DNA from: Bacteroidales bacterium
GTDB lineage: Bacteria; Bacteroidota; Bacteroidia; Bacteroidales; GCA-2748055
Length of the DNA: 64,000 bases
Assembly: GCA_021738565.1 (NCBI GenBank)
Contig: JAIPBT010000020.1
Span: forward strand, 1,692 to 65,691
Direction of reading: 5' to 3'
A model generated the notes under the pieces. It made no database searches. It had not been told where the DNA came from and was given only the letters and a program-made list of their open reading frames with translations. The position numbers and the translations under genes are program-made. Shown here in pieces: positions 1-64,000 of this stretch (its first letter is position 1; every line of letters begins with the position of its first letter).

Positions 1-1128
1 CTCTCATATTACCTCCAACCGGATGTCTTTAAAGACAATCAGTTGTATATCCCTGAAACCAATAACAATGTGCCCGACATTATTGATGAAGCATTGTGGG
101 AGCTCGACTGGTGGCTGAGAATGCGTGACTCCAAAGGCGGTTACCTGACCGGACTTACCAATATTCGTCCGCCGGAAAATATCAATTATGCCGGTGCACC
201 ATGTGCATGGCAGGGTTGGTGTGTTGCAGGTGCGGCTGCAATGGCAGCTGACTGCTTCCGCCTGGCAGGAATGAAAGAGATGGAATCAAAGTACAAAGAT
301 GCAGCCATTGAAGCTTTTGAATGGGCTTCCAAACAAAAGGACTCAATGCTGGATGTAAAAGTTGATGAATTGAGGGGCCGTGATCTGCGGATGACAGCTG
401 CTGCATTTCTTTATAATCTGACTGGTGAAGAGAGATACGAAAAGATCATTGCGGAAGAAAGTGAGATCATGAAGGGCAATCTTACCATCAGAAGTTTTGG
501 TGAATTCGCTCAGCAATATGCCTCTGTTGCCTATATTTTTTGTCCCGGGAAAATATCCTATCCGGAATTGCAGAAAAATATGAGGCTGGTTTTTATCAAA
601 CAGGCCAAAGAAGACTATGTTGATAAAATGACTGAAAGCCCTACCAAAGCTGCACGGTGGACTTCAAGATGGGAGGGAATGTTTCAGACATCCAATGAAA
701 TGTCACTTGTGGCCATCGCTCACAAAATTTCGGATAACAGTGAAGAGAAAGCCTATCTTGAAAAAGGTATGTATGCTGAAGCTGAATGGACCCTCGGCAG
801 AAATCCTCTGGGATTGATACAAATGACAGGATTGGGTGAAAAGTGCATCACACAAACATTTGCTCCGGGAAGAAGAGATGGTTATCCCGGGGTAACCCCT
901 GGCTGGACTCCTTACATGTGCCGGGATGGCTGGGGCAATGATGATCATATTGTCCGCTGTGAATGGTACACGAACCGCAACTATCCGGAAAACAAAGAGA
1001 TATGGCCTTATGGTGAACATTTCTGGAACAGCAGGTACTGCGTTCCCAACAGTGAAACAACGCCCCAGCAGACATTCAGGCAAAAAATAGTTCTCTATTC
1101 TTACCTGTACGGATTGTCACAAAATTAA
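1..1128 (+). CDS. GH9-like (alpha/alpha)6-barrel glycoside hydrolase, C-terminal part (5' end outside window)
   Basis: Frame 1 is open from nt 1. The listed ORF merely begins at a TTG at 43. Motifs DEALWELDWWLRM and LGRNPLGLIQMTGLG resemble GH9 signatures. Confidence 0.5.
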   Translation, partial: LSYYLQPDVFKDNQLYIPETNNNVPDIIDEALWELDWWLRMRDSKGGYLTGLTNIRPPENINYAGAPCAWQGWCVAGAAAMAADCFRLAGMKEMESKYKDAAIEAFEWASKQKDSMLDVKVDELRGRDLRMTAAAFLYNLTGEERYEKIIAEESEIMKGNLTIRSFGEFAQQYASVAYIFCPGKISYPELQKNMRLVFIKQAKEDYVDKMTESPTKAARWTSRWEGMFQTSNEMSLVAIAHKISDNSEEKAYLEKGMYAEAEWTLGRNPLGLIQMTGLGEKCITQTFAPGRRDGYPGVTPGWTPYMCRDGWGNDDHIVRCEWYTNRNYPENKEIWPYGEHFWNSRYCVPNSETTPQQTFRQKIVLYSYLYGLSQN

Positions 1129-1184
1129 TTCTGTATAACATTATAAAACGTTACCAACAGGACAATACAAGCATTTTGTACTTA

Positions 1185-1388
1185 GTACTTGCAAGAACCG
1201 AGTTTACGAACTCAGCGAAGCTAAAACGCCAATAGCTGCGTTATGCTCGATTTCAAAACAGTCATTTACGCTTAATAATGTTCGTTTGCAAGGGCTGCGA
1301 AGTCGGGAGATGCCGAGTCCTGATATATTATCGGGATGAGCAATTTCTCAACGAGCGTAACGCAGCAAACGGACTTTATGGACAGACA
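1185..1388. mobile_element. Family-1 palindromic MITE-like element, composite copy A
   Basis: Nt 1275-1387 are about 90 percent identical to 28071-28183. The right end CTTTATGGACAGACA abuts the racemase stop codon. The left end GTACTTGCAAGAAC resembles the GTACTTGTCAATAAAG end of the other copies. Confidence 0.6.
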
Positions 1389-2465
1389 CTAACTATAATT
1401 TACCCGTTTATCAATGTATTTTGAATTAATGGTTCGCAGTACCCCCATATAATCCATTTTGAATTCCAGAAGATCACCGACCTTGTAATTCTTTTCATTA
1501 TTGCCCAGATCAATAACAAACATATCACTGCTACCCCCGACCATGTTTATATCTTTATCAACCAATTCAATATGACTCTCTTCCACATCCAGCAGACCTA
1601 TATCTACAATTGCCCTGAACGAGCGTTTTCCGGCATTCTTCTGATCAAATTCAAAACTGCTGCCTTCTACATTCTGGCCCATTTCACCGATAGGAACCTG
1701 CGGTTTCTCAATTAATTCAATAATTTCAGCAAACAAACTGAAAACATCAGGGTTCATCTTGTCGATCGTTGAATTGTTGTAAAGATCGGTTCCAAGAAAC
1801 AGTGTCTCTCCTACCCTGAAATGGTTGATCCCTTCCGGCAGCAATCCCTGGAAAATAAGAGGAATTGTAACTGAGGAACCTCCAGAAACAAAAGGGATAT
1901 GCCTGTTGAATTTGGCCTCTACCAATTGCTCATAAAGACACAGCTGAATGAGTTTGTCATGGTTGGGCAAAACTCCGTACAGACAGGTCAGATTTGCTCC
2001 GATCCCGATTACTTCAATGTTCTTTAACCGGAAAACCACTTCATAAAATGCCATGAAGTCCTCTCCCATAACTCCTTCCCGAAGTTCGCCAAGCTCTATC
2101 ATTATGAGGATCTTATGCTTCTTATTCTGTCTCTGTGCCTCTTCTGAAAGAAGTTTTATGGTATTGATCTCAGTGTTAACACTTATATCAGCGTATTGAA
2201 CAACACTCTTTATGGCCCGTTTTGCCGGGGGCTTTATGTAAATGGTCTCAATGTCCGGTTTGAGTGATTTAATGGTTTTAAGGTTCGATACCCTTGAGTC
2301 ACACACCTGCTTGATGTCAAGTTTCAGCAACTCCGACAAGAACATCCTGTTACCACTTAATATTTTGGTAACTACTGAGAATTGTATGTTTCTTTTCCTG
2401 AATAATTTATCAAGATACTCATAATTCTCCTTCAGCTTTTGAATATCTAATTCAATATATGCCAT
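1389..2465 (-). CDS. PLP-dependent alanine-racemase-fold protein (ornithine/amino-acid racemase-like, YhfX type)
   Basis: 358 aa with the N-terminal TIM-barrel pattern and candidate PLP lysine (FSVVTKILSGN) typical of the Ala_racemase_N family. Confidence 0.6.
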   Translation of the reverse strand: MAYIELDIQKLKENYEYLDKLFRKRNIQFSVVTKILSGNRMFLSELLKLDIKQVCDSRVSNLKTIKSLKPDIETIYIKPPAKRAIKSVVQYADISVNTEINTIKLLSEEAQRQNKKHKILIMIELGELREGVMGEDFMAFYEVVFRLKNIEVIGIGANLTCLYGVLPNHDKLIQLCLYEQLVEAKFNRHIPFVSGGSSVTIPLIFQGLLPEGINHFRVGETLFLGTDLYNNSTIDKMNPDVFSLFAEIIELIEKPQVPIGEMGQNVEGSSFEFDQKNAGKRSFRAIVDIGLLDVEESHIELVDKDINMVGGSSDMFVIDLGNNEKNYKVGDLLEFKMDYMGVLRTINSKYIDKRVNYS

Positions 2466-2526
2466 CGCTTATATTATAAGAGACCATTTGAAAAGTCATT
2501 GTTTCACCGACAAGGTCAACTACTTT

Positions 2527-2976
2527 TTAACCAGCCGGCTGTTTGAAACGCATCTCCATATATTTGCTGGTAAAGCCTACTTTTTCATAAAGAAAGCGAG
2601 CCGGGTTATCTGGTTCCACATGCAAGGCAATGTCACCTTTCGCATTTTCAATCGCTTTTTTCATCAGGTATTTTCCGATTCCTTTTCCACGCATCTCGTT
2701 GTGAGTTGCGATGTAAACAAGTATATTTTCAGGAATGTATCCCGACATTCCTGTCTGATTGACCACCACAACCCCTGAGATATCTTCACCCTCATAGGAA
2801 ACAAGTAAGAAACCTCCGAAACTATGGTATTCCTTCAGCGAATAATCAACTGCCTTTTTGATATCCTCCCAGGAGTCACCATACTGCTCCAGGTGATGGA
2901 AGAGGAAATCAATAATGTTTTTTTTGGTCGTTTCATCTGGTTTTGAATCCTCATGAAACAATTTTGGTTCTGTCAT
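2527..2976 (-). CDS. GNAT family N-acetyltransferase
   Basis: 149 aa with acetyl-CoA motif A RGKGIGKYLMKKAIE. Confidence 0.75.
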   Translation of the reverse strand: MTEPKLFHEDSKPDETTKKNIIDFLFHHLEQYGDSWEDIKKAVDYSLKEYHSFGGFLLVSYEGEDISGVVVVNQTGMSGYIPENILVYIATHNEMRGKGIGKYLMKKAIENAKGDIALHVEPDNPARFLYEKVGFTSKYMEMRFKQPAG

Positions 2977-3267
2977 AACTCATACAATTTTTTTGTTTTT
3001 ACATCCATACATAAATATAGAAATAAATGAAATATACAAATCTTTTTTTATAAGAAACAGATGAGCAAACATAATATAGTTGCCTGACATCATTAAAAAT
3101 CTCTATACATCCTAATGTATTTAATTGATTTTCTGTGGATTGTAATGAATAAAAATTCATCTCAAGCAGTCTCGATGTTATTTTGTTTGGTTTTTTATGA
3201 GAAGCGGCAGGTCTTACATATCTACATAAACGAATACATTGCCATTTCTCCTGCAGAAACAGAGAAT

Positions 3268-3879
3268 TTAATGTACTTTTAGTATTACAAAAACACTTTT
3301 GTTAATCTCTTTCTCTGTGACACCTATATTTAAGGTCTTGCAATATGCTTTGAGCCCCCCGAGAGACAGGTATGACTTAAAATTACTGTTATGTTCCTCT
3401 CCTGCGATCCATTCGATGGCCCGGGTAACCAACCCTTTGAATCCACCGGGCAATGGATGCTGGTAATCCATGAGTATCATTTTTTTTGCGATCCTTTTGG
3501 CCTGTTCCAGAATTGAAAGTGCAGCAGCATATTCAAATTGATGGATGGCCATAGAGATATATGCAATATCGTATTGATGATCATCAAAACGCGACAAGTC
3601 CAAAGCATTCATTTCAATAAACTGAACATTGCCTGTATTGTTCTTCTTTGCTCGTTTTCGGGCAAATTCAATCATCTGACCCGAAATATCAATCCCGGTA
3701 ACATTGCCTGCACGCAATGAACATAGAAAAGCAAGTGTGCCGTTCCCGCATGCAATATCAATCACGTTGCTGTTGACAGGGATCAGTTCGGCTGCTGCTT
3801 TGTGTGCATTACGAAGCAGCGGATCGATCACGGTCAGGTATGAATTAAACATAGGCAAAAGATTGGAAACAAAGAACAA
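3268..3879 (-). CDS. class I SAM-dependent methyltransferase
   Basis: Motif I VIDIACGNGTLA, followed by the acidic residue of GIDIS. Confidence 0.8.
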   Translation of the reverse strand: MFFVSNLLPMFNSYLTVIDPLLRNAHKAAAELIPVNSNVIDIACGNGTLAFLCSLRAGNVTGIDISGQMIEFARKRAKKNNTGNVQFIEMNALDLSRFDDHQYDIAYISMAIHQFEYAAALSILEQAKRIAKKMILMDYQHPLPGGFKGLVTRAIEWIAGEEHNSNFKSYLSLGGLKAYCKTLNIGVTEKEINKSVFVILKVH

Positions 3880-3950
3880 AACTAATAAAAAGTCAATTTA
3901 CGGGAAAAAACTGAAATAAATTTCCTGAGTTTTACGTCTCCAATTAACTC

Positions 3951-3987
3951 TGCGGTTAAATGTTGCGGTTAAATTCTGCGGTTTAAA
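3951..3987. repeat. three tandem direct repeats of TGCGGTT(T)AAA, 13-bp period
   Basis: TGCGGTTAAA at 3951 and 3964, and TGCGGTTTAAA at 3977, in the divergent methyltransferase/pcm intergenic region. Confidence 0.7.
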
Positions 3988-4141
3988 CAGTATCCGTGTT
4001 TTTATCGTTTATCCCTTGTCAAATCTCTGAAATTTCGGTCCAGCCTACAAAACAGAAATATCAAAGGAGAATATTGGGGAAGTCCAATGTTGCTTTCTGC
4101 TTGATTTCAACAGTTATTTTTTATACTTTGTTGCTGTTATC

Positions 4142-4876
4142 ATGAGAACTGTTTTTTCAATAGTATTTTTTCTTTCCTGTTGCCTGCTAATGGTTTACAG
4201 CCAAACTGAACACGATTATTTTGAAGAAAGAAAAGAGGAGCGCCGCAATATGGTATACAGGGATGTTGCCAATTACAGGGGAATTGATATTTACGATACT
4301 GCGGTGCTGGGTGCAATGTTCAGGGTTCCCCGTCATGCTTTTGTAATCAATGAAATGCAGCCATATGCCTATCAGAATACACCTTTACCCATTGGATTTG
4401 AGCAAACAATCTCTCAGCCTGTGATTGTAGCCTCAATGACACAATTGCTCGAAGCAGAAAAGGAAATGAAAATCCTTGAGATTGGAACAGGCAGCGGCTA
4501 CCAGGCAGCCATCCTGGCAGAACTTGGATGTGAAGTGTTTACAATTGAAATTGTGCCTGAACTGGGATTAAGGGCAAAAAATACACTTGAAAAATTGCAT
4601 TATGAAAACGTCCGCGTGAAAGTGGGTGATGGTTACGAAGGATGGCCCGAATACGCTCCGTTTGACAGGATCATCGTAACTTGCGCCCCGGAACAGGTCC
4701 CCGCCCCGTTAAAAGAACAGCTAAAACCAGGCGGAAAAATAGTAATTCCAGTCGGAAGTACCCGGTCCATCCAGTTCCTGGTGGTTTTGGAAAAAAACAG
4801 GAAAGGAAAATTGAGGGAAAATATAAAATACCCGGTAAGATTTGTTCCCATGACCGGCAAAGCCCGGGAGAAATGA
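4142..4876 (+). CDS. pcm: protein-L-isoaspartate O-methyltransferase
   Basis: Motifs TISQPVIVA and ILEIGTGSGYQAAILAE, with an N-terminal signal-like segment. Confidence 0.9.
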   Translation: MRTVFSIVFFLSCCLLMVYSQTEHDYFEERKEERRNMVYRDVANYRGIDIYDTAVLGAMFRVPRHAFVINEMQPYAYQNTPLPIGFEQTISQPVIVASMTQLLEAEKEMKILEIGTGSGYQAAILAELGCEVFTIEIVPELGLRAKNTLEKLHYENVRVKVGDGYEGWPEYAPFDRIIVTCAPEQVPAPLKEQLKPGGKIVIPVGSTRSIQFLVVLEKNRKGKLRENIKYPVRFVPMTGKAREK

Positions 4877-5053
4877 TCTGATATGCAGCAAAGATTTTTT
4901 CTCTCGAGAGGAAATTAAAAATTGATGAACTGGAAAAGCTGATCAGTCAATCTCACATAGATTAGGATTTCAATCCCGGCATTTTTTCGTATTGACCAAA
5001 CCAATTCAACCATAATTAAGTTATACTTGTAGCGTAATTATTTATTTATACCA

Positions 5054-6424
5054 ATGCAAGCAATTATGAAAAGCTACAGGATAATTTTAATGATGGTATT
5101 GATTGCGGTTATCGCATATGGCTGCAGGGATCCTGAACCAGATGAAACGGAAATACTCAACGAATGGATTTGGGACGTGATGAATGACGTTTACCTTTGG
5201 TCGGAGGATATTGATCCAAGTCTTTACCCTACAAATGAAACGGATCCTGAGGCGTTTTTTTACAGTATTTTGTCTGATAATGACCGGTTTTCCTGGATCG
5301 TGGATGATTACCAGGCACTGCTGAACAGTTTTAACAACATTGAACTTTCTTCCGGTATTTCGCCTTACTTCATCAGAGCAGGAGAAACAGACCAGGTCGT
5401 CGTCATTGTGGAATATGTATCGAAAGGTTCACCTGCAGAAAGTGCAGGAATAATGCGTGGGGATATAATTGTAGAGATAAACGGTACAATGCTCACCATT
5501 GACAATTATGTTGACCTTTTTTACAATGAAAGCCTGACGCTGGAATTTGCTGATTTTACCGATTCCGGTATCACTGCCAATGGAAAGTCAGTAAGTATAA
5601 CTGCCAAAGTGATAGAACAAAATCCAGTGATCTACAGTGATGTTATTGATTTCCATGATCAGAAAATTGGTTACATAGTTTACACTGGTTTCAGTCTCGG
5701 AGAGGGAAATAAATGGCAGGATTCACTGGATTATATCTTTGCAGATTTTCAGAACAGCGGAATCACAGATCTTATCATGGATATCCGCTACAACCCCGGG
5801 GGAAGGGTATCTGTGGCAACACATATTGCATCCACGATCAGCCCTTCGGATATCCCTGGCAGTGAGAATGTTTTTGTAAATTACGAATGGAACAGCGCCT
5901 ATAACGAATACTTTTTGAACGAAGAAGGAGAAAACTCGGAAAACCTTGTGGTTCTTTTCGAGGATGATCCTTATATTAACTTCGATCTTGATAACATATA
6001 TTTCCTTACTTCACCTCACTCTGCTTCAGCTTCAGAACTAATTATTATTGGTCTGCAACCATATATGAACGTGGTTCAAATCGGGGAATACACGTACGGA
6101 AAATGTTATGGTTCAATCACAATACCGGATATAGAAGATCCACCCAGGCACAACTGGGCAATGCAACCCATTGTGTTTAAATTTGCCAATGCAGATGGTT
6201 TTACAGATTTTAATGATGGACTCGTTCCTTCAATCTATATTGATGATAACCTTTTAATTGCCAAACAATTTGGAGATATTACAGATCCGATCGTGGCCCG
6301 TGCACTTGAAGAGATTACCGGTGTTTCACCCGTTTCTAAAAAAGCTTTATCAAGACGCACTTCAATCGGCTATGAATTGCTTCCAGATCCTGTAAGGGAT
6401 ATGAAGAGCAGTGCTATTAAATAG
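5054..6424 (+). CDS. S41 family peptidase lipoprotein with PDZ domain
   Basis: Lipobox AYGC, PDZ-like GSPAESAGIMRGDIIVEING, and S41 motifs YNPGGRVS and TSPHSASASELII. Confidence 0.75.
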   Translation: MQAIMKSYRIILMMVLIAVIAYGCRDPEPDETEILNEWIWDVMNDVYLWSEDIDPSLYPTNETDPEAFFYSILSDNDRFSWIVDDYQALLNSFNNIELSSGISPYFIRAGETDQVVVIVEYVSKGSPAESAGIMRGDIIVEINGTMLTIDNYVDLFYNESLTLEFADFTDSGITANGKSVSITAKVIEQNPVIYSDVIDFHDQKIGYIVYTGFSLGEGNKWQDSLDYIFADFQNSGITDLIMDIRYNPGGRVSVATHIASTISPSDIPGSENVFVNYEWNSAYNEYFLNEEGENSENLVVLFEDDPYINFDLDNIYFLTSPHSASASELIIIGLQPYMNVVQIGEYTYGKCYGSITIPDIEDPPRHNWAMQPIVFKFANADGFTDFNDGLVPSIYIDDNLLIAKQFGDITDPIVARALEEITGVSPVSKKALSRRTSIGYELLPDPVRDMKSSAIK

Positions 6425-6475
6425 AGTCTGTCAATAAAGTTGCAGTGGCTGATAAACAGTGTCAGCACCAGTGCC
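6425..6475. repeat. Family-1 element fragment or minimal copy D
   Basis: GTCTGTCAATAAAGTTGCAGTGGCTGAT matches the left 30 bp of copies B and C. It fills the whole gap between the convergent S41 and pyrD stop codons. Confidence 0.45.
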
Positions 6476-7519
6476 TCAGGATTTGTATCTTTTTAACAAG
6501 GCTTTGTTGATCCTTCGAACAAATCCGGGACCGTTGTAAATGAAACCTGTGTAAACCTGGATCAAATCTGCTCCGGCATTCAGCATATTCATTGCATCAA
6601 CAGCCGACATGATGCCTCCTACCCCAATGATGGGCATCTCCCCGTTTGTTTTCGTATGGATGTACCTGACAACTTCAAGACTCCTTGAAGTCAATGGTTC
6701 ACCGCTCATGCCTCCGTTTCCTATTTCATGAATCAAATCATCACTTGTTTTTAATCCCTCCCTTGTAATCGTTGTATTTGTAGCAACAACACCATCGATT
6801 CCATATTTTCTTATGATATCCAGCGAAGCATCGATCTGCTTGTTATTCAGATCGGGAGATATCTTTAACAGAATTGGAATGTAATGATCCTGCTTGTTGC
6901 GTATCGAAGATAGTCGGCCCAGTATCTTTTCCAATCCATCCTGGTCCTGCAATTCATGCAGGTTGGATATATTTGGACAGCTTACATTGACAACAAAATA
7001 ATCAACATATTCATATAAGGCCCTGAAACAAAATTCATAATCAGAAACTGCATCTGCATTTGCAGTATCCGTATTCTTGCCAATGTTTCCGCCAATGACA
7101 AGTCCTTTCCCGCGCATTTTTTTCAGTGCATCTGCAAGTGCCTCAACCCCGTGATTGTTAAATCCCATTCGATTGATCAATCCCTTGTCATCCGTTATTC
7201 GAAAGCTCCGTGGCTTTGGATTTCCTGGTTGTGGCCAGGGAGTCACAGTTCCAACCTCAATATGGGAAAAACCAAAATTGAAAAATTCATTGTAGGCCTC
7301 TGCATTTTTATCAAAACCCGCGGCCAGACCAACAGGATTTAAAAATTTCATTCCCAGGAACTCCAGCTCCAGCAAAGGATCACTTACATGGTAATATTTT
7401 CGCAAAATAATGGCTATACCAGGTATCTTAAAAGCAATTTTAACTACCAATAAAACAGCATTGTGGACATTTTCAGGAGAGAAGAAGAAAAGTAAAGGTC
7501 TGATTAAATACCTGTACAT
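6476..7519 (-). CDS. pyrD: quinone-dependent dihydroorotate dehydrogenase (class 2)
   Basis: 347 aa with an N-terminal membrane helix and motifs GFNNHG, NVSCPN and IGVGGI. Confidence 0.9.
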   Translation of the reverse strand: MYRYLIRPLLFFFSPENVHNAVLLVVKIAFKIPGIAIILRKYYHVSDPLLELEFLGMKFLNPVGLAAGFDKNAEAYNEFFNFGFSHIEVGTVTPWPQPGNPKPRSFRITDDKGLINRMGFNNHGVEALADALKKMRGKGLVIGGNIGKNTDTANADAVSDYEFCFRALYEYVDYFVVNVSCPNISNLHELQDQDGLEKILGRLSSIRNKQDHYIPILLKISPDLNNKQIDASLDIIRKYGIDGVVATNTTITREGLKTSDDLIHEIGNGGMSGEPLTSRSLEVVRYIHTKTNGEMPIIGVGGIMSAVDAMNMLNAGADLIQVYTGFIYNGPGFVRRINKALLKRYKS

Positions 7520-7546
7520 ATAATTTTTTCACAAATATAACAGAAT

Positions 7547-8038
7547 TCATTTTGCCGGCTTATAGGTATCGAATGAATTATCTGTATAGAGTAAAATGAT
7601 CCTCGCAATTTCTTTTCCCCGCAAAGAATTGTCATTCATTCCTGCCAGAGAACCGCCAGATCTCTTAAGAAACTCCTGTGATTCAATAGCATCATTCGAT
7701 TCATTGTCGCCATCTTTTAACTCATTCGGATCAAAAATAACCTGATCACCTCCCTCTGTCTTATCAATGCCCTTGTTGATTTCATTATCTTGCTGATCGC
7801 CAAATAGAGTGGTAGAGGCTCCACCTTGCCGTGAATACATGCTTCCCCTTCCAAGCAACAGCCATTCCGCACTTATCATAGGAAATTCCTTCAAAGTTTT
7901 CTGCAAAAAATCAAAACTGGGCTTGTTGCGGCCAGATATAATATGCGAAATACTCGATCGCTGAACACCAATAATGTCAGCGAATTTAGCAGAAGAAAGA
8001 TGTTCTGCATCCAAAAGTTGAATTATGCGATCCTTCAT
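7547..8038 (-). CDS. XRE-type helix-turn-helix transcriptional regulator
   Basis: N-terminal HTH SSAKFADIIGVQRSSISHIISGRNKPS and FPMISAEWLLLGRG, typical of Bacteroidota phage-repressor-like HTH proteins. Only 27 bp upstream of pyrD. Confidence 0.75.
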   Translation of the reverse strand: MKDRIIQLLDAEHLSSAKFADIIGVQRSSISHIISGRNKPSFDFLQKTLKEFPMISAEWLLLGRGSMYSRQGGASTTLFGDQQDNEINKGIDKTEGGDQVIFDPNELKDGDNESNDAIESQEFLKRSGGSLAGMNDNSLRGKEIARIILLYTDNSFDTYKPAK

Positions 8039-8052
8039 ATGATTTTCTGTTT

Positions 8053-8111
8053 TTACAAATGTAACAAATTGTTAGTTTACTTATGTAATTCTATATTATT
8101 TACATATGTAA
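8053..8111. promoter_or_regulatory. three phased TTAC-N4-GTAA palindromes (candidate operators) upstream of the HTH gene
   Basis: TTACAAATGTAA at 8053-8064, TTACTTATGTAA at 8077-8088 and TTACATATGTAA at 8100-8111, spaced 24 and 23 bp apart, 15-73 nt upstream of the ATG at 8038. Confidence 0.5.
8056..8063 (-). promoter_or_regulatory. candidate Bacteroidota -7 promoter box TACATTTG (TAnnTTTG)
   Basis: On the minus strand the sequence reads TACATTTG, ending 17 nt before the HTH ATG. It lies inside the proximal palindrome. Confidence 0.4.
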
Positions 8112-8760
8112 TTTTCTTTGATTTAAGTGTTGTTTAAACGGTTGTTACTGTAGAATCCTGTCTGTAGAAAAATTAAAGATTTTCCAGGAATATGTATGTA
8201 GAAGATATTTTGGGGATAATAATTCACAATGTTCAATAATACAACATATTGAATCAGATAATTATTGATTTAATAAGTGTCATATCGTTCGATTTGGTAA
8301 CAATTTGCCATCCAAAACAGTTATATGAACTATAACTATATATAAATTTAGGTATTTTACTGGTTATTAGTGATTTAAATATTAAATATTTCTATCTGAA
8401 AGGTATTTACAATCAATCTTTTCAAATAATACCTATATTTTAATTTAGATGAGAATCATATATAATTGTTATACAGTCCTTTAAAAGCTATAAGTTACGA
8501 ATTAAAAGTAGATATATTATTGATTACATATGTAATCTATATGTGTAGAGAAGTGTGTATACTTATGTAAACTTATTGGTGTTGGTATTTGTTAATCTGT
8601 TGCTATATGTAAATTTATATAAGGATGTAGTGTTCTGCAACTTAATTGGGTGTGGTTAACCTGAAATTCCAATAGTCATCATTGGCGCAAATCAATATCT
8701 TACTTTCTAAAATATCCTTACGGAGGGACTGGCAAGTTGCCTGTCGCTGTTTTGATATTA

Positions 8761-10038
8761 TTATCCTTCGTATCCTAGTTCGCCTTCAGATTTTGCGACA
8801 ATTGATGCCACGGTGGAGTCGCCTGTTATATTCACCACTGTTCTCAGCATATCGATCGGTCTGTCTACTCCCAGGATAAGGGCCAGTCCCTCAACAGGAA
8901 TACCTACTGAAGTGAGTACAACAATCAGCATAACAATGCTTCCTCCCGGGACACCGGGCGAACCGATTGATGCCATAGTGGCAAGAAGCACGATTGATAA
9001 CTGCTGGCTTATTGAGAGATCCATTCCGAATACCTGGGCAATAAATACTGCTGCCACTGCCTGGTAGCAGGAAGTGCCATCCATATTTATCGTAACACCC
9101 ACCGGTAGTACAAAGTTAGCGATCGATCCGGACACTTTAAATTCATTGATTACCTGTTTCAGGGTTACCGGAAGGGTAGCCGCGCTGGAACTCGTGGAAA
9201 AAGCCACCATCTGAGCAGGAAAAATGCCTCGTAAAAAATCCCTGGGCTTAATTCCTGCAAACAAACGCATTGCCAAAGGATAAAATATTAAGATCAGTAT
9301 AAAAAGCCCTGCACCTGCAGTAATCATATACATCCCAAGTGCACTGAATAGTTCTGCATCTCCGCTAAAATCGACAATTAAGCCGGCCATAAGCGCAAAA
9401 ACCCCCACGGGTGCAAACCTCATGATAATATCAATGATCTTAAGTATCACATCATTAAGTCCGTCAAAAAACACCTTCACTCCTTTTACCTGTTTTTCAG
9501 GTACCATGATCATGGCCACGGCAAAAAGTATCGCAAAAAATATGATTTGCAGCATTTTAGAATTATCACTTGCCGCAAAGAATATATTCTCAGGAATCAT
9601 ATCCTCAAAAAAATACAGGGGAGACTGGTCCTTCACTTCATCTGCAAACAGCTGTTTGGTTGAAATATCTTCCAAAAACCTTTCCCTGTATTCTTCCTGC
9701 CTGTCATCGGGAAATACATTGCCTGGCTGAATCAGGTTAACCAGGCCCAAACCCACTGTAGTAGCTATTATTGTAGTAACAATGTAGATGGAGATGGTTT
9801 TCAGACCGATTTTTGACAGGCGAGAAATGTCAGAAAGACTTGAAATACCTTTTACCAGGGAAACAAATATCAGCGGAACGGCTATAAGTTTCAAGAGTTT
9901 AAGAAATATATTTCCCCATGGTTTTATCCAATCGCTAACAATTTCTTCAAAAGAGAGCCAGACTCCTGCCAAACCCACCAGGATCCCAATTCCCATTCCG
10001 ATGAATATTTTAACCCAAAGTGGTAATTTTCTGAGCAT
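8761..10038 (-). CDS. dicarboxylate/amino acid:cation symporter (DAACS family)
   Basis: 425 aa, multi-TM, with motifs AFSTSSSAATLPV and NMDGT. Confidence 0.85.
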   Translation of the reverse strand: MLRKLPLWVKIFIGMGIGILVGLAGVWLSFEEIVSDWIKPWGNIFLKLLKLIAVPLIFVSLVKGISSLSDISRLSKIGLKTISIYIVTTIIATTVGLGLVNLIQPGNVFPDDRQEEYRERFLEDISTKQLFADEVKDQSPLYFFEDMIPENIFFAASDNSKMLQIIFFAILFAVAMIMVPEKQVKGVKVFFDGLNDVILKIIDIIMRFAPVGVFALMAGLIVDFSGDAELFSALGMYMITAGAGLFILILIFYPLAMRLFAGIKPRDFLRGIFPAQMVAFSTSSSAATLPVTLKQVINEFKVSGSIANFVLPVGVTINMDGTSCYQAVAAVFIAQVFGMDLSISQQLSIVLLATMASIGSPGVPGGSIVMLIVVLTSVGIPVEGLALILGVDRPIDMLRTVVNITGDSTVASIVAKSEGELGYEG

Positions 10039-10084
10039 TATTTTTTCTTTTTACCTGTTTAAATGATATTATTCTTTCAAGTAG

Positions 10085-13069
10085 CTATATATTTAGCGCG
10101 TTGTACAAAATCTCAACCGGGTGCTTCCCTGCCCTGCCTGTTCCATCCAGAACCTGGTGCCTGCAACTGGTACCGGGTATGGCTATTATGGTATCCGGGG
10201 GACTGTTTCTGACTTCAGGAAACAGCACCAGTTCCCCAACCTTCATCGAAAGGTCATAATGTTCTTTTTCATATCCAAAAGATCCGGCCATACCGCAGCA
10301 TCCTGATGGAATTTCGGTAACCATATAATTTTCAGGTATTGAAAGCATTTTTAGTGTATCTGATGTGCTGGCCACAGCTTTTTGCTGACAGTGCCCATGC
10401 AATTTTATCACTGCTATTTCCCTGGTAAACAAATCCGGACCTATTGCCTGGATCTCAAATAAGCTCACAATATACTCTTCTATCATGAAGACATTCTCAG
10501 CCAGCTTTTGCGCATCATTTTTAAGATAAGTTCCGACGATTTCAGGATATTCATCCCTGAAACTCAGTATTGCTGAGGGTTCGGTTCCGATCAATGGTCT
10601 GTCTTCATTCACCACGTCCCTGAAGAGTTTAACATTTTCCCTTGCATGCTTGCGGGCCACCTTCAGAAGACCTTTTGAAAAATAGGACCGGCCACTCTGA
10701 GCGGATTTATAAATATATACCCTGATTCCCAGCTTATTCAGCAACTGAAGTGTGGCAATCCCAATATGCGGATCGGTATAATTTGTAAACTCATCAACAA
10801 AATAGGTTACTTCCCTGGCAGTGGCAGGAAGCTGATCGTTCATTTGTTTCAGGTTTCTTTTTGCCCATTGATGAACTGTGGTCTTTTGTAATTCGGGCAT
10901 TTTGCGCTGATCAGTAAAACCAAGGGCACGCCTGATAATTTTTGGAACTGCCCCGCCATTCATAAATAAATTAAACAATGAAGGGAACAGCGACCCCACC
11001 CTGTTCAGAGAAGTTATATTTCCTATCATCCATGTTCTGATCGGTATGCCGTGCATGTCATACCAATGTTGCAAAAACTCAGCCTTCAGCTTTGCCATGT
11101 CAACACTTGACGGACATTCAGATTTACAAGCTTTGCATGACAGGCAAAGGTCAAGCACGTCGTAAACCTCTCTGTGGTCGTATGGCCCTCTTGTTCCTTT
11201 TTCTTTTAAAAATTCCCTAAGTATATTTGCCCTTGCACGGGTGGTAGTCCGTTCTTCACGTGTTGCCATATAACTGGGACACATGGTACCGCCTGTCTTT
11301 TCGGTTTTTCTGCAATCACCGGAACCGTTACATTGTTCAATATGCCGGATGATGCCACCTTCCCTTGTAAAATCAAAAATTGTTTCCGGATGTGCTGTGC
11401 GCACACCCGGTTCATGCCGCAGGAATGTATTCATTGGTGGGGAATCAATAATCTTTCCCCCATTGAACACGCGGTCTTTGTCCCATGTGTCTTTTATCTC
11501 ACGCATTAGCCGGTAATTCCTTTCACCGACCATCAGGGGAATAAATTCACCGCGGAGTCTTCCGTCACCGTGCTCTCCGCTGAGGGATCCCCTGTATTTC
11601 TTTACCAACCGTGCTGTTTCCTCTGCAATTGTATGAAACAATTCTACATGCTCAGCATCTTTCAGGTTCATGATAGGGCGGAGATGAAGCTCGCCAACTG
11701 AAATGTGTGCATGATATACACAATCCAGATTATATTTTTCAAGGATCTTATTGAAATCTTGAATATAATTTTCTAACATGGAGGGTAATACACTGGTATC
11801 CTCAATAACAGATACCGGTTTTGCATCTCCCTTCATATTTGAAAGTACACCAAGACCTGCCTTTCTCAGGGACCATACTTTTTGAATGTCTTCACCTGTT
11901 ATAAGTGGAAAATGAAATCCAAGTCCGCTCTTTTTGAATTCAATTTCCATGTTCAAAGCCCTTGATCGGATGTCATCCATGTTATCAGACAGGAATTCAA
12001 CGATAAGAACTGCTCCGGGATCTCCTTTCAGAAAAAACCTGTTTTTGCGTTGAGCAATGTTGTCAGAAGTAAGATCGAGAATGGTTTTGTCCATTAACTC
12101 TACTGCAAATGGGCGATGTTTCAATGCTATCAAATTTCCCTTAATAGCATCCATGACAGAATCAAGATGCACCGGTACAAGTACTTTTTCCGGTGGAGGC
12201 AATGGGTCCAGGTGCAATTTGGCCTCTGTGACTATCCCAAGCGTTCCTTCTGATCCGGCGATCAGTCGTGAGAAATTGAATCCTTTATGTCTCGCCTTGT
12301 CTCCCTTGAATACAGGGGAAGAGACAAGTTCGTCCAGTGCATAACCGGTATTGCGCCTGACAACTCCGGAATCGGGAAATTCAGCCTCAATGGATGCAAT
12401 ATTTTCTTCGTTACTCAATACCATATTGATATGCCGGTACAATTCCCCTTCAAAATTCTGAAGTGCACATTTTTCCCTGAATTCCTCCCCTGTTAATTCA
12501 CCAAATTCCGCAATGGATCCGTCCGCGAGAACCATCCTGACAGAAATTATGTGTTCCCTTGTTGAGCCATACACCAGTGATCGAAGGCCACTGCTGTTGT
12601 TTCCGATCATTCCACCGATCATGCATCGGTTGGAAGTTGAAGTTTCCGGACTGAAGAACAGACCGGATGACCTGAGGTCATTGTTCAGTTCATCAAGTAT
12701 CACTCCCGGCTGAACACTCACCCGGCGTTCTTCCTGGTCCAATTGCAACGTTCGGGTCATATACCGTGAAATGTCAACCACCATTCCTCCCCCAACAACC
12801 TGGCCAGCAAGGGATGTGCCTGCTGCCCTGGGGATCAGTGTAACGTTGTTGTTCGCTGAAAATTTCACAAGTTGTATGACATCGGATTCATCAGAAGGGC
12901 GGCAAACTGCAAGCGGTATTTCGCGGTATGCCGATGCATCGGTCGCATACATGAGCCTGGTTGAAAGATCGGTGAAAATGTCACCGTCTATTATGGACTG
13001 CAGGAGGTCCAGTTCTTTCTGAAGAGACTCTCCAATCCCATTGTTTATGAGTTTTGCATCATGTACCAT
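10085..13069 (-). CDS. FAD-binding plus Fe-S/CCG-domain oxidoreductase (YdiJ / GlcD-GlcF fusion type 2-hydroxyacid dehydrogenase)
   Basis: 994 aa with an N-terminal FAD PCMH motif PRAAGTSLAGQ, ferredoxin-type CLSCKACKSECP and C-terminal CCG motifs (PSGCCGMAG). Confidence 0.85.
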   Translation of the reverse strand: MVHDAKLINNGIGESLQKELDLLQSIIDGDIFTDLSTRLMYATDASAYREIPLAVCRPSDESDVIQLVKFSANNNVTLIPRAAGTSLAGQVVGGGMVVDISRYMTRTLQLDQEERRVSVQPGVILDELNNDLRSSGLFFSPETSTSNRCMIGGMIGNNSSGLRSLVYGSTREHIISVRMVLADGSIAEFGELTGEEFREKCALQNFEGELYRHINMVLSNEENIASIEAEFPDSGVVRRNTGYALDELVSSPVFKGDKARHKGFNFSRLIAGSEGTLGIVTEAKLHLDPLPPPEKVLVPVHLDSVMDAIKGNLIALKHRPFAVELMDKTILDLTSDNIAQRKNRFFLKGDPGAVLIVEFLSDNMDDIRSRALNMEIEFKKSGLGFHFPLITGEDIQKVWSLRKAGLGVLSNMKGDAKPVSVIEDTSVLPSMLENYIQDFNKILEKYNLDCVYHAHISVGELHLRPIMNLKDAEHVELFHTIAEETARLVKKYRGSLSGEHGDGRLRGEFIPLMVGERNYRLMREIKDTWDKDRVFNGGKIIDSPPMNTFLRHEPGVRTAHPETIFDFTREGGIIRHIEQCNGSGDCRKTEKTGGTMCPSYMATREERTTTRARANILREFLKEKGTRGPYDHREVYDVLDLCLSCKACKSECPSSVDMAKLKAEFLQHWYDMHGIPIRTWMIGNITSLNRVGSLFPSLFNLFMNGGAVPKIIRRALGFTDQRKMPELQKTTVHQWAKRNLKQMNDQLPATAREVTYFVDEFTNYTDPHIGIATLQLLNKLGIRVYIYKSAQSGRSYFSKGLLKVARKHARENVKLFRDVVNEDRPLIGTEPSAILSFRDEYPEIVGTYLKNDAQKLAENVFMIEEYIVSLFEIQAIGPDLFTREIAVIKLHGHCQQKAVASTSDTLKMLSIPENYMVTEIPSGCCGMAGSFGYEKEHYDLSMKVGELVLFPEVRNSPPDTIIAIPGTSCRHQVLDGTGRAGKHPVEILYNALNI

Positions 13070-13182
13070 CGCCCATTTGACAATCTTAGATTTTTGATGA
13101 AGAACAAAGATAACAGAAATTGAAAAAGTACAATTAACAGAAATTTCAATGAAGTTGCCTTTTTAATGGATACAAATCTTAA

Positions 13183-13234
13183 CCCGAATTATACATTATT
13201 CTTTCGTAACAGATCAATTCGTGAATATTTCAGG
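13183..13234. mobile_element. Family-2 MITE-like element, minimal 52-bp copy F
   Basis: Ends CCCGAATTATACAT ... CGTGAATATTTCAGG are inverted repeats, and TTAA flanks both sides. The right 30 nt are nearly identical to 52706-52737. Confidence 0.55.
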
Positions 13235-13339
13235 TTAAAAACTTATATGATGTAAATCATATTTATTCCTTATGTTACTTAAATAAAAATACCTAATTTT
13301 AGTTTTTCAATTTCATTTAATTTAAATATCTGATATTCA

Positions 13340-14350
13340 ATGGATTTATTAAAATCAATTCGTACAAAGGCCAGTCAGGATTGTCAGAGGATCGTGCTTC
13401 CTGAAGGTGATGAAGAAAGAACCATACTGGCAGCACACCAGGTAATAAGCGAAAAACTTGCTCACGTGATCCTCCTGGGCGATCCGAAAAAAATTGGATT
13501 CCTGGTCGAAAAATACGGCTTGCACGATATTAGCAAAGCACAGGTCATTGACCCCAATGATCATAAAAAGAAAAAAGAGTATGCCGATCTGCTTCTTGAG
13601 ATCAGGAAATCCAAGGGTATGACCAGGGAGAATGCCATGAAACTTGTAACAGATCCCCTCTATCTGGGCACATTGATGATAAAAGCCGGTGATGCTGATG
13701 GTGAAGTTGCCGGAGCAAGGAACGCCACAATCGATGTTTTACGGCCTGCTTTTCAAGTTGTAAAAACGATGCCAGGTATAAGCGTTGTGTCCGGTGCATT
13801 TATTATGATATTGAAGGACAAGGAATTCGGAGAAGATGGTATTCTTGTTTTTTCTGATGGAGCAGTTCACCCTGACCCCACGGAAAATGAGCTTGCAGAA
13901 ATTGCGGTTGCTACAGCAAAAACAGTAAGGCATATTCTGGGATTTGAGCCGAGGATTGCAATGTGCAGTTTCTCCACGAAAGGCAGCGCAAAACATCCCC
14001 TTGTTGATAAAGTGGTCAATGCCACAAAACTGGCAAAGGAAATTGATCCGAGTCTTATTATAGATGGTGAACTTCAGATTGATGCTGCCCTGATCAAGGA
14101 GATCGGAGAAAGCAAAGCCCCGGGAAGTCCGATTGCAGGCATTGCCAATGTTTTGATCTTTCCTGACTTAAATTCCGGTAATATCGGATACAAACTGGTT
14201 CAGCGATTGGCGCATGCCGAAGCAATAGGACCTGTTCTTCAGGGAATGGCCGCTCCTATAAATGACCTTTCAAGGGGTTGTTCGGTCAGTGACATTGTAA
14301 ATCTGGTAGCAATAACAGCCAACCAGGCCATTGGTATGAAAAACAATTAA
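13340..14350 (+). CDS. pta: phosphate acetyltransferase
   Basis: 336-aa PTA_PTB domain with motifs SFSTKGS, DGELQIDAAL and NVLIFPDLNSGNIGYK. Confidence 0.9.
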   Translation: MDLLKSIRTKASQDCQRIVLPEGDEERTILAAHQVISEKLAHVILLGDPKKIGFLVEKYGLHDISKAQVIDPNDHKKKKEYADLLLEIRKSKGMTRENAMKLVTDPLYLGTLMIKAGDADGEVAGARNATIDVLRPAFQVVKTMPGISVVSGAFIMILKDKEFGEDGILVFSDGAVHPDPTENELAEIAVATAKTVRHILGFEPRIAMCSFSTKGSAKHPLVDKVVNATKLAKEIDPSLIIDGELQIDAALIKEIGESKAPGSPIAGIANVLIFPDLNSGNIGYKLVQRLAHAEAIGPVLQGMAAPINDLSRGCSVSDIVNLVAITANQAIGMKNN

Positions 14351-14365
14351 ATAGCATAATTCAAA

Positions 14366-15574
14366 ATGATAATACTCGTCTTAAACTGCGGATCTTCCTC
14401 TGTAAAATACCAGTTATTTGAGATAAATGAAGAGACCGCAGTATTAGCCAAAGGAATTGTTGAAAAGGTTGGTTTTAATGATGCCATTATTATACACAAA
14501 CCTGCAGACAAAGAAAAACATACCGAAGAAACTGCAATACCCGACCATACAATTGCAATTAACAAAGTTTTTCAGCTTCTTACCCATAAGGATTACGGTG
14601 TAATCAGCGATGTGAAGAAAATTGCTGCTGTAGGACACAGGGTTGTGCAGGGTGGTGAAGCCTACAAGGAAAGCGTTCTGATCACCAAGGATATTATCAG
14701 GGACATTGAAAAGAATATTGACCTTGCCCCTTTGCATAATCCTGCCAATCTAAAAGGTATATTATCGGTCGATAACCTGCTTCCAGGGGTTCCTCAGGTG
14801 GCAGTTTTTGATACATCTTTTCACCAGACAATGCCGCCACATGCATATATGTACGCAATCCCGCGTGAATTTTATACAAAATACAAGATACGTAAATACG
14901 GTTACCACGGAACAAGTCATAAATACGTATCACGTCAGGCAAGCAAAGTCATAGGAAAAGATACACGGGAATTGAAGATGGTTACATGTCATCTTGGCAA
15001 CGGAGCATCCATTGCGGCAGTTGAATATGGAAAATCCATTGATACTTCAATGGGATTCACACCTGTTGACGGACTTATCATGGGAACAAGGACCGGTGAC
15101 ATTGATCCGGGTGTATTATTGTATCTTGCGGATAAAGAACATCTCAGTTTGAAAGGGATCAGCAATATCATCAATAAGAACAGCGGAATGAAGGGTATTT
15201 CAGGAATTTCAAGTGACATGCGGGACCTGGAACTGGCCTATTATGAGGGCAATGAAAAGGCGGCCCTTGCGCTTACAATGTATGCCTATAGGGTTAAAAA
15301 ATTTATCGGCGCCTATGCAGCGATAATGAACGGCCTGGATGCATTGATCTTCACGGGAGGCGTGGGTGAGAATGATTTCAACATCCGCAGGATGATCTGT
15401 CAGAATATGGAATACCTGGGAATCATGTTCGATGAAGTTGCCAACCATGGAATCAAGGGACAGGACCGAATCATTTCAAAACCGGATTCAAAAGTGACTG
15501 CTGCCGTTGTAAAGACAAATGAAGAGCTGCTTATAGCATCGGATTCATATAAGATTGTTGAAAAATGTGTTTAA
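14366..15574 (+). CDS. ackA: acetate kinase
   Basis: Motifs ILVLNCGSSSVKYQLF, YGYHGTSH and TGGVGEN. Confidence 0.95.
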   Translation: MIILVLNCGSSSVKYQLFEINEETAVLAKGIVEKVGFNDAIIIHKPADKEKHTEETAIPDHTIAINKVFQLLTHKDYGVISDVKKIAAVGHRVVQGGEAYKESVLITKDIIRDIEKNIDLAPLHNPANLKGILSVDNLLPGVPQVAVFDTSFHQTMPPHAYMYAIPREFYTKYKIRKYGYHGTSHKYVSRQASKVIGKDTRELKMVTCHLGNGASIAAVEYGKSIDTSMGFTPVDGLIMGTRTGDIDPGVLLYLADKEHLSLKGISNIINKNSGMKGISGISSDMRDLELAYYEGNEKAALALTMYAYRVKKFIGAYAAIMNGLDALIFTGGVGENDFNIRRMICQNMEYLGIMFDEVANHGIKGQDRIISKPDSKVTAAVVKTNEELLIASDSYKIVEKCV

Positions 15575-15643
15575 TATCATGGCACAGATGTAGCAGATGA
15601 AGGTAGCTTTTCTGTTTATTTGACCTATTAATACAGTACGACC

Positions 15644-16546
15644 ATGTTAAAGAAACTGGATGAACTCAGGCAGTTTTTACCCAAGACCGCCAAACCCATC
15701 AGATTGGTGTTAGCCGCTTCCCATGATGCACATTCCATAGGTGCAGTTGTCAGGGCAGCAGAGGAAGGAGTGATAGAGCCCCTGTTTGTTGGTGACAAGG
15801 AAAAAACAGTAGGACTCGCCGATGTGATGCAACTGAGCCTTAAGAAATTTCAGTTTATAGATGAGCAAGACGCTGAACAGGCTGTTATAAAAGCTGTAAA
15901 ATTAATTCATGAAAAAAAGGCCGAAGTGCTTATGAAGGGTAAGATCGGTACTTCTATTATGTTGAAAGCAGTCCTTAATAAGGAATACGGATTGAGAACC
16001 GGAAAACTGCTCTCGCATTTTGCCTTGTTTGAGGTAGAAACGTATCACAAACTTATCGGTGTAACTGATGTGGCTATGAACATTGCGCCTAATCTCGATG
16101 AAAAGATCGCCATACTGAATAATGCCGTCGGTATATTCAATAAGCTCAATATCCAGGAACCTAAAGTTGCAGTACTCGGCGCGGTCGAACAGGTAAATAC
16201 CAGCATGAATGCAACACTTGATGCAGCACTTTTATCGAAAATGAACCAGCGTGGACAGATCCGTAATTGTCTCATTGACGGTCCCCTTGCTTTCGATAAT
16301 GCAATCAGTGCAGAAAGTGCAAGACACAAGGAAATAAAAAGTGAAGTCGCCGGTGATACGGATCTTTTACTCATGCCGGATATTGAAGTTGGCAATGTGC
16401 TTTATAAATCATTGGTTTTCTTTGCAAAAGCCAAAGTTGCATCGATGATCGTCGGAGCTACAGTACCCATAGTATTGACTTCCCGGTCCGACTCAGAACA
16501 GGCCAAATTTGATTCAATACTGCTTGCTGCCGCCAGCGCCAGTTAA
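15644..16546 (+). CDS. ptb: phosphate butyryltransferase
   Basis: 300-aa PTA_PTB family protein directly upstream of butyrate kinase. Confidence 0.8.
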   Translation: MLKKLDELRQFLPKTAKPIRLVLAASHDAHSIGAVVRAAEEGVIEPLFVGDKEKTVGLADVMQLSLKKFQFIDEQDAEQAVIKAVKLIHEKKAEVLMKGKIGTSIMLKAVLNKEYGLRTGKLLSHFALFEVETYHKLIGVTDVAMNIAPNLDEKIAILNNAVGIFNKLNIQEPKVAVLGAVEQVNTSMNATLDAALLSKMNQRGQIRNCLIDGPLAFDNAISAESARHKEIKSEVAGDTDLLLMPDIEVGNVLYKSLVFFAKAKVASMIVGATVPIVLTSRSDSEQAKFDSILLAAASAS

Positions 16547-16651
16547 TAATCACATAAAGAGAATTCAATTACTGATCGAATAATGTATATTTATAATTTA
16601 ATATTATTATTTTGCTCTTAATTTATTATTTTTAATATTATTGTAATTATA

Positions 16652-17767
16652 ATGGAAATAAGTTATATATTGGTCATTAATCCTGGTTCAACTTCCACCA
16701 AAATTGCGGTATACAGGGGCAACAATTCTGTATTTCTGAAGACCATTCGTCATGAAGCGAGTGAATTGGCAAAATTTCAGGAAATAACAGACCAGTTTGA
16801 ATTCAGGAAAGAATTAATTCTCAAAGAGGTCCTGGAAAATCATATTCCGCTGGATGAAATACGCATTGTCATTGGAAGGGGCGGTCTGATCAAACCCATC
16901 GTATCAGGTGTCTACGAAGTAAATGAAGAGATGATAAATGACTTGAGAAAAGGGACACTGGGCAAACACGCGAGCAACTTGGGAGGATTGATTGCTGCTG
17001 ACCTCTGCAAAGAACTTTCCGGGGCCAAACCATATATTGCCGATCCGGTAGTCGTGGATGAATTGAATGATGTGGCCAGGATTACCGGACACCCTGAAAT
17101 CAGACGCATATCCATTTTTCATGCCCTGAACCAGAAAGCCACTGCAAGAACCTATGCCCAATCGTGCGGAATGAGTTACGATGATCTGAACCTGATCATT
17201 GCGCATCTTGGTGGAGGAATCTCTGTTGGGGCTCATAAGAAAGGAAGGGTAATCGATGTCAACAATGCCCTTGACGGTGACGGTCCTTTCAGTCCTGAGC
17301 GCTCAGGCTCCCTGCCTGTTGGTGCGCTGGTGGATTATTGTTACAACAACAAGGTGACACACGACCAAATCAAGTCAATGATTAACGGGAAAGGCGGTTT
17401 AACTGCGTATACAGGATCCAATGACGCACATAAACTCGAAATAAACGCCCGCAGAGGCGATAAGAAGGCAAAACTGCTCCAGAAGGCAATGGGGTACCAG
17501 ATAAGCAAAGAAATTGGTGCTATGGCCGCGGTTCTCGCCGGTGAAGTCCATGCAATAATCCTTACAGGGGGTATTGCACACAATCCTGATCTTACAGGAT
17601 ACATAAAAGAACACATTGCATACATTGCACCTGTTTTTATATATCCCGGGGAAGACGAAATGCGGGCACTTGCCATGAATGGACTCCTGCTGCTTAAGGA
17701 TTCGGTACAGGCAAAAAAATACAACAGGGATAATTTCGTTGAAGGATTTTCCCTGGATAATTTGTAA
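16652..17767 (+). CDS. buk: butyrate kinase
   Basis: Motifs ILVINPGSTSTKIAVY, IAHLGGGISVGAH and LTGGIAHN. Confidence 0.9.
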   Translation: MEISYILVINPGSTSTKIAVYRGNNSVFLKTIRHEASELAKFQEITDQFEFRKELILKEVLENHIPLDEIRIVIGRGGLIKPIVSGVYEVNEEMINDLRKGTLGKHASNLGGLIAADLCKELSGAKPYIADPVVVDELNDVARITGHPEIRRISIFHALNQKATARTYAQSCGMSYDDLNLIIAHLGGGISVGAHKKGRVIDVNNALDGDGPFSPERSGSLPVGALVDYCYNNKVTHDQIKSMINGKGGLTAYTGSNDAHKLEINARRGDKKAKLLQKAMGYQISKEIGAMAAVLAGEVHAIILTGGIAHNPDLTGYIKEHIAYIAPVFIYPGEDEMRALAMNGLLLLKDSVQAKKYNRDNFVEGFSLDNL

Positions 17768-18478
17768 TCAGGGAGTGCTGTTTGAGACCTGCAGGACCTT
17801 GCCATTGAACCTTCTTCCACCTTCCAGCACAAACCATTTAATAAATGCTGCCATTTCGCGGGGAGATGTTCCCGCAGTATATCCGGGAAAGGCTGCTTCA
17901 AACATCTCCGTCTGGACGGCTCCTATTGCCAGCGCATTTACCCGTATGTTCATTTCTTTGAGTTCTTCAGCAAGACATTCGGTTAAAGTAATCAAAGCCC
18001 CTTTGCTTGCGCTGTAAGCCGAGAGTCCTGCAAATTTTGAAGAACCCTGGACCGCTCCCATGGTAGCGATGTTAACTATAGAAGCCTGGGCTGATTGCTG
18101 CATGAATGGTATGCATAACCTTATCAGCGCTGAAGGTCCAAAATAGTTAACACCAAATATTTCAAGTTCCTGCTCACTGGTGATCTCCTGGAAATCCTTG
18201 CGGATCAGTTTGCCGGCATTGTTAACAATAACATCAAGCTTACTGGTTATTCCAGACAATTTTGCTTTAAAACCATCTGTGTCCTTCAATAATTCATTCA
18301 GGTCATAAGGCAACGGATGAACGATTGCTTCTCCGGCCTTTTCATTACAACTGTCGCATATTCTCATAATCCGGTCTCTATTCCTGGAGACCAATATAAG
18401 CCTGTGTCGCTGATCAGCAAGCTGGTATGCAAGCTCTTCACCTATTCCCCTGCTGGCACCTGTAATTAATATATGCAT
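17768..18478 (-). CDS. SDR family oxidoreductase
   Basis: Motifs ITGASRGIG, NNAG and YSASK. I place the start at the internal Met (MHILITG) rather than the ORF-track start at 18565. Confidence 0.85.
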   Translation of the reverse strand: MHILITGASRGIGEELAYQLADQRHRLILVSRNRDRIMRICDSCNEKAGEAIVHPLPYDLNELLKDTDGFKAKLSGITSKLDVIVNNAGKLIRKDFQEITSEQELEIFGVNYFGPSALIRLCIPFMQQSAQASIVNIATMGAVQGSSKFAGLSAYSASKGALITLTECLAEELKEMNIRVNALAIGAVQTEMFEAAFPGYTAGTSPREMAAFIKWFVLEGGRRFNGKVLQVSNSTP

Positions 18479-18573
18479 CAAAGTATCATGTATAATCCGG
18501 TCAAAAGTAAAGAGTTTTTGGTACAATGAAAGTCCTATTTGCTTATTATTGCATATCTCAAGCAATCTTAATC

Positions 18574-19170
18574 ATGAGAAAATCTTTATTGCTCATGCTG
18601 CTGATTTTCATGGTAAACGGACTTTGCAGTGCCCAGCATCGCTCTGAAATTGAATCCATTACACCCAATGAAAAAAGGAACGGACGGTTCTTCATCGTCC
18701 CTGAAACCGGCTTCTGGTTTGGAAGTTACACAAATATTGAAATTGCACCCCAAATTGGCTACTACATATTTGATCGCTGGTCTCTGGGCCTCGGTCCGCA
18801 TTATGTTTTTTATAAGAACAACGGATACTTGAGCCCTGACATATATACAACGCACATATGGGGAATAAAAACGTTTACAAGGTTCTCATTGATCAGGGAC
18901 GCATCGGAAATCCTGCCTGTATATTTATTTGATGAACTTTTTGCGCATATTGAATATGAAAAAATGAATATTGAAACAAAATATTTCAATATTCCCGGCA
19001 CTCTTCCAGAAAGGTTATGGGTAGATTACTTCTACATTGGAGCAGGATTCAACCAGCAAATAACGGCCGGCGCCTCCTATTTTCTGATGATCCTGTGGAA
19101 TCTGAATAACTCCATTTACTCACTTTACAGAAATCCGACCTACCGGGTCGGGGTGAATATATCATTTTGA
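18574..19170 (+). CDS. hypothetical outer-membrane beta-barrel-like protein
   Basis: Signal peptide MRKSLLLMLLIFMVNGLCSAQ (start moved to the second Met), Tyr/Phe-rich alternating pattern and a C-terminal Phe. Confidence 0.45.
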   Translation: MRKSLLLMLLIFMVNGLCSAQHRSEIESITPNEKRNGRFFIVPETGFWFGSYTNIEIAPQIGYYIFDRWSLGLGPHYVFYKNNGYLSPDIYTTHIWGIKTFTRFSLIRDASEILPVYLFDELFAHIEYEKMNIETKYFNIPGTLPERLWVDYFYIGAGFNQQITAGASYFLMILWNLNNSIYSLYRNPTYRVGVNISF

Positions 19171-19289
19171 TGGCGCTTCCAAAAAGGTCATTGCATGGGA
19201 TTAATGATAAAATATTGTTAATAATCCAAAGAGGTTGGCTCACTGGTTTAAAGTCTCGGATATATTTACTTTCTTTGTTTGAAATTTAA

Positions 19290-19844
19290 ATGCAAAATAT
19301 GGAAATTTCAAAGGAAAAAGTTGTATCAATTACTTATGAATTAAGGCAGGACAATGAAAATGGTGAGCTGGTTGAAAAAGTAACCGTTGACCAGCCATTG
19401 ACTTTTATTTACGGCATTGGAGGAATGCTTCCAAAATTCGAGGAGAACCTGGACGGCAAGAAAACCGGGGAAAGTTTCAATTTTGGTCTGAATTCTGAAG
19501 AAGCCTACGGACCTGTGGTTGAGAATGCTGTTGTTGATGTACCCATTGATGTGTTCAAAGTGGATGGCAAGATTGATGACAATATGCTGAAAACCGGAAA
19601 TATGATTCCAATGATGGACAATTCCGGCAACAGACTCAATGGAAAAGTTATTGAAATAAAAGAATCCGCCATTACCATGGATTTCAATCATCCCATGGCC
19701 GGAAAAGACCTTTATTTTTCCGGGAAAGTTACTGAAGTACGAGAAGCAACCCCGGATGAATTATCTCATGGACATGTTCATGGGAAGGACAACTGCGAGA
19801 ATGGTGACTGCGACGACCAAGGTGAAAATGGTTGCAACTGTTAG
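19290..19844 (+). CDS. slyD: SlyD-like FKBP-type peptidyl-prolyl isomerase with Cys/His/Asp-rich tail
   Basis: VVSITYELR ... MDFNHPMAGKDLYF pattern with an IF insert, and tail HGHVHGKDNCENGDCDDQGENGCNC. Confidence 0.8.
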   Translation: MQNMEISKEKVVSITYELRQDNENGELVEKVTVDQPLTFIYGIGGMLPKFEENLDGKKTGESFNFGLNSEEAYGPVVENAVVDVPIDVFKVDGKIDDNMLKTGNMIPMMDNSGNRLNGKVIEIKESAITMDFNHPMAGKDLYFSGKVTEVREATPDELSHGHVHGKDNCENGDCDDQGENGCNC

Positions 19845-19864
19845 TACTTTATATCTTTTTGGAA

Positions 19865-20647
19865 TTACTTTAGCTGAAAATCATCGGCATCCTTCCATAC
19901 AGGGAATTTTTTTCGAAATGATGTGATCTCTTCCAGATCCAGTACTGAATACAATATGCCCGGTTGATCTTTCAACCGGGTTTTATATTGTCCCTTCGCA
20001 TCGATAATGCATGATGCTCCGCAATTCTCAACCCCTTCCCCATCAATACCACAGCAGTTAGCTCCAATTACGTATGATTGGTTTTCCAAAGCTCTCGCGA
20101 TAAGTAATGAATCCCAGACATGTTTTCTTTCCATGGGCCAATTGGCCACATAAACAATAACGTCATAATCTTTCCTGTTCCTGGCAAACACAGGAAAACG
20201 AAGATCATAACAGATTTGCAGCAGAAACCTGAAATCTCCAATTTTTGCAATTACACGCTGATTGCCCGGTGAATAGTATTGCTCCTCTCCCCCCATCCTG
20301 AAAAGATGTCGCTTGTTGTAATAGGTAACCGATCCCATAGGATCCACCCAGTACAACCTGTTGTAATACCGACCTTCATCATTAGCTATTATGCTACCCG
20401 TAAGATATATCCGGTGAAATTGAGCGGTTCTGATCATCCAGTCCAGCGTTTTATTGCCGTGATCAGTATGGTCTTTTACATTCATTGTAAAACCGGTGGA
20501 AAAGGTTTCCGGCAATACAACGAGATCCGTATCACTATTGATATTCCCGATTAATTGATCAAATTTCTGAATGTTCGCCATGTAATTTTCCCAGACCAGT
20601 TCTGCCTGGATTATGGCTGTTTTGATTTTTAACGGTTCAGTGCTCAT
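19865..20647 (-). CDS. carbon-nitrogen hydrolase (nitrilase superfamily amidohydrolase, omega-amidase-like)
   Basis: Motifs LPETFSTGF, NKRHLFR and QICYDLRFP (catalytic Glu-Lys-Cys). Confidence 0.85.
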   Translation of the reverse strand: MSTEPLKIKTAIIQAELVWENYMANIQKFDQLIGNINSDTDLVVLPETFSTGFTMNVKDHTDHGNKTLDWMIRTAQFHRIYLTGSIIANDEGRYYNRLYWVDPMGSVTYYNKRHLFRMGGEEQYYSPGNQRVIAKIGDFRFLLQICYDLRFPVFARNRKDYDVIVYVANWPMERKHVWDSLLIARALENQSYVIGANCCGIDGEGVENCGASCIIDAKGQYKTRLKDQPGILYSVLDLEEITSFRKKFPVWKDADDFQLK

Positions 20648-21768
20648 TTATCTTTGCTGAGTGCAGCTACCTCATCAATTATTGTTGTTACAAATGGTTG
20701 GTAATAAGAATAGTAAAAATTTGAAGCACGCTTGGATCTTTTTCTGGGCAGGTTGATCAGATCATTGATCCCCCATAACCTGGAAGGGAACAGTCTTACA
20801 TTGTTCTTTCCAAAATCACCTGCCAGATAAAAGAAATGGTTGTCTGCCTGGATCAATGCCGGGAAATTATCAGGTATTCCCATCTTATTTAATTTTTGAT
20901 GCCCCTCTTCCGTAGGGTTTAGCACAAACGAAGAGATTGTTTTATTTCTTCCGGGATGCAACACTGTGAACCAGCCTGAATAGTTTACTTCCTCAGGTAA
21001 GCCAAACTTCTCAACCCCCTCACTTGTGGTTTTTATGAGTCCGTTCGTTGACTGGATATCTTTCCCCTCCTCAAGTACCAGTATCCTTTTTGATTCGGGA
21101 TTAAAGAAGACAATTCCAGGCCCTTTGGCATTCCATTCCTCACCAACATATTCCCTGTACATATCTGTGCAACTCATTTCCCTGTCACAATCCGGCTCAT
21201 TGGCAAGGTTTTTTATATACCTTCCATGCCATCCAACGAAATATATGTCAGTTAATTGTTCAAGATTATAGCGGATAAGTGGTTCAGTGGGAGAACCAAA
21301 AAAACTGCATTCTGCTATCAGGTATTTATTTCTTGACATTAATTCCTTGATAAGTGTATAATCCGTATTGCTGATACCACCGTATTCAAGTCTGTTGCTA
21401 TCAGTCCCGCCAATCTGGGAGGCCTTGATCCCGTATGCATCTGCATAGTATACAAGATCCACGTTTTCTGCTGTCTCCGAAACATCCTTTAAACGCGGAT
21501 ATCGGACATTGTATTCATCACCAAACCAAAACAATCCGTAATAATCCTTCTTTAAATTATATTTCGTATTGAAAGGTGTAAATACCTTTTCCTTATTCAG
21601 AATATAATTCAGGGATTTATTTTCACTTCTATCGAAATGAAGCATCGATTTATTGATCACCATAATATCCAGGGCTGTATTTCTTTTAAGAATCCAGCCT
21701 GTAAATCCAACCAAAGGAACAACCAAAATAATTACAACTACAATTGTTATAGTTTTTATTGTTTTCAT
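20644..21768 (-). CDS. hypothetical membrane-anchored protein
   Basis: 374 aa with a single N-terminal TM helix and no motif I recognise. It overlaps the nitrilase-family gene by 4 nt (ATGA). Confidence 0.5.
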   Translation of the reverse strand: MKTIKTITIVVVIILVVPLVGFTGWILKRNTALDIMVINKSMLHFDRSENKSLNYILNKEKVFTPFNTKYNLKKDYYGLFWFGDEYNVRYPRLKDVSETAENVDLVYYADAYGIKASQIGGTDSNRLEYGGISNTDYTLIKELMSRNKYLIAECSFFGSPTEPLIRYNLEQLTDIYFVGWHGRYIKNLANEPDCDREMSCTDMYREYVGEEWNAKGPGIVFFNPESKRILVLEEGKDIQSTNGLIKTTSEGVEKFGLPEEVNYSGWFTVLHPGRNKTISSFVLNPTEEGHQKLNKMGIPDNFPALIQADNHFFYLAGDFGKNNVRLFPSRLWGINDLINLPRKRSKRASNFYYSYYQPFVTTIIDEVAALSKDK

Positions 21769-21987
21769 GATTCCAGTTTTTATAAAATCTGAAGTGGCAA
21801 TACAAAAGCAAGGTTAAAGAATGCCTGCAAACTTCTTTCATAAAAGTAGTAAATATTATAATACGAGTAAAGAACAGGAAATAAATCTCTCTTTTACTGT
21901 ATGTTACGGAAAATCAAATATTTTTTTTGTTGCAAACCGGGAAGTCTTCATTACCCGAAGTCTTTTAACCAAATGTGAAAGGGTGTT

Positions 21988-22254
21988 CTATGCATCAAAT
22001 TTATAACCGACACTTTTTACGGTAACAATCCTGTTCTGACCGATTTTTTCGCATACTTCAATACCATCCATACCAGGCATCATAACATCCAGCAGCACCA
22101 GGTCCGGCTTTATTTCTTTTACCTGCTTTAAAGCATCTTTGCCATTGGATGATCTGTATACCTGATATCCTTCACGCTTCAGATTATAAGAGAAAAACTC
22201 AAGAATATCCTGTTCATCATCAACAATTAATATCGATTTTTTTTTATTGTCCAT
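21988..22254 (-). pseudogene. internally deleted OmpR/PhoB-type response regulator relic (88 aa)
   Basis: Residues 1-70 align with the receiver domain of the regulator at 24731-25441 (LLDVMMPGMDGIE conserved). The ORF then jumps to the extreme C-terminal wing IVTVKSVGYKFDA. Confidence 0.6.
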
Positions 22255-22415
22255 AAAAAACAGTTTATATATTTGCTAAGCTAATTCGGATGGATAAACA
22301 AAATGTTAACTCTGTATTATTTAAAGTCTAAATTCTGATGGAATTGTCAAGATTGGATAACATCCAGTTTACTTTAAATTAATACTGGGTTAATGTTTCC
22401 TAATTTGGGAATGGA

Positions 22416-22423
22416 TAATTTTG
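22416..22423 (+). promoter_or_regulatory. candidate -7 promoter box TAATTTTG (TAnnTTTG) for the PiT gene
   Basis: Exact match to the Bacteroidota -7 consensus, 26 nt upstream of the ATG at 22449. It overlaps an ATGGATAA motif. Confidence 0.35.
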
Positions 22424-22448
22424 AACTTTCAAAACAAGCACCTAAAAA

Positions 22449-24686
22449 ATGGAATCTTACTATCTTCTTATCGTAATCGTTTTATTCATCCTTGCTATTT
22501 CTGATCTGATCGTTGGTGTCAGTAACGATGCCGTTAATTTCCTAAACTCAGCCATTGGATCTAAAGCAGCGCCTTTCCTGATTATACTTACCATTGCTGC
22601 AATAGGTGTTCTCGTTGGATCCATATTCTCCAACGGAATGATGGAAGTGGCACGAAAAGGAATTTTCCACCCGGACCAGTTTGCATTTTCTGAGATAATG
22701 ATTGTCTTCCTGGCAGTGATGATGACGGATATTCTTCTGCTGGATTTCTTTAATACCGTGGGATTGCCAACTTCAACCACGGTTTCCATCGTTTTTGAGT
22801 TACTCGGGGCTTCTGTTGCTGTTGCATTGTTCAAAATATTGGGATCGAATGGCGAATATTCGAACATGTCAACTTTTATCAATACCGACAGTGCCATGCT
22901 GATCATAGCTGGTATCTTTCTTTCCGTGATCATTGCATTTACTGTGGGGGTGATTATCATGGCACTGGTCAGGTTTGCTTTCTCATTCAATATCATGCGG
23001 AACTATAAATACTGGGGAGGTATCTGGGGAGGATTTGCCATCACTGTCATACTCTATTTTCTTTTGATCAAAGGTGCAAAGGGATCTACCATCGTAAGTG
23101 ATGAAATGCTTTTGTACCTGAAAAAAAATACATTTCAAATATTGCTGATTAGTTTCGCCGGCTGGACAATTTTACTTCAACTGATCATTCTCTTCACCAG
23201 GTTCAATATCTTGAAATTTATTGTATTGGTTGGAACATTTGCATTAGCGATGGCGTTTGCAGGAAACGACCTTGTGAATTTCATTGGTGTACCCCTGGCA
23301 GGATTTTCATCTTTTAAAGCCTTTATGGCCTCAGGCTCTGATCCGAACGCTTTTATGATGACAGCTTTGACGGAAAAGGTTAATACTCCCCTCTTTTTTC
23401 TTGTTGCTGCCGGTCTCATCATGGTCCTGACGCTCAGGCTTTCAAAAAAAGCAAAGTCGGTTACTGCCACCACCATTGATCTCAGCAGGCAAAATGAAGG
23501 CAGTGAACGTTTTGAATCTTTTGGAATTGCGCGTTTTCTTGTAAGAAGGACGTTGGAATTCAGCAACTTTGTCGGCAAAATTACTCCGCGGCCACTACGG
23601 GAGTTTTCTTATACCAGGTTCGATGCCAGTAAAAGTTCCGATGAGTACAAATCGAACAAAATTGCATTCGATCTTGTAAGGGCCTCGGTAAACCTTGTTG
23701 TAGCCAGCATATTAATTGCGATCGGAACTTCGCTCAAACTTCCCCTTTCAACAACGTATGTAACTTTTATGGTGGCGATGGGGACCTCCCTTGCTGACGG
23801 TGCCTGGGGCAGAGAAAGCGCAGTTTACAGGATTTCCGGTATGCTGACTGTTATTGGAGGATGGTTCTTCACTGCGGTCACAGCATTTACAGTTTCATTT
23901 CTTATTGCCACACTTATCTATTTCGGAAAATTCCCGGTGATACTTGTACTTATAGCCATATCAATATTTATTCTGATCAGAACCCACGCTTTTCACAAAA
24001 AACGCGTTGAAGATAATAATAAAAAGGAAAATGGAAAGGTCACTGAATCAGTTGAAGTTCTTTCCAATTGTGAAAGTGAAGTTAAGAGCTCCATCATAGA
24101 AATATCCAAGCTGCTTTTCCTGACCTTTGACAGTTTTTCCAAGGAAGACCACAGTGAACTTAAATCCATTAAGAAACAGGCTAAAAAATTAAACAAAAGC
24201 ATCAAATCAATCAAGGAATCTGTTGCCGACACCCTGAAGGTCTTCAGGGAGAACGAACTGGAAAGCGGGCATTACTATGTACAAGTGATCGACCATCTGA
24301 AAGAATCATCCAATGCACTCAATCACATTATATTCCCTGCCTTTAATCATCTCGACAACAATCACTCACTGGATCAGGAACAAAGCAAGGAATTGAAGGC
24401 ATTTAACGATCAGATCAACGAATTCTTTAACTTCAGCATTACACTGCTGCAGAACAGAAATCTAAATAATCTGGATGACTTTATCAAGCAAAGGGACATT
24501 TTGATCAATACCATCAATGGCATTATAAAAAACAGGATCAAGATATTGAAGAAGAAGCAAAAAGGCACAAAAGTAAGCATGACCTATATTGAAATGCTAA
24601 CTGAAACAAAAAACCTTATTCTGCATGTGGTCCAGTTGATTAAAGCTGATGCAGAAATGGTTAATTCGTTTGAAAATATTGAATAG
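22449..24686 (+). CDS. PiT-family inorganic phosphate transporter with C-terminal PhoU-like helical domain
   Basis: PHO4 repeats GVSNDAVNF and AGNDLVNFIG, about 12 TM segments, then a roughly 220-aa charged helical tail. Confidence 0.8.
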   Translation: MESYYLLIVIVLFILAISDLIVGVSNDAVNFLNSAIGSKAAPFLIILTIAAIGVLVGSIFSNGMMEVARKGIFHPDQFAFSEIMIVFLAVMMTDILLLDFFNTVGLPTSTTVSIVFELLGASVAVALFKILGSNGEYSNMSTFINTDSAMLIIAGIFLSVIIAFTVGVIIMALVRFAFSFNIMRNYKYWGGIWGGFAITVILYFLLIKGAKGSTIVSDEMLLYLKKNTFQILLISFAGWTILLQLIILFTRFNILKFIVLVGTFALAMAFAGNDLVNFIGVPLAGFSSFKAFMASGSDPNAFMMTALTEKVNTPLFFLVAAGLIMVLTLRLSKKAKSVTATTIDLSRQNEGSERFESFGIARFLVRRTLEFSNFVGKITPRPLREFSYTRFDASKSSDEYKSNKIAFDLVRASVNLVVASILIAIGTSLKLPLSTTYVTFMVAMGTSLADGAWGRESAVYRISGMLTVIGGWFFTAVTAFTVSFLIATLIYFGKFPVILVLIAISIFILIRTHAFHKKRVEDNNKKENGKVTESVEVLSNCESEVKSSIIEISKLLFLTFDSFSKEDHSELKSIKKQAKKLNKSIKSIKESVADTLKVFRENELESGHYYVQVIDHLKESSNALNHIIFPAFNHLDNNHSLDQEQSKELKAFNDQINEFFNFSITLLQNRNLNNLDDFIKQRDILINTINGIIKNRIKILKKKQKGTKVSMTYIEMLTETKNLILHVVQLIKADAEMVNSFENIE

Positions 24687-24730
24687 ACCTGTACACGTGT
24701 TGAAGGAGAATTTGATTTCTCGCGATGCAG

Positions 24731-25441
24731 TTAGTCAGGTTGAACATATTTATAACCGATCCCCTTTATGGTTTTTATGTATTGATCGCCCAGCTTTTCC
24801 CTGAGTTTTCGGATGTGTACATCGATGGTCCGGTCGCCAACAACTATATTATCCCCCCAAATCCTGTCAAAAATCTCATCCCTTGAAAATACTTTATCAG
24901 GTTTCGAAATAAGCAATGACAGCAGTTCAAATTCCTTTCGGGGAAAAAATATCTCTTTGTCTTTCTTAATTACAATATATCGCTCTTTGTCTATTATCAG
25001 ATCTCCGGACACCAATTGATGTCCTGACTGTTCTTTATTGAAATTACTGTTAATGTTTGATCGTTTCAACAAGGATTTTATCTTGCTGATCAGCAATTTC
25101 GGTTTTATCGGTTTTGTAATATAATCATCTCCTCCGGCCTCAAAACCGGCAATCTGAGAATAGTCCTCCCCCCTTGCCGTTAAGAATGCAATCATTGTAT
25201 TTTCCAGTTCCTGGATCTTCCTTATCTCCTCGCACGTTTCAATGCCATCCATACCTGGCATCATAACATCAAGCAGCACAAGTTGCGGAAGTTTTTCTCT
25301 TGCAATTTTCAGGGCCTCTTCCCCATTGCTGGCAGTATAGATCTGAAACCCTTCGTTGCTGAGATTGTAACCAATGAATTCAAGAATGTCCTTTTCATCA
25401 TCTACAAGAAGGATCTTATAATCATTCCTGTTCATATCCAT
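24731..25441 (-). CDS. OmpR/PhoB-family response regulator (no adjacent histidine kinase)
   Basis: Receiver motifs LLVDDE and LLDVMMPGMDG, and winged helix RIWG ... IKTIKGIGYKY. Confidence 0.9.
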   Translation of the reverse strand: MDMNRNDYKILLVDDEKDILEFIGYNLSNEGFQIYTASNGEEALKIAREKLPQLVLLDVMMPGMDGIETCEEIRKIQELENTMIAFLTARGEDYSQIAGFEAGGDDYITKPIKPKLLISKIKSLLKRSNINSNFNKEQSGHQLVSGDLIIDKERYIVIKKDKEIFFPRKEFELLSLLISKPDKVFSRDEIFDRIWGDNIVVGDRTIDVHIRKLREKLGDQYIKTIKGIGYKYVQPD

Positions 25442-25726
25442 TTTTTATTAAACGTAAAATTAGTAAAATCAGTTAATTATGAAAATAGAAGTATCCTTTT
25501 TAATTTCTTTGAACTTTTGCTTGCAATTGATCTTAAATCATTGATGGATAAATCATTAGGGATGGCATTTAAATTGAGCATCATCTTTTTAAATGGTCAT
25601 TAACAGGAACATGTGAAAAAATATTATTAATTCAATCCGAATCTTGACCGTTTTTTCAAAGCAATCTCATATTTTTAATTCCGGAATCAATACAACCATA
25701 TTGCACCTCAACAATACATTTTATTA

Positions 25727-26722
25727 ATGAGACCGATTGCTTTAATCCTGATAACGACAATCTTAACACTGAAGGTTAATGCCCAGGAAACGAACGAGGA
25801 GTATCTTGGGAATGGCACTGTTTCCGGGAAGATATTCAGTAATTTTCATTTTAGTTTAGATAATGCAAACAGGAAAACTGCGTTTGCGATAACACGCGCC
25901 TATTTCGGTTATGAACAACAACTGGGAGAATATTTCTCTGCAAATATAAAATTGGATATCGGAAGTCCGGATGATCTCTCGGAATACAGCAGGCTCAGAA
26001 GATATGCATATTTCAAAAATGCTGGTCTGACATATAGTAGAAATGACCTGACTGTCTGGGCCGGTCTGTTCGATATGCTGCAATTCAAGGTCCAGGAAAG
26101 GTCCTGGGGATACAGGTACATGTACAGGTCATTCCTTGATGAATACAGGTTTGGTCCAAGTGCGGACCTCGGCCTGGGTGTAAGGTATAGTTTTGCGGAT
26201 AACCTTGAATCCGATATCATTGTGTCAAATGGTGAAGGTTACACCAGTCCGCAGAGAGACAACATTTATAAAGCCGGCTGGGGAATTACATACAATCCCC
26301 TGCCTTCAATTACATTAAGAGGATATTATTCCATTTTTCTGACACAGGTTCCCCAAATGACCTTTACCGGATTTGCTGGATACAGGAACGAAAATTTCCG
26401 GATAGGTGGAGATTTTAACTATCAAATGAATTTCCAGTCAAACCTAAACCGCGACCGTTATGGATACTCCTTTTACAGCACCTTTGTATTTTCAGAAAAA
26501 TGGGAAATATTCCTGCGCTATGACCATTTGTACTCTAATATAGTTGGTGCCACAGAGATTCCATGGAACCTTGCAAACGATGGCAGTGCAGCAATAGGAG
26601 GCATTCAATTCACACCGGTCAGCAAGGTGCATGTGACTTTTGATTACCAGGACTGGTATGAATACGCTGCAAATGGAGAAAAGGAACAATTGTTGTTTTT
26701 ACATCTTGAAGTGAATTTCTAA
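25727..26722 (+). CDS. outer-membrane porin (phosphate-selective porin O/P-like)
   Basis: Signal peptide ending VNAQ, alternating aromatic beta-strand pattern and C-terminal HLEVNF. The context suggests a phosphate module. Confidence 0.55.
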   Translation: MRPIALILITTILTLKVNAQETNEEYLGNGTVSGKIFSNFHFSLDNANRKTAFAITRAYFGYEQQLGEYFSANIKLDIGSPDDLSEYSRLRRYAYFKNAGLTYSRNDLTVWAGLFDMLQFKVQERSWGYRYMYRSFLDEYRFGPSADLGLGVRYSFADNLESDIIVSNGEGYTSPQRDNIYKAGWGITYNPLPSITLRGYYSIFLTQVPQMTFTGFAGYRNENFRIGGDFNYQMNFQSNLNRDRYGYSFYSTFVFSEKWEIFLRYDHLYSNIVGATEIPWNLANDGSAAIGGIQFTPVSKVHVTFDYQDWYEYAANGEKEQLLFLHLEVNF

Positions 26723-28039
26723 ATGAATAAAGAATATGCAATAGCACTCTTTCTAATTACCATGCTGATGGGCAGCTGCAGAGAAAGCAATTTCTATATT
26801 GATGAAATTGATGTGGTTACAGATCTTGGAGGTGGTACGGGATCTGTCACATGGACCAGCGATAAAAGCTATCTTATCAGCGGATTTGTTTTTGTGAATG
26901 ACGGACAGACGCTCACCATTGAACCCGGTACCGTGATCAGGGCAAAGACAGGACAGGGTTCCCTCTCCAGCGCCCTTATTGTTGCAAGAGGGGGAAGGAT
27001 TATTGCAGAAGGCAACAATACTGAGCCTATTATCTTTACTGCTGAAGGAGATGATCTCAAAGGCAGTGTTCCCAAGGAAGCAAGAGGATTGTGGGGTGGT
27101 CTTATCATCCTTGGAAATGCACCTGTCAACACCGAATCGGGTGAAGCGATGATTGAAGGAATACCTGTCAGTGAACCAAGGGGTGTATTCGGAGGAATTG
27201 ATGAAGACGATAATTCAGGGATATTGAGGTATGTATCGATAAGACACGGAGGCACAAACATTGGAGAGGGGAATGAAATAAATGGACTCACCCTTGGCGG
27301 AGTGGGACGTCAGACCATTATTGATCATATCGAAGTAATTTCAAATGAAGATGATGGTCTGGAAATTTTTGGAGGAACAGTAAACCTCAGGAATATTGTG
27401 ATCTCCAATTGTGATGACGATGCATTTGATATTGACCTGGGCTACAGGGGCAAATGCCAGTTCCTGCTGGGATTGAACAATGAAAATTCCGATCGAGGTA
27501 TTGAGTGTTCAGGAGGCCTGCAGCTCCTGCAGATCCTGCCTGATGCTTTTCCATCCTTATATAATGTGACCCTCATCGGAGATCAGGAGAACCTGCTCAT
27601 ACCTGCTATAGACTTTACAAGTTATGGCGCTGCTCACATCAAGAACTCCATATTCGTTCATACCGGATCCGGAATTGCAATCTTGCATTCTGAATCAACC
27701 GGGGATGTCTATTCAATGTTCAGGAATGGATCTCTGACCATAGAAAATTGTATATTTTTCGACGAATCACATTCAACAATAAAAATTTTTTGTTACAATG
27801 AACTCAACGATCACTTTTATGCTGAAAATGCTGAGTTGCAGGACTCAATTCAAAGCTGGGGAAATCTCACCGGGAATCCACTGAATGCACAAGGCACAGC
27901 TTTTCAATTAATGCCCGACAACACCGTTTTTGAAAACATGGCCCCTTATAACAGCAACTGGTTTGAAAAAGTCACTTATAAAGGAGCTTTCGGCTCTGAA
28001 AACTGGATTGAGGGCTGGACATTGCTGTGCGTTAATTAG
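26723..28039 (+). CDS. hypothetical lipoprotein with beta-helix-like repeats
   Basis: Lipobox LMGSC and repeats GGLIILGNAP, YVSIRHGG, LTLGGVG, DDGLEIFGG and DDAFDIDLGY. The ATG immediately follows the porin TAA. Confidence 0.5.
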   Translation: MNKEYAIALFLITMLMGSCRESNFYIDEIDVVTDLGGGTGSVTWTSDKSYLISGFVFVNDGQTLTIEPGTVIRAKTGQGSLSSALIVARGGRIIAEGNNTEPIIFTAEGDDLKGSVPKEARGLWGGLIILGNAPVNTESGEAMIEGIPVSEPRGVFGGIDEDDNSGILRYVSIRHGGTNIGEGNEINGLTLGGVGRQTIIDHIEVISNEDDGLEIFGGTVNLRNIVISNCDDDAFDIDLGYRGKCQFLLGLNNENSDRGIECSGGLQLLQILPDAFPSLYNVTLIGDQENLLIPAIDFTSYGAAHIKNSIFVHTGSGIAILHSESTGDVYSMFRNGSLTIENCIFFDESHSTIKIFCYNELNDHFYAENAELQDSIQSWGNLTGNPLNAQGTAFQLMPDNTVFENMAPYNSNWFEKVTYKGAFGSENWIEGWTLLCVN

Positions 28040-28183
28040 TGCTTGTCAATAAAGTTGGGGTGGCTGGATCATAATGTTCGTTTGCAAGTCCTGCGAAGTT
28101 GGGAAATGCGGAGTCCCGATATATTATCGGGATGAGCAATTTACCGACGAGCGTAACGCAGCAAACGGACATTATGGACAGAC
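28040..28183. mobile_element. Family-1 palindromic MITE-like element, copy B
   Basis: Inverted ends CTTGTCAATAAAG / CATTATGGACAGAC, inner stems, and a flanking 7-bp direct repeat TAATTAG (28033-28039 and 28184-28190). Confidence 0.7.
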
Positions 28184-28186
28184 TAA

Positions 28187-29695
28187 TTAGGGCTTGTTGT
28201 GCGCCGGCCTTATCAGGTCGAATATGGTCTTTACCGGAGTAAATGTATCGGAAGAAATCTCAGCAAAAATTGTTATCCACCCTGCCATCGAACCGTTCCA
28301 TAACCCTGGTAATTCAAGGGCTTTCAAATCTTTTCCCTTCACTGATTTAATTGAAATAAAACCTGTATCGTGATCTACATAATCCGACAGATTATAACTC
28401 CGTCCATTTTGTCTTTTGATACTGCAGACCAAATCCACCGGGTTAAAATGACTGGATCGACGGAACAAATTTAACTGATGCTCATTGTACTGATCTACCT
28501 GTGAAGGTTCTACGATCTGCAGGGAGACCTCCCCTTCCCGGTTCTTTGTAAAGAACGGTCCCCCACCCGGTTCTCCCTCATTTTTCACCATACCACATAC
28601 CCTTAAGGGCCTGTCCAGTTTTTGTGTCACCCACTGTCGCTTATGATCATCGGGCCATGAATTATAATCATTTGGGATATCAACATACGCCTTATTTTTC
28701 AGCCAGTCAATTGCCTTATCAAAAAAATGATTCCCTTCAGGTTTGGCTATCTCCTGCATTAACTCGTTAACATCTGATCGCGCCTTCAACAGGATACCAC
28801 CCAGCATTTTCTTATTAAGTATCCTGTTATCGCTGTTTCGATCAGGTGAAATGTTATCAATGTTGTTAATAAAAATAATATCACTGTTGAGATCGTTTAA
28901 ATTTTCAAGTAATGCTCCATGTCCCCCGGGACGAAATACGATCTTCCCATCCTCATCACGAAATGGCCTGTTCTTAAGATCCACTGCTATGGTATCTGTT
29001 TTGCGCTTTTGAAAAGAATAGGTTATATCAAATTGCACCTGGTAGGCATTTTCAAGTGCAGGAACAACAGCTTTTTCCAATGACCTGAAATCATCAAAAT
29101 GTTCCTCTGAAACAGTAAAATGAAGCTTTACTCTGTCACCTTCACCTATCAACCTGGCCGCTTCATGCAAGTGCTCCTCGAAAGCAGTCCTGCTGATATC
29201 GCCATAATCATGGAAACTGATCAATCCCTTTGGCAGCGCTCCATAATTTAACCCCTTGTTTCCAAGTATCATATCCAGTATTTTATCTGGCGGCTCATTG
29301 CCCTCCAATCCAAGTTCCCTGTAAAATGGATATTTATTGAGACTGTTAAAGAAATCATTTATCAAGGGATTTGAGGCTATATGGTTTATTTGATCCTGCC
29401 TGGTCCTCCCTACAAGCTCCTCCCTTTTTTCGTACAATGATTTAAACATTCTTGTTGCAGCACCTGATGCCGGCACAAACCTGCATATATCGTGCTCTTC
29501 TTTTCGCTTATCAAAATAAACTGCCAGTTCACCTTTTTCATCTTCATTGTATGCAGCAATTCCGCTGTCTATTGAAGCGGGCCCGACTAATTCAGTGAAG
29601 GGAAATCCTTCCTTGAATCTCTTAAGCTGTCTTTCGGTGATTTCAGGTTCAGCGCCATAATCTCTAATCTGTCTTTTATCTTTAGTAGTTAACAT
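28187..29695 (-). CDS. DUF4301-like protein with UDPGP-type nucleotidyltransferase-like motifs
   Basis: 502 aa, with size and N-terminus matching my recollection of DUF4301. Motifs PASGAATRMFK, RPGGHGALLENL and IFINNIDN. Confidence 0.55.
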   Translation of the reverse strand: MLTTKDKRQIRDYGAEPEITERQLKRFKEGFPFTELVGPASIDSGIAAYNEDEKGELAVYFDKRKEEHDICRFVPASGAATRMFKSLYEKREELVGRTRQDQINHIASNPLINDFFNSLNKYPFYRELGLEGNEPPDKILDMILGNKGLNYGALPKGLISFHDYGDISRTAFEEHLHEAARLIGEGDRVKLHFTVSEEHFDDFRSLEKAVVPALENAYQVQFDITYSFQKRKTDTIAVDLKNRPFRDEDGKIVFRPGGHGALLENLNDLNSDIIFINNIDNISPDRNSDNRILNKKMLGGILLKARSDVNELMQEIAKPEGNHFFDKAIDWLKNKAYVDIPNDYNSWPDDHKRQWVTQKLDRPLRVCGMVKNEGEPGGGPFFTKNREGEVSLQIVEPSQVDQYNEHQLNLFRRSSHFNPVDLVCSIKRQNGRSYNLSDYVDHDTGFISIKSVKGKDLKALELPGLWNGSMAGWITIFAEISSDTFTPVKTIFDLIRPAHNKP

Positions 29696-29722
29696 ATATT
29701 TCCTTATTCAATTATTGCATTA

Positions 29723-30307
29723 CTATTTCAAAACTTTAGCAGCTGCATTTTTACCAGCTATCAGTGCATCGATATTCATTTTTACCAATTCATCTCCCTT
29801 TCTGCCAAAAATATGGCGGACACTATCCTCCAATGCATTGAAATCTACATGTAGAAAGGATGACGCAGCTCCCAGCATTACAATATTCGATACTTTTCGT
29901 GACCCGATTTCCTTTGCTATATCATCTGCATCCAACAATATACTGTTTGATACACTATTAATTTCAGAGTACAACATTTCAAGATCGGGATAAGATGGTA
30001 TATTAATGAATGGTTTTGAATTGGTTATTAGCCATCCCGATTCATCAAGGAAGGGAAGGTATCGCAGTGATTCCATTGGTTCCACCGACAGGATCAGGTC
30101 ACAAGCACCTGCCGGAATCAAATCAGAATGTATGTCTTTATCCGACAGCCTCAGGTGCGATTGCACTGCTCCGCCCCTCTGGCTCATCCCGTGTACCTCC
30201 GATTGTTTCACATGAAGTCTACTGTTCATTGCAGCCATTCCTATCACTGCGGCAATTGATAATATGCCCTGTCCTCCCACTCCTGCCAATATAATATCTG
30301 TTTTCAT
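29723..30307 (-). CDS. iorB: indolepyruvate ferredoxin oxidoreductase subunit beta
   Basis: MKTDIILAGVGGQGILS N-terminus (start moved to the second Met), pyruvate/ketoisovalerate oxidoreductase gamma-type domain. Confidence 0.85.
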   Translation of the reverse strand: MKTDIILAGVGGQGILSIAAVIGMAAMNSRLHVKQSEVHGMSQRGGAVQSHLRLSDKDIHSDLIPAGACDLILSVEPMESLRYLPFLDESGWLITNSKPFINIPSYPDLEMLYSEINSVSNSILLDADDIAKEIGSRKVSNIVMLGAASSFLHVDFNALEDSVRHIFGRKGDELVKMNIDALIAGKNAAAKVLK

Positions 30308-30542
30308 TCGTATATTATTTAATCTTTTATATGTCAAATAGCCTGCCCAGAACTATTTCGGGGAAAATCGCCATGATAATTTATCAAAGAAACCTAACGC
30401 CACAAGAGAAACCCTTATGCACCATTGTTCGTAAAAGGTAATGAAAATAACATGAGGCCTCCATAGCATCAATATCTAAATTGTCATATATTGAGTTAAT
30501 AATTCTGTCATGGCTCGGTTCATAATCAATTTGATTTTGCGA

Positions 30543-32144
30543 TTAATTTCCTGTTGAAGCCTTCTTTTTTCTGGATGCTGTCTGGATGCATTCCCTCTTT
30601 GAAATGATCACTGAAACACCTTCATACAGCAGTTCCTTTGAAATTATACCGGTATTCTTTTCATGGTACTTCTTTAACGGATTGATCTCAATAATATGAT
30701 CTTCTTCCACGCCAAGACCTTTACAAATGTTGTAAAGCCGGTCTGTTGCATGGGATTTCTGACCCCCTGTCATACCTGTCGTAGAATTATCGCTGATGAT
30801 CACCGTAACCGGAGTTGATTCAACAATTGCATCGAGCAGTCCTGTCATACCTGAATGTGTAAAGGTTGAATCTCCAATTACAGCCACTGATGGTTTGAGA
30901 CCTGCATCGGAAGCTCCTTTTGCCATTGTGACCGAAGCCCCCATGTCGACACATGAATTAATTGCATTATAAGGAGGGAGCGCCCCAAGTGTGTAACAGC
31001 CTATATCTGAGAATACCCGGCCCGGTCCATAAGGTTGCAAGGCCTCATTCAATGCATTGTACATGTCAATATGACTACAGCCTTTGCACAATGCGGGAGG
31101 CCTATTTGCAACAATATCAGGAACTTTCGGTCCGTCCCCATATTGCAGATTCATGGCCTTTGCAACGATCTGGGGATTTAATTCACCATCCCGGGGAACC
31201 GTACCATCCAATCTTCCTTTAATACTGTATTTTGATGGCAAACCTCCTTTGATCGATTCTTCAAGCAAGGGGTAACCCTCTTCAAAAATAATAAGCTCAT
31301 CTGTCTGGTCTGCCAGTTTTTTAATCATGGACCCCGGAACCGGGTAATGTGAAATTTTCAGTACGGGGTATTTGAGTTGAAAATGGTCACTGACTTCCAG
31401 ATAATAGTTGTAAGCAATACCGCATGCAATAACTCCCTTTGAATGATCATTGTTATCAATAAACCTGTTAAAGCCACTAATTTCAGCATCATTCTCCAAT
31501 TGTTCCTGCATACTTAGCAATCCCTTATATCTTTTTCTTGCGAAAGCAGGCAGGAGTATAAATTGTGTAGGGTCTTCAGGTATACTCAGTTCTTTCTGAG
31601 GTTCCTTCTGTTTTAACTTTACTACCGATCGCGAATGTGCAAGACGGGTAGTAACCCTTAACATCACAGGCAATTTATATTTTTCCGACAATTCAAAAGC
31701 ACTGTGTGCAAAATCATAGCATTCCTGCTGATTTGAAGGCTCAAGCACCGGAATCATTGAAAACTTCCCGTAGAACCTGGAATCCTGTTCATTTTGAGAG
31801 GAGTGCATAGAGGGATCGTCGGCAACAGCAACGACCAATCCACCGTTAATGCCTGTTATGGCTGCATTAATAAATGCATCAGCAGCCACGTTCAAACCCA
31901 CATGCTTCATGCATACCATGGATCGCTTCCCTGCATAGGACATTCCAAGCGCTGCCTCCATGGCTGTTTTCTCATTGGCCGACCATTCAGAGTGAATGCC
32001 ATTTTCAAGGGCCTCAGGAGATTGCTGGATGTATTCAGTAATCTCCGTGGAAGGTGTGCCCGGGTATGCATAGACACCTGATATACCTCCATCCAATGCC
32101 CCTTTAGCTATGGCTTCATCCCCCAACAGTACAAGTTTATTCAT
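30543..32144 (-). CDS. iorA: indolepyruvate ferredoxin oxidoreductase subunit alpha
   Basis: 533 aa with N-terminal GDEAIAKGALDGG and TPP motif GDSTFTHSGMTGL. Confidence 0.9.
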   Translation of the reverse strand: MNKLVLLGDEAIAKGALDGGISGVYAYPGTPSTEITEYIQQSPEALENGIHSEWSANEKTAMEAALGMSYAGKRSMVCMKHVGLNVAADAFINAAITGINGGLVVAVADDPSMHSSQNEQDSRFYGKFSMIPVLEPSNQQECYDFAHSAFELSEKYKLPVMLRVTTRLAHSRSVVKLKQKEPQKELSIPEDPTQFILLPAFARKRYKGLLSMQEQLENDAEISGFNRFIDNNDHSKGVIACGIAYNYYLEVSDHFQLKYPVLKISHYPVPGSMIKKLADQTDELIIFEEGYPLLEESIKGGLPSKYSIKGRLDGTVPRDGELNPQIVAKAMNLQYGDGPKVPDIVANRPPALCKGCSHIDMYNALNEALQPYGPGRVFSDIGCYTLGALPPYNAINSCVDMGASVTMAKGASDAGLKPSVAVIGDSTFTHSGMTGLLDAIVESTPVTVIISDNSTTGMTGGQKSHATDRLYNICKGLGVEEDHIIEINPLKKYHEKNTGIISKELLYEGVSVIISKRECIQTASRKKKASTGN

Positions 32145-32217
32145 ATTTGGTATACTTAATATTTAAAGCCTAAATTATATAAAATAATATGTGTTGATTT
32201 ATATTGTTCAGCATCTG

Positions 32218-32634
32218 TCAGGAATATACCGTAATAACAATTTTCCTTGCACTGCTGAAGTTACGAAACTCACATAAATACACACCTTGCCAGGTGCCAA
32301 GGTTAAGCTTGTGATCTGTTATGGGGACCGACAACTCATTACCGATAAGAGAGGCCTTCAAATGTGCTGGCATATCGTCCGGTCCTTCCAATGTGTGCGT
32401 GTATACAGGATGGTTTTCAGGTACAAGCTCATTCATGAAACTTTCAAAATCAACCCGTACCGAAGGATCTGCGTTCTCATTCAGGGTCAATCCTGCAGAG
32501 GTATGCTTAACAAAAAGATGGAGCAAGCCTTTTTCAGGCATCTCATCCAGGTGATCGAGGATTCTTTGTGTAATGAGGTGGTAGCCCCTTCCATTTGTAT
32601 GTACAGTTATTTCCTTCTGATAGATCATGATCAT
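32218..32634 (-). CDS. YjbQ/UPF0047 family protein (secondary thiamine-phosphate synthase)
   Basis: 138 aa with motifs HTSAGLTLNENADP and PAHLK. Confidence 0.85.
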   Translation of the reverse strand: MIMIYQKEITVHTNGRGYHLITQRILDHLDEMPEKGLLHLFVKHTSAGLTLNENADPSVRVDFESFMNELVPENHPVYTHTLEGPDDMPAHLKASLIGNELSVPITDHKLNLGTWQGVYLCEFRNFSSARKIVITVYS

Positions 32635-32738
32635 TTCGCTTCAACAAGTGTTAATAAAATACAAATTTAGTTGATCTCATAAGGGATAAGAAGCATAACT
32701 GTTTTTTTTAGTTATTTTTGGACAATATTTCAATTTTT

Positions 32739-33392
32739 ATGCGGTATCTGCGGGTCGTATTATTTTCTGCATTTTTCCTTGTATTTTCTGCTGGTTCGCT
32801 TTCCGGTCAGTTTTTTTTCGGTGGCAGAAGCGATGAAAAACTGATACAATTTTCCGGGATCATAAGAAACCTGGAGCATGTTCCTGTTGGTCATGCGAAC
32901 ATTGTGATACTGAATAAAGAGAGGGGCACCACAGCAGATGGCAGGGGGTTATTTTCATTTGTTGTTCAGCCGAATGATACAGTAATTTTCAGTCATATCG
33001 GGTACAAACCTACCATTCATATCATCCCTGATAGTCTGACGGTTACCCATTATCCATCAGATATATTTATGGTAAGCGACACATTTAAATTGTCGGAAGT
33101 GAAAATCTACCCATGGAAAACATATGCAGAATTTAAAGAGGCCTTCATTTCCATGGAAACGCCAGGTGATGACGAACAAAGGGCGATGAAAAACATAGCA
33201 CTGATAAAAACCCAGATTAAGATGGGAGATGCCGTGTCCACACCTACCATGAACTTCAGGGAGGTAATGCAGCAACAATACAATCAATTGTATTACGAAG
33301 GCCAGTATCCATATTACACAATTTTTGACCCCATCAGGTGGGCTGAATTCTTTGATGCAATAAAAAGAGGCGACTTTAAGCGGGATGATTAA
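32739..33392 (+). CDS. carboxypeptidase-regulatory-like domain protein (hypothetical)
   Basis: Signal peptide, then a GIIRN...PVGHANIVILN..GTTADGRGLFSF pattern. The ORF-track start at 32718 is a TTG, so I use the ATG at 32739. Confidence 0.5.
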   Translation: MRYLRVVLFSAFFLVFSAGSLSGQFFFGGRSDEKLIQFSGIIRNLEHVPVGHANIVILNKERGTTADGRGLFSFVVQPNDTVIFSHIGYKPTIHIIPDSLTVTHYPSDIFMVSDTFKLSEVKIYPWKTYAEFKEAFISMETPGDDEQRAMKNIALIKTQIKMGDAVSTPTMNFREVMQQQYNQLYYEGQYPYYTIFDPIRWAEFFDAIKRGDFKRDD

Positions 33393-33461
33393 GCAAGATT
33401 CCTTTCCAAAAATACAATTATTGAGGCGCATCATCAGTTATTTCTTTGTTTGGACTTGTGA

Positions 33462-35924
33462 ATGAAAAAAAGCATTCTGATCATATTGTCATTTTTCCTT
33501 CCTGTCAACTTTATCATTGGACAGGATCATGCAATATTGTTGGGTCATATCATTGATTCGCTCGAAAGGCCCATCGATTTGGCCAATGTTGCTGTAATGA
33601 ACACAAACGAAGGAACCATGACAAACTCTGCAGGATTCTTTGAGATCAAAGTTCCTGCAGGGGTTAATGTGCAATTGAACATTTCCTGTATCGGTTATGA
33701 GCCTGAAGTCGTTGAGTACAAACTCCAGCCTGGGGAAACCAAGGAAATAAAGGTGGTACTCAGACAGCAGGTCAAGACCATCGATGAAATATCTGTAAGT
33801 GCCAGGCAGGATCGCGCAAGTACCTTCCAGAACATTGATGTAAAGGACCTGGATTATATGCCCAGTACAACGGGGAAAATTGAGGCAATTATTAAGTCAC
33901 AGGCGGGAGTGAGTTCCAATAACGAATTAAGTTCACAGTATTCCGTCCGTGGTGGTAATTTCGATGAAAACCTGATATATGTCAATGATATTGAGATCTA
34001 CAGGCCTTTTCTCGTGCGCTCCGGTCAACAGGAAGGATTGAGCTTCGTGAATTCAGATCTCGTCTCTTCTATTCGTTTCTCTGCAGGAGGATTCGATGCG
34101 AGATATGGAGACAAGATGTCCTCTGCACTTGATATTACCTACAAAAGACCCGATAAATTCCGTGGATCAACCTCGCTAAGCCTGTTGGGTGCATCCTTAC
34201 ATTTCGAAGGGTCCTCCAGGAACAAAAAATTCAGTTACCTGGCGGGATACAGGTACAAAACAACTTCATACCTGCTTAATACTCTTGAAACAAGTGGTGA
34301 TTACAATCCCTGGTTTTCAGATCTTCAGTCGTTGATAACCTATCGATTTTCGAGAAAAGTAGAACTGTCATTCCTGGGAAATTACTCTTCCAACAAATAT
34401 CTGTTCATTCCTAAAACAAGGGATACGGAATTTGGAACCGAACAACTTCCCTTCAACCTGAGGATATATTACGATGGACAGGAACTCGACCAGTTTAACA
34501 CCTATTTGGGGGCTTTATCACTCCATATCAAGCCCGCCAGCAACCTGAGCTTAAAATTCATTTTTAATGCATTCCAGACAATAGAGCGGGAAACATTTGA
34601 TATAAAAGGGCAATACTGGATCAATGAACTTGACAATACAGCTGGATCAGAAACATTTGGTGACAGCATCCTGAACCTCGCAGTGGGAAGTCTACACAAC
34701 CACGCCAGGAATTACCTGGATGCATATGTACTTTCCGGCTCCCACCTTGGTAAGCTCCTGCTTGCCAACCATACATTGAAATGGGGAATTAAATACCAGT
34801 ACCAGGATTTCTATGACAGGATCAGCGAATGGGAGATGGTTGATTCAGCAGGTTATTCAATTCCAAATAGCGGGAATGAAATAGCCCTGGTGGATCAAAG
34901 AAGGGCAGAGAACCGCATCAACTATGATCTTATAAATGCTTTTATTCAGGATACCTGGGAGTTAACCACCAGATATGCAGAATATTTTCTTACCATGGGA
35001 TTTCGCGGCTCTGTCTGGAATTTCAACAAAACCTTCATGCCATCCCCCAGGATGACGATCAGCTTGCAGCCTTACTGGGAAAAGGACATAATGTTCCATC
35101 TGTCCGGGGGATATTATTTTCAACCCCCTTTCTACAAGGAAATGCGCATGTCAGATGACAGGATCAATTATGACATAAAGCCTCAAAAATCCATTCATGT
35201 CCTTTTTGGGGGTGACTATATTTTTACAGCCTGGGACCGCCCATTTAAGTTAACCGCGGAAATGTATTACAAATGGCTCAGCGATCTGATTCCTTTCAAA
35301 ATAGAAAATGTACGCATCCAGTATGCAGGTGAAAATATAGCATCCGGCTATGCAACCGGGATTGATATTAAACTAAATGGTGAATTCGTCCCCGATGCAG
35401 AATCATGGTTCACAGCATCGTTGATGCAAACCCGGGAAGATATCCCCGGAGATTCCATAGCAGTTACCATTGACGGTAAGAAGGTATATGAAGATGCAGG
35501 TTATTACTCCAGGCCTACAGATCAGCTTTTTACCGCAGGTGTATATTTCCAGGATTACCTCCCCAACAATCCCGATTACAAGGTCACACTGAGTGCTTTC
35601 TTTGGCACCGGTCTGCCATTAAGTCATCCCGATGAAGACAGGTATTATACAACCTACAGGATGAAGCCCTACAGGAGGGTTGATCTTGGTTTTTCCAAAA
35701 GCCTGAAGCGAAAAGATCAACAATTAAATATATCCAATCCCTTCAGGCACTTTTCCACAATCTGGCTGAGCGCGGAAGTTTTCAACCTGTTGGGAATCAG
35801 AAATGAGGCATCATACACCTGGATCCGGACAACTTCCAATCAAAGTGGAATCTCTGCCCAGTACGGTGTTCCAAATTACCTTACAGGCAGGAGATTCAAT
35901 GCAAAAATTACCGCGCGCTTCTGA
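33462..35924 (+). CDS. TonB-dependent receptor with N-terminal CarboxypepD_reg domain
   Basis: 820 aa with signal peptide, plug region and C-terminal beta-barrel ending NAKITARF. Confidence 0.85.
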   Translation: MKKSILIILSFFLPVNFIIGQDHAILLGHIIDSLERPIDLANVAVMNTNEGTMTNSAGFFEIKVPAGVNVQLNISCIGYEPEVVEYKLQPGETKEIKVVLRQQVKTIDEISVSARQDRASTFQNIDVKDLDYMPSTTGKIEAIIKSQAGVSSNNELSSQYSVRGGNFDENLIYVNDIEIYRPFLVRSGQQEGLSFVNSDLVSSIRFSAGGFDARYGDKMSSALDITYKRPDKFRGSTSLSLLGASLHFEGSSRNKKFSYLAGYRYKTTSYLLNTLETSGDYNPWFSDLQSLITYRFSRKVELSFLGNYSSNKYLFIPKTRDTEFGTEQLPFNLRIYYDGQELDQFNTYLGALSLHIKPASNLSLKFIFNAFQTIERETFDIKGQYWINELDNTAGSETFGDSILNLAVGSLHNHARNYLDAYVLSGSHLGKLLLANHTLKWGIKYQYQDFYDRISEWEMVDSAGYSIPNSGNEIALVDQRRAENRINYDLINAFIQDTWELTTRYAEYFLTMGFRGSVWNFNKTFMPSPRMTISLQPYWEKDIMFHLSGGYYFQPPFYKEMRMSDDRINYDIKPQKSIHVLFGGDYIFTAWDRPFKLTAEMYYKWLSDLIPFKIENVRIQYAGENIASGYATGIDIKLNGEFVPDAESWFTASLMQTREDIPGDSIAVTIDGKKVYEDAGYYSRPTDQLFTAGVYFQDYLPNNPDYKVTLSAFFGTGLPLSHPDEDRYYTTYRMKPYRRVDLGFSKSLKRKDQQLNISNPFRHFSTIWLSAEVFNLLGIRNEASYTWIRTTSNQSGISAQYGVPNYLTGRRFNAKITARF

Positions 35925-36479
35925 TCAGAATGGATTTTTAGTAACAAATTCTGACACTGATTTCCTTCCCTGCCTTTTGTTTTCGCGTTCAGCAATCTCG
36001 CGTGGCAGCTGATCAGGATCACCTTTATAACCTATTGCTATCATCGCTGCAGGTTCATGTACGTTCGAAAGATTAAGCACCTTTCTTGCTTTTTCATGAT
36101 CATATCCTCCCATCTGGTGCACATACAACCCCATATCTGTTGCCTGTGCAAGGAGGTTGCCCACAGACATACCGGTATCATACCATGCAAAACGGTTCAA
36201 TGAAGTTCTTCCCGGTGGCACTGTTTCCACTATACCCAGTGCCAGCATGGGTGCTGTTTTTACCCATTTCTGGTTGGAATCATTGATCAGATCAAACAAA
36301 TACCCGTACATCGTATCCACATCCTTAATGCCATAAATAAATTTCCATGGCTGCGCATTAAAACTTGAAGGCGCCCTTGAAGCAGCCCTGAATAAAAGCT
36401 GAATGGTATCATCATCCGGAACCTTTTTAGAAAATGCCACCGGGCTCCATCTTTCTGAAATTATGCTGTTCAATTTCAT
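35925..36479 (-). CDS. nitroreductase family protein
   Basis: 184 aa with motifs RWSPVAF and APSSFNAQPW. Confidence 0.8.
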   Translation of the reverse strand: MKLNSIISERWSPVAFSKKVPDDDTIQLLFRAASRAPSSFNAQPWKFIYGIKDVDTMYGYLFDLINDSNQKWVKTAPMLALGIVETVPPGRTSLNRFAWYDTGMSVGNLLAQATDMGLYVHQMGGYDHEKARKVLNLSNVHEPAAMIAIGYKGDPDQLPREIAERENKRQGRKSVSEFVTKNPF

Positions 36480-36641
36480 ATTGCAGTCTTTAATATTTGT
36501 AACAAGAAAAAGAACTGAAGGTTCTTATAACCAAATAATATGTTGAAGATTCATTAAATCTTTTTTTCGCAACATGATTGAAAACTTTATGTTTACATTA
36601 ACTTTACCACCTGATTTTAGTAAAAGTAAAACCTTTATTTC

Positions 36642-37850
36642 ATGAAAACGCAAGATTACATTAAAAGAGAAGAGAAATTCGGAGCTCACAATTACCATCC
36701 TTTACCCGTTGTGCTTGAAAGAGGAGAAGGTATTAACGTATGGGATGTGGAAGGAAATAAATACTATGATTTTCTTTCTGCCTACTCTGCAGTAAACCAG
36801 GGACATTGCAACCCAAAGATCATCAATGCCCTTTCAGAACAGGCCAATAAGCTAACGCTTACATCAAGAGCTTTCTACAACAATGTGCTGGGAGAATTTG
36901 AAGAGTATGTGACCAAATTCTTCGGATATGATAAGGTGTTGCCCATGAACTCCGGCGCCGAAGGTGATGAAACAGCATTGAAGCTTTGCCGCAAATGGGC
37001 TTATGAGAAAAAAGGGATCCCTGAAAATAAAGCGAAGATTGTTGTATGCGAAGGTAATTTTCATGGAAGGACAATAACAATAATTTCAATGTCAACTGAT
37101 CCTGATTCCTACAAAGGGTACGGTCCATATACCCCGGGTTTTGAGGTGGTTCCGTATAACGACATTCCCGCACTGGAAAAAGCACTTGAAGATCCAAATG
37201 TAGCAGGTTTCCTGGTTGAGCCGATACAGGGGGAAGCCGGTGTATATGTCCCTGATGACGGGTATTTGAGCACTGCCTATGAACTTTGCAGGAAGAAAAA
37301 TGTGCTTTTCATTGCTGATGAAGTTCAGACAGGCATCGCAAGAACAGGCAAACTCCTTGCCTGCGATCATGAAAACGTAAGACCGGATATTCTAATTCTT
37401 GGTAAAGCACTGTCTGGCGGTGTTTATCCTGTTTCAGCCGTTCTTGCAGATGATGATATTATGCTTGTAATAAAACCAGGTGAACATGGTTCAACATTCG
37501 GTGGCAATCCGCTCGCAGCTAAAGTAGCCATTGCTGCTCTTGAAGTTATTGAAGAAGAAAAACTTGCTGAACATGCGGATAAGCTTGGTAAGATCTTCAG
37601 AGAGGAATTAAAGAAAATAGAACACCCGATGGTCAATCTTGTTCGTGGCAAAGGCCTCCTGAATGCCATTGTAATAGAACCAAAGAACGAAAAAACTGCA
37701 TGGGATGTATGTGTTGCGTTGAAAAATAACGGTTTGCTGGCCAAACCCACACACGAACATATTATCAGATTTGCTCCTCCGCTCATTATTACAGAAGAAC
37801 AACTCATGGAATCTGTTGAGATCATCAGAAAAACCCTGGATGAGTTTTAG
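36642..37850 (+). CDS. rocD: ornithine--oxo-acid aminotransferase
   Basis: Motifs [37 protein letters not shown] and LGKALSGG. Confidence 0.9.
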
Positions 37851-37887
37851 TGAAAATTCAAGGGCAGAGATCTGGTGATCAACAGCA

Positions 37888-38475
37888 TTATTTGTGCCGA
37901 TTCTCCAATATTTTGACAACATCTGAAAGCTCGTACCCTTTTTGGGTAAACAAAACAAGCAGATGATAGAGCAAATCTGCTGATTCATTGAGTAACAGTT
38001 CGCGGTTGTTGTCTTTTGATTCGATGATGAGTTCAACAGCTTCCTCCCCTACTTTCTGAGCGATCCTGTTGATACCAGACTTAAATAATTCTGAAGTGTA
38101 ACTTCCCTCCGGCATCTCTGATTTCCTGGCTTTTATAATATTCTGCAATTGATCGAGGAAATCAATACCGGCTTTATTGACTTCTGAAAAACAAGTATCA
38201 GCGCCAGTATGGCAAACCGGACCTTCAGGAACGACTTTAATCAGTAAGGTATCATTGTCACAATCCTCCATTATATCTCTGACATTTAAATAATTACCAC
38301 TTTCTTCCCCCTTTGTCCACAACCGCTTTCTGGTTCTGCTGTAAAAAGTAACACGTCTGTCCTGCCTGGTTTTTTCATAGGCCTCTTCGTTCATAAATCC
38401 TACCATAAGTACCTTTGAAGTAACGGCATCCTGGACGACAACCGGAACCAGCCCGTTCATTTTTTTAAAATCCAT
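37888..38475 (-). CDS. hisIE: bifunctional phosphoribosyl-AMP cyclohydrolase / phosphoribosyl-ATP diphosphatase
   Basis: Motifs LVPVVVQD and CHTG, plus a C-terminal PRA-PH helix bundle. Last gene of the his operon. Confidence 0.92.
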   Translation of the reverse strand: MDFKKMNGLVPVVVQDAVTSKVLMVGFMNEEAYEKTRQDRRVTFYSRTRKRLWTKGEESGNYLNVRDIMEDCDNDTLLIKVVPEGPVCHTGADTCFSEVNKAGIDFLDQLQNIIKARKSEMPEGSYTSELFKSGINRIAQKVGEEAVELIIESKDNNRELLLNESADLLYHLLVLFTQKGYELSDVVKILENRHK

Positions 38476-38481
38476 AATAAT

Positions 38482-39234
38482 TTATCTAACGTTTATATGA
38501 TGTTCTTTCAGATAATTTTTCAATTTTGGAATGGGTATTTCATTGTAATGAAAGATACTGGCTGCAAGCGCTGCATCTGCTTTTCCTGATTTAAACACAT
38601 CCTCAAAATGCTTTTCTGTGCCCGCCCCGCCCGAAGCAATTACAGGTATTGAAAGGATTTCTGATAATTCCTTCAGGGCATCACATGCAAAACCATTTTT
38701 AGTACCGTCATGGTTCATCGAAGTAAAGAGAATTTCTCCAGCACCACGTTCCTGGACTTCCCTGGCCCATGTGAATAGTTCTTTACTGACAGGCTGGCGC
38801 CCTCCATTTATGTATACTTGCCACCTTCCTTTTTCAAGTTTGGCATCAATTGCAACGATAACGAACTGACTTCCATAACCCCTGGCGATTTGATCCACAA
38901 GCTCAGGATCCCTTACAACAGCACTGTTAACGGAGACTTTATCTGCACCTGCTGACAGTAGAATATCAGCATCTCTCAATTCATTTATTCCGCCTCCTAC
39001 AGAAAAAGGTATGTTCAGATTTGCTGCAATCCTCTGAACCAACTCTGAAAAAAGTTTTCTTTTTTCATGTGATGCAGTTATATCAAGGTATACAAGCTCA
39101 TCTGCCCCATCCATGGCATATTTAGCACCAAGTTCAACCGGATCACCTACCTCCTTGATATCCAAAAAATTGACTCCTTTGACGGTCTTCCCATCACGAA
39201 TGTCCAGGCACGGTATTATTCTTTTTGCAAGCAT
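38482..39234 (-). CDS. hisF: imidazole glycerol phosphate synthase cyclase subunit
   Basis: Motifs [14 protein letters not shown] and ASGGAG. Confidence 0.95.
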
Positions 39235-39237
39235 CTT

Positions 39238-39957
39238 TTAATAATTAAAGCGTTCGAGTTCCTTCAGATCAATTCTTCCCTCGTATATTGCTTTTCCTAT
39301 TATTACTGCAGGTATCCCTGCTTTTTCCAGTGAATAAACGTCATCTAAACCTGATACGCCACCACTGGCAACAAGATAAAGTCCAGGAAATTGTTTCATT
39401 ATTTGAACATAGGTCCTTTCTGAAGGCCCCTGCAGAATCCCGTCTCTGCTTATATCAGTGCAAATTGTTTTTTTAATGCCACGGTCAATCCACCTCTCAA
39501 GAAAAGGGATCAGGGATTCCTCTGAATTCTCTTGCCACCCGGATACAGCAATTCTTCCGTCCTTAAAATCACTTCCCAGAATGATCTTTCCCGGCCCATA
39601 TTTTTCCAACCAGCTCTCAAATGTTTCAGGATCCTTTACAGCTACACTTCCCCCTGTTGCCATTTTTGCTCCGCATTCAAATACAATATGAAGGTCTTCA
39701 TTACTTTTAAGGCCTCCTCCTGCATCTATTACAAGTGAAGTTCTTGTTGCAATTTTTTCAAGTACCCTGAAGTTGATCACCTTGCCTTCCTTAGCGCCGT
39801 CAAGGTCTACGAAATGTAAACGGGATATTCCGTGATCCTGGTATTTCATAGCCATATCCAGTGGATCCCCATATTCCTTTCTTAGTGAATAATCACCTTG
39901 GGTCAGTCTGACACACTTCCCCTGAATAATATCAACAGCAGGTATAATATCAATCAT
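39238..39957 (-). CDS. hisA: 1-(5-phosphoribosyl)-5-[(5-phosphoribosylamino)methylideneamino]imidazole-4-carboxamide isomerase
   Basis: Motifs IIPAVDI, HFVDLDGA and ASGGVS. Overlaps hisH by 4 nt. Confidence 0.92.
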   Translation of the reverse strand: MIDIIPAVDIIQGKCVRLTQGDYSLRKEYGDPLDMAMKYQDHGISRLHFVDLDGAKEGKVINFRVLEKIATRTSLVIDAGGGLKSNEDLHIVFECGAKMATGGSVAVKDPETFESWLEKYGPGKIILGSDFKDGRIAVSGWQENSEESLIPFLERWIDRGIKKTICTDISRDGILQGPSERTYVQIMKQFPGLYLVASGGVSGLDDVYSLEKAGIPAVIIGKAIYEGRIDLKELERFNY

Positions 39958-40535
39958 AGAGAAATAAAGTTTTCAAGTACCCTCTGGCCTGTCTCTCCGC
40001 TCTTTTCAGGATGAAACTGTGTGGCATAAAAATTATTTTTGTGCATTGCAGCGCTGAACCGGTTGATGTAATCACATTCAGCAACCGTATCATCGCATAC
40101 CGGGACATAATATGAATGAACAAAATATGCATACGCTCCCTCCTGCACGTTTTTGAAAAGAGGCCCCACAGGATTTAGAAGCTGGTTCCAGCCCATGTGG
40201 GGCACCTTGTCCTGAGGAGGAAATTTTAATACGGGCTGATCAAATATGCCAATGCAATCCGTATTGCCCTCTTCCGACCATTCACACATCAACTGCTGCC
40301 CAAGACAAATTCCAAGAACCGGTTGCGAAAGACGCTTCAAAACCTTATCCAGCCCATTTTCCATTAAGTACTTCATGGTACCCGACGCTTCACCAACTCC
40401 CGGAAAGATCACTTTCTTTGCAGCATATATGCGCTGTATATCATCAGTAATCTCTGCTTCAATACCCATCCTTTTCAAAGCAAAATCAACCGATCGTATG
40501 TTACCTGCATTGTATTTAATGATCACTACATCCAT
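39954..40535 (-). CDS. hisH: imidazole glycerol phosphate synthase glutamine amidotransferase subunit
   Basis: Motifs GICLGQQ and QFHPEKS. Start placed at MDVVIIKYNAGN, 5 nt after the hisB stop. Confidence 0.92.
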   Translation of the reverse strand: MDVVIIKYNAGNIRSVDFALKRMGIEAEITDDIQRIYAAKKVIFPGVGEASGTMKYLMENGLDKVLKRLSQPVLGICLGQQLMCEWSEEGNTDCIGIFDQPVLKFPPQDKVPHMGWNQLLNPVGPLFKNVQEGAYAYFVHSYYVPVCDDTVAECDYINRFSAAMHKNNFYATQFHPEKSGETGQRVLENFISL

Positions 40536-40539
40536 GGTC

Positions 40540-41667
40540 TTATAATTTACCTTTTGTACTGGGCAATTGATCATTGTCCGGGTCAAAGCCCACAGCCCCT
40601 TTCACTGCTTTGCTGAAAGCCTTGAAAATCGATTCGATCTTATGGTGCTCGTTATTGCCTTCGGATTTAATATTTAAATTACATTTTGCAGCATCGCAGA
40701 ATGATTTAAAAAAATGATAAAACATTTCCGTTGGGACATCACCAATTTTTTCCCGCTTGAATTCTGCATCCCAGGTCAGCCATGATCTGCCAGAAAAATC
40801 AACAGCAACAGCAGCCAGTGAATCATCCATTGGCAGTGTAAAACCATAGCGCTGTATTCCTTTCTTCTCTCCAAGAGCCCGTCTGAAAGCTTCACCGAGG
40901 GCTATAGCTGCATCTTCAATTGTGTGATGTTCGTCTACATGAAGGTCCCCTTTGACCTGCACCTGCAAATCAAAATTGCCGTGCCTGGCTATCTGCTCTA
41001 GCATGTGATCGAAAAATCCGAGTCCGGTTGAAATTTCTGATCTGCCATTCCCATCAAGTGAAAGCTGTACTCTTATGTTGGTCTCACTGGTTGAACTTTC
41101 AACAATACTGCTTCTAATTGAAGACCTGATGTATTTATAAACATCATCCCAATTTTCAGTTACAAGCGCGCAATGATCGTTGAGGTCAGCATCAGCAATG
41201 TCTTTGCTCATTGAGGAAGGTCCAATTAATATTCCCCTGGCCCCAAGGTTCTTCGCAAGCTGAATATCGGTAAGTCTGTCACCAATAACAAGACTGTTTT
41301 CCAGGTCATATGTTCCGTCCATATATTTTTTCAACATACCCGTACCCGGTTTCCGGTTGGGAGAATTGTCCTCAGGCACCGAAGGATCAATAAAAATATC
41401 ATCAAATTCAATTCCCTCATTTCTAAAAGAGGTAACGATCTTCTGCTGCACTTTCTCATATCTTTTAACCGGATAGGCTGAAGTTCCGAGTCCGTCCTGG
41501 TTAGAAACTATAACAAGCTGATAATCTGTTGTTTTTCTAATCAGATAAAGATTTCTAAAGACACCCGGATAAAATTCCAGCTTTTCAAGCGAATCCACCT
41601 GGTAAGCCACAGGAGGCTCGATGAGCAGTGTTCCGTCGCGATCAATAAATAGTACTTTTTGCTTCAT
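40540..41667 (-). CDS. hisB: bifunctional histidinol-phosphatase / imidazoleglycerol-phosphate dehydratase
   Basis: HAD motif LFIDRDGTL plus IGPD motifs HHTIED and GNNEHH. Confidence 0.92.
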
Positions 41668-41695
41668 TATTATGTGTTATAAACCATTCATATAT

Positions 41696-42760
41696 CTACA
41701 CTTCACATGATTCAACAAAATCACGCTGATATTGCATCAAAGCTTTTTCCAATTTCTTATTCTCCAGAATGGTTCCGACCGTTATTCTGAGGCTTCCTTC
41801 ACACAATTCAATATTTGACCGGTCACGTACAACTATTTTCTTTTCAATCAGATAGTTGTATACTTTCTTGGGTTTCCGAACCTTCACCAAAAGAAAATTT
41901 GCATCAGAAGGATACACCTTTTCCACAAAACGGTACCGCTTCAGCTTTCGTTCCAGTGATGACCTTTCCTTCAGGATATTTTCAATCCACTGATTCACTT
42001 TATCTTGATTTTCAAGTGATTTCATGGCAAAATCCATGGTCAGCATATTAAGGTTATACGGATATTTCACTTTGCCCATAAAACTAATGATTTCCGGAGC
42101 TGCAATCGCAAATCCCAATCGGATGCCTGCCAGCCCCCACGCTTTTGAAAAAGTCTGAAGCACGACCAGGTTGTTTAATGCGGCAACCTGGGATTTCAGA
42201 CTTTCGCGCCGACTAAAATCTATATAGGCCTCATCCACAACTACAATCACATTGAGCTTTTCCGCCAGACCAATGATTTTTTCCGGATCGAATGAATTGG
42301 AAGTTGGATTGTTGGGTGAACATATGAATAGCAGTTTGGTATGATCGTCACAGGCATCCTGTAGTCCGTTGATATCCAACTCAAAATCATTAATGAGCGG
42401 CACTTTTTTCAGATCAACATCATTTATATCGGCGGCGACCTGGTACATGCCGTACGTGGGATCAATTGAAACGGCGTTGTCCTTTCCTGGCTCACAAAAG
42501 ATCCTGAATAACAGATCGATGGCCTCATCGGAACCATTGCCAATGAAAAGCTGTACCGGATCAATACCTTTCAGTTTACTGATCTGCTGTTTCAGCAAAG
42601 TCTGATGCGGATCCGGGTAACGATTGTAGGGTGCATTGTAAGGATTCTCATTTGCATCCAGCAATGTGGCATCCGTACCACTGTATTCATCCCTGGCAGA
42701 TGAATAGGGTACCAACTTTTTAATATTACCGCGAATAAGTTTGTCTATATCTTTTTTCAT
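41696..42760 (-). CDS. hisC: histidinol-phosphate aminotransferase
   Basis: Motifs LDANENP and TFSKAWGLAGIR. Start placed at MKKDIDKLIR, adjacent to the hisD stop. The ORF-track N-terminal extension overlaps hisD. Confidence 0.9.
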   Translation of the reverse strand: MKKDIDKLIRGNIKKLVPYSSARDEYSGTDATLLDANENPYNAPYNRYPDPHQTLLKQQISKLKGIDPVQLFIGNGSDEAIDLLFRIFCEPGKDNAVSIDPTYGMYQVAADINDVDLKKVPLINDFELDINGLQDACDDHTKLLFICSPNNPTSNSFDPEKIIGLAEKLNVIVVVDEAYIDFSRRESLKSQVAALNNLVVLQTFSKAWGLAGIRLGFAIAAPEIISFMGKVKYPYNLNMLTMDFAMKSLENQDKVNQWIENILKERSSLERKLKRYRFVEKVYPSDANFLLVKVRKPKKVYNYLIEKKIVVRDRSNIELCEGSLRITVGTILENKKLEKALMQYQRDFVESCEV

Positions 42761-42761
42761 A

Positions 42762-44072
42762 CTATATCTCTGCATTTTTGAGCCTGATAGAAACGGCATT
42801 ACTGTGTGCCTGTAATTCTTCTGCAGCAGCCATTTCCGTAACTGCTGAACTGATATTGAATAACCCGTATTTAGTGATCTCCTGGAACGTAATTTTCTTA
42901 ACAAAAGCATCCATATTCAAACCGCCGTAAGCATGGGCCCATCCATTGGTGGGAAGTGTGTGGTTTGTTCCTGAAGCATAATCTCCTGCACTTTCAGGAG
43001 TATAATTACCAAGAAAAATACTGCCTGCATTCTTTATCTGTTCTGCCAATTCCATGTAATCATTACATGCGATGATCAGGTGCTCAGGTGCATATAAATT
43101 TATCATCCGGACCATAAGTTGCTTGTTTTTTAAGAGGATCAATTTACTGTTTCTCAAAGCCTGTTCTGCTAGTTTCTTTCTTGGCAGGTTTGAAAGCTGA
43201 TCATTGATTGAAGCCACGACATCCTTTATAAGTTTCTCATCATCTGTAACAAGCAGAACCTGGCTGTCGGGGCCATGCTCTGCCTGCGACAAAAGATCTG
43301 AAGCAACATAAGATGCATCTGCTGATTCATCAGCCATGACAACCAGTTCAGAAGGTCCGGCCGGCATATCAATGGCAACGCGGTCCCTGCTTACGATTTG
43401 TTTGGCTGTAGTAACATACTGGTTTCCGGGACCAAAGATCTTATTCACCCTGGGTATGCTCTCGGTGCCATGTGCCATAGCAGCTATGGCTTGTGCCCCT
43501 CCAGCCTTAAAAAAATTCGTAATTCCAAGTATTTCAGCTATATACAATATTACAGGATTGATCTGCCCACTCCTGTCCGGAGGTGAACAAAGAACTATAT
43601 TTTTGCATCCGGCGATCCTGGCAGGAACGCCAAGCATCAGCACTGTAGAAAGCAAAGGTGCGCTTCCTCCCGGGATATACAGGCCGACAGAATCTATTGG
43701 AATTGTCTTTTGCCAGCATCTTACTCCTGGGGTGGTCTCTGCATATACATCTGCATGCAATTGCCTTGCGTGAAATGTCTCGATGTTCATTCTTGCTTCC
43801 TCTATTGCATTTTGAAGTTGCCGGGAAACCTGAAATTTTGCATCGTTCAGTTCTTCTGGTGATACCCTGAGTGTTTCCAGTTCCACTTTGTCGAACCTGT
43901 AAGTAAATTCTTTAACTGCTCTATCACCATTCTGTTTTACCTTTTCAATGATCGCTTTCACCGACTGTTCCAGTTCTGAGACATCATACAAGGGGCGTTT
44001 CAGCAGATCATTCCAGGTATCTTCGGCTGGATTTGTGTATGTTTTCATGATAAAATAAATAATTTTAAACAA
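42762..44072 (-). CDS. hisD: histidinol dehydrogenase
   Basis: Motifs [14 protein letters not shown] and HTLPT. The start is either 44072 (8-nt overlap with hisG) or the Met at 44048. Confidence 0.92.
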
Positions 44073-44928
44073 TCATTTTCTCAATAGGAATAACCAGTAT
44101 TCCCTGGGCTCCAAGGGCTCTAAGTTCACCAATGATCTGCCAGAACTGGTCCTCACTTAATACAGAATGTACCGAACTCCATCCGGATTCAGCCAATGGC
44201 ATGACGGTGGGGCTTTTCATTCCGGGTATGAGATCAATGATCTTTTCCAGTTGTTCATTGGGGGCATTCAATAATATGTATTTGTTATTGGTCGCCGCCA
44301 GGACGCTCCTGATCCTGAACAGCAGATCATCCAGTATGGCTTGTTTTGAATCTGGAAGATGTTCCCTGCCAATGATCACCGCCTCAGAATGCATCACCAC
44401 CTCAACCTCCTTCAATCCGTTGCTTATTAATGTGCTGCCGGAACTGACAATGTCAAATATTCCATCAGCAAGTCCAATCCCAGGTGCTACTTCAACAGAC
44501 CCTGATATTTCGTGAATTTCTGCACTGATCCCTTTTTCATCTAAAAATTGCTTCAGGATTACCGGGTATGATGTGGCAATTTTTCTGCCTTCAAAATATT
44601 CGGGACCACTATAAGATTCCTGTTTTGGTATGGCAAGGGAAAGTCTGCACCTTGAAAATCCGAGCCGGTCAATTATGTTGATACCGGAACCTTTTTCTGA
44701 ATAAACATTCTCACCGACGATCCCAATATCGGCTACCTTGTCCTTTACATACTGTGGTATATCGTCATCCCTCAAATAAAGGATTTCCAGCGGATAACTG
44801 CCTGAGACCGATAACAACTTCCTGGCACCGTTTGTAACTGATATGCCGGCTTCTTTGAGGATCGAAACGGACTTTTCACTCAGACGCCCTGATTTTTGAA
44901 TAGCTATTCTTAATTTTTCCATATTCAT
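44065..44928 (-). CDS. hisG: ATP phosphoribosyltransferase (long form)
   Basis: Motifs LRIAIQKSGRL and DIVSSGSTL, plus a C-terminal regulatory domain. Confidence 0.92.
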   Translation of the reverse strand: MNMEKLRIAIQKSGRLSEKSVSILKEAGISVTNGARKLLSVSGSYPLEILYLRDDDIPQYVKDKVADIGIVGENVYSEKGSGINIIDRLGFSRCRLSLAIPKQESYSGPEYFEGRKIATSYPVILKQFLDEKGISAEIHEISGSVEVAPGIGLADGIFDIVSSGSTLISNGLKEVEVVMHSEAVIIGREHLPDSKQAILDDLLFRIRSVLAATNNKYILLNAPNEQLEKIIDLIPGMKSPTVMPLAESGWSSVHSVLSEDQFWQIIGELRALGAQGILVIPIEKMIV

Positions 44929-44934
44929 AAAACT

Positions 44935-44963
44935 AAAAAAGGTCTGCAGAATCTCTGCAAACC
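44935..44963 (-). terminator. intrinsic terminator of the his attenuator
   Basis: The minus strand reads GGTTTGCAGA-gat-TCTGCAGACC followed by TTTTTT. The T run ends 6 nt before the hisG ATG. Confidence 0.7.
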
Positions 44964-45002
44964 TTTAATTTATAATATTTTGTTTACATAATTCTACCCC
45001 AT

Positions 45003-45065
45003 TCAATCACTGTTGAAATGATGATGTACTACATGGTGCCTGTTATGTAAACTGATAACGCTCAT
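45003..45065 (-). CDS. His-rich leader peptide MSVISLHNRHHVVHHHFNSD
   Basis: 20-codon ORF with 6 His codons (HH and HHH runs), ending 74 nt upstream of hisG and followed by alternative hairpins and a terminator. Confidence 0.65.
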   Translation of the reverse strand: MSVISLHNRHHVVHHHFNSD

Positions 45066-45154
45066 TTTGCCTTGCAATATTAGTTATAATAATTTAAAAA
45101 ATCAAAGTGATAGATTGCGGAAGGAAAAAAACTAAAAAAATATACACTTCAGAA

Positions 45155-46441
45155 TCAAATGTCTTTAATGAGAATGTTGGAAGGGCTTTCACGCATTCCA
45201 TCGATCATATGCTCATGGATTTCCATGATCTTATCAAGTTTATCCGATTCTGACACAATGGGGTTGTCTCCCCCTAGTTTTTCAAGCCGTGTATACAGGA
45301 CATCTACCGATAACTTGCTGATATCCAAGGCAGGCTGGTAGCTCCTGACTTTATCATTATCGGTAACGAGCTCGGCCAGGACCCCACACTCCACCATCGC
45401 AAAAATAAGTTCATTCACCAACCTGAGCGGGATTCCAAGTTCATGTGCTATGTCCCCATTTGTCATGGCCTTGCCTCCCTGTTCAAAATTATTGATGATA
45501 TGGTGAACCATTAGCAGGGATAATATTCGTTTGTTGTCATGATTCAGGCGCATGGCCTCATCCTCATACTGATAATTTTCAACATTCTGGTAAGCAAATG
45601 AGATTTCGGCTCCCATAAGAACAATTAGCCAGGTAATCTGCAACCAAACCAGAAAGAGTGGTATTGCCGCAAAACTACCATACAGCGTATTAAATCTTGT
45701 CACTCCTATCTGAAATTCAAAATAGCCCCACTGAACCAGCATAGAAAGTGTCCCGGCCACAATTCCTGCAATCAATGCATATTTAAATTTCACCTTGGTA
45801 TTTGGCATTACCATATAAATAACTGAAAATAAAAGCCATATGGATGCATAGGGAATCAACTTGATTATTGGTTGTATAAATTCAAAATTGTTGGCAGCCT
45901 GGTTGATCTTAACGGTAAAACTGCCTGAAAGAGCAATTGCAAAAGGACTGATGATCATAATGGCCAGGTAATCCGAAAATTTCCTGATCGGATTTCGTGC
46001 TTTTTTCACCTGCCATATATCATTGAACGACAATTCAATATTATTCAAAACCTGTATGACCGACCAGAAAAGTATGACAAATCCAATCCCGGCTAAAAGT
46101 CCTCCCTTGGTATCATCGAGCAGGTTTGCAACCATATCCTTTATCCAGTTGATCATCTGGTCCTGTCCCTGAAAGCTCTTATCAATAAAGGAGTTCATTC
46201 GGTCTTCAAAACCAAATCCTTTGGCAATTCCGAATCCCATCGCGAAGATAGGAACTATGGAAAGCATCGTAAAATATGTTAATGATGAAGCCCTTAATCC
46301 GGCCCTGTCTTCCCAGAAGCCCTTGAAAGCATATGTCAATACCCTTAACTGCCTGATAACAAACCCTCTTCGTCTGGATTTGCTGTTGAGATCACCGGTC
46401 CAGACCTCTTTATGAAAGAAGTCCTTAATTTTCTTGATCAT
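45155..46441 (-). CDS. YihY/BrkB family membrane protein with C-terminal winged-helix-like extension
   Basis: YihY-type TM core (SLTYFTMLSIVP) followed by about 130 soluble residues containing GDIAHELGIPLRLVNELIFAMVECGVL. Confidence 0.75.
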   Translation of the reverse strand: MIKKIKDFFHKEVWTGDLNSKSRRRGFVIRQLRVLTYAFKGFWEDRAGLRASSLTYFTMLSIVPIFAMGFGIAKGFGFEDRMNSFIDKSFQGQDQMINWIKDMVANLLDDTKGGLLAGIGFVILFWSVIQVLNNIELSFNDIWQVKKARNPIRKFSDYLAIMIISPFAIALSGSFTVKINQAANNFEFIQPIIKLIPYASIWLLFSVIYMVMPNTKVKFKYALIAGIVAGTLSMLVQWGYFEFQIGVTRFNTLYGSFAAIPLFLVWLQITWLIVLMGAEISFAYQNVENYQYEDEAMRLNHDNKRILSLLMVHHIINNFEQGGKAMTNGDIAHELGIPLRLVNELIFAMVECGVLAELVTDNDKVRSYQPALDISKLSVDVLYTRLEKLGGDNPIVSESDKLDKIMEIHEHMIDGMRESPSNILIKDI

Positions 46442-46761
46442 GAATAATTGGTTATGATTTTAAGCAAATATAAAGATAAATGTTGATTGAGATTCATTGA
46501 AGGTCATTAACTTCTGTATCTCAGGCACAGGCAATTGAAAATATAATGAAGTCAGATGTGTGCCTTTAAAAAGAATCCAATATAAAAAATGTAAACTTAT
46601 TGCAGACAAATCAGATTCAAAGGATCGCCACAAAACATTTGATATCTTGATCATGATATAAAGTATAAAATTGAATGTGCATGTTCGTTTCAAGATATAA
46701 ACAAGGGGCCTTGTATGCGATTTTTCATATCTTGCAAGATACTATTAACAAAATACTTGCT

Positions 46762-48039
46762 ATGGAATTGAAAAAAATGGTTGGACTGCTGATCGGAGTC
46801 CTTATTCTAAATGCCTGCAATCAAGGTGAATTTGAACCAAATTATGACGAATCCAGGGTTCCTGATTATACATTACCGGAACTGCTCAAGACAGAAGATG
46901 GAAATATCATTACTGAATTTTCACAATGGAGAAGCACGCGGCGTCCTGAACTTCTCAAAATATTTGAAAAAGAAATGTATGGATTTTTTCCGGATAGTGA
47001 GTACAAAATTTCTTTCAAAGAAAATATACTGGCTGACTCATTCCTGAACAACAGAGCAATCCTTAAAGAAATTACCGCTGAAGTAACAACTGAAAATGGG
47101 AGTGAGGAATTTACCATATTGTACGTTTTTCCAAAAGATCAGCACAATGTACCTGTTTTTGCAGGATTGAACTTTGCAGGCAACCACACTGTAAACTCTT
47201 TCCCTGCTATTTCAATACCCAAAGTCTGGGTTATGAACAGTGAAAAAAGAAATATTACCGGAAACCAGGCCAGCGAATCATCAAGGGGATCCAGCTCATC
47301 AAGATGGCCAATTTCCATGATAATAGAAAATGGCTACGGAGTGGCAACAACTTATTACGGAGAGTTCGATCCGGATTACGACGATGGTTTTAAAAATGGT
47401 TTTCACCCCCTATTCGCAACCGAAAAAGAAAGGAATGTTCACAGCCCCGGATCAATTTCTGTATGGGCAAAAGGAATGTCGCTAATTGCGGATTATCTAT
47501 ACTATGACAGTATAGCAGATCCATCCAGTATTATTGCTATCGGGCATTCCAGGCTGGGTAAAACAGCCCTTTGGTGTGGGGCCAATGATGAGCGGTTTGC
47601 AGCTGTTATTTCCAACAATTCGGGTTGTGGAGGAGCTGCACTTTCCAGGAGAGCCTATGGTGAAACGGTGGGACGGATCAATAATGTATTTCCCCACTGG
47701 TTTTGTGACAGATTCAAAAAATACAATCAAAGAGAGCACAAATTACCGATTGATCAACATATGCTACTGGCCCTGATAGCCCCCAGACCGGTATATGTTG
47801 CCAGTGCATTAGAAGACCAGTGGGCCGATCCAAGAGGTGAATTTCTCGCTCTTAAAGCAGCATTGCCTGTTTATGAATTGTCCTCTGCTGCCGAAATCAA
47901 CTTCCCTGAACAAATGCCCCCGGCCGATAAACCAATTTTTAGCAAGACCGGTTACCATTCAAGATCCGGAGGTCATGACATTACAGAATACGATTGGCTG
48001 ATGTACATCAAATGGTGTAACAAATGGTTGAGCAAATAA
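46762..48039 (+). CDS. CE15-like glucuronoyl esterase lipoprotein
   Basis: Start at MELKKMVGLLIGVLILNAC (lipobox), with nucleophile motif IGHSRLGKTALW. Confidence 0.6.
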   Translation: MELKKMVGLLIGVLILNACNQGEFEPNYDESRVPDYTLPELLKTEDGNIITEFSQWRSTRRPELLKIFEKEMYGFFPDSEYKISFKENILADSFLNNRAILKEITAEVTTENGSEEFTILYVFPKDQHNVPVFAGLNFAGNHTVNSFPAISIPKVWVMNSEKRNITGNQASESSRGSSSSRWPISMIIENGYGVATTYYGEFDPDYDDGFKNGFHPLFATEKERNVHSPGSISVWAKGMSLIADYLYYDSIADPSSIIAIGHSRLGKTALWCGANDERFAAVISNNSGCGGAALSRRAYGETVGRINNVFPHWFCDRFKKYNQREHKLPIDQHMLLALIAPRPVYVASALEDQWADPRGEFLALKAALPVYELSSAAEINFPEQMPPADKPIFSKTGYHSRSGGHDITEYDWLMYIKWCNKWLSK

Positions 48040-48048
48040 CCTTTAGAT

Positions 48049-49365
48049 TTATTTCAGGGTAAGAACCAATATATAGTCAAGTTCCTGTTGGTGTTCCGGA
48101 ATACTGAATGCAATGGCATCCCCTATTCTTTTAAATTTAACACCCTGTGAGTCATCAAAGGTTTGAAGACCAACTGGCTTCCTTCCCTGTAGCGGGATCT
48201 CCAGTTCCTTTTTATCATTACTCAAAACATGAATATAAATTCTGTCGTCCATAACGGTTGTGGTTCCCCAATCGCCTTCCACGGGACCTCCCCTGGTTCC
48301 ATAAACAGTTTCACCATAAATATCCATCCATTCTCCCATTTCCGTTAAAGTTCTGACATTGGAGGGCTGGATCTTTCCGTTGGGCATCGGACCTGTATTT
48401 AAAAGTAAATTTGAGTTTTTCCCGGCTGCCCTTATCAGGAGATGCAGTAATGATTTCGTAGATTTGAAATTTGTATCAATAATACTGAAACCCCAGGAAC
48501 CGTTCATTGTTTCGCACATTTCAAGGGGTAGGTCACTGATTCCTGTTTGGTTAAACCCTACTGTATTCTGACCAGGAAGATCCTTTTCAAACATCTGAAA
48601 ATCCTCTCCGGGGAAAGGCATTTTATGGTGGTTACTTCCTATCAAAGCACCCGGCTGAAGTTCGTGGATAAGGGCATATGTTTCATCCAGTTTCCATGGA
48701 GCATCCCATTTGTCCCACATCCCGTCAAACCATATCCCTCCTATTTCTCCATAGTTTGTAAGCAATTCGGATAACTGGACATCCATATAATCAATGTACT
48801 TGTCCCAATTCCCACTCTCGGGCCTTCCTGTAAAGGTTCCTGTCCTTCCCCTGGGATAATAATCCGGATGATGCCAGTCAAGTTGAGAATAATAGAAAAA
48901 CAACTTTATCCCCTGGCGATCACATTCATCTTTCAGCATCTTCATAACATCCTTACCATATGGGGTGGCATCTGCGATGTTGTAATCAGATATTTCGGAG
49001 TCATACATAGCAAATCCATCATGATGTTTCGATGTAATGGTTATATATTTCATACCTGCCTTTTTGGCGAGACCGACCCATTCAGCAGGATCAAAATCAA
49101 TTGGATTGAAAAAATCCGGAAGCATTTCATACTGGGATACGGGAATTTTTTTCCGGTGCATAATCCATTCTGCGATCCCTTCGTCACCTCCACCTCCCAT
49201 AATGGAATAAACACCCCAGTGAATGAACAGTCCGAATTTGGCATCCATGAACCATTCCCTGTTCTCCAGGTTTTCCTGTGTGGGTTGATATCCTTCCTGG
49301 GCATTACTGCCAATACTCAACAGTAACACTGTTGCTGAAAAGAAAATAATAACGATATATTTCAT
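48049..49365 (-). CDS. alpha-L-fucosidase (GH29)
   Basis: Start at MKYIVIIFFSATV (signal peptide), with motifs FGLFIHWG and KHHDGFAMYDS. Confidence 0.88.
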   Translation of the reverse strand: MKYIVIIFFSATVLLLSIGSNAQEGYQPTQENLENREWFMDAKFGLFIHWGVYSIMGGGGDEGIAEWIMHRKKIPVSQYEMLPDFFNPIDFDPAEWVGLAKKAGMKYITITSKHHDGFAMYDSEISDYNIADATPYGKDVMKMLKDECDRQGIKLFFYYSQLDWHHPDYYPRGRTGTFTGRPESGNWDKYIDYMDVQLSELLTNYGEIGGIWFDGMWDKWDAPWKLDETYALIHELQPGALIGSNHHKMPFPGEDFQMFEKDLPGQNTVGFNQTGISDLPLEMCETMNGSWGFSIIDTNFKSTKSLLHLLIRAAGKNSNLLLNTGPMPNGKIQPSNVRTLTEMGEWMDIYGETVYGTRGGPVEGDWGTTTVMDDRIYIHVLSNDKKELEIPLQGRKPVGLQTFDDSQGVKFKRIGDAIAFSIPEHQQELDYILVLTLK

Positions 49366-49533
49366 TGTTATGTAATTTGATGATACCGAAAGATAAAGTT
49401 TTTTTGGACGGAAAAGCATTGTTTGCCTGGTTATATCATCTAAGCCTGGATTAATATCTATGAACAATTTATCTTTGCAGGTGTTTTCAGGCATTACTAA
49501 TGCAAAGAACCTGCTTTCAAAAAATACTTAACA

Positions 49534-50142
49534 ATGGCTTCACTACAAGAGAGACTGAATAAATGGAAAGCCCGCAAGTGGCATCAAAAAATGGGTGATA
49601 TAGTTTTCTGGCTATTCCTGGTAATGCTCATTGTTCCAGGCCCAAGAAAATTCATAGCCACCAACTTAAATAAGGTAATGCTTCATCTGCGACATCCATC
49701 CATTGAAAATTATGATAAAGCATACCAGCTGTCTGCTGGCGAATATAATTGGGACATTTACAACGAATCCGGTCAACCCGTAACTCCGGAAGACTTAAAA
49801 GGAAAAGTTATCTTTCTTAATTTCTGGGGTACCTATTGTCCTCCATGTATTGCAGAAATGCCTGAAATACAGGAAATCTATGACGAGTACAGTGATGAGG
49901 TTATGTTTGTTCTTGTCACAGCAGAAAATCCTGAAAAGGTCGGTTCATTCCTTGATGATAAAGGCTATGACCTGCCTGTATTCTTCGGAGGCAGACAAAT
50001 GCCGGAAGCGCTTTCCGTAAGGTCCATTCCCACAACATTTATTATCGGGAAGGATGGCCGAATTGTTACAAAAAAAATAGGCGCTGCCGATTGGAACAGT
50101 CGCGCTACAAGAAAAGTATTTAATGAATTGCTGACTAAGTAG
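49534..50142 (+). CDS. TlpA-family thiol:disulfide oxidoreductase
   Basis: N-terminal TM anchor and thioredoxin motif WGTYCPPC. Confidence 0.8.
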   Translation: MASLQERLNKWKARKWHQKMGDIVFWLFLVMLIVPGPRKFIATNLNKVMLHLRHPSIENYDKAYQLSAGEYNWDIYNESGQPVTPEDLKGKVIFLNFWGTYCPPCIAEMPEIQEIYDEYSDEVMFVLVTAENPEKVGSFLDDKGYDLPVFFGGRQMPEALSVRSIPTTFIIGKDGRIVTKKIGAADWNSRATRKVFNELLTK

Positions 50143-50184
50143 AAAATAAATATTACAGGAAGATTCTGCCTTTATTGCAATGCT

Positions 50185-51303
50185 CTATGCAGTTTTTCTG
50201 TAATTAAAAATGGCAAGTGAAAGGATCAGTATTCCATATAGGGTCAGACTGTAGAATTCCCTTGAGATATCGGCAAACCCCGAACCTTTTAAAAGTACCA
50301 TCCTGATGGCTTTCATAAAATAGGCCAATGGATTGATTACATTCATTTTTTGAGCCCAAACCGGCATACTTTCAACTGGAGTAAATACCCCGCTCATAAG
50401 TATAAATGTTACCATAAAGAAGAAAGCAACAAACATCAATTGCTGTTGCGTGTTCGATATTGTACTCAGAAACAATCCTATACCTAAAGCAACAATAAGA
50501 AATACAAATGCTGTCGAGAAGAGAAGCAGCAGGCTGCCACGAACAGGCAGATCAAATAAGATGCGTCCAATAACAAGTCCGAATGCAAGCTCAAAAAGTG
50601 CTATCAGCAAGAACGGAAGAAGTTTCGCGAGCAGGAACTGGTATTTTTTCATGGGTGTAACATTCATCTGTTCGGCTGTTCCCAGTTCTTTCTCCCTCAC
50701 AAGATTTAGCGCTGTTAAAAACATCCCTATAAGGGTTACAACGATCACAAGTATCCCTGAGAACATATATATCTTATAATCAAGGAGCGGATTGTACCAA
50801 TAGGATACTGAAGCGCTCATTGCAATCAATCCGCTGCTCTTATTAAGACCAAACCACTCTGCCCTGATCTCCTGATTGTAATCTGATATGATCTTACCGG
50901 AATACGCTCTGATCAATCCAGCCTCAGTTGCATTGATCGCATTGATGATCACCTGAACATCTGCCTGCTTATTTATAATGAGTTTTTTCTCAAAATCAGG
51001 TGTAAAATTAAGTATCATGTCTGCTTCATCCCGGATCAATGACTTCTCAGCCTCATTATATGAAAAGGCAGTTCCCTCAACTGTAAAAAAAGGCGATCCC
51101 TCGAAATGGGAAATCATTCTTCCTGATGCCTCACTCCTGTCCTGATCCACAATTACAATGTCAATGTTCTTCATCTCAAGACTGGCAGCATAAACCAGCA
51201 CGATCATTTGCACCACTGGCACAATAAATATTATTGGCAGCATCATCCTGTTCCGCAAAATCTGCAGTATTTCTTTTCGCAATAATGTAATCAATGTCTG
51301 CAT
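50185..51303 (-). CDS. ABC-2 type transporter permease
   Basis: 372 aa with an N-terminal TM, a large periplasmic loop and 5 C-terminal TM segments. Confidence 0.85.
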   Translation of the reverse strand: MQTLITLLRKEILQILRNRMMLPIIFIVPVVQMIVLVYAASLEMKNIDIVIVDQDRSEASGRMISHFEGSPFFTVEGTAFSYNEAEKSLIRDEADMILNFTPDFEKKLIINKQADVQVIINAINATEAGLIRAYSGKIISDYNQEIRAEWFGLNKSSGLIAMSASVSYWYNPLLDYKIYMFSGILVIVVTLIGMFLTALNLVREKELGTAEQMNVTPMKKYQFLLAKLLPFLLIALFELAFGLVIGRILFDLPVRGSLLLLFSTAFVFLIVALGIGLFLSTISNTQQQLMFVAFFFMVTFILMSGVFTPVESMPVWAQKMNVINPLAYFMKAIRMVLLKGSGFADISREFYSLTLYGILILSLAIFNYRKTA

Positions 51304-51306
51304 AAC

Positions 51307-52413
51307 TTATTCCAGTCGTGTTTTAAACCTTCTAATTGCCATAACTATAAAGAATGATGTCATAAAGAGAAGTATCAGTGTTTCTTTCCATACAAATGCC
51401 AATCCCGTACCCTTGAGCATAATGTTCTTGATGATTACTATGAACCACCTTGCCGGCATGATGGCCGAGAACCACTGCAATACCTTTGGCATATTCTCAA
51501 TCGGAAATATAAATCCTGACAACAATATTGTTGGCAGCATCAATCCTACCATGGAAATAATCATGGCAATCTGCTGTGTTCTGGCCGCTGATGAAATAAA
51601 AACACCAAGGGATAATGCAAGTGTAATGTACAGCAGGCATTCAAAGAGCAAAAGTAGAATGCTTCCACGAATTGGCACGTGGAATATCAATACTCCAAGG
51701 ATAAGAATTGTAAGCGCATTGATAAATGATAACATAACATAGGGCGTTACTTTGCCCAGGATGATCTCCCTTGGGTGCAACGGGGATGCAAGTAAAGGCT
51801 CCATTGTGCCAAATTCTTTTTCACGTGTTATGGTAACAGAGGTCATCAATGCAGATATAAGCATCAATATCAGGGCCATCAGACCAGGTACAAACATATA
51901 AACACCCCTAAGTTCAGGATTATACATCATTCTTGATCTTACATTCACCTGCCATGGAATAGAAACATTGCCTTTCCATTTATTGAAATAATCTGCAATG
52001 ATCGCCTGTGCATAATTCACAGAAAGCACCGCTGAGTTGGCATCGGATGCATCAACAACAAGTCTGAGAGAAACAATATTTTCAGTATATAGCTTTTTTT
52101 CAAAATCACGGGCAAACACCAGTACAAGCTTTGCTTTCTGACTTTTGAATATCCTGTCTATTTCATCTTCAGAACTCAAATTTCCTGCATTGACAAAATA
52201 ATCCGAAGACAGTATCTTTTGGCTTATTTCCTTTGAAACCGGATCTCCCGACTGATCAAGTATTGCCAGTCTGATATCTTTCAGGTCATTGCTGACAACA
52301 TAACCAAACAATACGATCATTACAACGGGCAATCCGAATAATATGACAAGTGTCCGGGGATCCCGGAATATATGTCTGAACTCTTTTATTACAAAACCTC
52401 TGAATCTTTTCAT
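51307..52413 (-). CDS. ABC-2 type transporter permease
   Basis: 368 aa, a paralog of the downstream permease with the same topology. Confidence 0.85.
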   Translation of the reverse strand: MKRFRGFVIKEFRHIFRDPRTLVILFGLPVVMIVLFGYVVSNDLKDIRLAILDQSGDPVSKEISQKILSSDYFVNAGNLSSEDEIDRIFKSQKAKLVLVFARDFEKKLYTENIVSLRLVVDASDANSAVLSVNYAQAIIADYFNKWKGNVSIPWQVNVRSRMMYNPELRGVYMFVPGLMALILMLISALMTSVTITREKEFGTMEPLLASPLHPREIILGKVTPYVMLSFINALTILILGVLIFHVPIRGSILLLLFECLLYITLALSLGVFISSAARTQQIAMIISMVGLMLPTILLSGFIFPIENMPKVLQWFSAIMPARWFIVIIKNIMLKGTGLAFVWKETLILLFMTSFFIVMAIRRFKTRLE

Positions 52414-52562
52414 CTGATATATTCAGTTCTATTATTCACATGCACTATAAATCAAATTGACCTGTTCATTCAGACTGATTTCATCAAATCCAGGGATATT
52501 ATTCTCCTTGCCTTTCAATGCGTGTTTTGGCAATATTTTTTCTTAAACCCACTGTATTCTAA

Positions 52563-52737
52563 CCTGAATTATTCATGAGTTTTTCGTGATGAGAATTCAG
52601 AGCGCCAAGCGTTAAGGGAAGCGCAAACTTTCGGCTCGCAGGAATAGCCTTAGTTATTTCGAGAACCGAAAGTTGAGCATTCTCTTTAATCGCAGGCGAT
52701 ATGGATTCGTAACAGATCAATTCGTGAATAATTCAGG
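52563..52737. mobile_element. Family-2 palindromic MITE-like element, 175-bp copy E, inside the efflux operon
   Basis: Inverted ends CCTGAATTATTCATGAGTT / AATTCGTGAATAATTCAGG, inner stem AACTTTCGG / CCGAAAGTT, and CTAA on both flanks (52559-52562 and 52738-52741). Confidence 0.7.
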
Positions 52738-52742
52738 CTAAA

Positions 52743-53477
52743 CTATTTGCCGTTTTTTGCCTTCATTGCAATCTTTAAAAATACCTCGTTCATGTTTGCA
52801 GCCTGGTAGGCTGATCTCATTCTGACAGGTGTATCAAGCGCCTCTATCCTGCCATCCACCATTATTGACACCCTGTCACAATATTCAGCTTCGTCCATGT
52901 AATGGGTAGTAACAAAAACTGTCATTCCCTGTTCCGCAGTCTCATGTATCAATTCCCAGAACTGGCGCCTTGTTATGGGATCAACCCCGCCCGTTGGTTC
53001 ATCCAGAAACACAATTCTTGGATTGTGAAAAACAGCAACCGAAAATGCAAGTTTTTGCTTCCAGCCCAGCGGGATCTCACTGATCCTTCTTTTGCGAATC
53101 GCCATCATTCCAAGCCGCTCAAGCAACTCCTCCTCCCTGGTAATTATTTTCTTCTTACCCATACCATAAATACCGGCATAAAGCCTGATGTTCTCTGATA
53201 CGGTAAGGTCTTCATACAAAGAGAATTTCTGAGACATGTAACCAATATTCTTTTTGATATTCTCCCTCTCATTGTAAACATTGTATCCGGCCACTTCTAT
53301 CTCCCCGGAACTTGGATATGAAAGTCCGCACAGGATCTTTATCGCTGTTGTTTTCCCCGCGCCATTGGCCCCCAGAAAACCAAAAATCTCTCCCTCCCCC
53401 ACATCAAATGTCAGTTGGTCATTGGCTGTGAATGATCCGAATTTTTTAACGAGATTTCTGACTTTTATTATGGCCAT
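52743..53477 (-). CDS. ABC transporter ATP-binding protein
   Basis: Walker A GANGAGKTT, signature-like PLGWKQKL and Walker B IVFLDEP. Confidence 0.92.
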   Translation of the reverse strand: MAIIKVRNLVKKFGSFTANDQLTFDVGEGEIFGFLGANGAGKTTAIKILCGLSYPSSGEIEVAGYNVYNERENIKKNIGYMSQKFSLYEDLTVSENIRLYAGIYGMGKKKIITREEELLERLGMMAIRKRRISEIPLGWKQKLAFSVAVFHNPRIVFLDEPTGGVDPITRRQFWELIHETAEQGMTVFVTTHYMDEAEYCDRVSIMVDGRIEALDTPVRMRSAYQAANMNEVFLKIAMKAKNGK

Positions 53478-53480
53478 TCG

Positions 53481-54401
53481 CTATGATTTGACAGTTTGAA
53501 CAGATAACAATTGCATAAAGTAGTCTTCAATTCCAGGATCTGATTTTCTCAGATCAGCATCAGGAATATCCCACGATGCTATTGACGACCTTAAAAGGTC
53601 CGCATCCCGTTCACTGGTAGTAACAATATGCAATTCATCACCGAACAACCAGGCGGAAATGGTATTGCTGATGCCATGTATCTGTTCCAGGTAATTGTAT
53701 ACTTTCCTGCTCGATTTGAATATAAATAACTGTTTGTCAGCACTTAATCTGAGATCTGCAGGGTCGCTGACCGATAGCAAAGTCCCCTTCTGGATCAACC
53801 CGACCCGGTCACATTGAGCAGCTTCATCCATATATGGAGTGGAAACCAGTATGGTAATACCTTCACTGCTGATCTGATGTAACATATCCCAGAATTCCTT
53901 CCGCGAAACCGCGTCAACACCCGTGGTCGGTTCATCAAGGATAAGTACATCAGGTCGGTGTATCAGTGCACATGACAATGCAAGTTTCTGCTTCATACCT
54001 CCCGACAACTTGCCTGCCAACCGGTCCTTAAATGGTTCAATCTTCATGTAAATGTCCTTAATAAGATCATAATTCTTTTCTACTGAAGTACCGAAAACCG
54101 TAGCATAGAACTGAAGGTTTTCAATTACTGAAAGGTCCATATAAAGTGAAAACCTGCCCGGCATGTATCCAATGATTTTTCGTATTTTCCGAAAATCCTT
54201 TCTTACGTCCAGCCCTTTCACTGTGGCCGATCCCTTGTCGGCATTAAGCAAGGTAACCAGGATTCTGAATAATGTGGTCTTCCCAGCTCCGTCCGGACCA
54301 ATAAGACCAAAGATTTCACCCTCTTTTGTACTGAAAGTGATATCTCTCAATGCATCTACATCTTGAAATGATTTCGATATGGAATGTAATTCAAACGACA
54401 T
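53481..54401 (-). CDS. ABC transporter ATP-binding protein
   Basis: Walker A GPDGAGKTT, signature LSGGMKQKL and Walker B VLILDEP. Confidence 0.92.
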   Translation of the reverse strand: MSFELHSISKSFQDVDALRDITFSTKEGEIFGLIGPDGAGKTTLFRILVTLLNADKGSATVKGLDVRKDFRKIRKIIGYMPGRFSLYMDLSVIENLQFYATVFGTSVEKNYDLIKDIYMKIEPFKDRLAGKLSGGMKQKLALSCALIHRPDVLILDEPTTGVDAVSRKEFWDMLHQISSEGITILVSTPYMDEAAQCDRVGLIQKGTLLSVSDPADLRLSADKQLFIFKSSRKVYNYLEQIHGISNTISAWLFGDELHIVTTSERDADLLRSSIASWDIPDADLRKSDPGIEDYFMQLLSVQTVKS

Positions 54402-54402
54402 A

Positions 54403-55293
54403 TTACAGTTTTAATTCCCCGGGCATTCCTATCTTAAGTTCTCCCTGGTCATTGCTGACTTCAATCTTTATGGCATATACCAGGTTAACCCGCTCCTCTC
54501 TTGTTTGGATGATTTTTGGGGTAAATTCTGCCTCCGATGATATCCATATCACCTTCCCTGTAAGTTCTTTCAATGTGTCTCCCTTATCATAATATACACG
54601 TACATCCTGACCGATCTTAATATCCGACAATTGTCGGCCGCTGATATAGGCTCTGAGAATCAATGTATCCAGATCCGCAATTTTGTAAAGCGATTGGCCG
54701 GGCATCACGATCTCCCCCTCCTCTTTGTATTTTTGTAAAACAATACCACTGATCGGGTTATTAATGATCGACCTTTCGATCTGATCATTTACCAGTGCAA
54801 GTTGTATATCCAGTGCATCCGACTCTGCAAGAAGGGTCGCCTTTTGGGTTTTCATCGCATTGATCTGTGATGCAAGGAAACGAACATTGCCTTCGATCTC
54901 ATCCCGTTTCTGTAAAGTTGCAGCGCCATCCTTTACAAGGCTTTGGATCCTGTTGTATTCCCTTCTCACATTCTTCAGTTGAACCTCCTGGGCCTCCACC
55001 TGGGAAAGCAAGGTATGCATCTTTGTTTTAAGTGTCTGCATAGAAGCTATGATCTGCTGCTTTTGCAGATGGAAGGTTGTTGTATCCGTTAAGCCAACAG
55101 GAACATCCGCAGAGAAGTAAAGTCCCTCTTCTATTTTAAACCTTAATAGCTTCCCCTGACTTTCAGAAGACACGATCACCGGATTGGCCTCAAAATTACC
55201 ATATGCATCAGGACCGTCCCCATTGTTATTACAGGATGGAACTGTAATAGAGGAAACAAGAATTATTGCGGATATATACAGTATTTCTCTCAT
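54403..55293 (-). CDS. HlyD-family membrane fusion protein
   Basis: Lipoprotein-like N-terminus, central coiled coil and a C-terminal beta-barrel pattern. Confidence 0.85.
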   Translation of the reverse strand: MREILYISAIILVSSITVPSCNNNGDGPDAYGNFEANPVIVSSESQGKLLRFKIEEGLYFSADVPVGLTDTTTFHLQKQQIIASMQTLKTKMHTLLSQVEAQEVQLKNVRREYNRIQSLVKDGAATLQKRDEIEGNVRFLASQINAMKTQKATLLAESDALDIQLALVNDQIERSIINNPISGIVLQKYKEEGEIVMPGQSLYKIADLDTLILRAYISGRQLSDIKIGQDVRVYYDKGDTLKELTGKVIWISSEAEFTPKIIQTREERVNLVYAIKIEVSNDQGELKIGMPGELKL

Positions 55294-55367
55294 GATTGTT
55301 TATTCGTTTAATATTTATCATTTCCCGTTGTAATATCATGATTACCAGATACCATGTTCGTTTCATT

Positions 55368-56633
55368 TTATAGTGTTCCGTTCAAAAGATTATAATTGGC
55401 AATGGATTGCCTGAGCTTTAATTTGTGAGTGGCTCTTGCAACACGGGTTGACACTTCTTCATTTAAAACCTGCAGAAAATCCGTTGCTGAAATAACCCCC
55501 TGATCCAGTTCAGTCGATGTAACCCGGGTAATTTCCTTTCTGAGCTGAAGCATTTTTTGATCAAGGTCCAGCGCGCTTTCCAAATAATCCATCTTCCTGT
55601 ACTCTTTTTTCATTGCTGCATCTGTATGCATCAAAAATGTCTCTTTCGAGTTTTCAATGATCATTTTTCTTTTTTCCAGCAACTGCTCCTCCCTGTTTGT
55701 CTTGTTCCAGTCCCAGATATTCCAGTTCAAACCTGCTCCCACCATGTAGTATGTATCAAGTTGGTCATTCAACATGTTGTATCCGGGCATACCAATCCCC
55801 GCCTGTCCGAAAGCAAATAACTTTGGCATGCGATTTACCCGTGAAATTTTCTTGCCGATATCCAGCATTTCCGACTGAAGGTTGAAAAGATCGAGTTCAG
55901 GCCGGTTGATGTCATTCGTACTATAACATTCAATATATGGAGAGATGAAAACCGTTCGCTCATTCAGGACCCTTCCAATATAGACAGACAAAACATCAAG
56001 TGTTCCATGCCTGGCTGCATCAAGCTCTGATATCAATTGAAGAATCTTAAGAATTTCAACCCTGATCACATTCAGGTCTGTTTCCCTTGCAATACCGTTT
56101 TCAATGGCAGAGATCAGGATCTCTTCCCTTGATTTGAGATTTTCCAATGCAATTTCAAGATTATTCGTATTCTCCTCCAATAATAAAACTGAAAAATACA
56201 ATTCAGTTGTACTTCCCTTTAAAGAATGCAAATCAATTTCAGCTTTTTTCATAGAAGATTCTGTTGCTGCAAGTTCATATGCTTTCCTGTAACCTGACAA
56301 GCCACCATCATATATTGTCTGCCTGATATCTAAATTAATACCATACTGCTCATTTGGCATTTCAGGGAAATCGATCATTATGCCCGGCTGATCAATTTCA
56401 AATGAGACCACATCAGATTGATAAGATGCTTTTCCGTTTAATTCCAGTGTCGGATACCATGATGCTCTTATGTTGTCCTGTATCAAATGTCCCTGTTCAT
56501 CAATTATCTGTTTATCCCTTAACCTGGGAGCATTCTCAATTACAAGTTCAAGGCACTCACGAAAAAACAGGGTATCCTGGGCAGTGACCATCACGGGAAG
56601 TAAGAGAAATAATAGGGCAATTCTATGTTTCAT
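55368..56633 (-). CDS. TolC-family outer membrane efflux protein
   Basis: 421 aa with a signal peptide and two repeated OEP-type helical halves. Confidence 0.85.
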   Translation of the reverse strand: MKHRIALLFLLLPVMVTAQDTLFFRECLELVIENAPRLRDKQIIDEQGHLIQDNIRASWYPTLELNGKASYQSDVVSFEIDQPGIMIDFPEMPNEQYGINLDIRQTIYDGGLSGYRKAYELAATESSMKKAEIDLHSLKGSTTELYFSVLLLEENTNNLEIALENLKSREEILISAIENGIARETDLNVIRVEILKILQLISELDAARHGTLDVLSVYIGRVLNERTVFISPYIECYSTNDINRPELDLFNLQSEMLDIGKKISRVNRMPKLFAFGQAGIGMPGYNMLNDQLDTYYMVGAGLNWNIWDWNKTNREEQLLEKRKMIIENSKETFLMHTDAAMKKEYRKMDYLESALDLDQKMLQLRKEITRVTSTELDQGVISATDFLQVLNEEVSTRVARATHKLKLRQSIANYNLLNGTL

Positions 56634-57240
56634 CGTTCATTCTATTTATCATTCTTTCTATCATAAAAGGCACCATCTGTTTCCTTTCCTTCATGGCACG
56701 GATATAGGCATCCTCATTGCCATCATACATAAGATTTAGGATCATTGACCTTGCTGCAAAAGGAAAAATACACAAACTGAGTGCATTCATGATCAAATGA
56801 CGGGGATCAACAGGCAATTGCCTTAAAAACTCATCATTTTTAAAGGTATCGATCGCAAAATCGCTGTCAATACCCAGCTCTTTAACGATCTGTGGCATCC
56901 GGTCCGGATTCGATGATAGCTCCTGTAAAACAAAAACTGGAATCTGAGGATTTTCAATCATAGTATCTATGATAACATGAACCAGTTGGGTCAGGTAGTC
57001 CCTGAAAGATCTTCCATTGTGGATCAGCCTGGCAATTTCAGGTACAAAGCGACTGAGTGTATTTCTGAAAACCGCCTCGAAAAGTTTGTCCTTGGTCCTG
57101 AAATAATAATTCAACGAAGTCCGTGTGATCTGCGCTTCATCAGCAATATCCTGCATCGAAGCACCATTTTTACCCTTTTGGTAAAACACCTTCTCAGCTG
57201 CCTCCATGATCTTGATCTCTGCTTCGGTAATTGATTCCAT
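56623..57240 (-). CDS. TetR/AcrR-family transcriptional regulator
   Basis: N-terminal HTH GASMQDIADEAQITRTSLNYYFRTKDKLF. First gene of the efflux operon. Confidence 0.88.
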   Translation of the reverse strand: MESITEAEIKIMEAAEKVFYQKGKNGASMQDIADEAQITRTSLNYYFRTKDKLFEAVFRNTLSRFVPEIARLIHNGRSFRDYLTQLVHVIIDTMIENPQIPVFVLQELSSNPDRMPQIVKELGIDSDFAIDTFKNDEFLRQLPVDPRHLIMNALSLCIFPFAARSMILNLMYDGNEDAYIRAMKERKQMVPFMIERMINRMNDET

Positions 57241-57376
57241 TTGACAATTTTGTTATACGAAAATGTTTGACATTATTGTTTAACTATTTCGTAAAAATAC
57301 ACAATAGGTCGATATCTGTCAAGTTTTTTAAGAATATATTAAAATATTTATCATTACTTTTATGGCATTCTATTTA

Positions 57377-57523
57377 GTACTTGTCAATAAAGTTGGAGTG
57401 GCTGGATCATAAAGTTTGAGAGCAAAGCGCGCAAAAATCTTAAACCGCAGTATCCGCCGACGGACGGATTTGAGGATTTAAGATTTTTGCAGCAATGCAG
57501 CTATCGGACTTTATGGACAGACA
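57377..57523. mobile_element. Family-1 palindromic MITE-like element, copy C (different inner module)
   Basis: Same outer ends as copy B, a flanking 7-bp direct repeat CTATTTA (57370-57376 and 57524-57530), and an inner perfect 14-bp stem GCAAAAATCTTAAA / TTTAAGATTTTTGC. Confidence 0.7.
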
Positions 57524-57553
57524 CTATTTACACACTCGTCAAAGTATTCACAG

Positions 57554-59272
57554 ATGAAGCTGAACATTGGAGGGCTATACATGCTTGTTGCGATATTTCT
57601 GTTACAGGCATGCAAACCAGTATTTAATCATCAGATAACAGAGACTGAACTGAAGGAAAGCGTTGCGTTTTTTGCAAGTGACAGCCTAAAGGGACGATAT
57701 CCCGGAACACTCGAAGATTCTGTACTGGTATCCTATATATTAAACAAAATGGACCTCTCCGGGATGCTTGCCCTGGGCGATAAGGGCAAACAACTCGTAA
57801 AGGCAGAACACGGATTCACTGTTGGAGATCGCAGCAGCATACGGTTGGAAGATGGTACAGAACTGAGATCATCCATGAACGAACTGATCATGTATGGTTT
57901 CAGTGCCAACGGATCCTTTTCTGGAGAAATTGTCCGGGCAACCCACCTGCCAGAAAACAAAGCGTCTGCACCTGACAGCTTTATGTTAATGATTCCCTAC
58001 CCGGCAAATGTTCCTGAAGAAGAATATGACGCTTATGAATTCCTCCGCACAACAGGTTTAAAGGCAGCCGATGCCGGCTTCAATGCATTAATATTTGTTT
58101 ATAAACAGCCGGTCAAAGAGTTGTCCGTCAAGAAACGGCTGCCACTGCCCATTCCTGTTATTGCTGTGTCGCAAGATAATGCGGCCACGATCCTTGAGAA
58201 AAATCCTGACATCAGCTTTGAAGGCATTCTTAAAGAAGATTCATATAAGATTACTACATCTGGTATTGTAGCACATGTAACTTCAGAAATTATTCCCAAT
58301 GAGATCCACACTTTCAATACGATCTCGAAATTAAAGGGAAGCGACAGGAAATTAAGCAACGAATACGTAATTATCGGAGCGCATCACGACCATCTTGGAA
58401 TGGGTGGAAGGGGATCTTCCTCCAGGAGGCAGGATACTGTTGCTGTGCATTATGGGGCAGATGACAACGCATCGGGAGTAGCAGGTCTGATCGAACTCTC
58501 TCAGAATCTGATGAATCGCTCTCCAAACAGAAGTTTTATATTTACTTCTTTCGCTGCTGAAGAAATGGGATTACTGGGTTCAAAAACTTTTGTGGAAGAC
58601 CCGGTAATAGACCTTGCAAATGTCCAGGCAATGATCAACCTTGATATGATTGGAAGGCTGAACAATGACCGGCAACTTCAAATCGGTGGAATTGGTACGG
58701 CTCCGGTTTTCAGGACCCTGCTGGATTCTGTCAACCTTGATTACGAATTTAACATTGCATATTCTGAAGCCGGATACGGGCCCTCAGATCATTCTTCCTT
58801 TTACGCAAAAGACATTCCGGTACTGTTTATCTCAACCGGGGCTCACATTGACTATCACACTCCTTTCGACACACCTGATAAGATAAATTATGCCGGCATG
58901 CAGGAGGTGCTCTCATTTATATCTGATGTAGCTTTCACTCTGTCTGACATGCCAGGAAGGTTAACCTTCACTGAGGCAGGTCCCAAAAAAGCATCCGAAT
59001 CCAGGGGAAGAGAAGGCATGATCACCTTTGGCCTGATGCCGGATGTCATGTACGACGGAAATGAAGGCATGCCGGTCTCATTTGTTACCGAAGGAAAACC
59101 CGCAGCTGTTGGAGGAATGAAAGCCGGGGATATTATCAAAGCAATAGATGACAAATCTGTTGGGAATGTTTATGATTACATGGAAAGATTGTCTGAATTA
59201 GAGGAAGGACAATCAGTTATCGTTACTGTTGATCGGGATGGCGAAAACCTTGATTTATTGTTAAAACTATGA
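57554..59272 (+). CDS. M28-family metallopeptidase with C-terminal PDZ domain
   Basis: Motifs GAHHDHLG, DDNASGVAGLIEL and EEMGLLGS, with PDZ GGMKAGDIIKAIDDKSV. Confidence 0.8.
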   Translation: MKLNIGGLYMLVAIFLLQACKPVFNHQITETELKESVAFFASDSLKGRYPGTLEDSVLVSYILNKMDLSGMLALGDKGKQLVKAEHGFTVGDRSSIRLEDGTELRSSMNELIMYGFSANGSFSGEIVRATHLPENKASAPDSFMLMIPYPANVPEEEYDAYEFLRTTGLKAADAGFNALIFVYKQPVKELSVKKRLPLPIPVIAVSQDNAATILEKNPDISFEGILKEDSYKITTSGIVAHVTSEIIPNEIHTFNTISKLKGSDRKLSNEYVIIGAHHDHLGMGGRGSSSRRQDTVAVHYGADDNASGVAGLIELSQNLMNRSPNRSFIFTSFAAEEMGLLGSKTFVEDPVIDLANVQAMINLDMIGRLNNDRQLQIGGIGTAPVFRTLLDSVNLDYEFNIAYSEAGYGPSDHSSFYAKDIPVLFISTGAHIDYHTPFDTPDKINYAGMQEVLSFISDVAFTLSDMPGRLTFTEAGPKKASESRGREGMITFGLMPDVMYDGNEGMPVSFVTEGKPAAVGGMKAGDIIKAIDDKSVGNVYDYMERLSELEEGQSVIVTVDRDGENLDLLLKL

Positions 59273-59276
59273 TGCA

Positions 59277-60134
59277 ATGAGACTATTGATAAAGAAAATC
59301 ATTTTATGGTTCGCGGCGGTATTGATTACCCTGGGAGCATCTGTATACCAGAGAATGACTGGTCCAACCTACCCCAAAGATATAACACTGAGGTTCGATT
59401 CTGAAATTTACAGGTTTGATCTTCCAAGATCCCATGGAGGAAATACCGACTGTCCAGTGGAAATTGAGTTGCCCAAAGAATTTACCGGAAAAATAATATA
59501 TCGCCGATATCCGACCAAGGATAATTGGGATACCATAAGTATGTATCGAAACAACAGTACATTGCTGGCATATTTGCCCGCTCAGCCTCCTGCCGGCAAA
59601 CTGGAATATCACCTCAAACTTGAAAAGGACGGCGTTCCTGTAGCATTGAACCTAAAGCAAAATATAGTTGTCCGCTTCAAGGGAGAAGTTCCTGTCTGGG
59701 CTCTGATACCCCATGTATTTTTCATGTTCTTTGCCATGTTGTGGTCAAATGCAACCGGTTTGCAGGCTGCCACCGGTATCAGTGCTTATAAACGCAACAC
59801 CCTTATTACTGTCATTTTATTAATGATCGGAGGCCTGATCCTGGGTCCGATTGTTCAGAAATATGCTTTTGGTGCTTTCTGGACCGGTTGGCCATTTGGT
59901 GAGGATCTTACCGACAACAAGGTGCTGCTGTCAGTAATTATCTGGCTCGTTGCTTTATTTGCAAACAGGAAAAAGGAAAGAAAGTGGCTTGTGATTGTCG
60001 CTGCGGTATTCCTTTTTGCCATATATATGATACCCCACAGTATGAGGGGATCCGAACTGGATTATGATTCAGGAAATGTAATCACGGGCCTTATTCTACT
60101 GTTCACCTTTAAAAGGATGAAGATCAGGAAATGA
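59277..60134 (+). CDS. hypothetical integral membrane protein
   Basis: 285 aa with an N-terminal TM, a soluble beta-rich domain and 4 TM segments. Starts 4 nt after the M28 peptidase gene. Confidence 0.5.
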   Translation: MRLLIKKIILWFAAVLITLGASVYQRMTGPTYPKDITLRFDSEIYRFDLPRSHGGNTDCPVEIELPKEFTGKIIYRRYPTKDNWDTISMYRNNSTLLAYLPAQPPAGKLEYHLKLEKDGVPVALNLKQNIVVRFKGEVPVWALIPHVFFMFFAMLWSNATGLQAATGISAYKRNTLITVILLMIGGLILGPIVQKYAFGAFWTGWPFGEDLTDNKVLLSVIIWLVALFANRKKERKWLVIVAAVFLFAIYMIPHSMRGSELDYDSGNVITGLILLFTFKRMKIRK

Positions 60135-60300
60135 TCGAAAGGACGAAAAGCGAACATTAGAACCAAACTTCATCATGTTCTGGAAATAAGAAATGAATTC
60201 CAATATGGAATGAAGCGCCAACCGGTCTTGAACATTCTGATGGTTACAATGATATTAAAAAATCGCTATATTCGTTTGTAAAAGAAAACCATCGGTTGAA

Positions 60301-60462
60301 ATGAAAAAATATCAATGCACAGTCTGCGGATATGTTTATGATCCGGTTGAAGGGGATCCGGATTCAGGGATCGCCCCAGGAACACCATTTGAAGAAATTC
60401 CTGAAAATTGGTCGTGCCCGGTATGCGGGGTAGCCAAATCAGAATTTGAACCGGTGGAATAG
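60301..60462 (+). CDS. rubredoxin (53 aa, below the ORF-track cutoff)
   Basis: Translates to [53 protein letters not shown], with both CxxCG and CPxCG knuckles. Confidence 0.9.
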
Positions 60463-60562
60463 AATGCGATTTCAGATTTTATTAATTCATTTGAACCGCA
60501 TGCTGGTGAAACCAAAATCATCCTCTGAAATGAAACAGTGTATCAGGTAGCAATTAATACTG

Positions 60563-62023
60563 CTAATTCCTTAAAGGAACCTGCTTCATCAATTCAAGAA
60601 GAAATAACCAGAATTTTGATACTGATTCAATATTAATCCTTTCATCCGGTGTATGTGCTCCTTTTATTGTGGGACCAAAGGAAATCATGTCAAGATCCGG
60701 ATATTTTGTAAGAAACAATCCACATTCAAGACCTGCATGAATCGCCTTTACCTCTGGCTCCTTACCAAATAAATTCTTGTAAATATGCTCCGATATCTTT
60801 CGTATAGGAGAATTCATGTCAGGATTCCAACCCGGATAACCATCTGAGTGTCTTACTTCCGAGCCGGCAAGCAAGAACAATGCTTCAAGTCTGTCTGATA
60901 TGTCCTTTTTTGCTGATTCACTTGAGCTTCTCTGGCTCGTTATGATCTCAATGTAACCATTCTCAATTTCATGAATCACTGCAAGGTTTGTTGATGTTTC
61001 CACCAATCCTTCAATATCCTGGCTCCAGGCAATGACCCCGTGCGGACAGGCATACAGCACTTGTATCAGCCGCGACTGGAATGTTTTTGCAAAGCACAAC
61101 TCTGGCAGATCATTTTCTTGTGTGCTTAATTCAAAACCCGGTTCAATGGACTTTAATTCCCTGGTAATAATTTCACCGAATGTCCTGATCCGGTCCCTGA
61201 TCATTTTTTCATCGCCCGGAAGACAGGTAATTACCGCTGTGGCCTCCCGCGGAATCGCATTGCGCAGCTTTCCTCCCTGGATTGATGCAACGCGTATATC
61301 AAATTCCTTATCAAGATTCCAGAGACAACGATTCATGATCTTGATTGCATTGCCAAATCCCTTGTGTATCTCATCCCCTGAATGTCCGCCCTGCAGCCCC
61401 TGGATGGTCAGCATCAGTGCTGTGCTTCCCTCCGGTACCTGAACCATATCCTTTTTCAGACGCGCTATGGTATCAATACCGCCGGCGCACCCTATAAATA
61501 TCTCTCCTTCATCTTCCGAATCAAGATTTAGCAGGATCTTACCCTCCATAAATCCTTCTTCAATTCCGAAAGCACCTGTCATACCGGTCTCTTCATCAAC
61601 TGTAAAAAGGCATTCGAGCGGTCCGTGCTCAATGTTTTCCGATTCCAGAATTGCCAGGGATGCAGCAATACCAATTCCATCATCTGCACCCAGCGTTGTT
61701 CCTTCAGCAGTTACCCATCCATCTTTTATGACCGCCTTGATGGGATCCCTCATAAAATCATGCTCAACATGCATCAGTTTTTCACCTACCATATCCACAT
61801 GGCTCTGTAATATCACTGTCTCCCTGTCCTCATATCCCTTTGCTGCAGGTTTTTTTATCAGGCAGTTACCGCTTTGGTCAATGGAGAATTCCAACTGATG
61901 TTCGGCTGCAAAATGCCGCAAATATTCAATTATTCTCTCTTCGTGTTTGGACAATCTTGGTATCTTAAGTATCTCGTCAAAGTAACCCCACACCTCTTTT
62001 GGTTCTAAATTCTTCATATACAA
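60563..62023 (-). CDS. pepD: aminoacyl-histidine dipeptidase (M20C, PepD)
   Basis: 486 aa with the N-terminal PepD pattern VWGYFDEILKIPRLSKHEE and motifs HVDMV and DDGIG. Confidence 0.9.
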   Translation of the reverse strand: MYMKNLEPKEVWGYFDEILKIPRLSKHEERIIEYLRHFAAEHQLEFSIDQSGNCLIKKPAAKGYEDRETVILQSHVDMVGEKLMHVEHDFMRDPIKAVIKDGWVTAEGTTLGADDGIGIAASLAILESENIEHGPLECLFTVDEETGMTGAFGIEEGFMEGKILLNLDSEDEGEIFIGCAGGIDTIARLKKDMVQVPEGSTALMLTIQGLQGGHSGDEIHKGFGNAIKIMNRCLWNLDKEFDIRVASIQGGKLRNAIPREATAVITCLPGDEKMIRDRIRTFGEIITRELKSIEPGFELSTQENDLPELCFAKTFQSRLIQVLYACPHGVIAWSQDIEGLVETSTNLAVIHEIENGYIEIITSQRSSSESAKKDISDRLEALFLLAGSEVRHSDGYPGWNPDMNSPIRKISEHIYKNLFGKEPEVKAIHAGLECGLFLTKYPDLDMISFGPTIKGAHTPDERINIESVSKFWLFLLELMKQVPLRN

Positions 62024-62137
62024 ACTTTTATCACATCACATACAAAAGATGTTATGCAAAACATTTTACATAAATATGATATATAACAAATACGGGTCGA
62101 AGGCTTTATTATATATTTAGCAAAGATAAAAAACTAA

Positions 62138-62154
62138 CCTGAATTATACATGAG
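62138..62154. repeat. solo Family-2 terminal repeat overlapping the start codon of the next gene
   Basis: CTAA-CCTGAATTATACATGAG matches CTAA-CCTGAATTATTCATGAG at 52559-52579 in 20 of 21 positions. Confidence 0.5.
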
Positions 62155-63349
62155 AAAAAGAACCATCGTAATCCTTCCTGGTGACGGGATCGGCAAAACG
62201 GTGCTCAACGAAACCTTAAGGGTGCTTGAAAAAGCCGGATTCAATGCTGAGTATGTTGAAGGTGATATCGGTTGGGAATTTTGGAAAAAGGAAGGAAATC
62301 CCCTTCCCGACCGAACAATTAAATTATTGGAGAAACACGGTATCGGACTGTTCGGAGCAATTACTTCCAAACCCAAGGATGAAGCAGCCGAGGAATTATC
62401 TCCTCGACTTCGGGATAAAGAATATGTATATTCCAGTCCTATTGTTGGCCTGAGGCAGCATTTCAACCTTGATATATGTATAAGGCCCTGCAGGACGTAC
62501 AAAGGAAATCCGCTGAACTTTATCAGAAAAGGGCCCGGGGGTAAGATTGAGGAACCCGTAATTGATGTAGTAATCTTTCGTCAGAATACAGAAGGACTTT
62601 ACGGCGGCGTTGAATGGAGCAATCCACCGGAAATTGTCCATGAAGCACTTAAGTCCCATCCAAAATTCATGAAGAATTTTTCCAGAGTTCCCAGGGAAGA
62701 ATTATCTGTTTCAACAAGGATCTTTACAAAAAATGCAACCGAAAGAATTCTCAGGCATGCATTTGAATATGCAAAAAAATACGGGTACAAGAGTGTAACA
62801 GTTTGCGAAAAACCGAATGTTATCAGGGAAACCTCTGGGATGATGTATAAAATGGCCAAAGAGATGTGGCAACGTGAATATCCGGACATTGAACTCTGGA
62901 ACACAAATATTGATGCGCAAATGATGTGGTTGACAAAAAATCCGGAGGACTATGGGGTTATTGTTGCAGGAAATATGTTTGGCGACATCGTATCGGATGG
63001 ATTCGCCGGTTTGATCGGTGGATTGGGATTTGCCTGCAGTGCAAATATTGGAGAAAAAGTTGCCGTATTTGAACCGACACACGGGTCGGCACCTAAATAT
63101 GCCGACTTCAATACTCCTATCGTAAATCCTATCGCCATGATAGAATCAGCCTGCATGATGCTCGATCATCTTGAAGAGCATAAGATTGCAGGAAAGATCC
63201 GACAGGCCATTGCAGAAGTCATTGAAGAAGGAAAGGTGAGAACTTATGACATGCTGAAACTTTCCGGGAAACCCGATGTAATTGACAAAGGTGCAGCCTC
63301 AACCTGTCAGATGACAGATGCCATTCTGAAAAAACTTCAAACGCCATAA
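62150..63349 (+). CDS. isocitrate/isopropylmalate dehydrogenase family protein
   Basis: N-terminal IVILPGDGIG, GDIVSD and GSAP motifs. The substrate cannot be assigned by eye. Confidence 0.8.
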   Translation: MRKRTIVILPGDGIGKTVLNETLRVLEKAGFNAEYVEGDIGWEFWKKEGNPLPDRTIKLLEKHGIGLFGAITSKPKDEAAEELSPRLRDKEYVYSSPIVGLRQHFNLDICIRPCRTYKGNPLNFIRKGPGGKIEEPVIDVVIFRQNTEGLYGGVEWSNPPEIVHEALKSHPKFMKNFSRVPREELSVSTRIFTKNATERILRHAFEYAKKYGYKSVTVCEKPNVIRETSGMMYKMAKEMWQREYPDIELWNTNIDAQMMWLTKNPEDYGVIVAGNMFGDIVSDGFAGLIGGLGFACSANIGEKVAVFEPTHGSAPKYADFNTPIVNPIAMIESACMMLDHLEEHKIAGKIRQAIAEVIEEGKVRTYDMLKLSGKPDVIDKGAASTCQMTDAILKKLQTP

Positions 63350-63350
63350 A

Positions 63351-63905
63351 ATGAATATCAGTACAGAAATATTGGAATTATGGCCTGAGATACTCTGGAT
63401 ATCGGATATCGATCTCAGGCAAAAAGTTGCCAGGACCTGGGAGCTAGCACTGAAAAAAAGTGTCCTGACAACTGATGATCTGAAAACCATCCCGTTTACC
63501 CTGTTGTGTGGACCGGACCTGAATGTCAGTTTTATGGATCACAAACGGGCAGTTGTGCATATCGTAAGGGAAAGTGGACAAAAAATCAAGGAATTTTTTA
63601 AAGATTCACTGCCTGTAAACATGGACGTATTGATCGCGGGTGCAATTCTCGCCGATGTGGGAAAATTACTTGAATATGAACTCAATGAGGAAGGAAAAGC
63701 AATACAGGGACAATATGGCAAGTATCTCCGCCATCCGTTTTCTGGTGTATCTCTGGCAGAAGATTGCGATGTGCCCCCGGCAGTATGCCACATCATTGCC
63801 ACCCATGCCGGGGAAGGAAATATGGTAAAACGCACTACAGAAGCATACATTGTGCATCATGCCGATTTCATGACTTTCCTGCCATTTAAGGAGAGATTGG
63901 AATAG
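63351..63905 (+). CDS. HD-domain phosphohydrolase-like protein
   Basis: Motifs ATHAGEG and VHHADF. The ATG is 1 nt after the preceding TAA. Confidence 0.65.
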   Translation: MNISTEILELWPEILWISDIDLRQKVARTWELALKKSVLTTDDLKTIPFTLLCGPDLNVSFMDHKRAVVHIVRESGQKIKEFFKDSLPVNMDVLIAGAILADVGKLLEYELNEEGKAIQGQYGKYLRHPFSGVSLAEDCDVPPAVCHIIATHAGEGNMVKRTTEAYIVHHADFMTFLPFKERLE

Positions 63906-64000
63906 AGCCTGTTTTGTCAGGAAAGATCTTTACGATCCTTTCACCTGTTGAATTTGCATATGCCCTGAACATTGCGGAGGTGTTGAATTCCATTGCGGCA

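Follow-up and report, generated by a model that had tools for sequence, protein, structure and literature searches.

In an uncultured Bacteroidales bacterium, two convergent genes are separated by a 145-bp imperfect palindrome, most probably a non-autonomous DNA transposon (MITE) that inserted at overlapping stop codons and duplicated a 6-bp target of the form TAWWTA. The window, i.e., the 64-kb stretch of DNA that was analysed as a whole, contains three copies and one fragment of this element at unrelated loci (Table 1). The sequence-only reading had proposed a MITE insertion at a tail-to-tail overlap of two stops, with a duplication that saved both of them, and this proposal is supported by the target-site statistics of the family as well as by relatives in which the spacer is absent.

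Table 1. Coordinates of the element copies, their parts and the adjoining genes in the window
Feature	Position	Strand	Remarks
Lipoprotein-like gene, 438 aa	26723..28039	+	TAG stop (28037-28039) spans the hexamer/element junction
Left target-site duplication copy, TAATTA	28033..28038		Final TA, together with the opening G of the element, gives the + gene its TAG stop
Probable MITE, long imperfect hairpin, 145 bp	28039..28183	+	Top strand of the element corresponds to the window + strand
Outer left end motif LE1, GTGCTTGTCAATAAAGTTGG	28039..28058	+	First of two direct ~20-nt motif copies; family consensus GWGTCTGTCNATAAAGTC
Inner left end motif LE2, GGTGGCTGGATCATAATGTTCG	28059..28080	+	Hairpin arm that pairs with the right end
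Apical stem-loop, TCCCGATA-tat-TATCGGGA	28114..28132	+	
Right end motif, CGGACATTATGGACAGAC	28166..28183	+	Consensus goes on with AC, absent in this copy
Right target-site duplication copy, TAATTA	28184..28189		TTA at 28187-28189 is the TAA stop of the - gene
DUF4301 gene, 502 aa	28187..29695	-	TAA stop, read as TTA at 28187-28189
Second complete copy, 57377-57524, 148 bp	57371..57530 (with flanks)	+	Different interior module; TATTTA on both sides
Composite copy, 1185-1389	1179..1395 (with flanks)	+	Flanks TACTTA / TAACTA
Left-end fragment, 6424 to ~6475	6418..6475 (with flank)	+	Preceded by TAAATA

Probable insertion between two stop codons

The element had been described as a non-coding imperfect palindrome of 144 bp at 28040-28183; its palindromic and non-coding character stands, while its start is now placed at 28039. 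Identical TAATTAG heptamers indeed flank it at 28033-28039 and 28184-28190, but the duplication proper is TAATTA (6 bp) and not the 7-bp TAATTAG proposed earlier: the G at 28039 is the first base of the element, and that at 28190 is a chance match, as position +7 is a G in 33/91 copies. The open reading frame coordinates confirm that the left repeat holds the TAG of the lipoprotein-like gene and the right repeat the TAA of the DUF4301 gene. Because the target hexamer was duplicated and the element starts with G, each gene retained its stop codon and an unchanged C-terminus. The DUF4301 protein has a C-terminus of native length in comparison with its homologs, the closest of which is 61% identical; the protein was found on one other contig only, and that contig breaks off within the element. 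The product of the lipoprotein-like gene was not on record in an exact-protein look-up, and an ortholog of the gene carries a beta-helix domain (PF28492).

In two relatives the same gene pair is convergent, its stops overlap in TTAG or TTAA, and the spacer is absent. With proteins only about 60-69% identical, this is a comparison at the gene level and not a nucleotide-level empty site. The pre-insertion site that had been predicted, GTTAATTAGGGC, is the same for a 6-bp or a 7-bp duplication and agrees with the overlapping stops of both relatives. On this reading the target was the TAATTA within GCGT-TAATTA-GGGC, where the TAG of the lipoprotein-like gene and the TAA of the DUF4301 gene overlapped by 2 nt, and an empty allele would join GCGTTAATTAGGGC directly. 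The position of a strong hairpin exactly between two convergent stops might also suggest a native bidirectional terminator or spacer of the locus instead of an insertion. We give this explanation practically no weight: the same sequence is present at unrelated loci and in other genomes, the relatives lack the spacer at this site, the stem is followed by a T-run on neither strand, and a scan of 27700-28500 on both strands returned no terminator-like site.

The related copies in the window had been thought to have unrelated flanks, which is incorrect, as hexamers of the same kind adjoin all of them (Table 1). The second complete copy is located in the divergent region of a TetR gene and an M28 peptidase gene. 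The composite copy consists of the first 7 nt of a left end (from 1185), an inverted internal fragment (approximately 1229-1271) and a 5'-truncated copy (1254-1389) that is 91% identical to 28071-28183; the minus-strand gene at this copy has its TAG stop as C|TA at 1389-1391. The TAG stop of the plus-strand gene upstream of the left-end fragment (6422-6424) is made up of the TA of the hexamer and the G of the element.

Target preference and composition of the family

The left and right hexamers are identical in 51/94 copies, compared with a mean of 14.8 and a maximum of 28 under permutation; differences in the other 43/94 can be explained by decay, inter-copy recombination or errors in calling the ends. 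When LE2 was taken as the left end, the match dropped to a spuriously low 29/87. The duplicated 6 bp have the consensus TAWWTA; less strongly favoured are an H in front of it and a D behind it. Within clusters of at least 93% identity the hexamers vary among copies and agree within each copy, including rare ones such as TAAGTA, TATTTC, TATATA and TACTTA. Asymmetric hexamers are found as direct repeats in 20 cases and as inverted repeats in none. A flank conserved in all copies might be part of the element itself, and TAWWTA does accompany nearly all of them. The insertion reading nevertheless survives: the hexamers vary between near-identical copies, match within a copy and are direct, and we therefore interpret TAWWTA as a preferred target and not as a part of the element. 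The literature was also searched for TAATTA as an insertion target and for MITEs of Bacteroidota that duplicate 6 bp, with no relevant result.

The same observations bear on a MITE derived from the IS630/Tc1-mariner group, which would duplicate only TA and whose terminal inverted repeats would extend to TAG...CTA, the longer identity being an AT-rich coincidence. In its favour, TA hardly varies beside either end, and TAGTG...CACTA forms an inverted repeat of its own. Such an origin is nonetheless very unlikely, since, within a copy, the central two bases and the rare outer bases of the left hexamer co-vary with those of the right one, and near-identical copies have different bases there (the TAAGTA, TATTTC and TACTTA pairs), the asymmetric hexamers are exclusively direct, and the outer TA of each hexamer would be left without explanation. 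A model of a 2-bp TA duplication, raised from four copies, was ruled out by this co-variation.

At the 3' ends of genes adjoining copies, the stop lies within the hexamer or at a TA|G junction in 22/65 cases, and the orientation of the element relative to neighbouring genes is unbiased (11 co-directional, 18 opposite). Copies probably build up next to gene 3' ends both because TAWWTA includes a stop codon or completes one and because insertions within genes would be lost to selection.

The exact 20-nt right end is present on at least 120 metagenome contigs, and two copies were found in one Prolixibacteraceae MAG; the family has a wide distribution, covering Bacteroidota with affinity to Prolixibacteraceae as well as other Bacteroidales. 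Copy lengths have their mode at 141-143 bp (94 copies, without an open reading frame). The left end reads GWGTCTGTCNATAAAGTC and is followed by a second direct copy of the same motif, and the right end reads CGGACATTATGGACAGACAC, so that each element has two end motifs on the left and one on the right; this motif of about 20 nt is presumed to be a transposase binding site. Across copies, the terminal inverted repeats consist of a left GWGTCTGTCNATAA... and a right ...TTATGGACAGACAC; the copy between the convergent genes lacks the terminal AC of the right-end consensus. An alignment of 47 copies shows a right end without variation over some 20 nt, although these copies were chosen by that very 20-mer. 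Searches with the left-end pattern TGTCAATAAAGTTGNNGTGGCTG gave one true match in a genome and none in metagenomes; a further match, inside a gene of an Anaerolineae MAG, is due to chance. The left-end variant of the window is rare, and the widely conserved part is the right end.

Derivatives occur in the family, namely solo ends and 194-nt variants with a 53-nt insert. Truncated copies adjoin housekeeping genes, tandem neighbours have one hexamer in common, and contig L003 terminates within the element. The ends of elements can be identical while housekeeping proteins of their hosts are only 68-71% identical.

Hairpin structure and its maintenance

The inverted-repeat termini noted previously, CTTGTCAATAAAG and CATTATGGACAGAC, match imperfectly, at about 9/12 positions by eye. 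The inner stem, given as 15 bp, is present at 28070-28085 / 28161-28176 with 94% complementarity, but measures 16 nt; the central stem-loop formed by TCCCGATA and TATCGGGA was likewise found as described. The 158-nt stretch has a folding energy of -63.1 kcal/mol on the plus strand (z = -7.5; 0/200 shuffles did as well) and one of -42.6 kcal/mol on the minus strand (z = -4.7). The inserted element would place a stable hairpin of about 145 nt at the 3' end of each convergent transcript, where it may impede read-through or stabilise the mRNAs.

In the family's hairpin, compensatory changes are found in 16/26 consensus pairs, with 96% of cells paired. The covariation score reaches 0.41, against 0.14 for shuffles and no more than 0.12 for slid controls. 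The top strand gives the more stable fold in 47/47 copies and in 12/12 clusters of differing interior sequence. Among the variable pairs, G-U cells are more numerous than A-C cells, at about 31 against 9 (our own count), these cells being drawn from related copies and thus not independent events. Short unpaired motifs, CAAGGC, GGAGT, ATGA and TAACGCAG, are conserved in the 47-copy alignment. A hairpin that is kept by compensatory changes and whose stability is strand-biased is more than a passive MITE needs, and we count this against the MITE reading, as we do the missing AC of the window copy, the 43/94 copies with unequal hexamers, the gene-level character of the empty-site comparison and the negative search for an autonomous element.

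These patterns are what would be expected if the repeats were primarily structured non-coding RNA genes or a cis-acting RNA element, with selection acting on the RNA and mobility being secondary or historical. We regard this as unlikely, though deserving more weight than the other alternatives to an insertion considered here. The Rfam 15 covariance models gave no match in the window at the gathering threshold and nothing relevant at E <= 1 in two related loci. Neither a bias in orientation relative to neighbouring genes nor a promoter-like or terminator-like signature is evident. That mobility places the copies is shown by the target duplications, by copies in tandem or truncated, and by orthologous sites that are empty. 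The pair counts, moreover, come from related copies. A somewhat different proposal, which we also rate as unlikely and which would make the family more than a passive MITE, is that the hairpin is under strand-specific selection as structured RNA or as single-stranded DNA, either as a mobile structured-RNA module or as a REPIN-like population served by a single-copy domesticated transposase. It draws on the compensatory changes across 12 interior modules, the consistently greater stability of the top strand and the conserved unpaired motifs. In the latter case the population would be long-lived and, throughout an order of Bacteroidota, would seed hairpins at the 3' ends of genes.

Mobilisation and relation to known repeats

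The statement that no transposase lies in the window holds for the open reading frames scanned (almost all of those of at least 200 aa), in which no transposase or integrase domain was detected. An autonomous element or a transposase with these ends was found neither in the window nor in 120 metagenome loci retrieved by the right-end pattern nor in plasmid and viral collections; blastn against plasmids and a scan of viral contigs returned no match. The only pair of left and right ends 0.5-6 kb apart that encloses open reading frames contains htrA and rpoD and represents two separate copies, and the two remaining end pairs, 577 bp apart and without any open reading frame inside, are composites of partial copies. 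Open reading frames that recur near copies, or stand beside solo right ends, are housekeeping genes. The MITE is presumably mobilised in trans by a DDE-type transposase, which would cut its target with a 6-bp stagger and bind the end motifs at two sites on the left and one on the right; the enzyme class is suggested by the 6-bp length of the duplication.

Several known systems share features with the family. The Correia or NEMIS elements of Neisseria are non-coding MITEs of about 100-160 bp with terminal inverted repeats, present in many mostly intergenic copies near gene ends and flanked by a TA duplication; their transcripts fold into a long hairpin, and the target duplication can overlap gene signals. 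The Bacteroidota family resembles them in size, lack of coding capacity, terminal inverted repeats, numerous copies near gene ends, the long hairpin and a duplication that overlaps gene signals. It differs from them in duplicating 6 bp (TAWWTA), in its unrelated sequence, in belonging to another phylum and in its asymmetric ends with two left motifs and one right motif, and the IHF site and outward promoter of Correia elements have no demonstrated counterpart in it. ERIC or IRU sequences of Enterobacteria and Yersinia, about 127 bp long and imperfectly palindromic, lie in intergenic regions that are transcribed, and RNA effects on flanking mRNAs have been proposed for them. The palindromic form is shared, whereas sequence, host and target differ, as do the statistically supported 6-bp duplication and the lack of an orientation-dependent association with genes.

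Elements of the IS200/IS605 type insert on the 3' side of a fixed sequence of four or five nucleotides, make no duplication and have subterminal hairpins in place of terminal inverted repeats; here, in contrast, the hexamer stands as a direct repeat on both sides. REPs are 20-40 nt long, carry a GTAG or CGTC head, and lack terminal inverted repeats and target duplication (PMC3733652). REP and REPIN sequences are similar to the present family in being hairpin-forming intergenic repeats, often between convergent genes, whose hairpin is long maintained. The long hairpin and the strand asymmetry might likewise point to a palindrome spread by a RAYT (an IS200/IS605-like Y1 transposase) or to an IS200/IS605-type palindrome-associated element. 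We consider either highly improbable: the window element is 145 bp long and has a 6-bp duplication and terminal repeats of about 20 nt, both of which are missing from such elements, and no Y1 transposase was seen near the copies.

Within the same phylum, BrickBuilt or MITEPgRS of Porphyromonas gingivalis is characterised as a MITE containing a minisatellite (PMC4596501). On this description, we know of no link between BrickBuilt/MITEPgRS and the ends of the Bacteroidota family. The target of IS481, NCTAGN, is sequence-specific and partly palindromic. Duplications of 5-6 bp are known from IS families such as IS481 and IS1202 (see also PMC10132070). Families of these types are candidate sources of the mobilising transposase: they share the duplication of about 6 bp and the specific, partly palindromic target with our elements, but the consensus here is TAWWTA, and no transposase gene bounded by the ends of the family was found.

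The elements apparently constitute an undescribed, abundant MITE family of uncultured Bacteroidota. They leave current concepts of bacterial MITEs unchanged and provide a clear example, not a new kind of system. The definition of the family by its ends, the length mode of 141-143 bp, the 6-bp TAWWTA target and the modular interiors aids annotation and explains contig breaks, and the strongly maintained, strand-biased hairpin is a lead for transcriptomics. If the target of a transposon resembles back-to-back stop codons, the transposon can enter the extreme ends of genes without damage, because the duplication restores a stop on either side; of the adjoining gene 3' ends, about one in three has its stop in the hexamer or at its junction with the element.

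Duplication of the target site

Insertion of this MITE family creates a 6-bp duplication of its preferred target, TAWWTA. This hexamer precedes and follows almost every copy, and a flank so nearly constant could belong to the element rather than to its target, as the sequence-only reading had cautioned; it was therefore tested as a possible part of the element. Of 94 non-redundant two-ended copies, 51 have the same hexamer on the left and on the right, against a permutation mean of 14.8 (sd 3.1, max 28, 5000 permutations). When copies are grouped into clusters of at least 93% identity, the hexamers vary among the members of a cluster and agree within each copy, with matches in 12/14 copies of one cluster (including TAAGTA/TAAGTA and TATTTC/TATTTC) and 9/10 of another (including TATATA and TACTTA). 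The asymmetric hexamers TATTTA and TAAATA form 20 direct and no inverted repeats, which is the opposite of what would be predicted if the element's inverted repeat extended into the hexamer. We interpret these three patterns as a 6-bp duplication of a preferred target and not as a conserved part of the element. The agreement within copies and the direct asymmetric hexamers likewise rule out a duplication of TA only.

The seventh base is identical on both sides in 23-24 of 51 copies, no more than chance. The 7-bp duplication TAATTAG proposed earlier is accordingly 6 bp long; the G at 28039 is the first base of the element, which had been placed at 28040, and the G at 28190 is coincidental. Insertion with target duplication stands, with its length, the specificity of the target and the boundary revised. 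The flank preference is symmetric (H at -7, D at +7), as expected for a palindromic target.

Adjacent tandem copies have one hexamer in common. Head-to-tail pairs with a single TAWWTA between them occur in metagenome stretches (L120, 10214-10501; L072, 9180-9592; L063, ~7099-7265), and the junction of right end, hexamer and left end is nearly a perfect palindrome with 14-nt arms and a 6-bp spacer.

Features of the window element, its insertion site and the family end motifs
Feature	Position	Strand	Description
Insertion region			...TGCGT TAATTA G-TGCTTGTCAATAAAG...CATTATGGACAGAC TAATTA GGGC...
Lipoprotein-like ORF, 438 aa	26723..28039	+	TAG stop at 28037-39
DUF4301 ORF, 502 aa	28187..29695	-	TAA stop, read as TTA at 28187-89
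Heptamer TAATTAG	28033-39 and 28184-90		two flanking copies
Inner stem	28070-85 / 28161-76		16 nt, 94% complementary
Apical hairpin	28114-32
Other window copies	57377-57524; 1254-1389; fragment 6424-~6475	+	found by BLASTN, nhmmer and family profile
LE1			GWGTCTGTCNATAAAGTC; outer left-end motif
LE2			AGTGTCTGATTCATAATGTTCG; inner left-end motif
Right end			CGGACATTATGGACAGACAC; single, inverted copy of the motif

The insertion site and its genes

The element lies between two convergent genes whose stop codons both fall inside the flanking repeat copies, as had been described. Removal of the element and one hexamer leaves GCGT-TAATTA-GGGC, in which TTA and TAG share TTAG. Two relatives' loci without the element, L125 (GCA_018400695.1) and L126, keep the gene order POR, DUF4301, convergent beta-helix lipoprotein and porin-like gene. 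In L125, whose lipoprotein is 69% identical to the window protein, the DUF4301 and lipoprotein genes overlap by 4 nt (...ATA CTT TAG TCA...), with the DUF4301 stop TTA and TAG sharing TTAG; at the L126 junction (...CTT TAA ACA...) TTA and TAA share TTAA. The reconstructed pre-insertion site has the same architecture, and both loci match the tail-to-tail stop overlap predicted earlier. The DUF4301 C-terminus is of native length. Directly before the insertion site the lipoprotein ends in ...TLLCVN* (28022-28039), with three fewer codons than its counterparts in the relatives (...TLLRESGIL*, L125 4509-4540; ...TLLYESGIL*, L126 4006-4040), a difference that need not be connected with the insertion. 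Beyond a 100% identical protein from an NCBI MAG of Bacteroidales, the nearest DUF4301 homolog is 61% identical. The sole other contig encoding this protein, in the Logan assembly of SRR12088348, terminates within the element; such a break is to be expected at a repeat.

ORFs were called on both sides of 55 copies, of which 18 separate convergent genes and 8 divergent ones; the flanking genes run with the element's top strand at 11 and against it at 18. A stop codon lies within the hexamer, or arises as TA-G from the hexamer and the element's terminal G/C, at 22 of 65 adjacent gene 3' ends, and four such stops occur in the window (6422-24, 1389-91, 28037-39 and 28187-89). The window contains 123 TAWWTA sites, 38 of which touch non-coding DNA (10% of bases). 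The placement at gene ends would reflect the available targets together with purifying selection against intragenic insertions.

The absence of a transposase from the window was borne out: almost all ORFs of at least 200 aa were scanned and gave no transposase or integrase family match. The window codes for common housekeeping functions, among them a his operon, pta-ackA, POR, peptidases and an ABC exporter. Two neighbouring phosphotransacylase and kinase gene pairs occupy 13340-17764, pta-ackA and then a shorter PTA_PTB protein with an acetate-kinase-family protein (the second pair is probably ptb-buk); such genes belong to ordinary fermentative metabolism. A 37-nt motif, TTCGTAACAGATCAATTCGTGAATAWTTCAGGYTAAA, occurs in two unrelated intergenic regions, upstream of pta-ackA in a divergent region (13203-13239) and within the ABC-exporter gene cluster (52706-52742). 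The copies are 95% identical, each with a shared TAAAAATACCT ~45 nt further on, and could be bound by a regulator or form a further family of small repeats.

The wider family

All related window copies reported earlier were recovered. The second complete one (57377-57524) occupies a divergent promoter region, 137 nt from the TetR gene start (57240) and 30 nt before the start of the M28 peptidase gene (57554), so that the peptidase is expressed either by read-through of the element or from a promoter inside it.

At the left end of the family a ~20-nt motif is present twice in direct orientation, as LE1 and LE2. The window copy begins with GTGCTTGTCAATAAAGTTGG, then GGTGGCTGGATCATAATGTTCG, and terminates in ...GGACAGAC, so that the final AC is missing. 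Its left-end variant is rare: a pattern of 21 specified bases had one true match, a Prolixibacteraceae MAG holding two copies, and none in metagenomes. The exact right end CGGACWTTATGGACAGACAC is carried by at least 120 metagenome stretches. Neighbouring genes are Bacteroidota-type housekeeping genes (e.g., T9SS sorting domains, metK, fabF, rpoD), and the 20-nt right end is identical between copies despite deep divergence of the hosts (MetK 68%, FabF 71% identical).

The modal length is 141-143 bp, and no fewer than 12 sequence modules are distinguishable among the interiors, a nested 53-nt insert being present in some. In variants of 193-196 nt (L028, L039, L041, L050, L068, L091) this ~53-nt insert, CCGAACGAAGTGAGCTCTTGAACACCTTTAAAAATAATTAACGTTGTGAAAAA, lies within the interior stem in either orientation, which suggests that a smaller second module, mobile or recombining, is nested in the element. 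A distinct right-end class, preceded by ...ACCTTAAAAATATAAAAAAGGTATGAGTAAATCGGAC... (L009/L042, L010/L013, L025, L102), belongs to longer structures without ORFs, 326 bp in L009/L042 and a 577-bp composite of partial copies in L010/L013. In L058 the flank on the left is that of the L057 copy (ttcgccTACTTA) and the flank on the right that of the L011 copy (TAAATAgcataa), through either recombination between two copies or chimeric metagenome assembly.

The 6-bp staggered duplication and the multiple end motifs point to mobilisation by a DDE-type enzyme. The only long-range end pair enclosing ORFs encloses htrA and rpoD, ORFs recurring near or adjoining copies are housekeeping genes with no transposase among them, and plasmid and viral collections gave no match to the element.

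A conserved, strand-biased hairpin

The inner stem and central stem-loop described earlier were both located, and the 158-nt stretch folds much more stably than shuffles on either strand (-63.1 kcal/mol, z = -7.5, on the plus strand; -42.6 kcal/mol, z = -4.7, on the minus strand). Across 47 copies RNAalifold predicts 26 pairs, of which 16 show compensatory double changes; 96% of cells are paired on this structure, and the covariation score is 0.41 compared to 0.14 shuffled and at most 0.12 with partners slid. Folding of the top strand is favoured over that of its complement in 47/47 copies (mean -51.2 vs -39.4 kcal/mol), in 42/47 for the variable interior alone, and in 12/12 clusters differing in interior sequence. 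Two U-G pairs in the stem of LE2 and right end are invariant or nearly so (47/47 and 44/47). These patterns hint that a single strand, as RNA or DNA, is under constraint. Several observations speak against an RNA role: the copies are related to one another, their orientation is unbiased relative to genes, and both an Rfam match and a terminator signature are absent.

The window element is a genuine MITE insertion, as first read apart from duplication length, target specificity and boundary. It left both stop codons intact, and it belongs to a large, broad and apparently undescribed family with a strand-biased, covarying hairpin.
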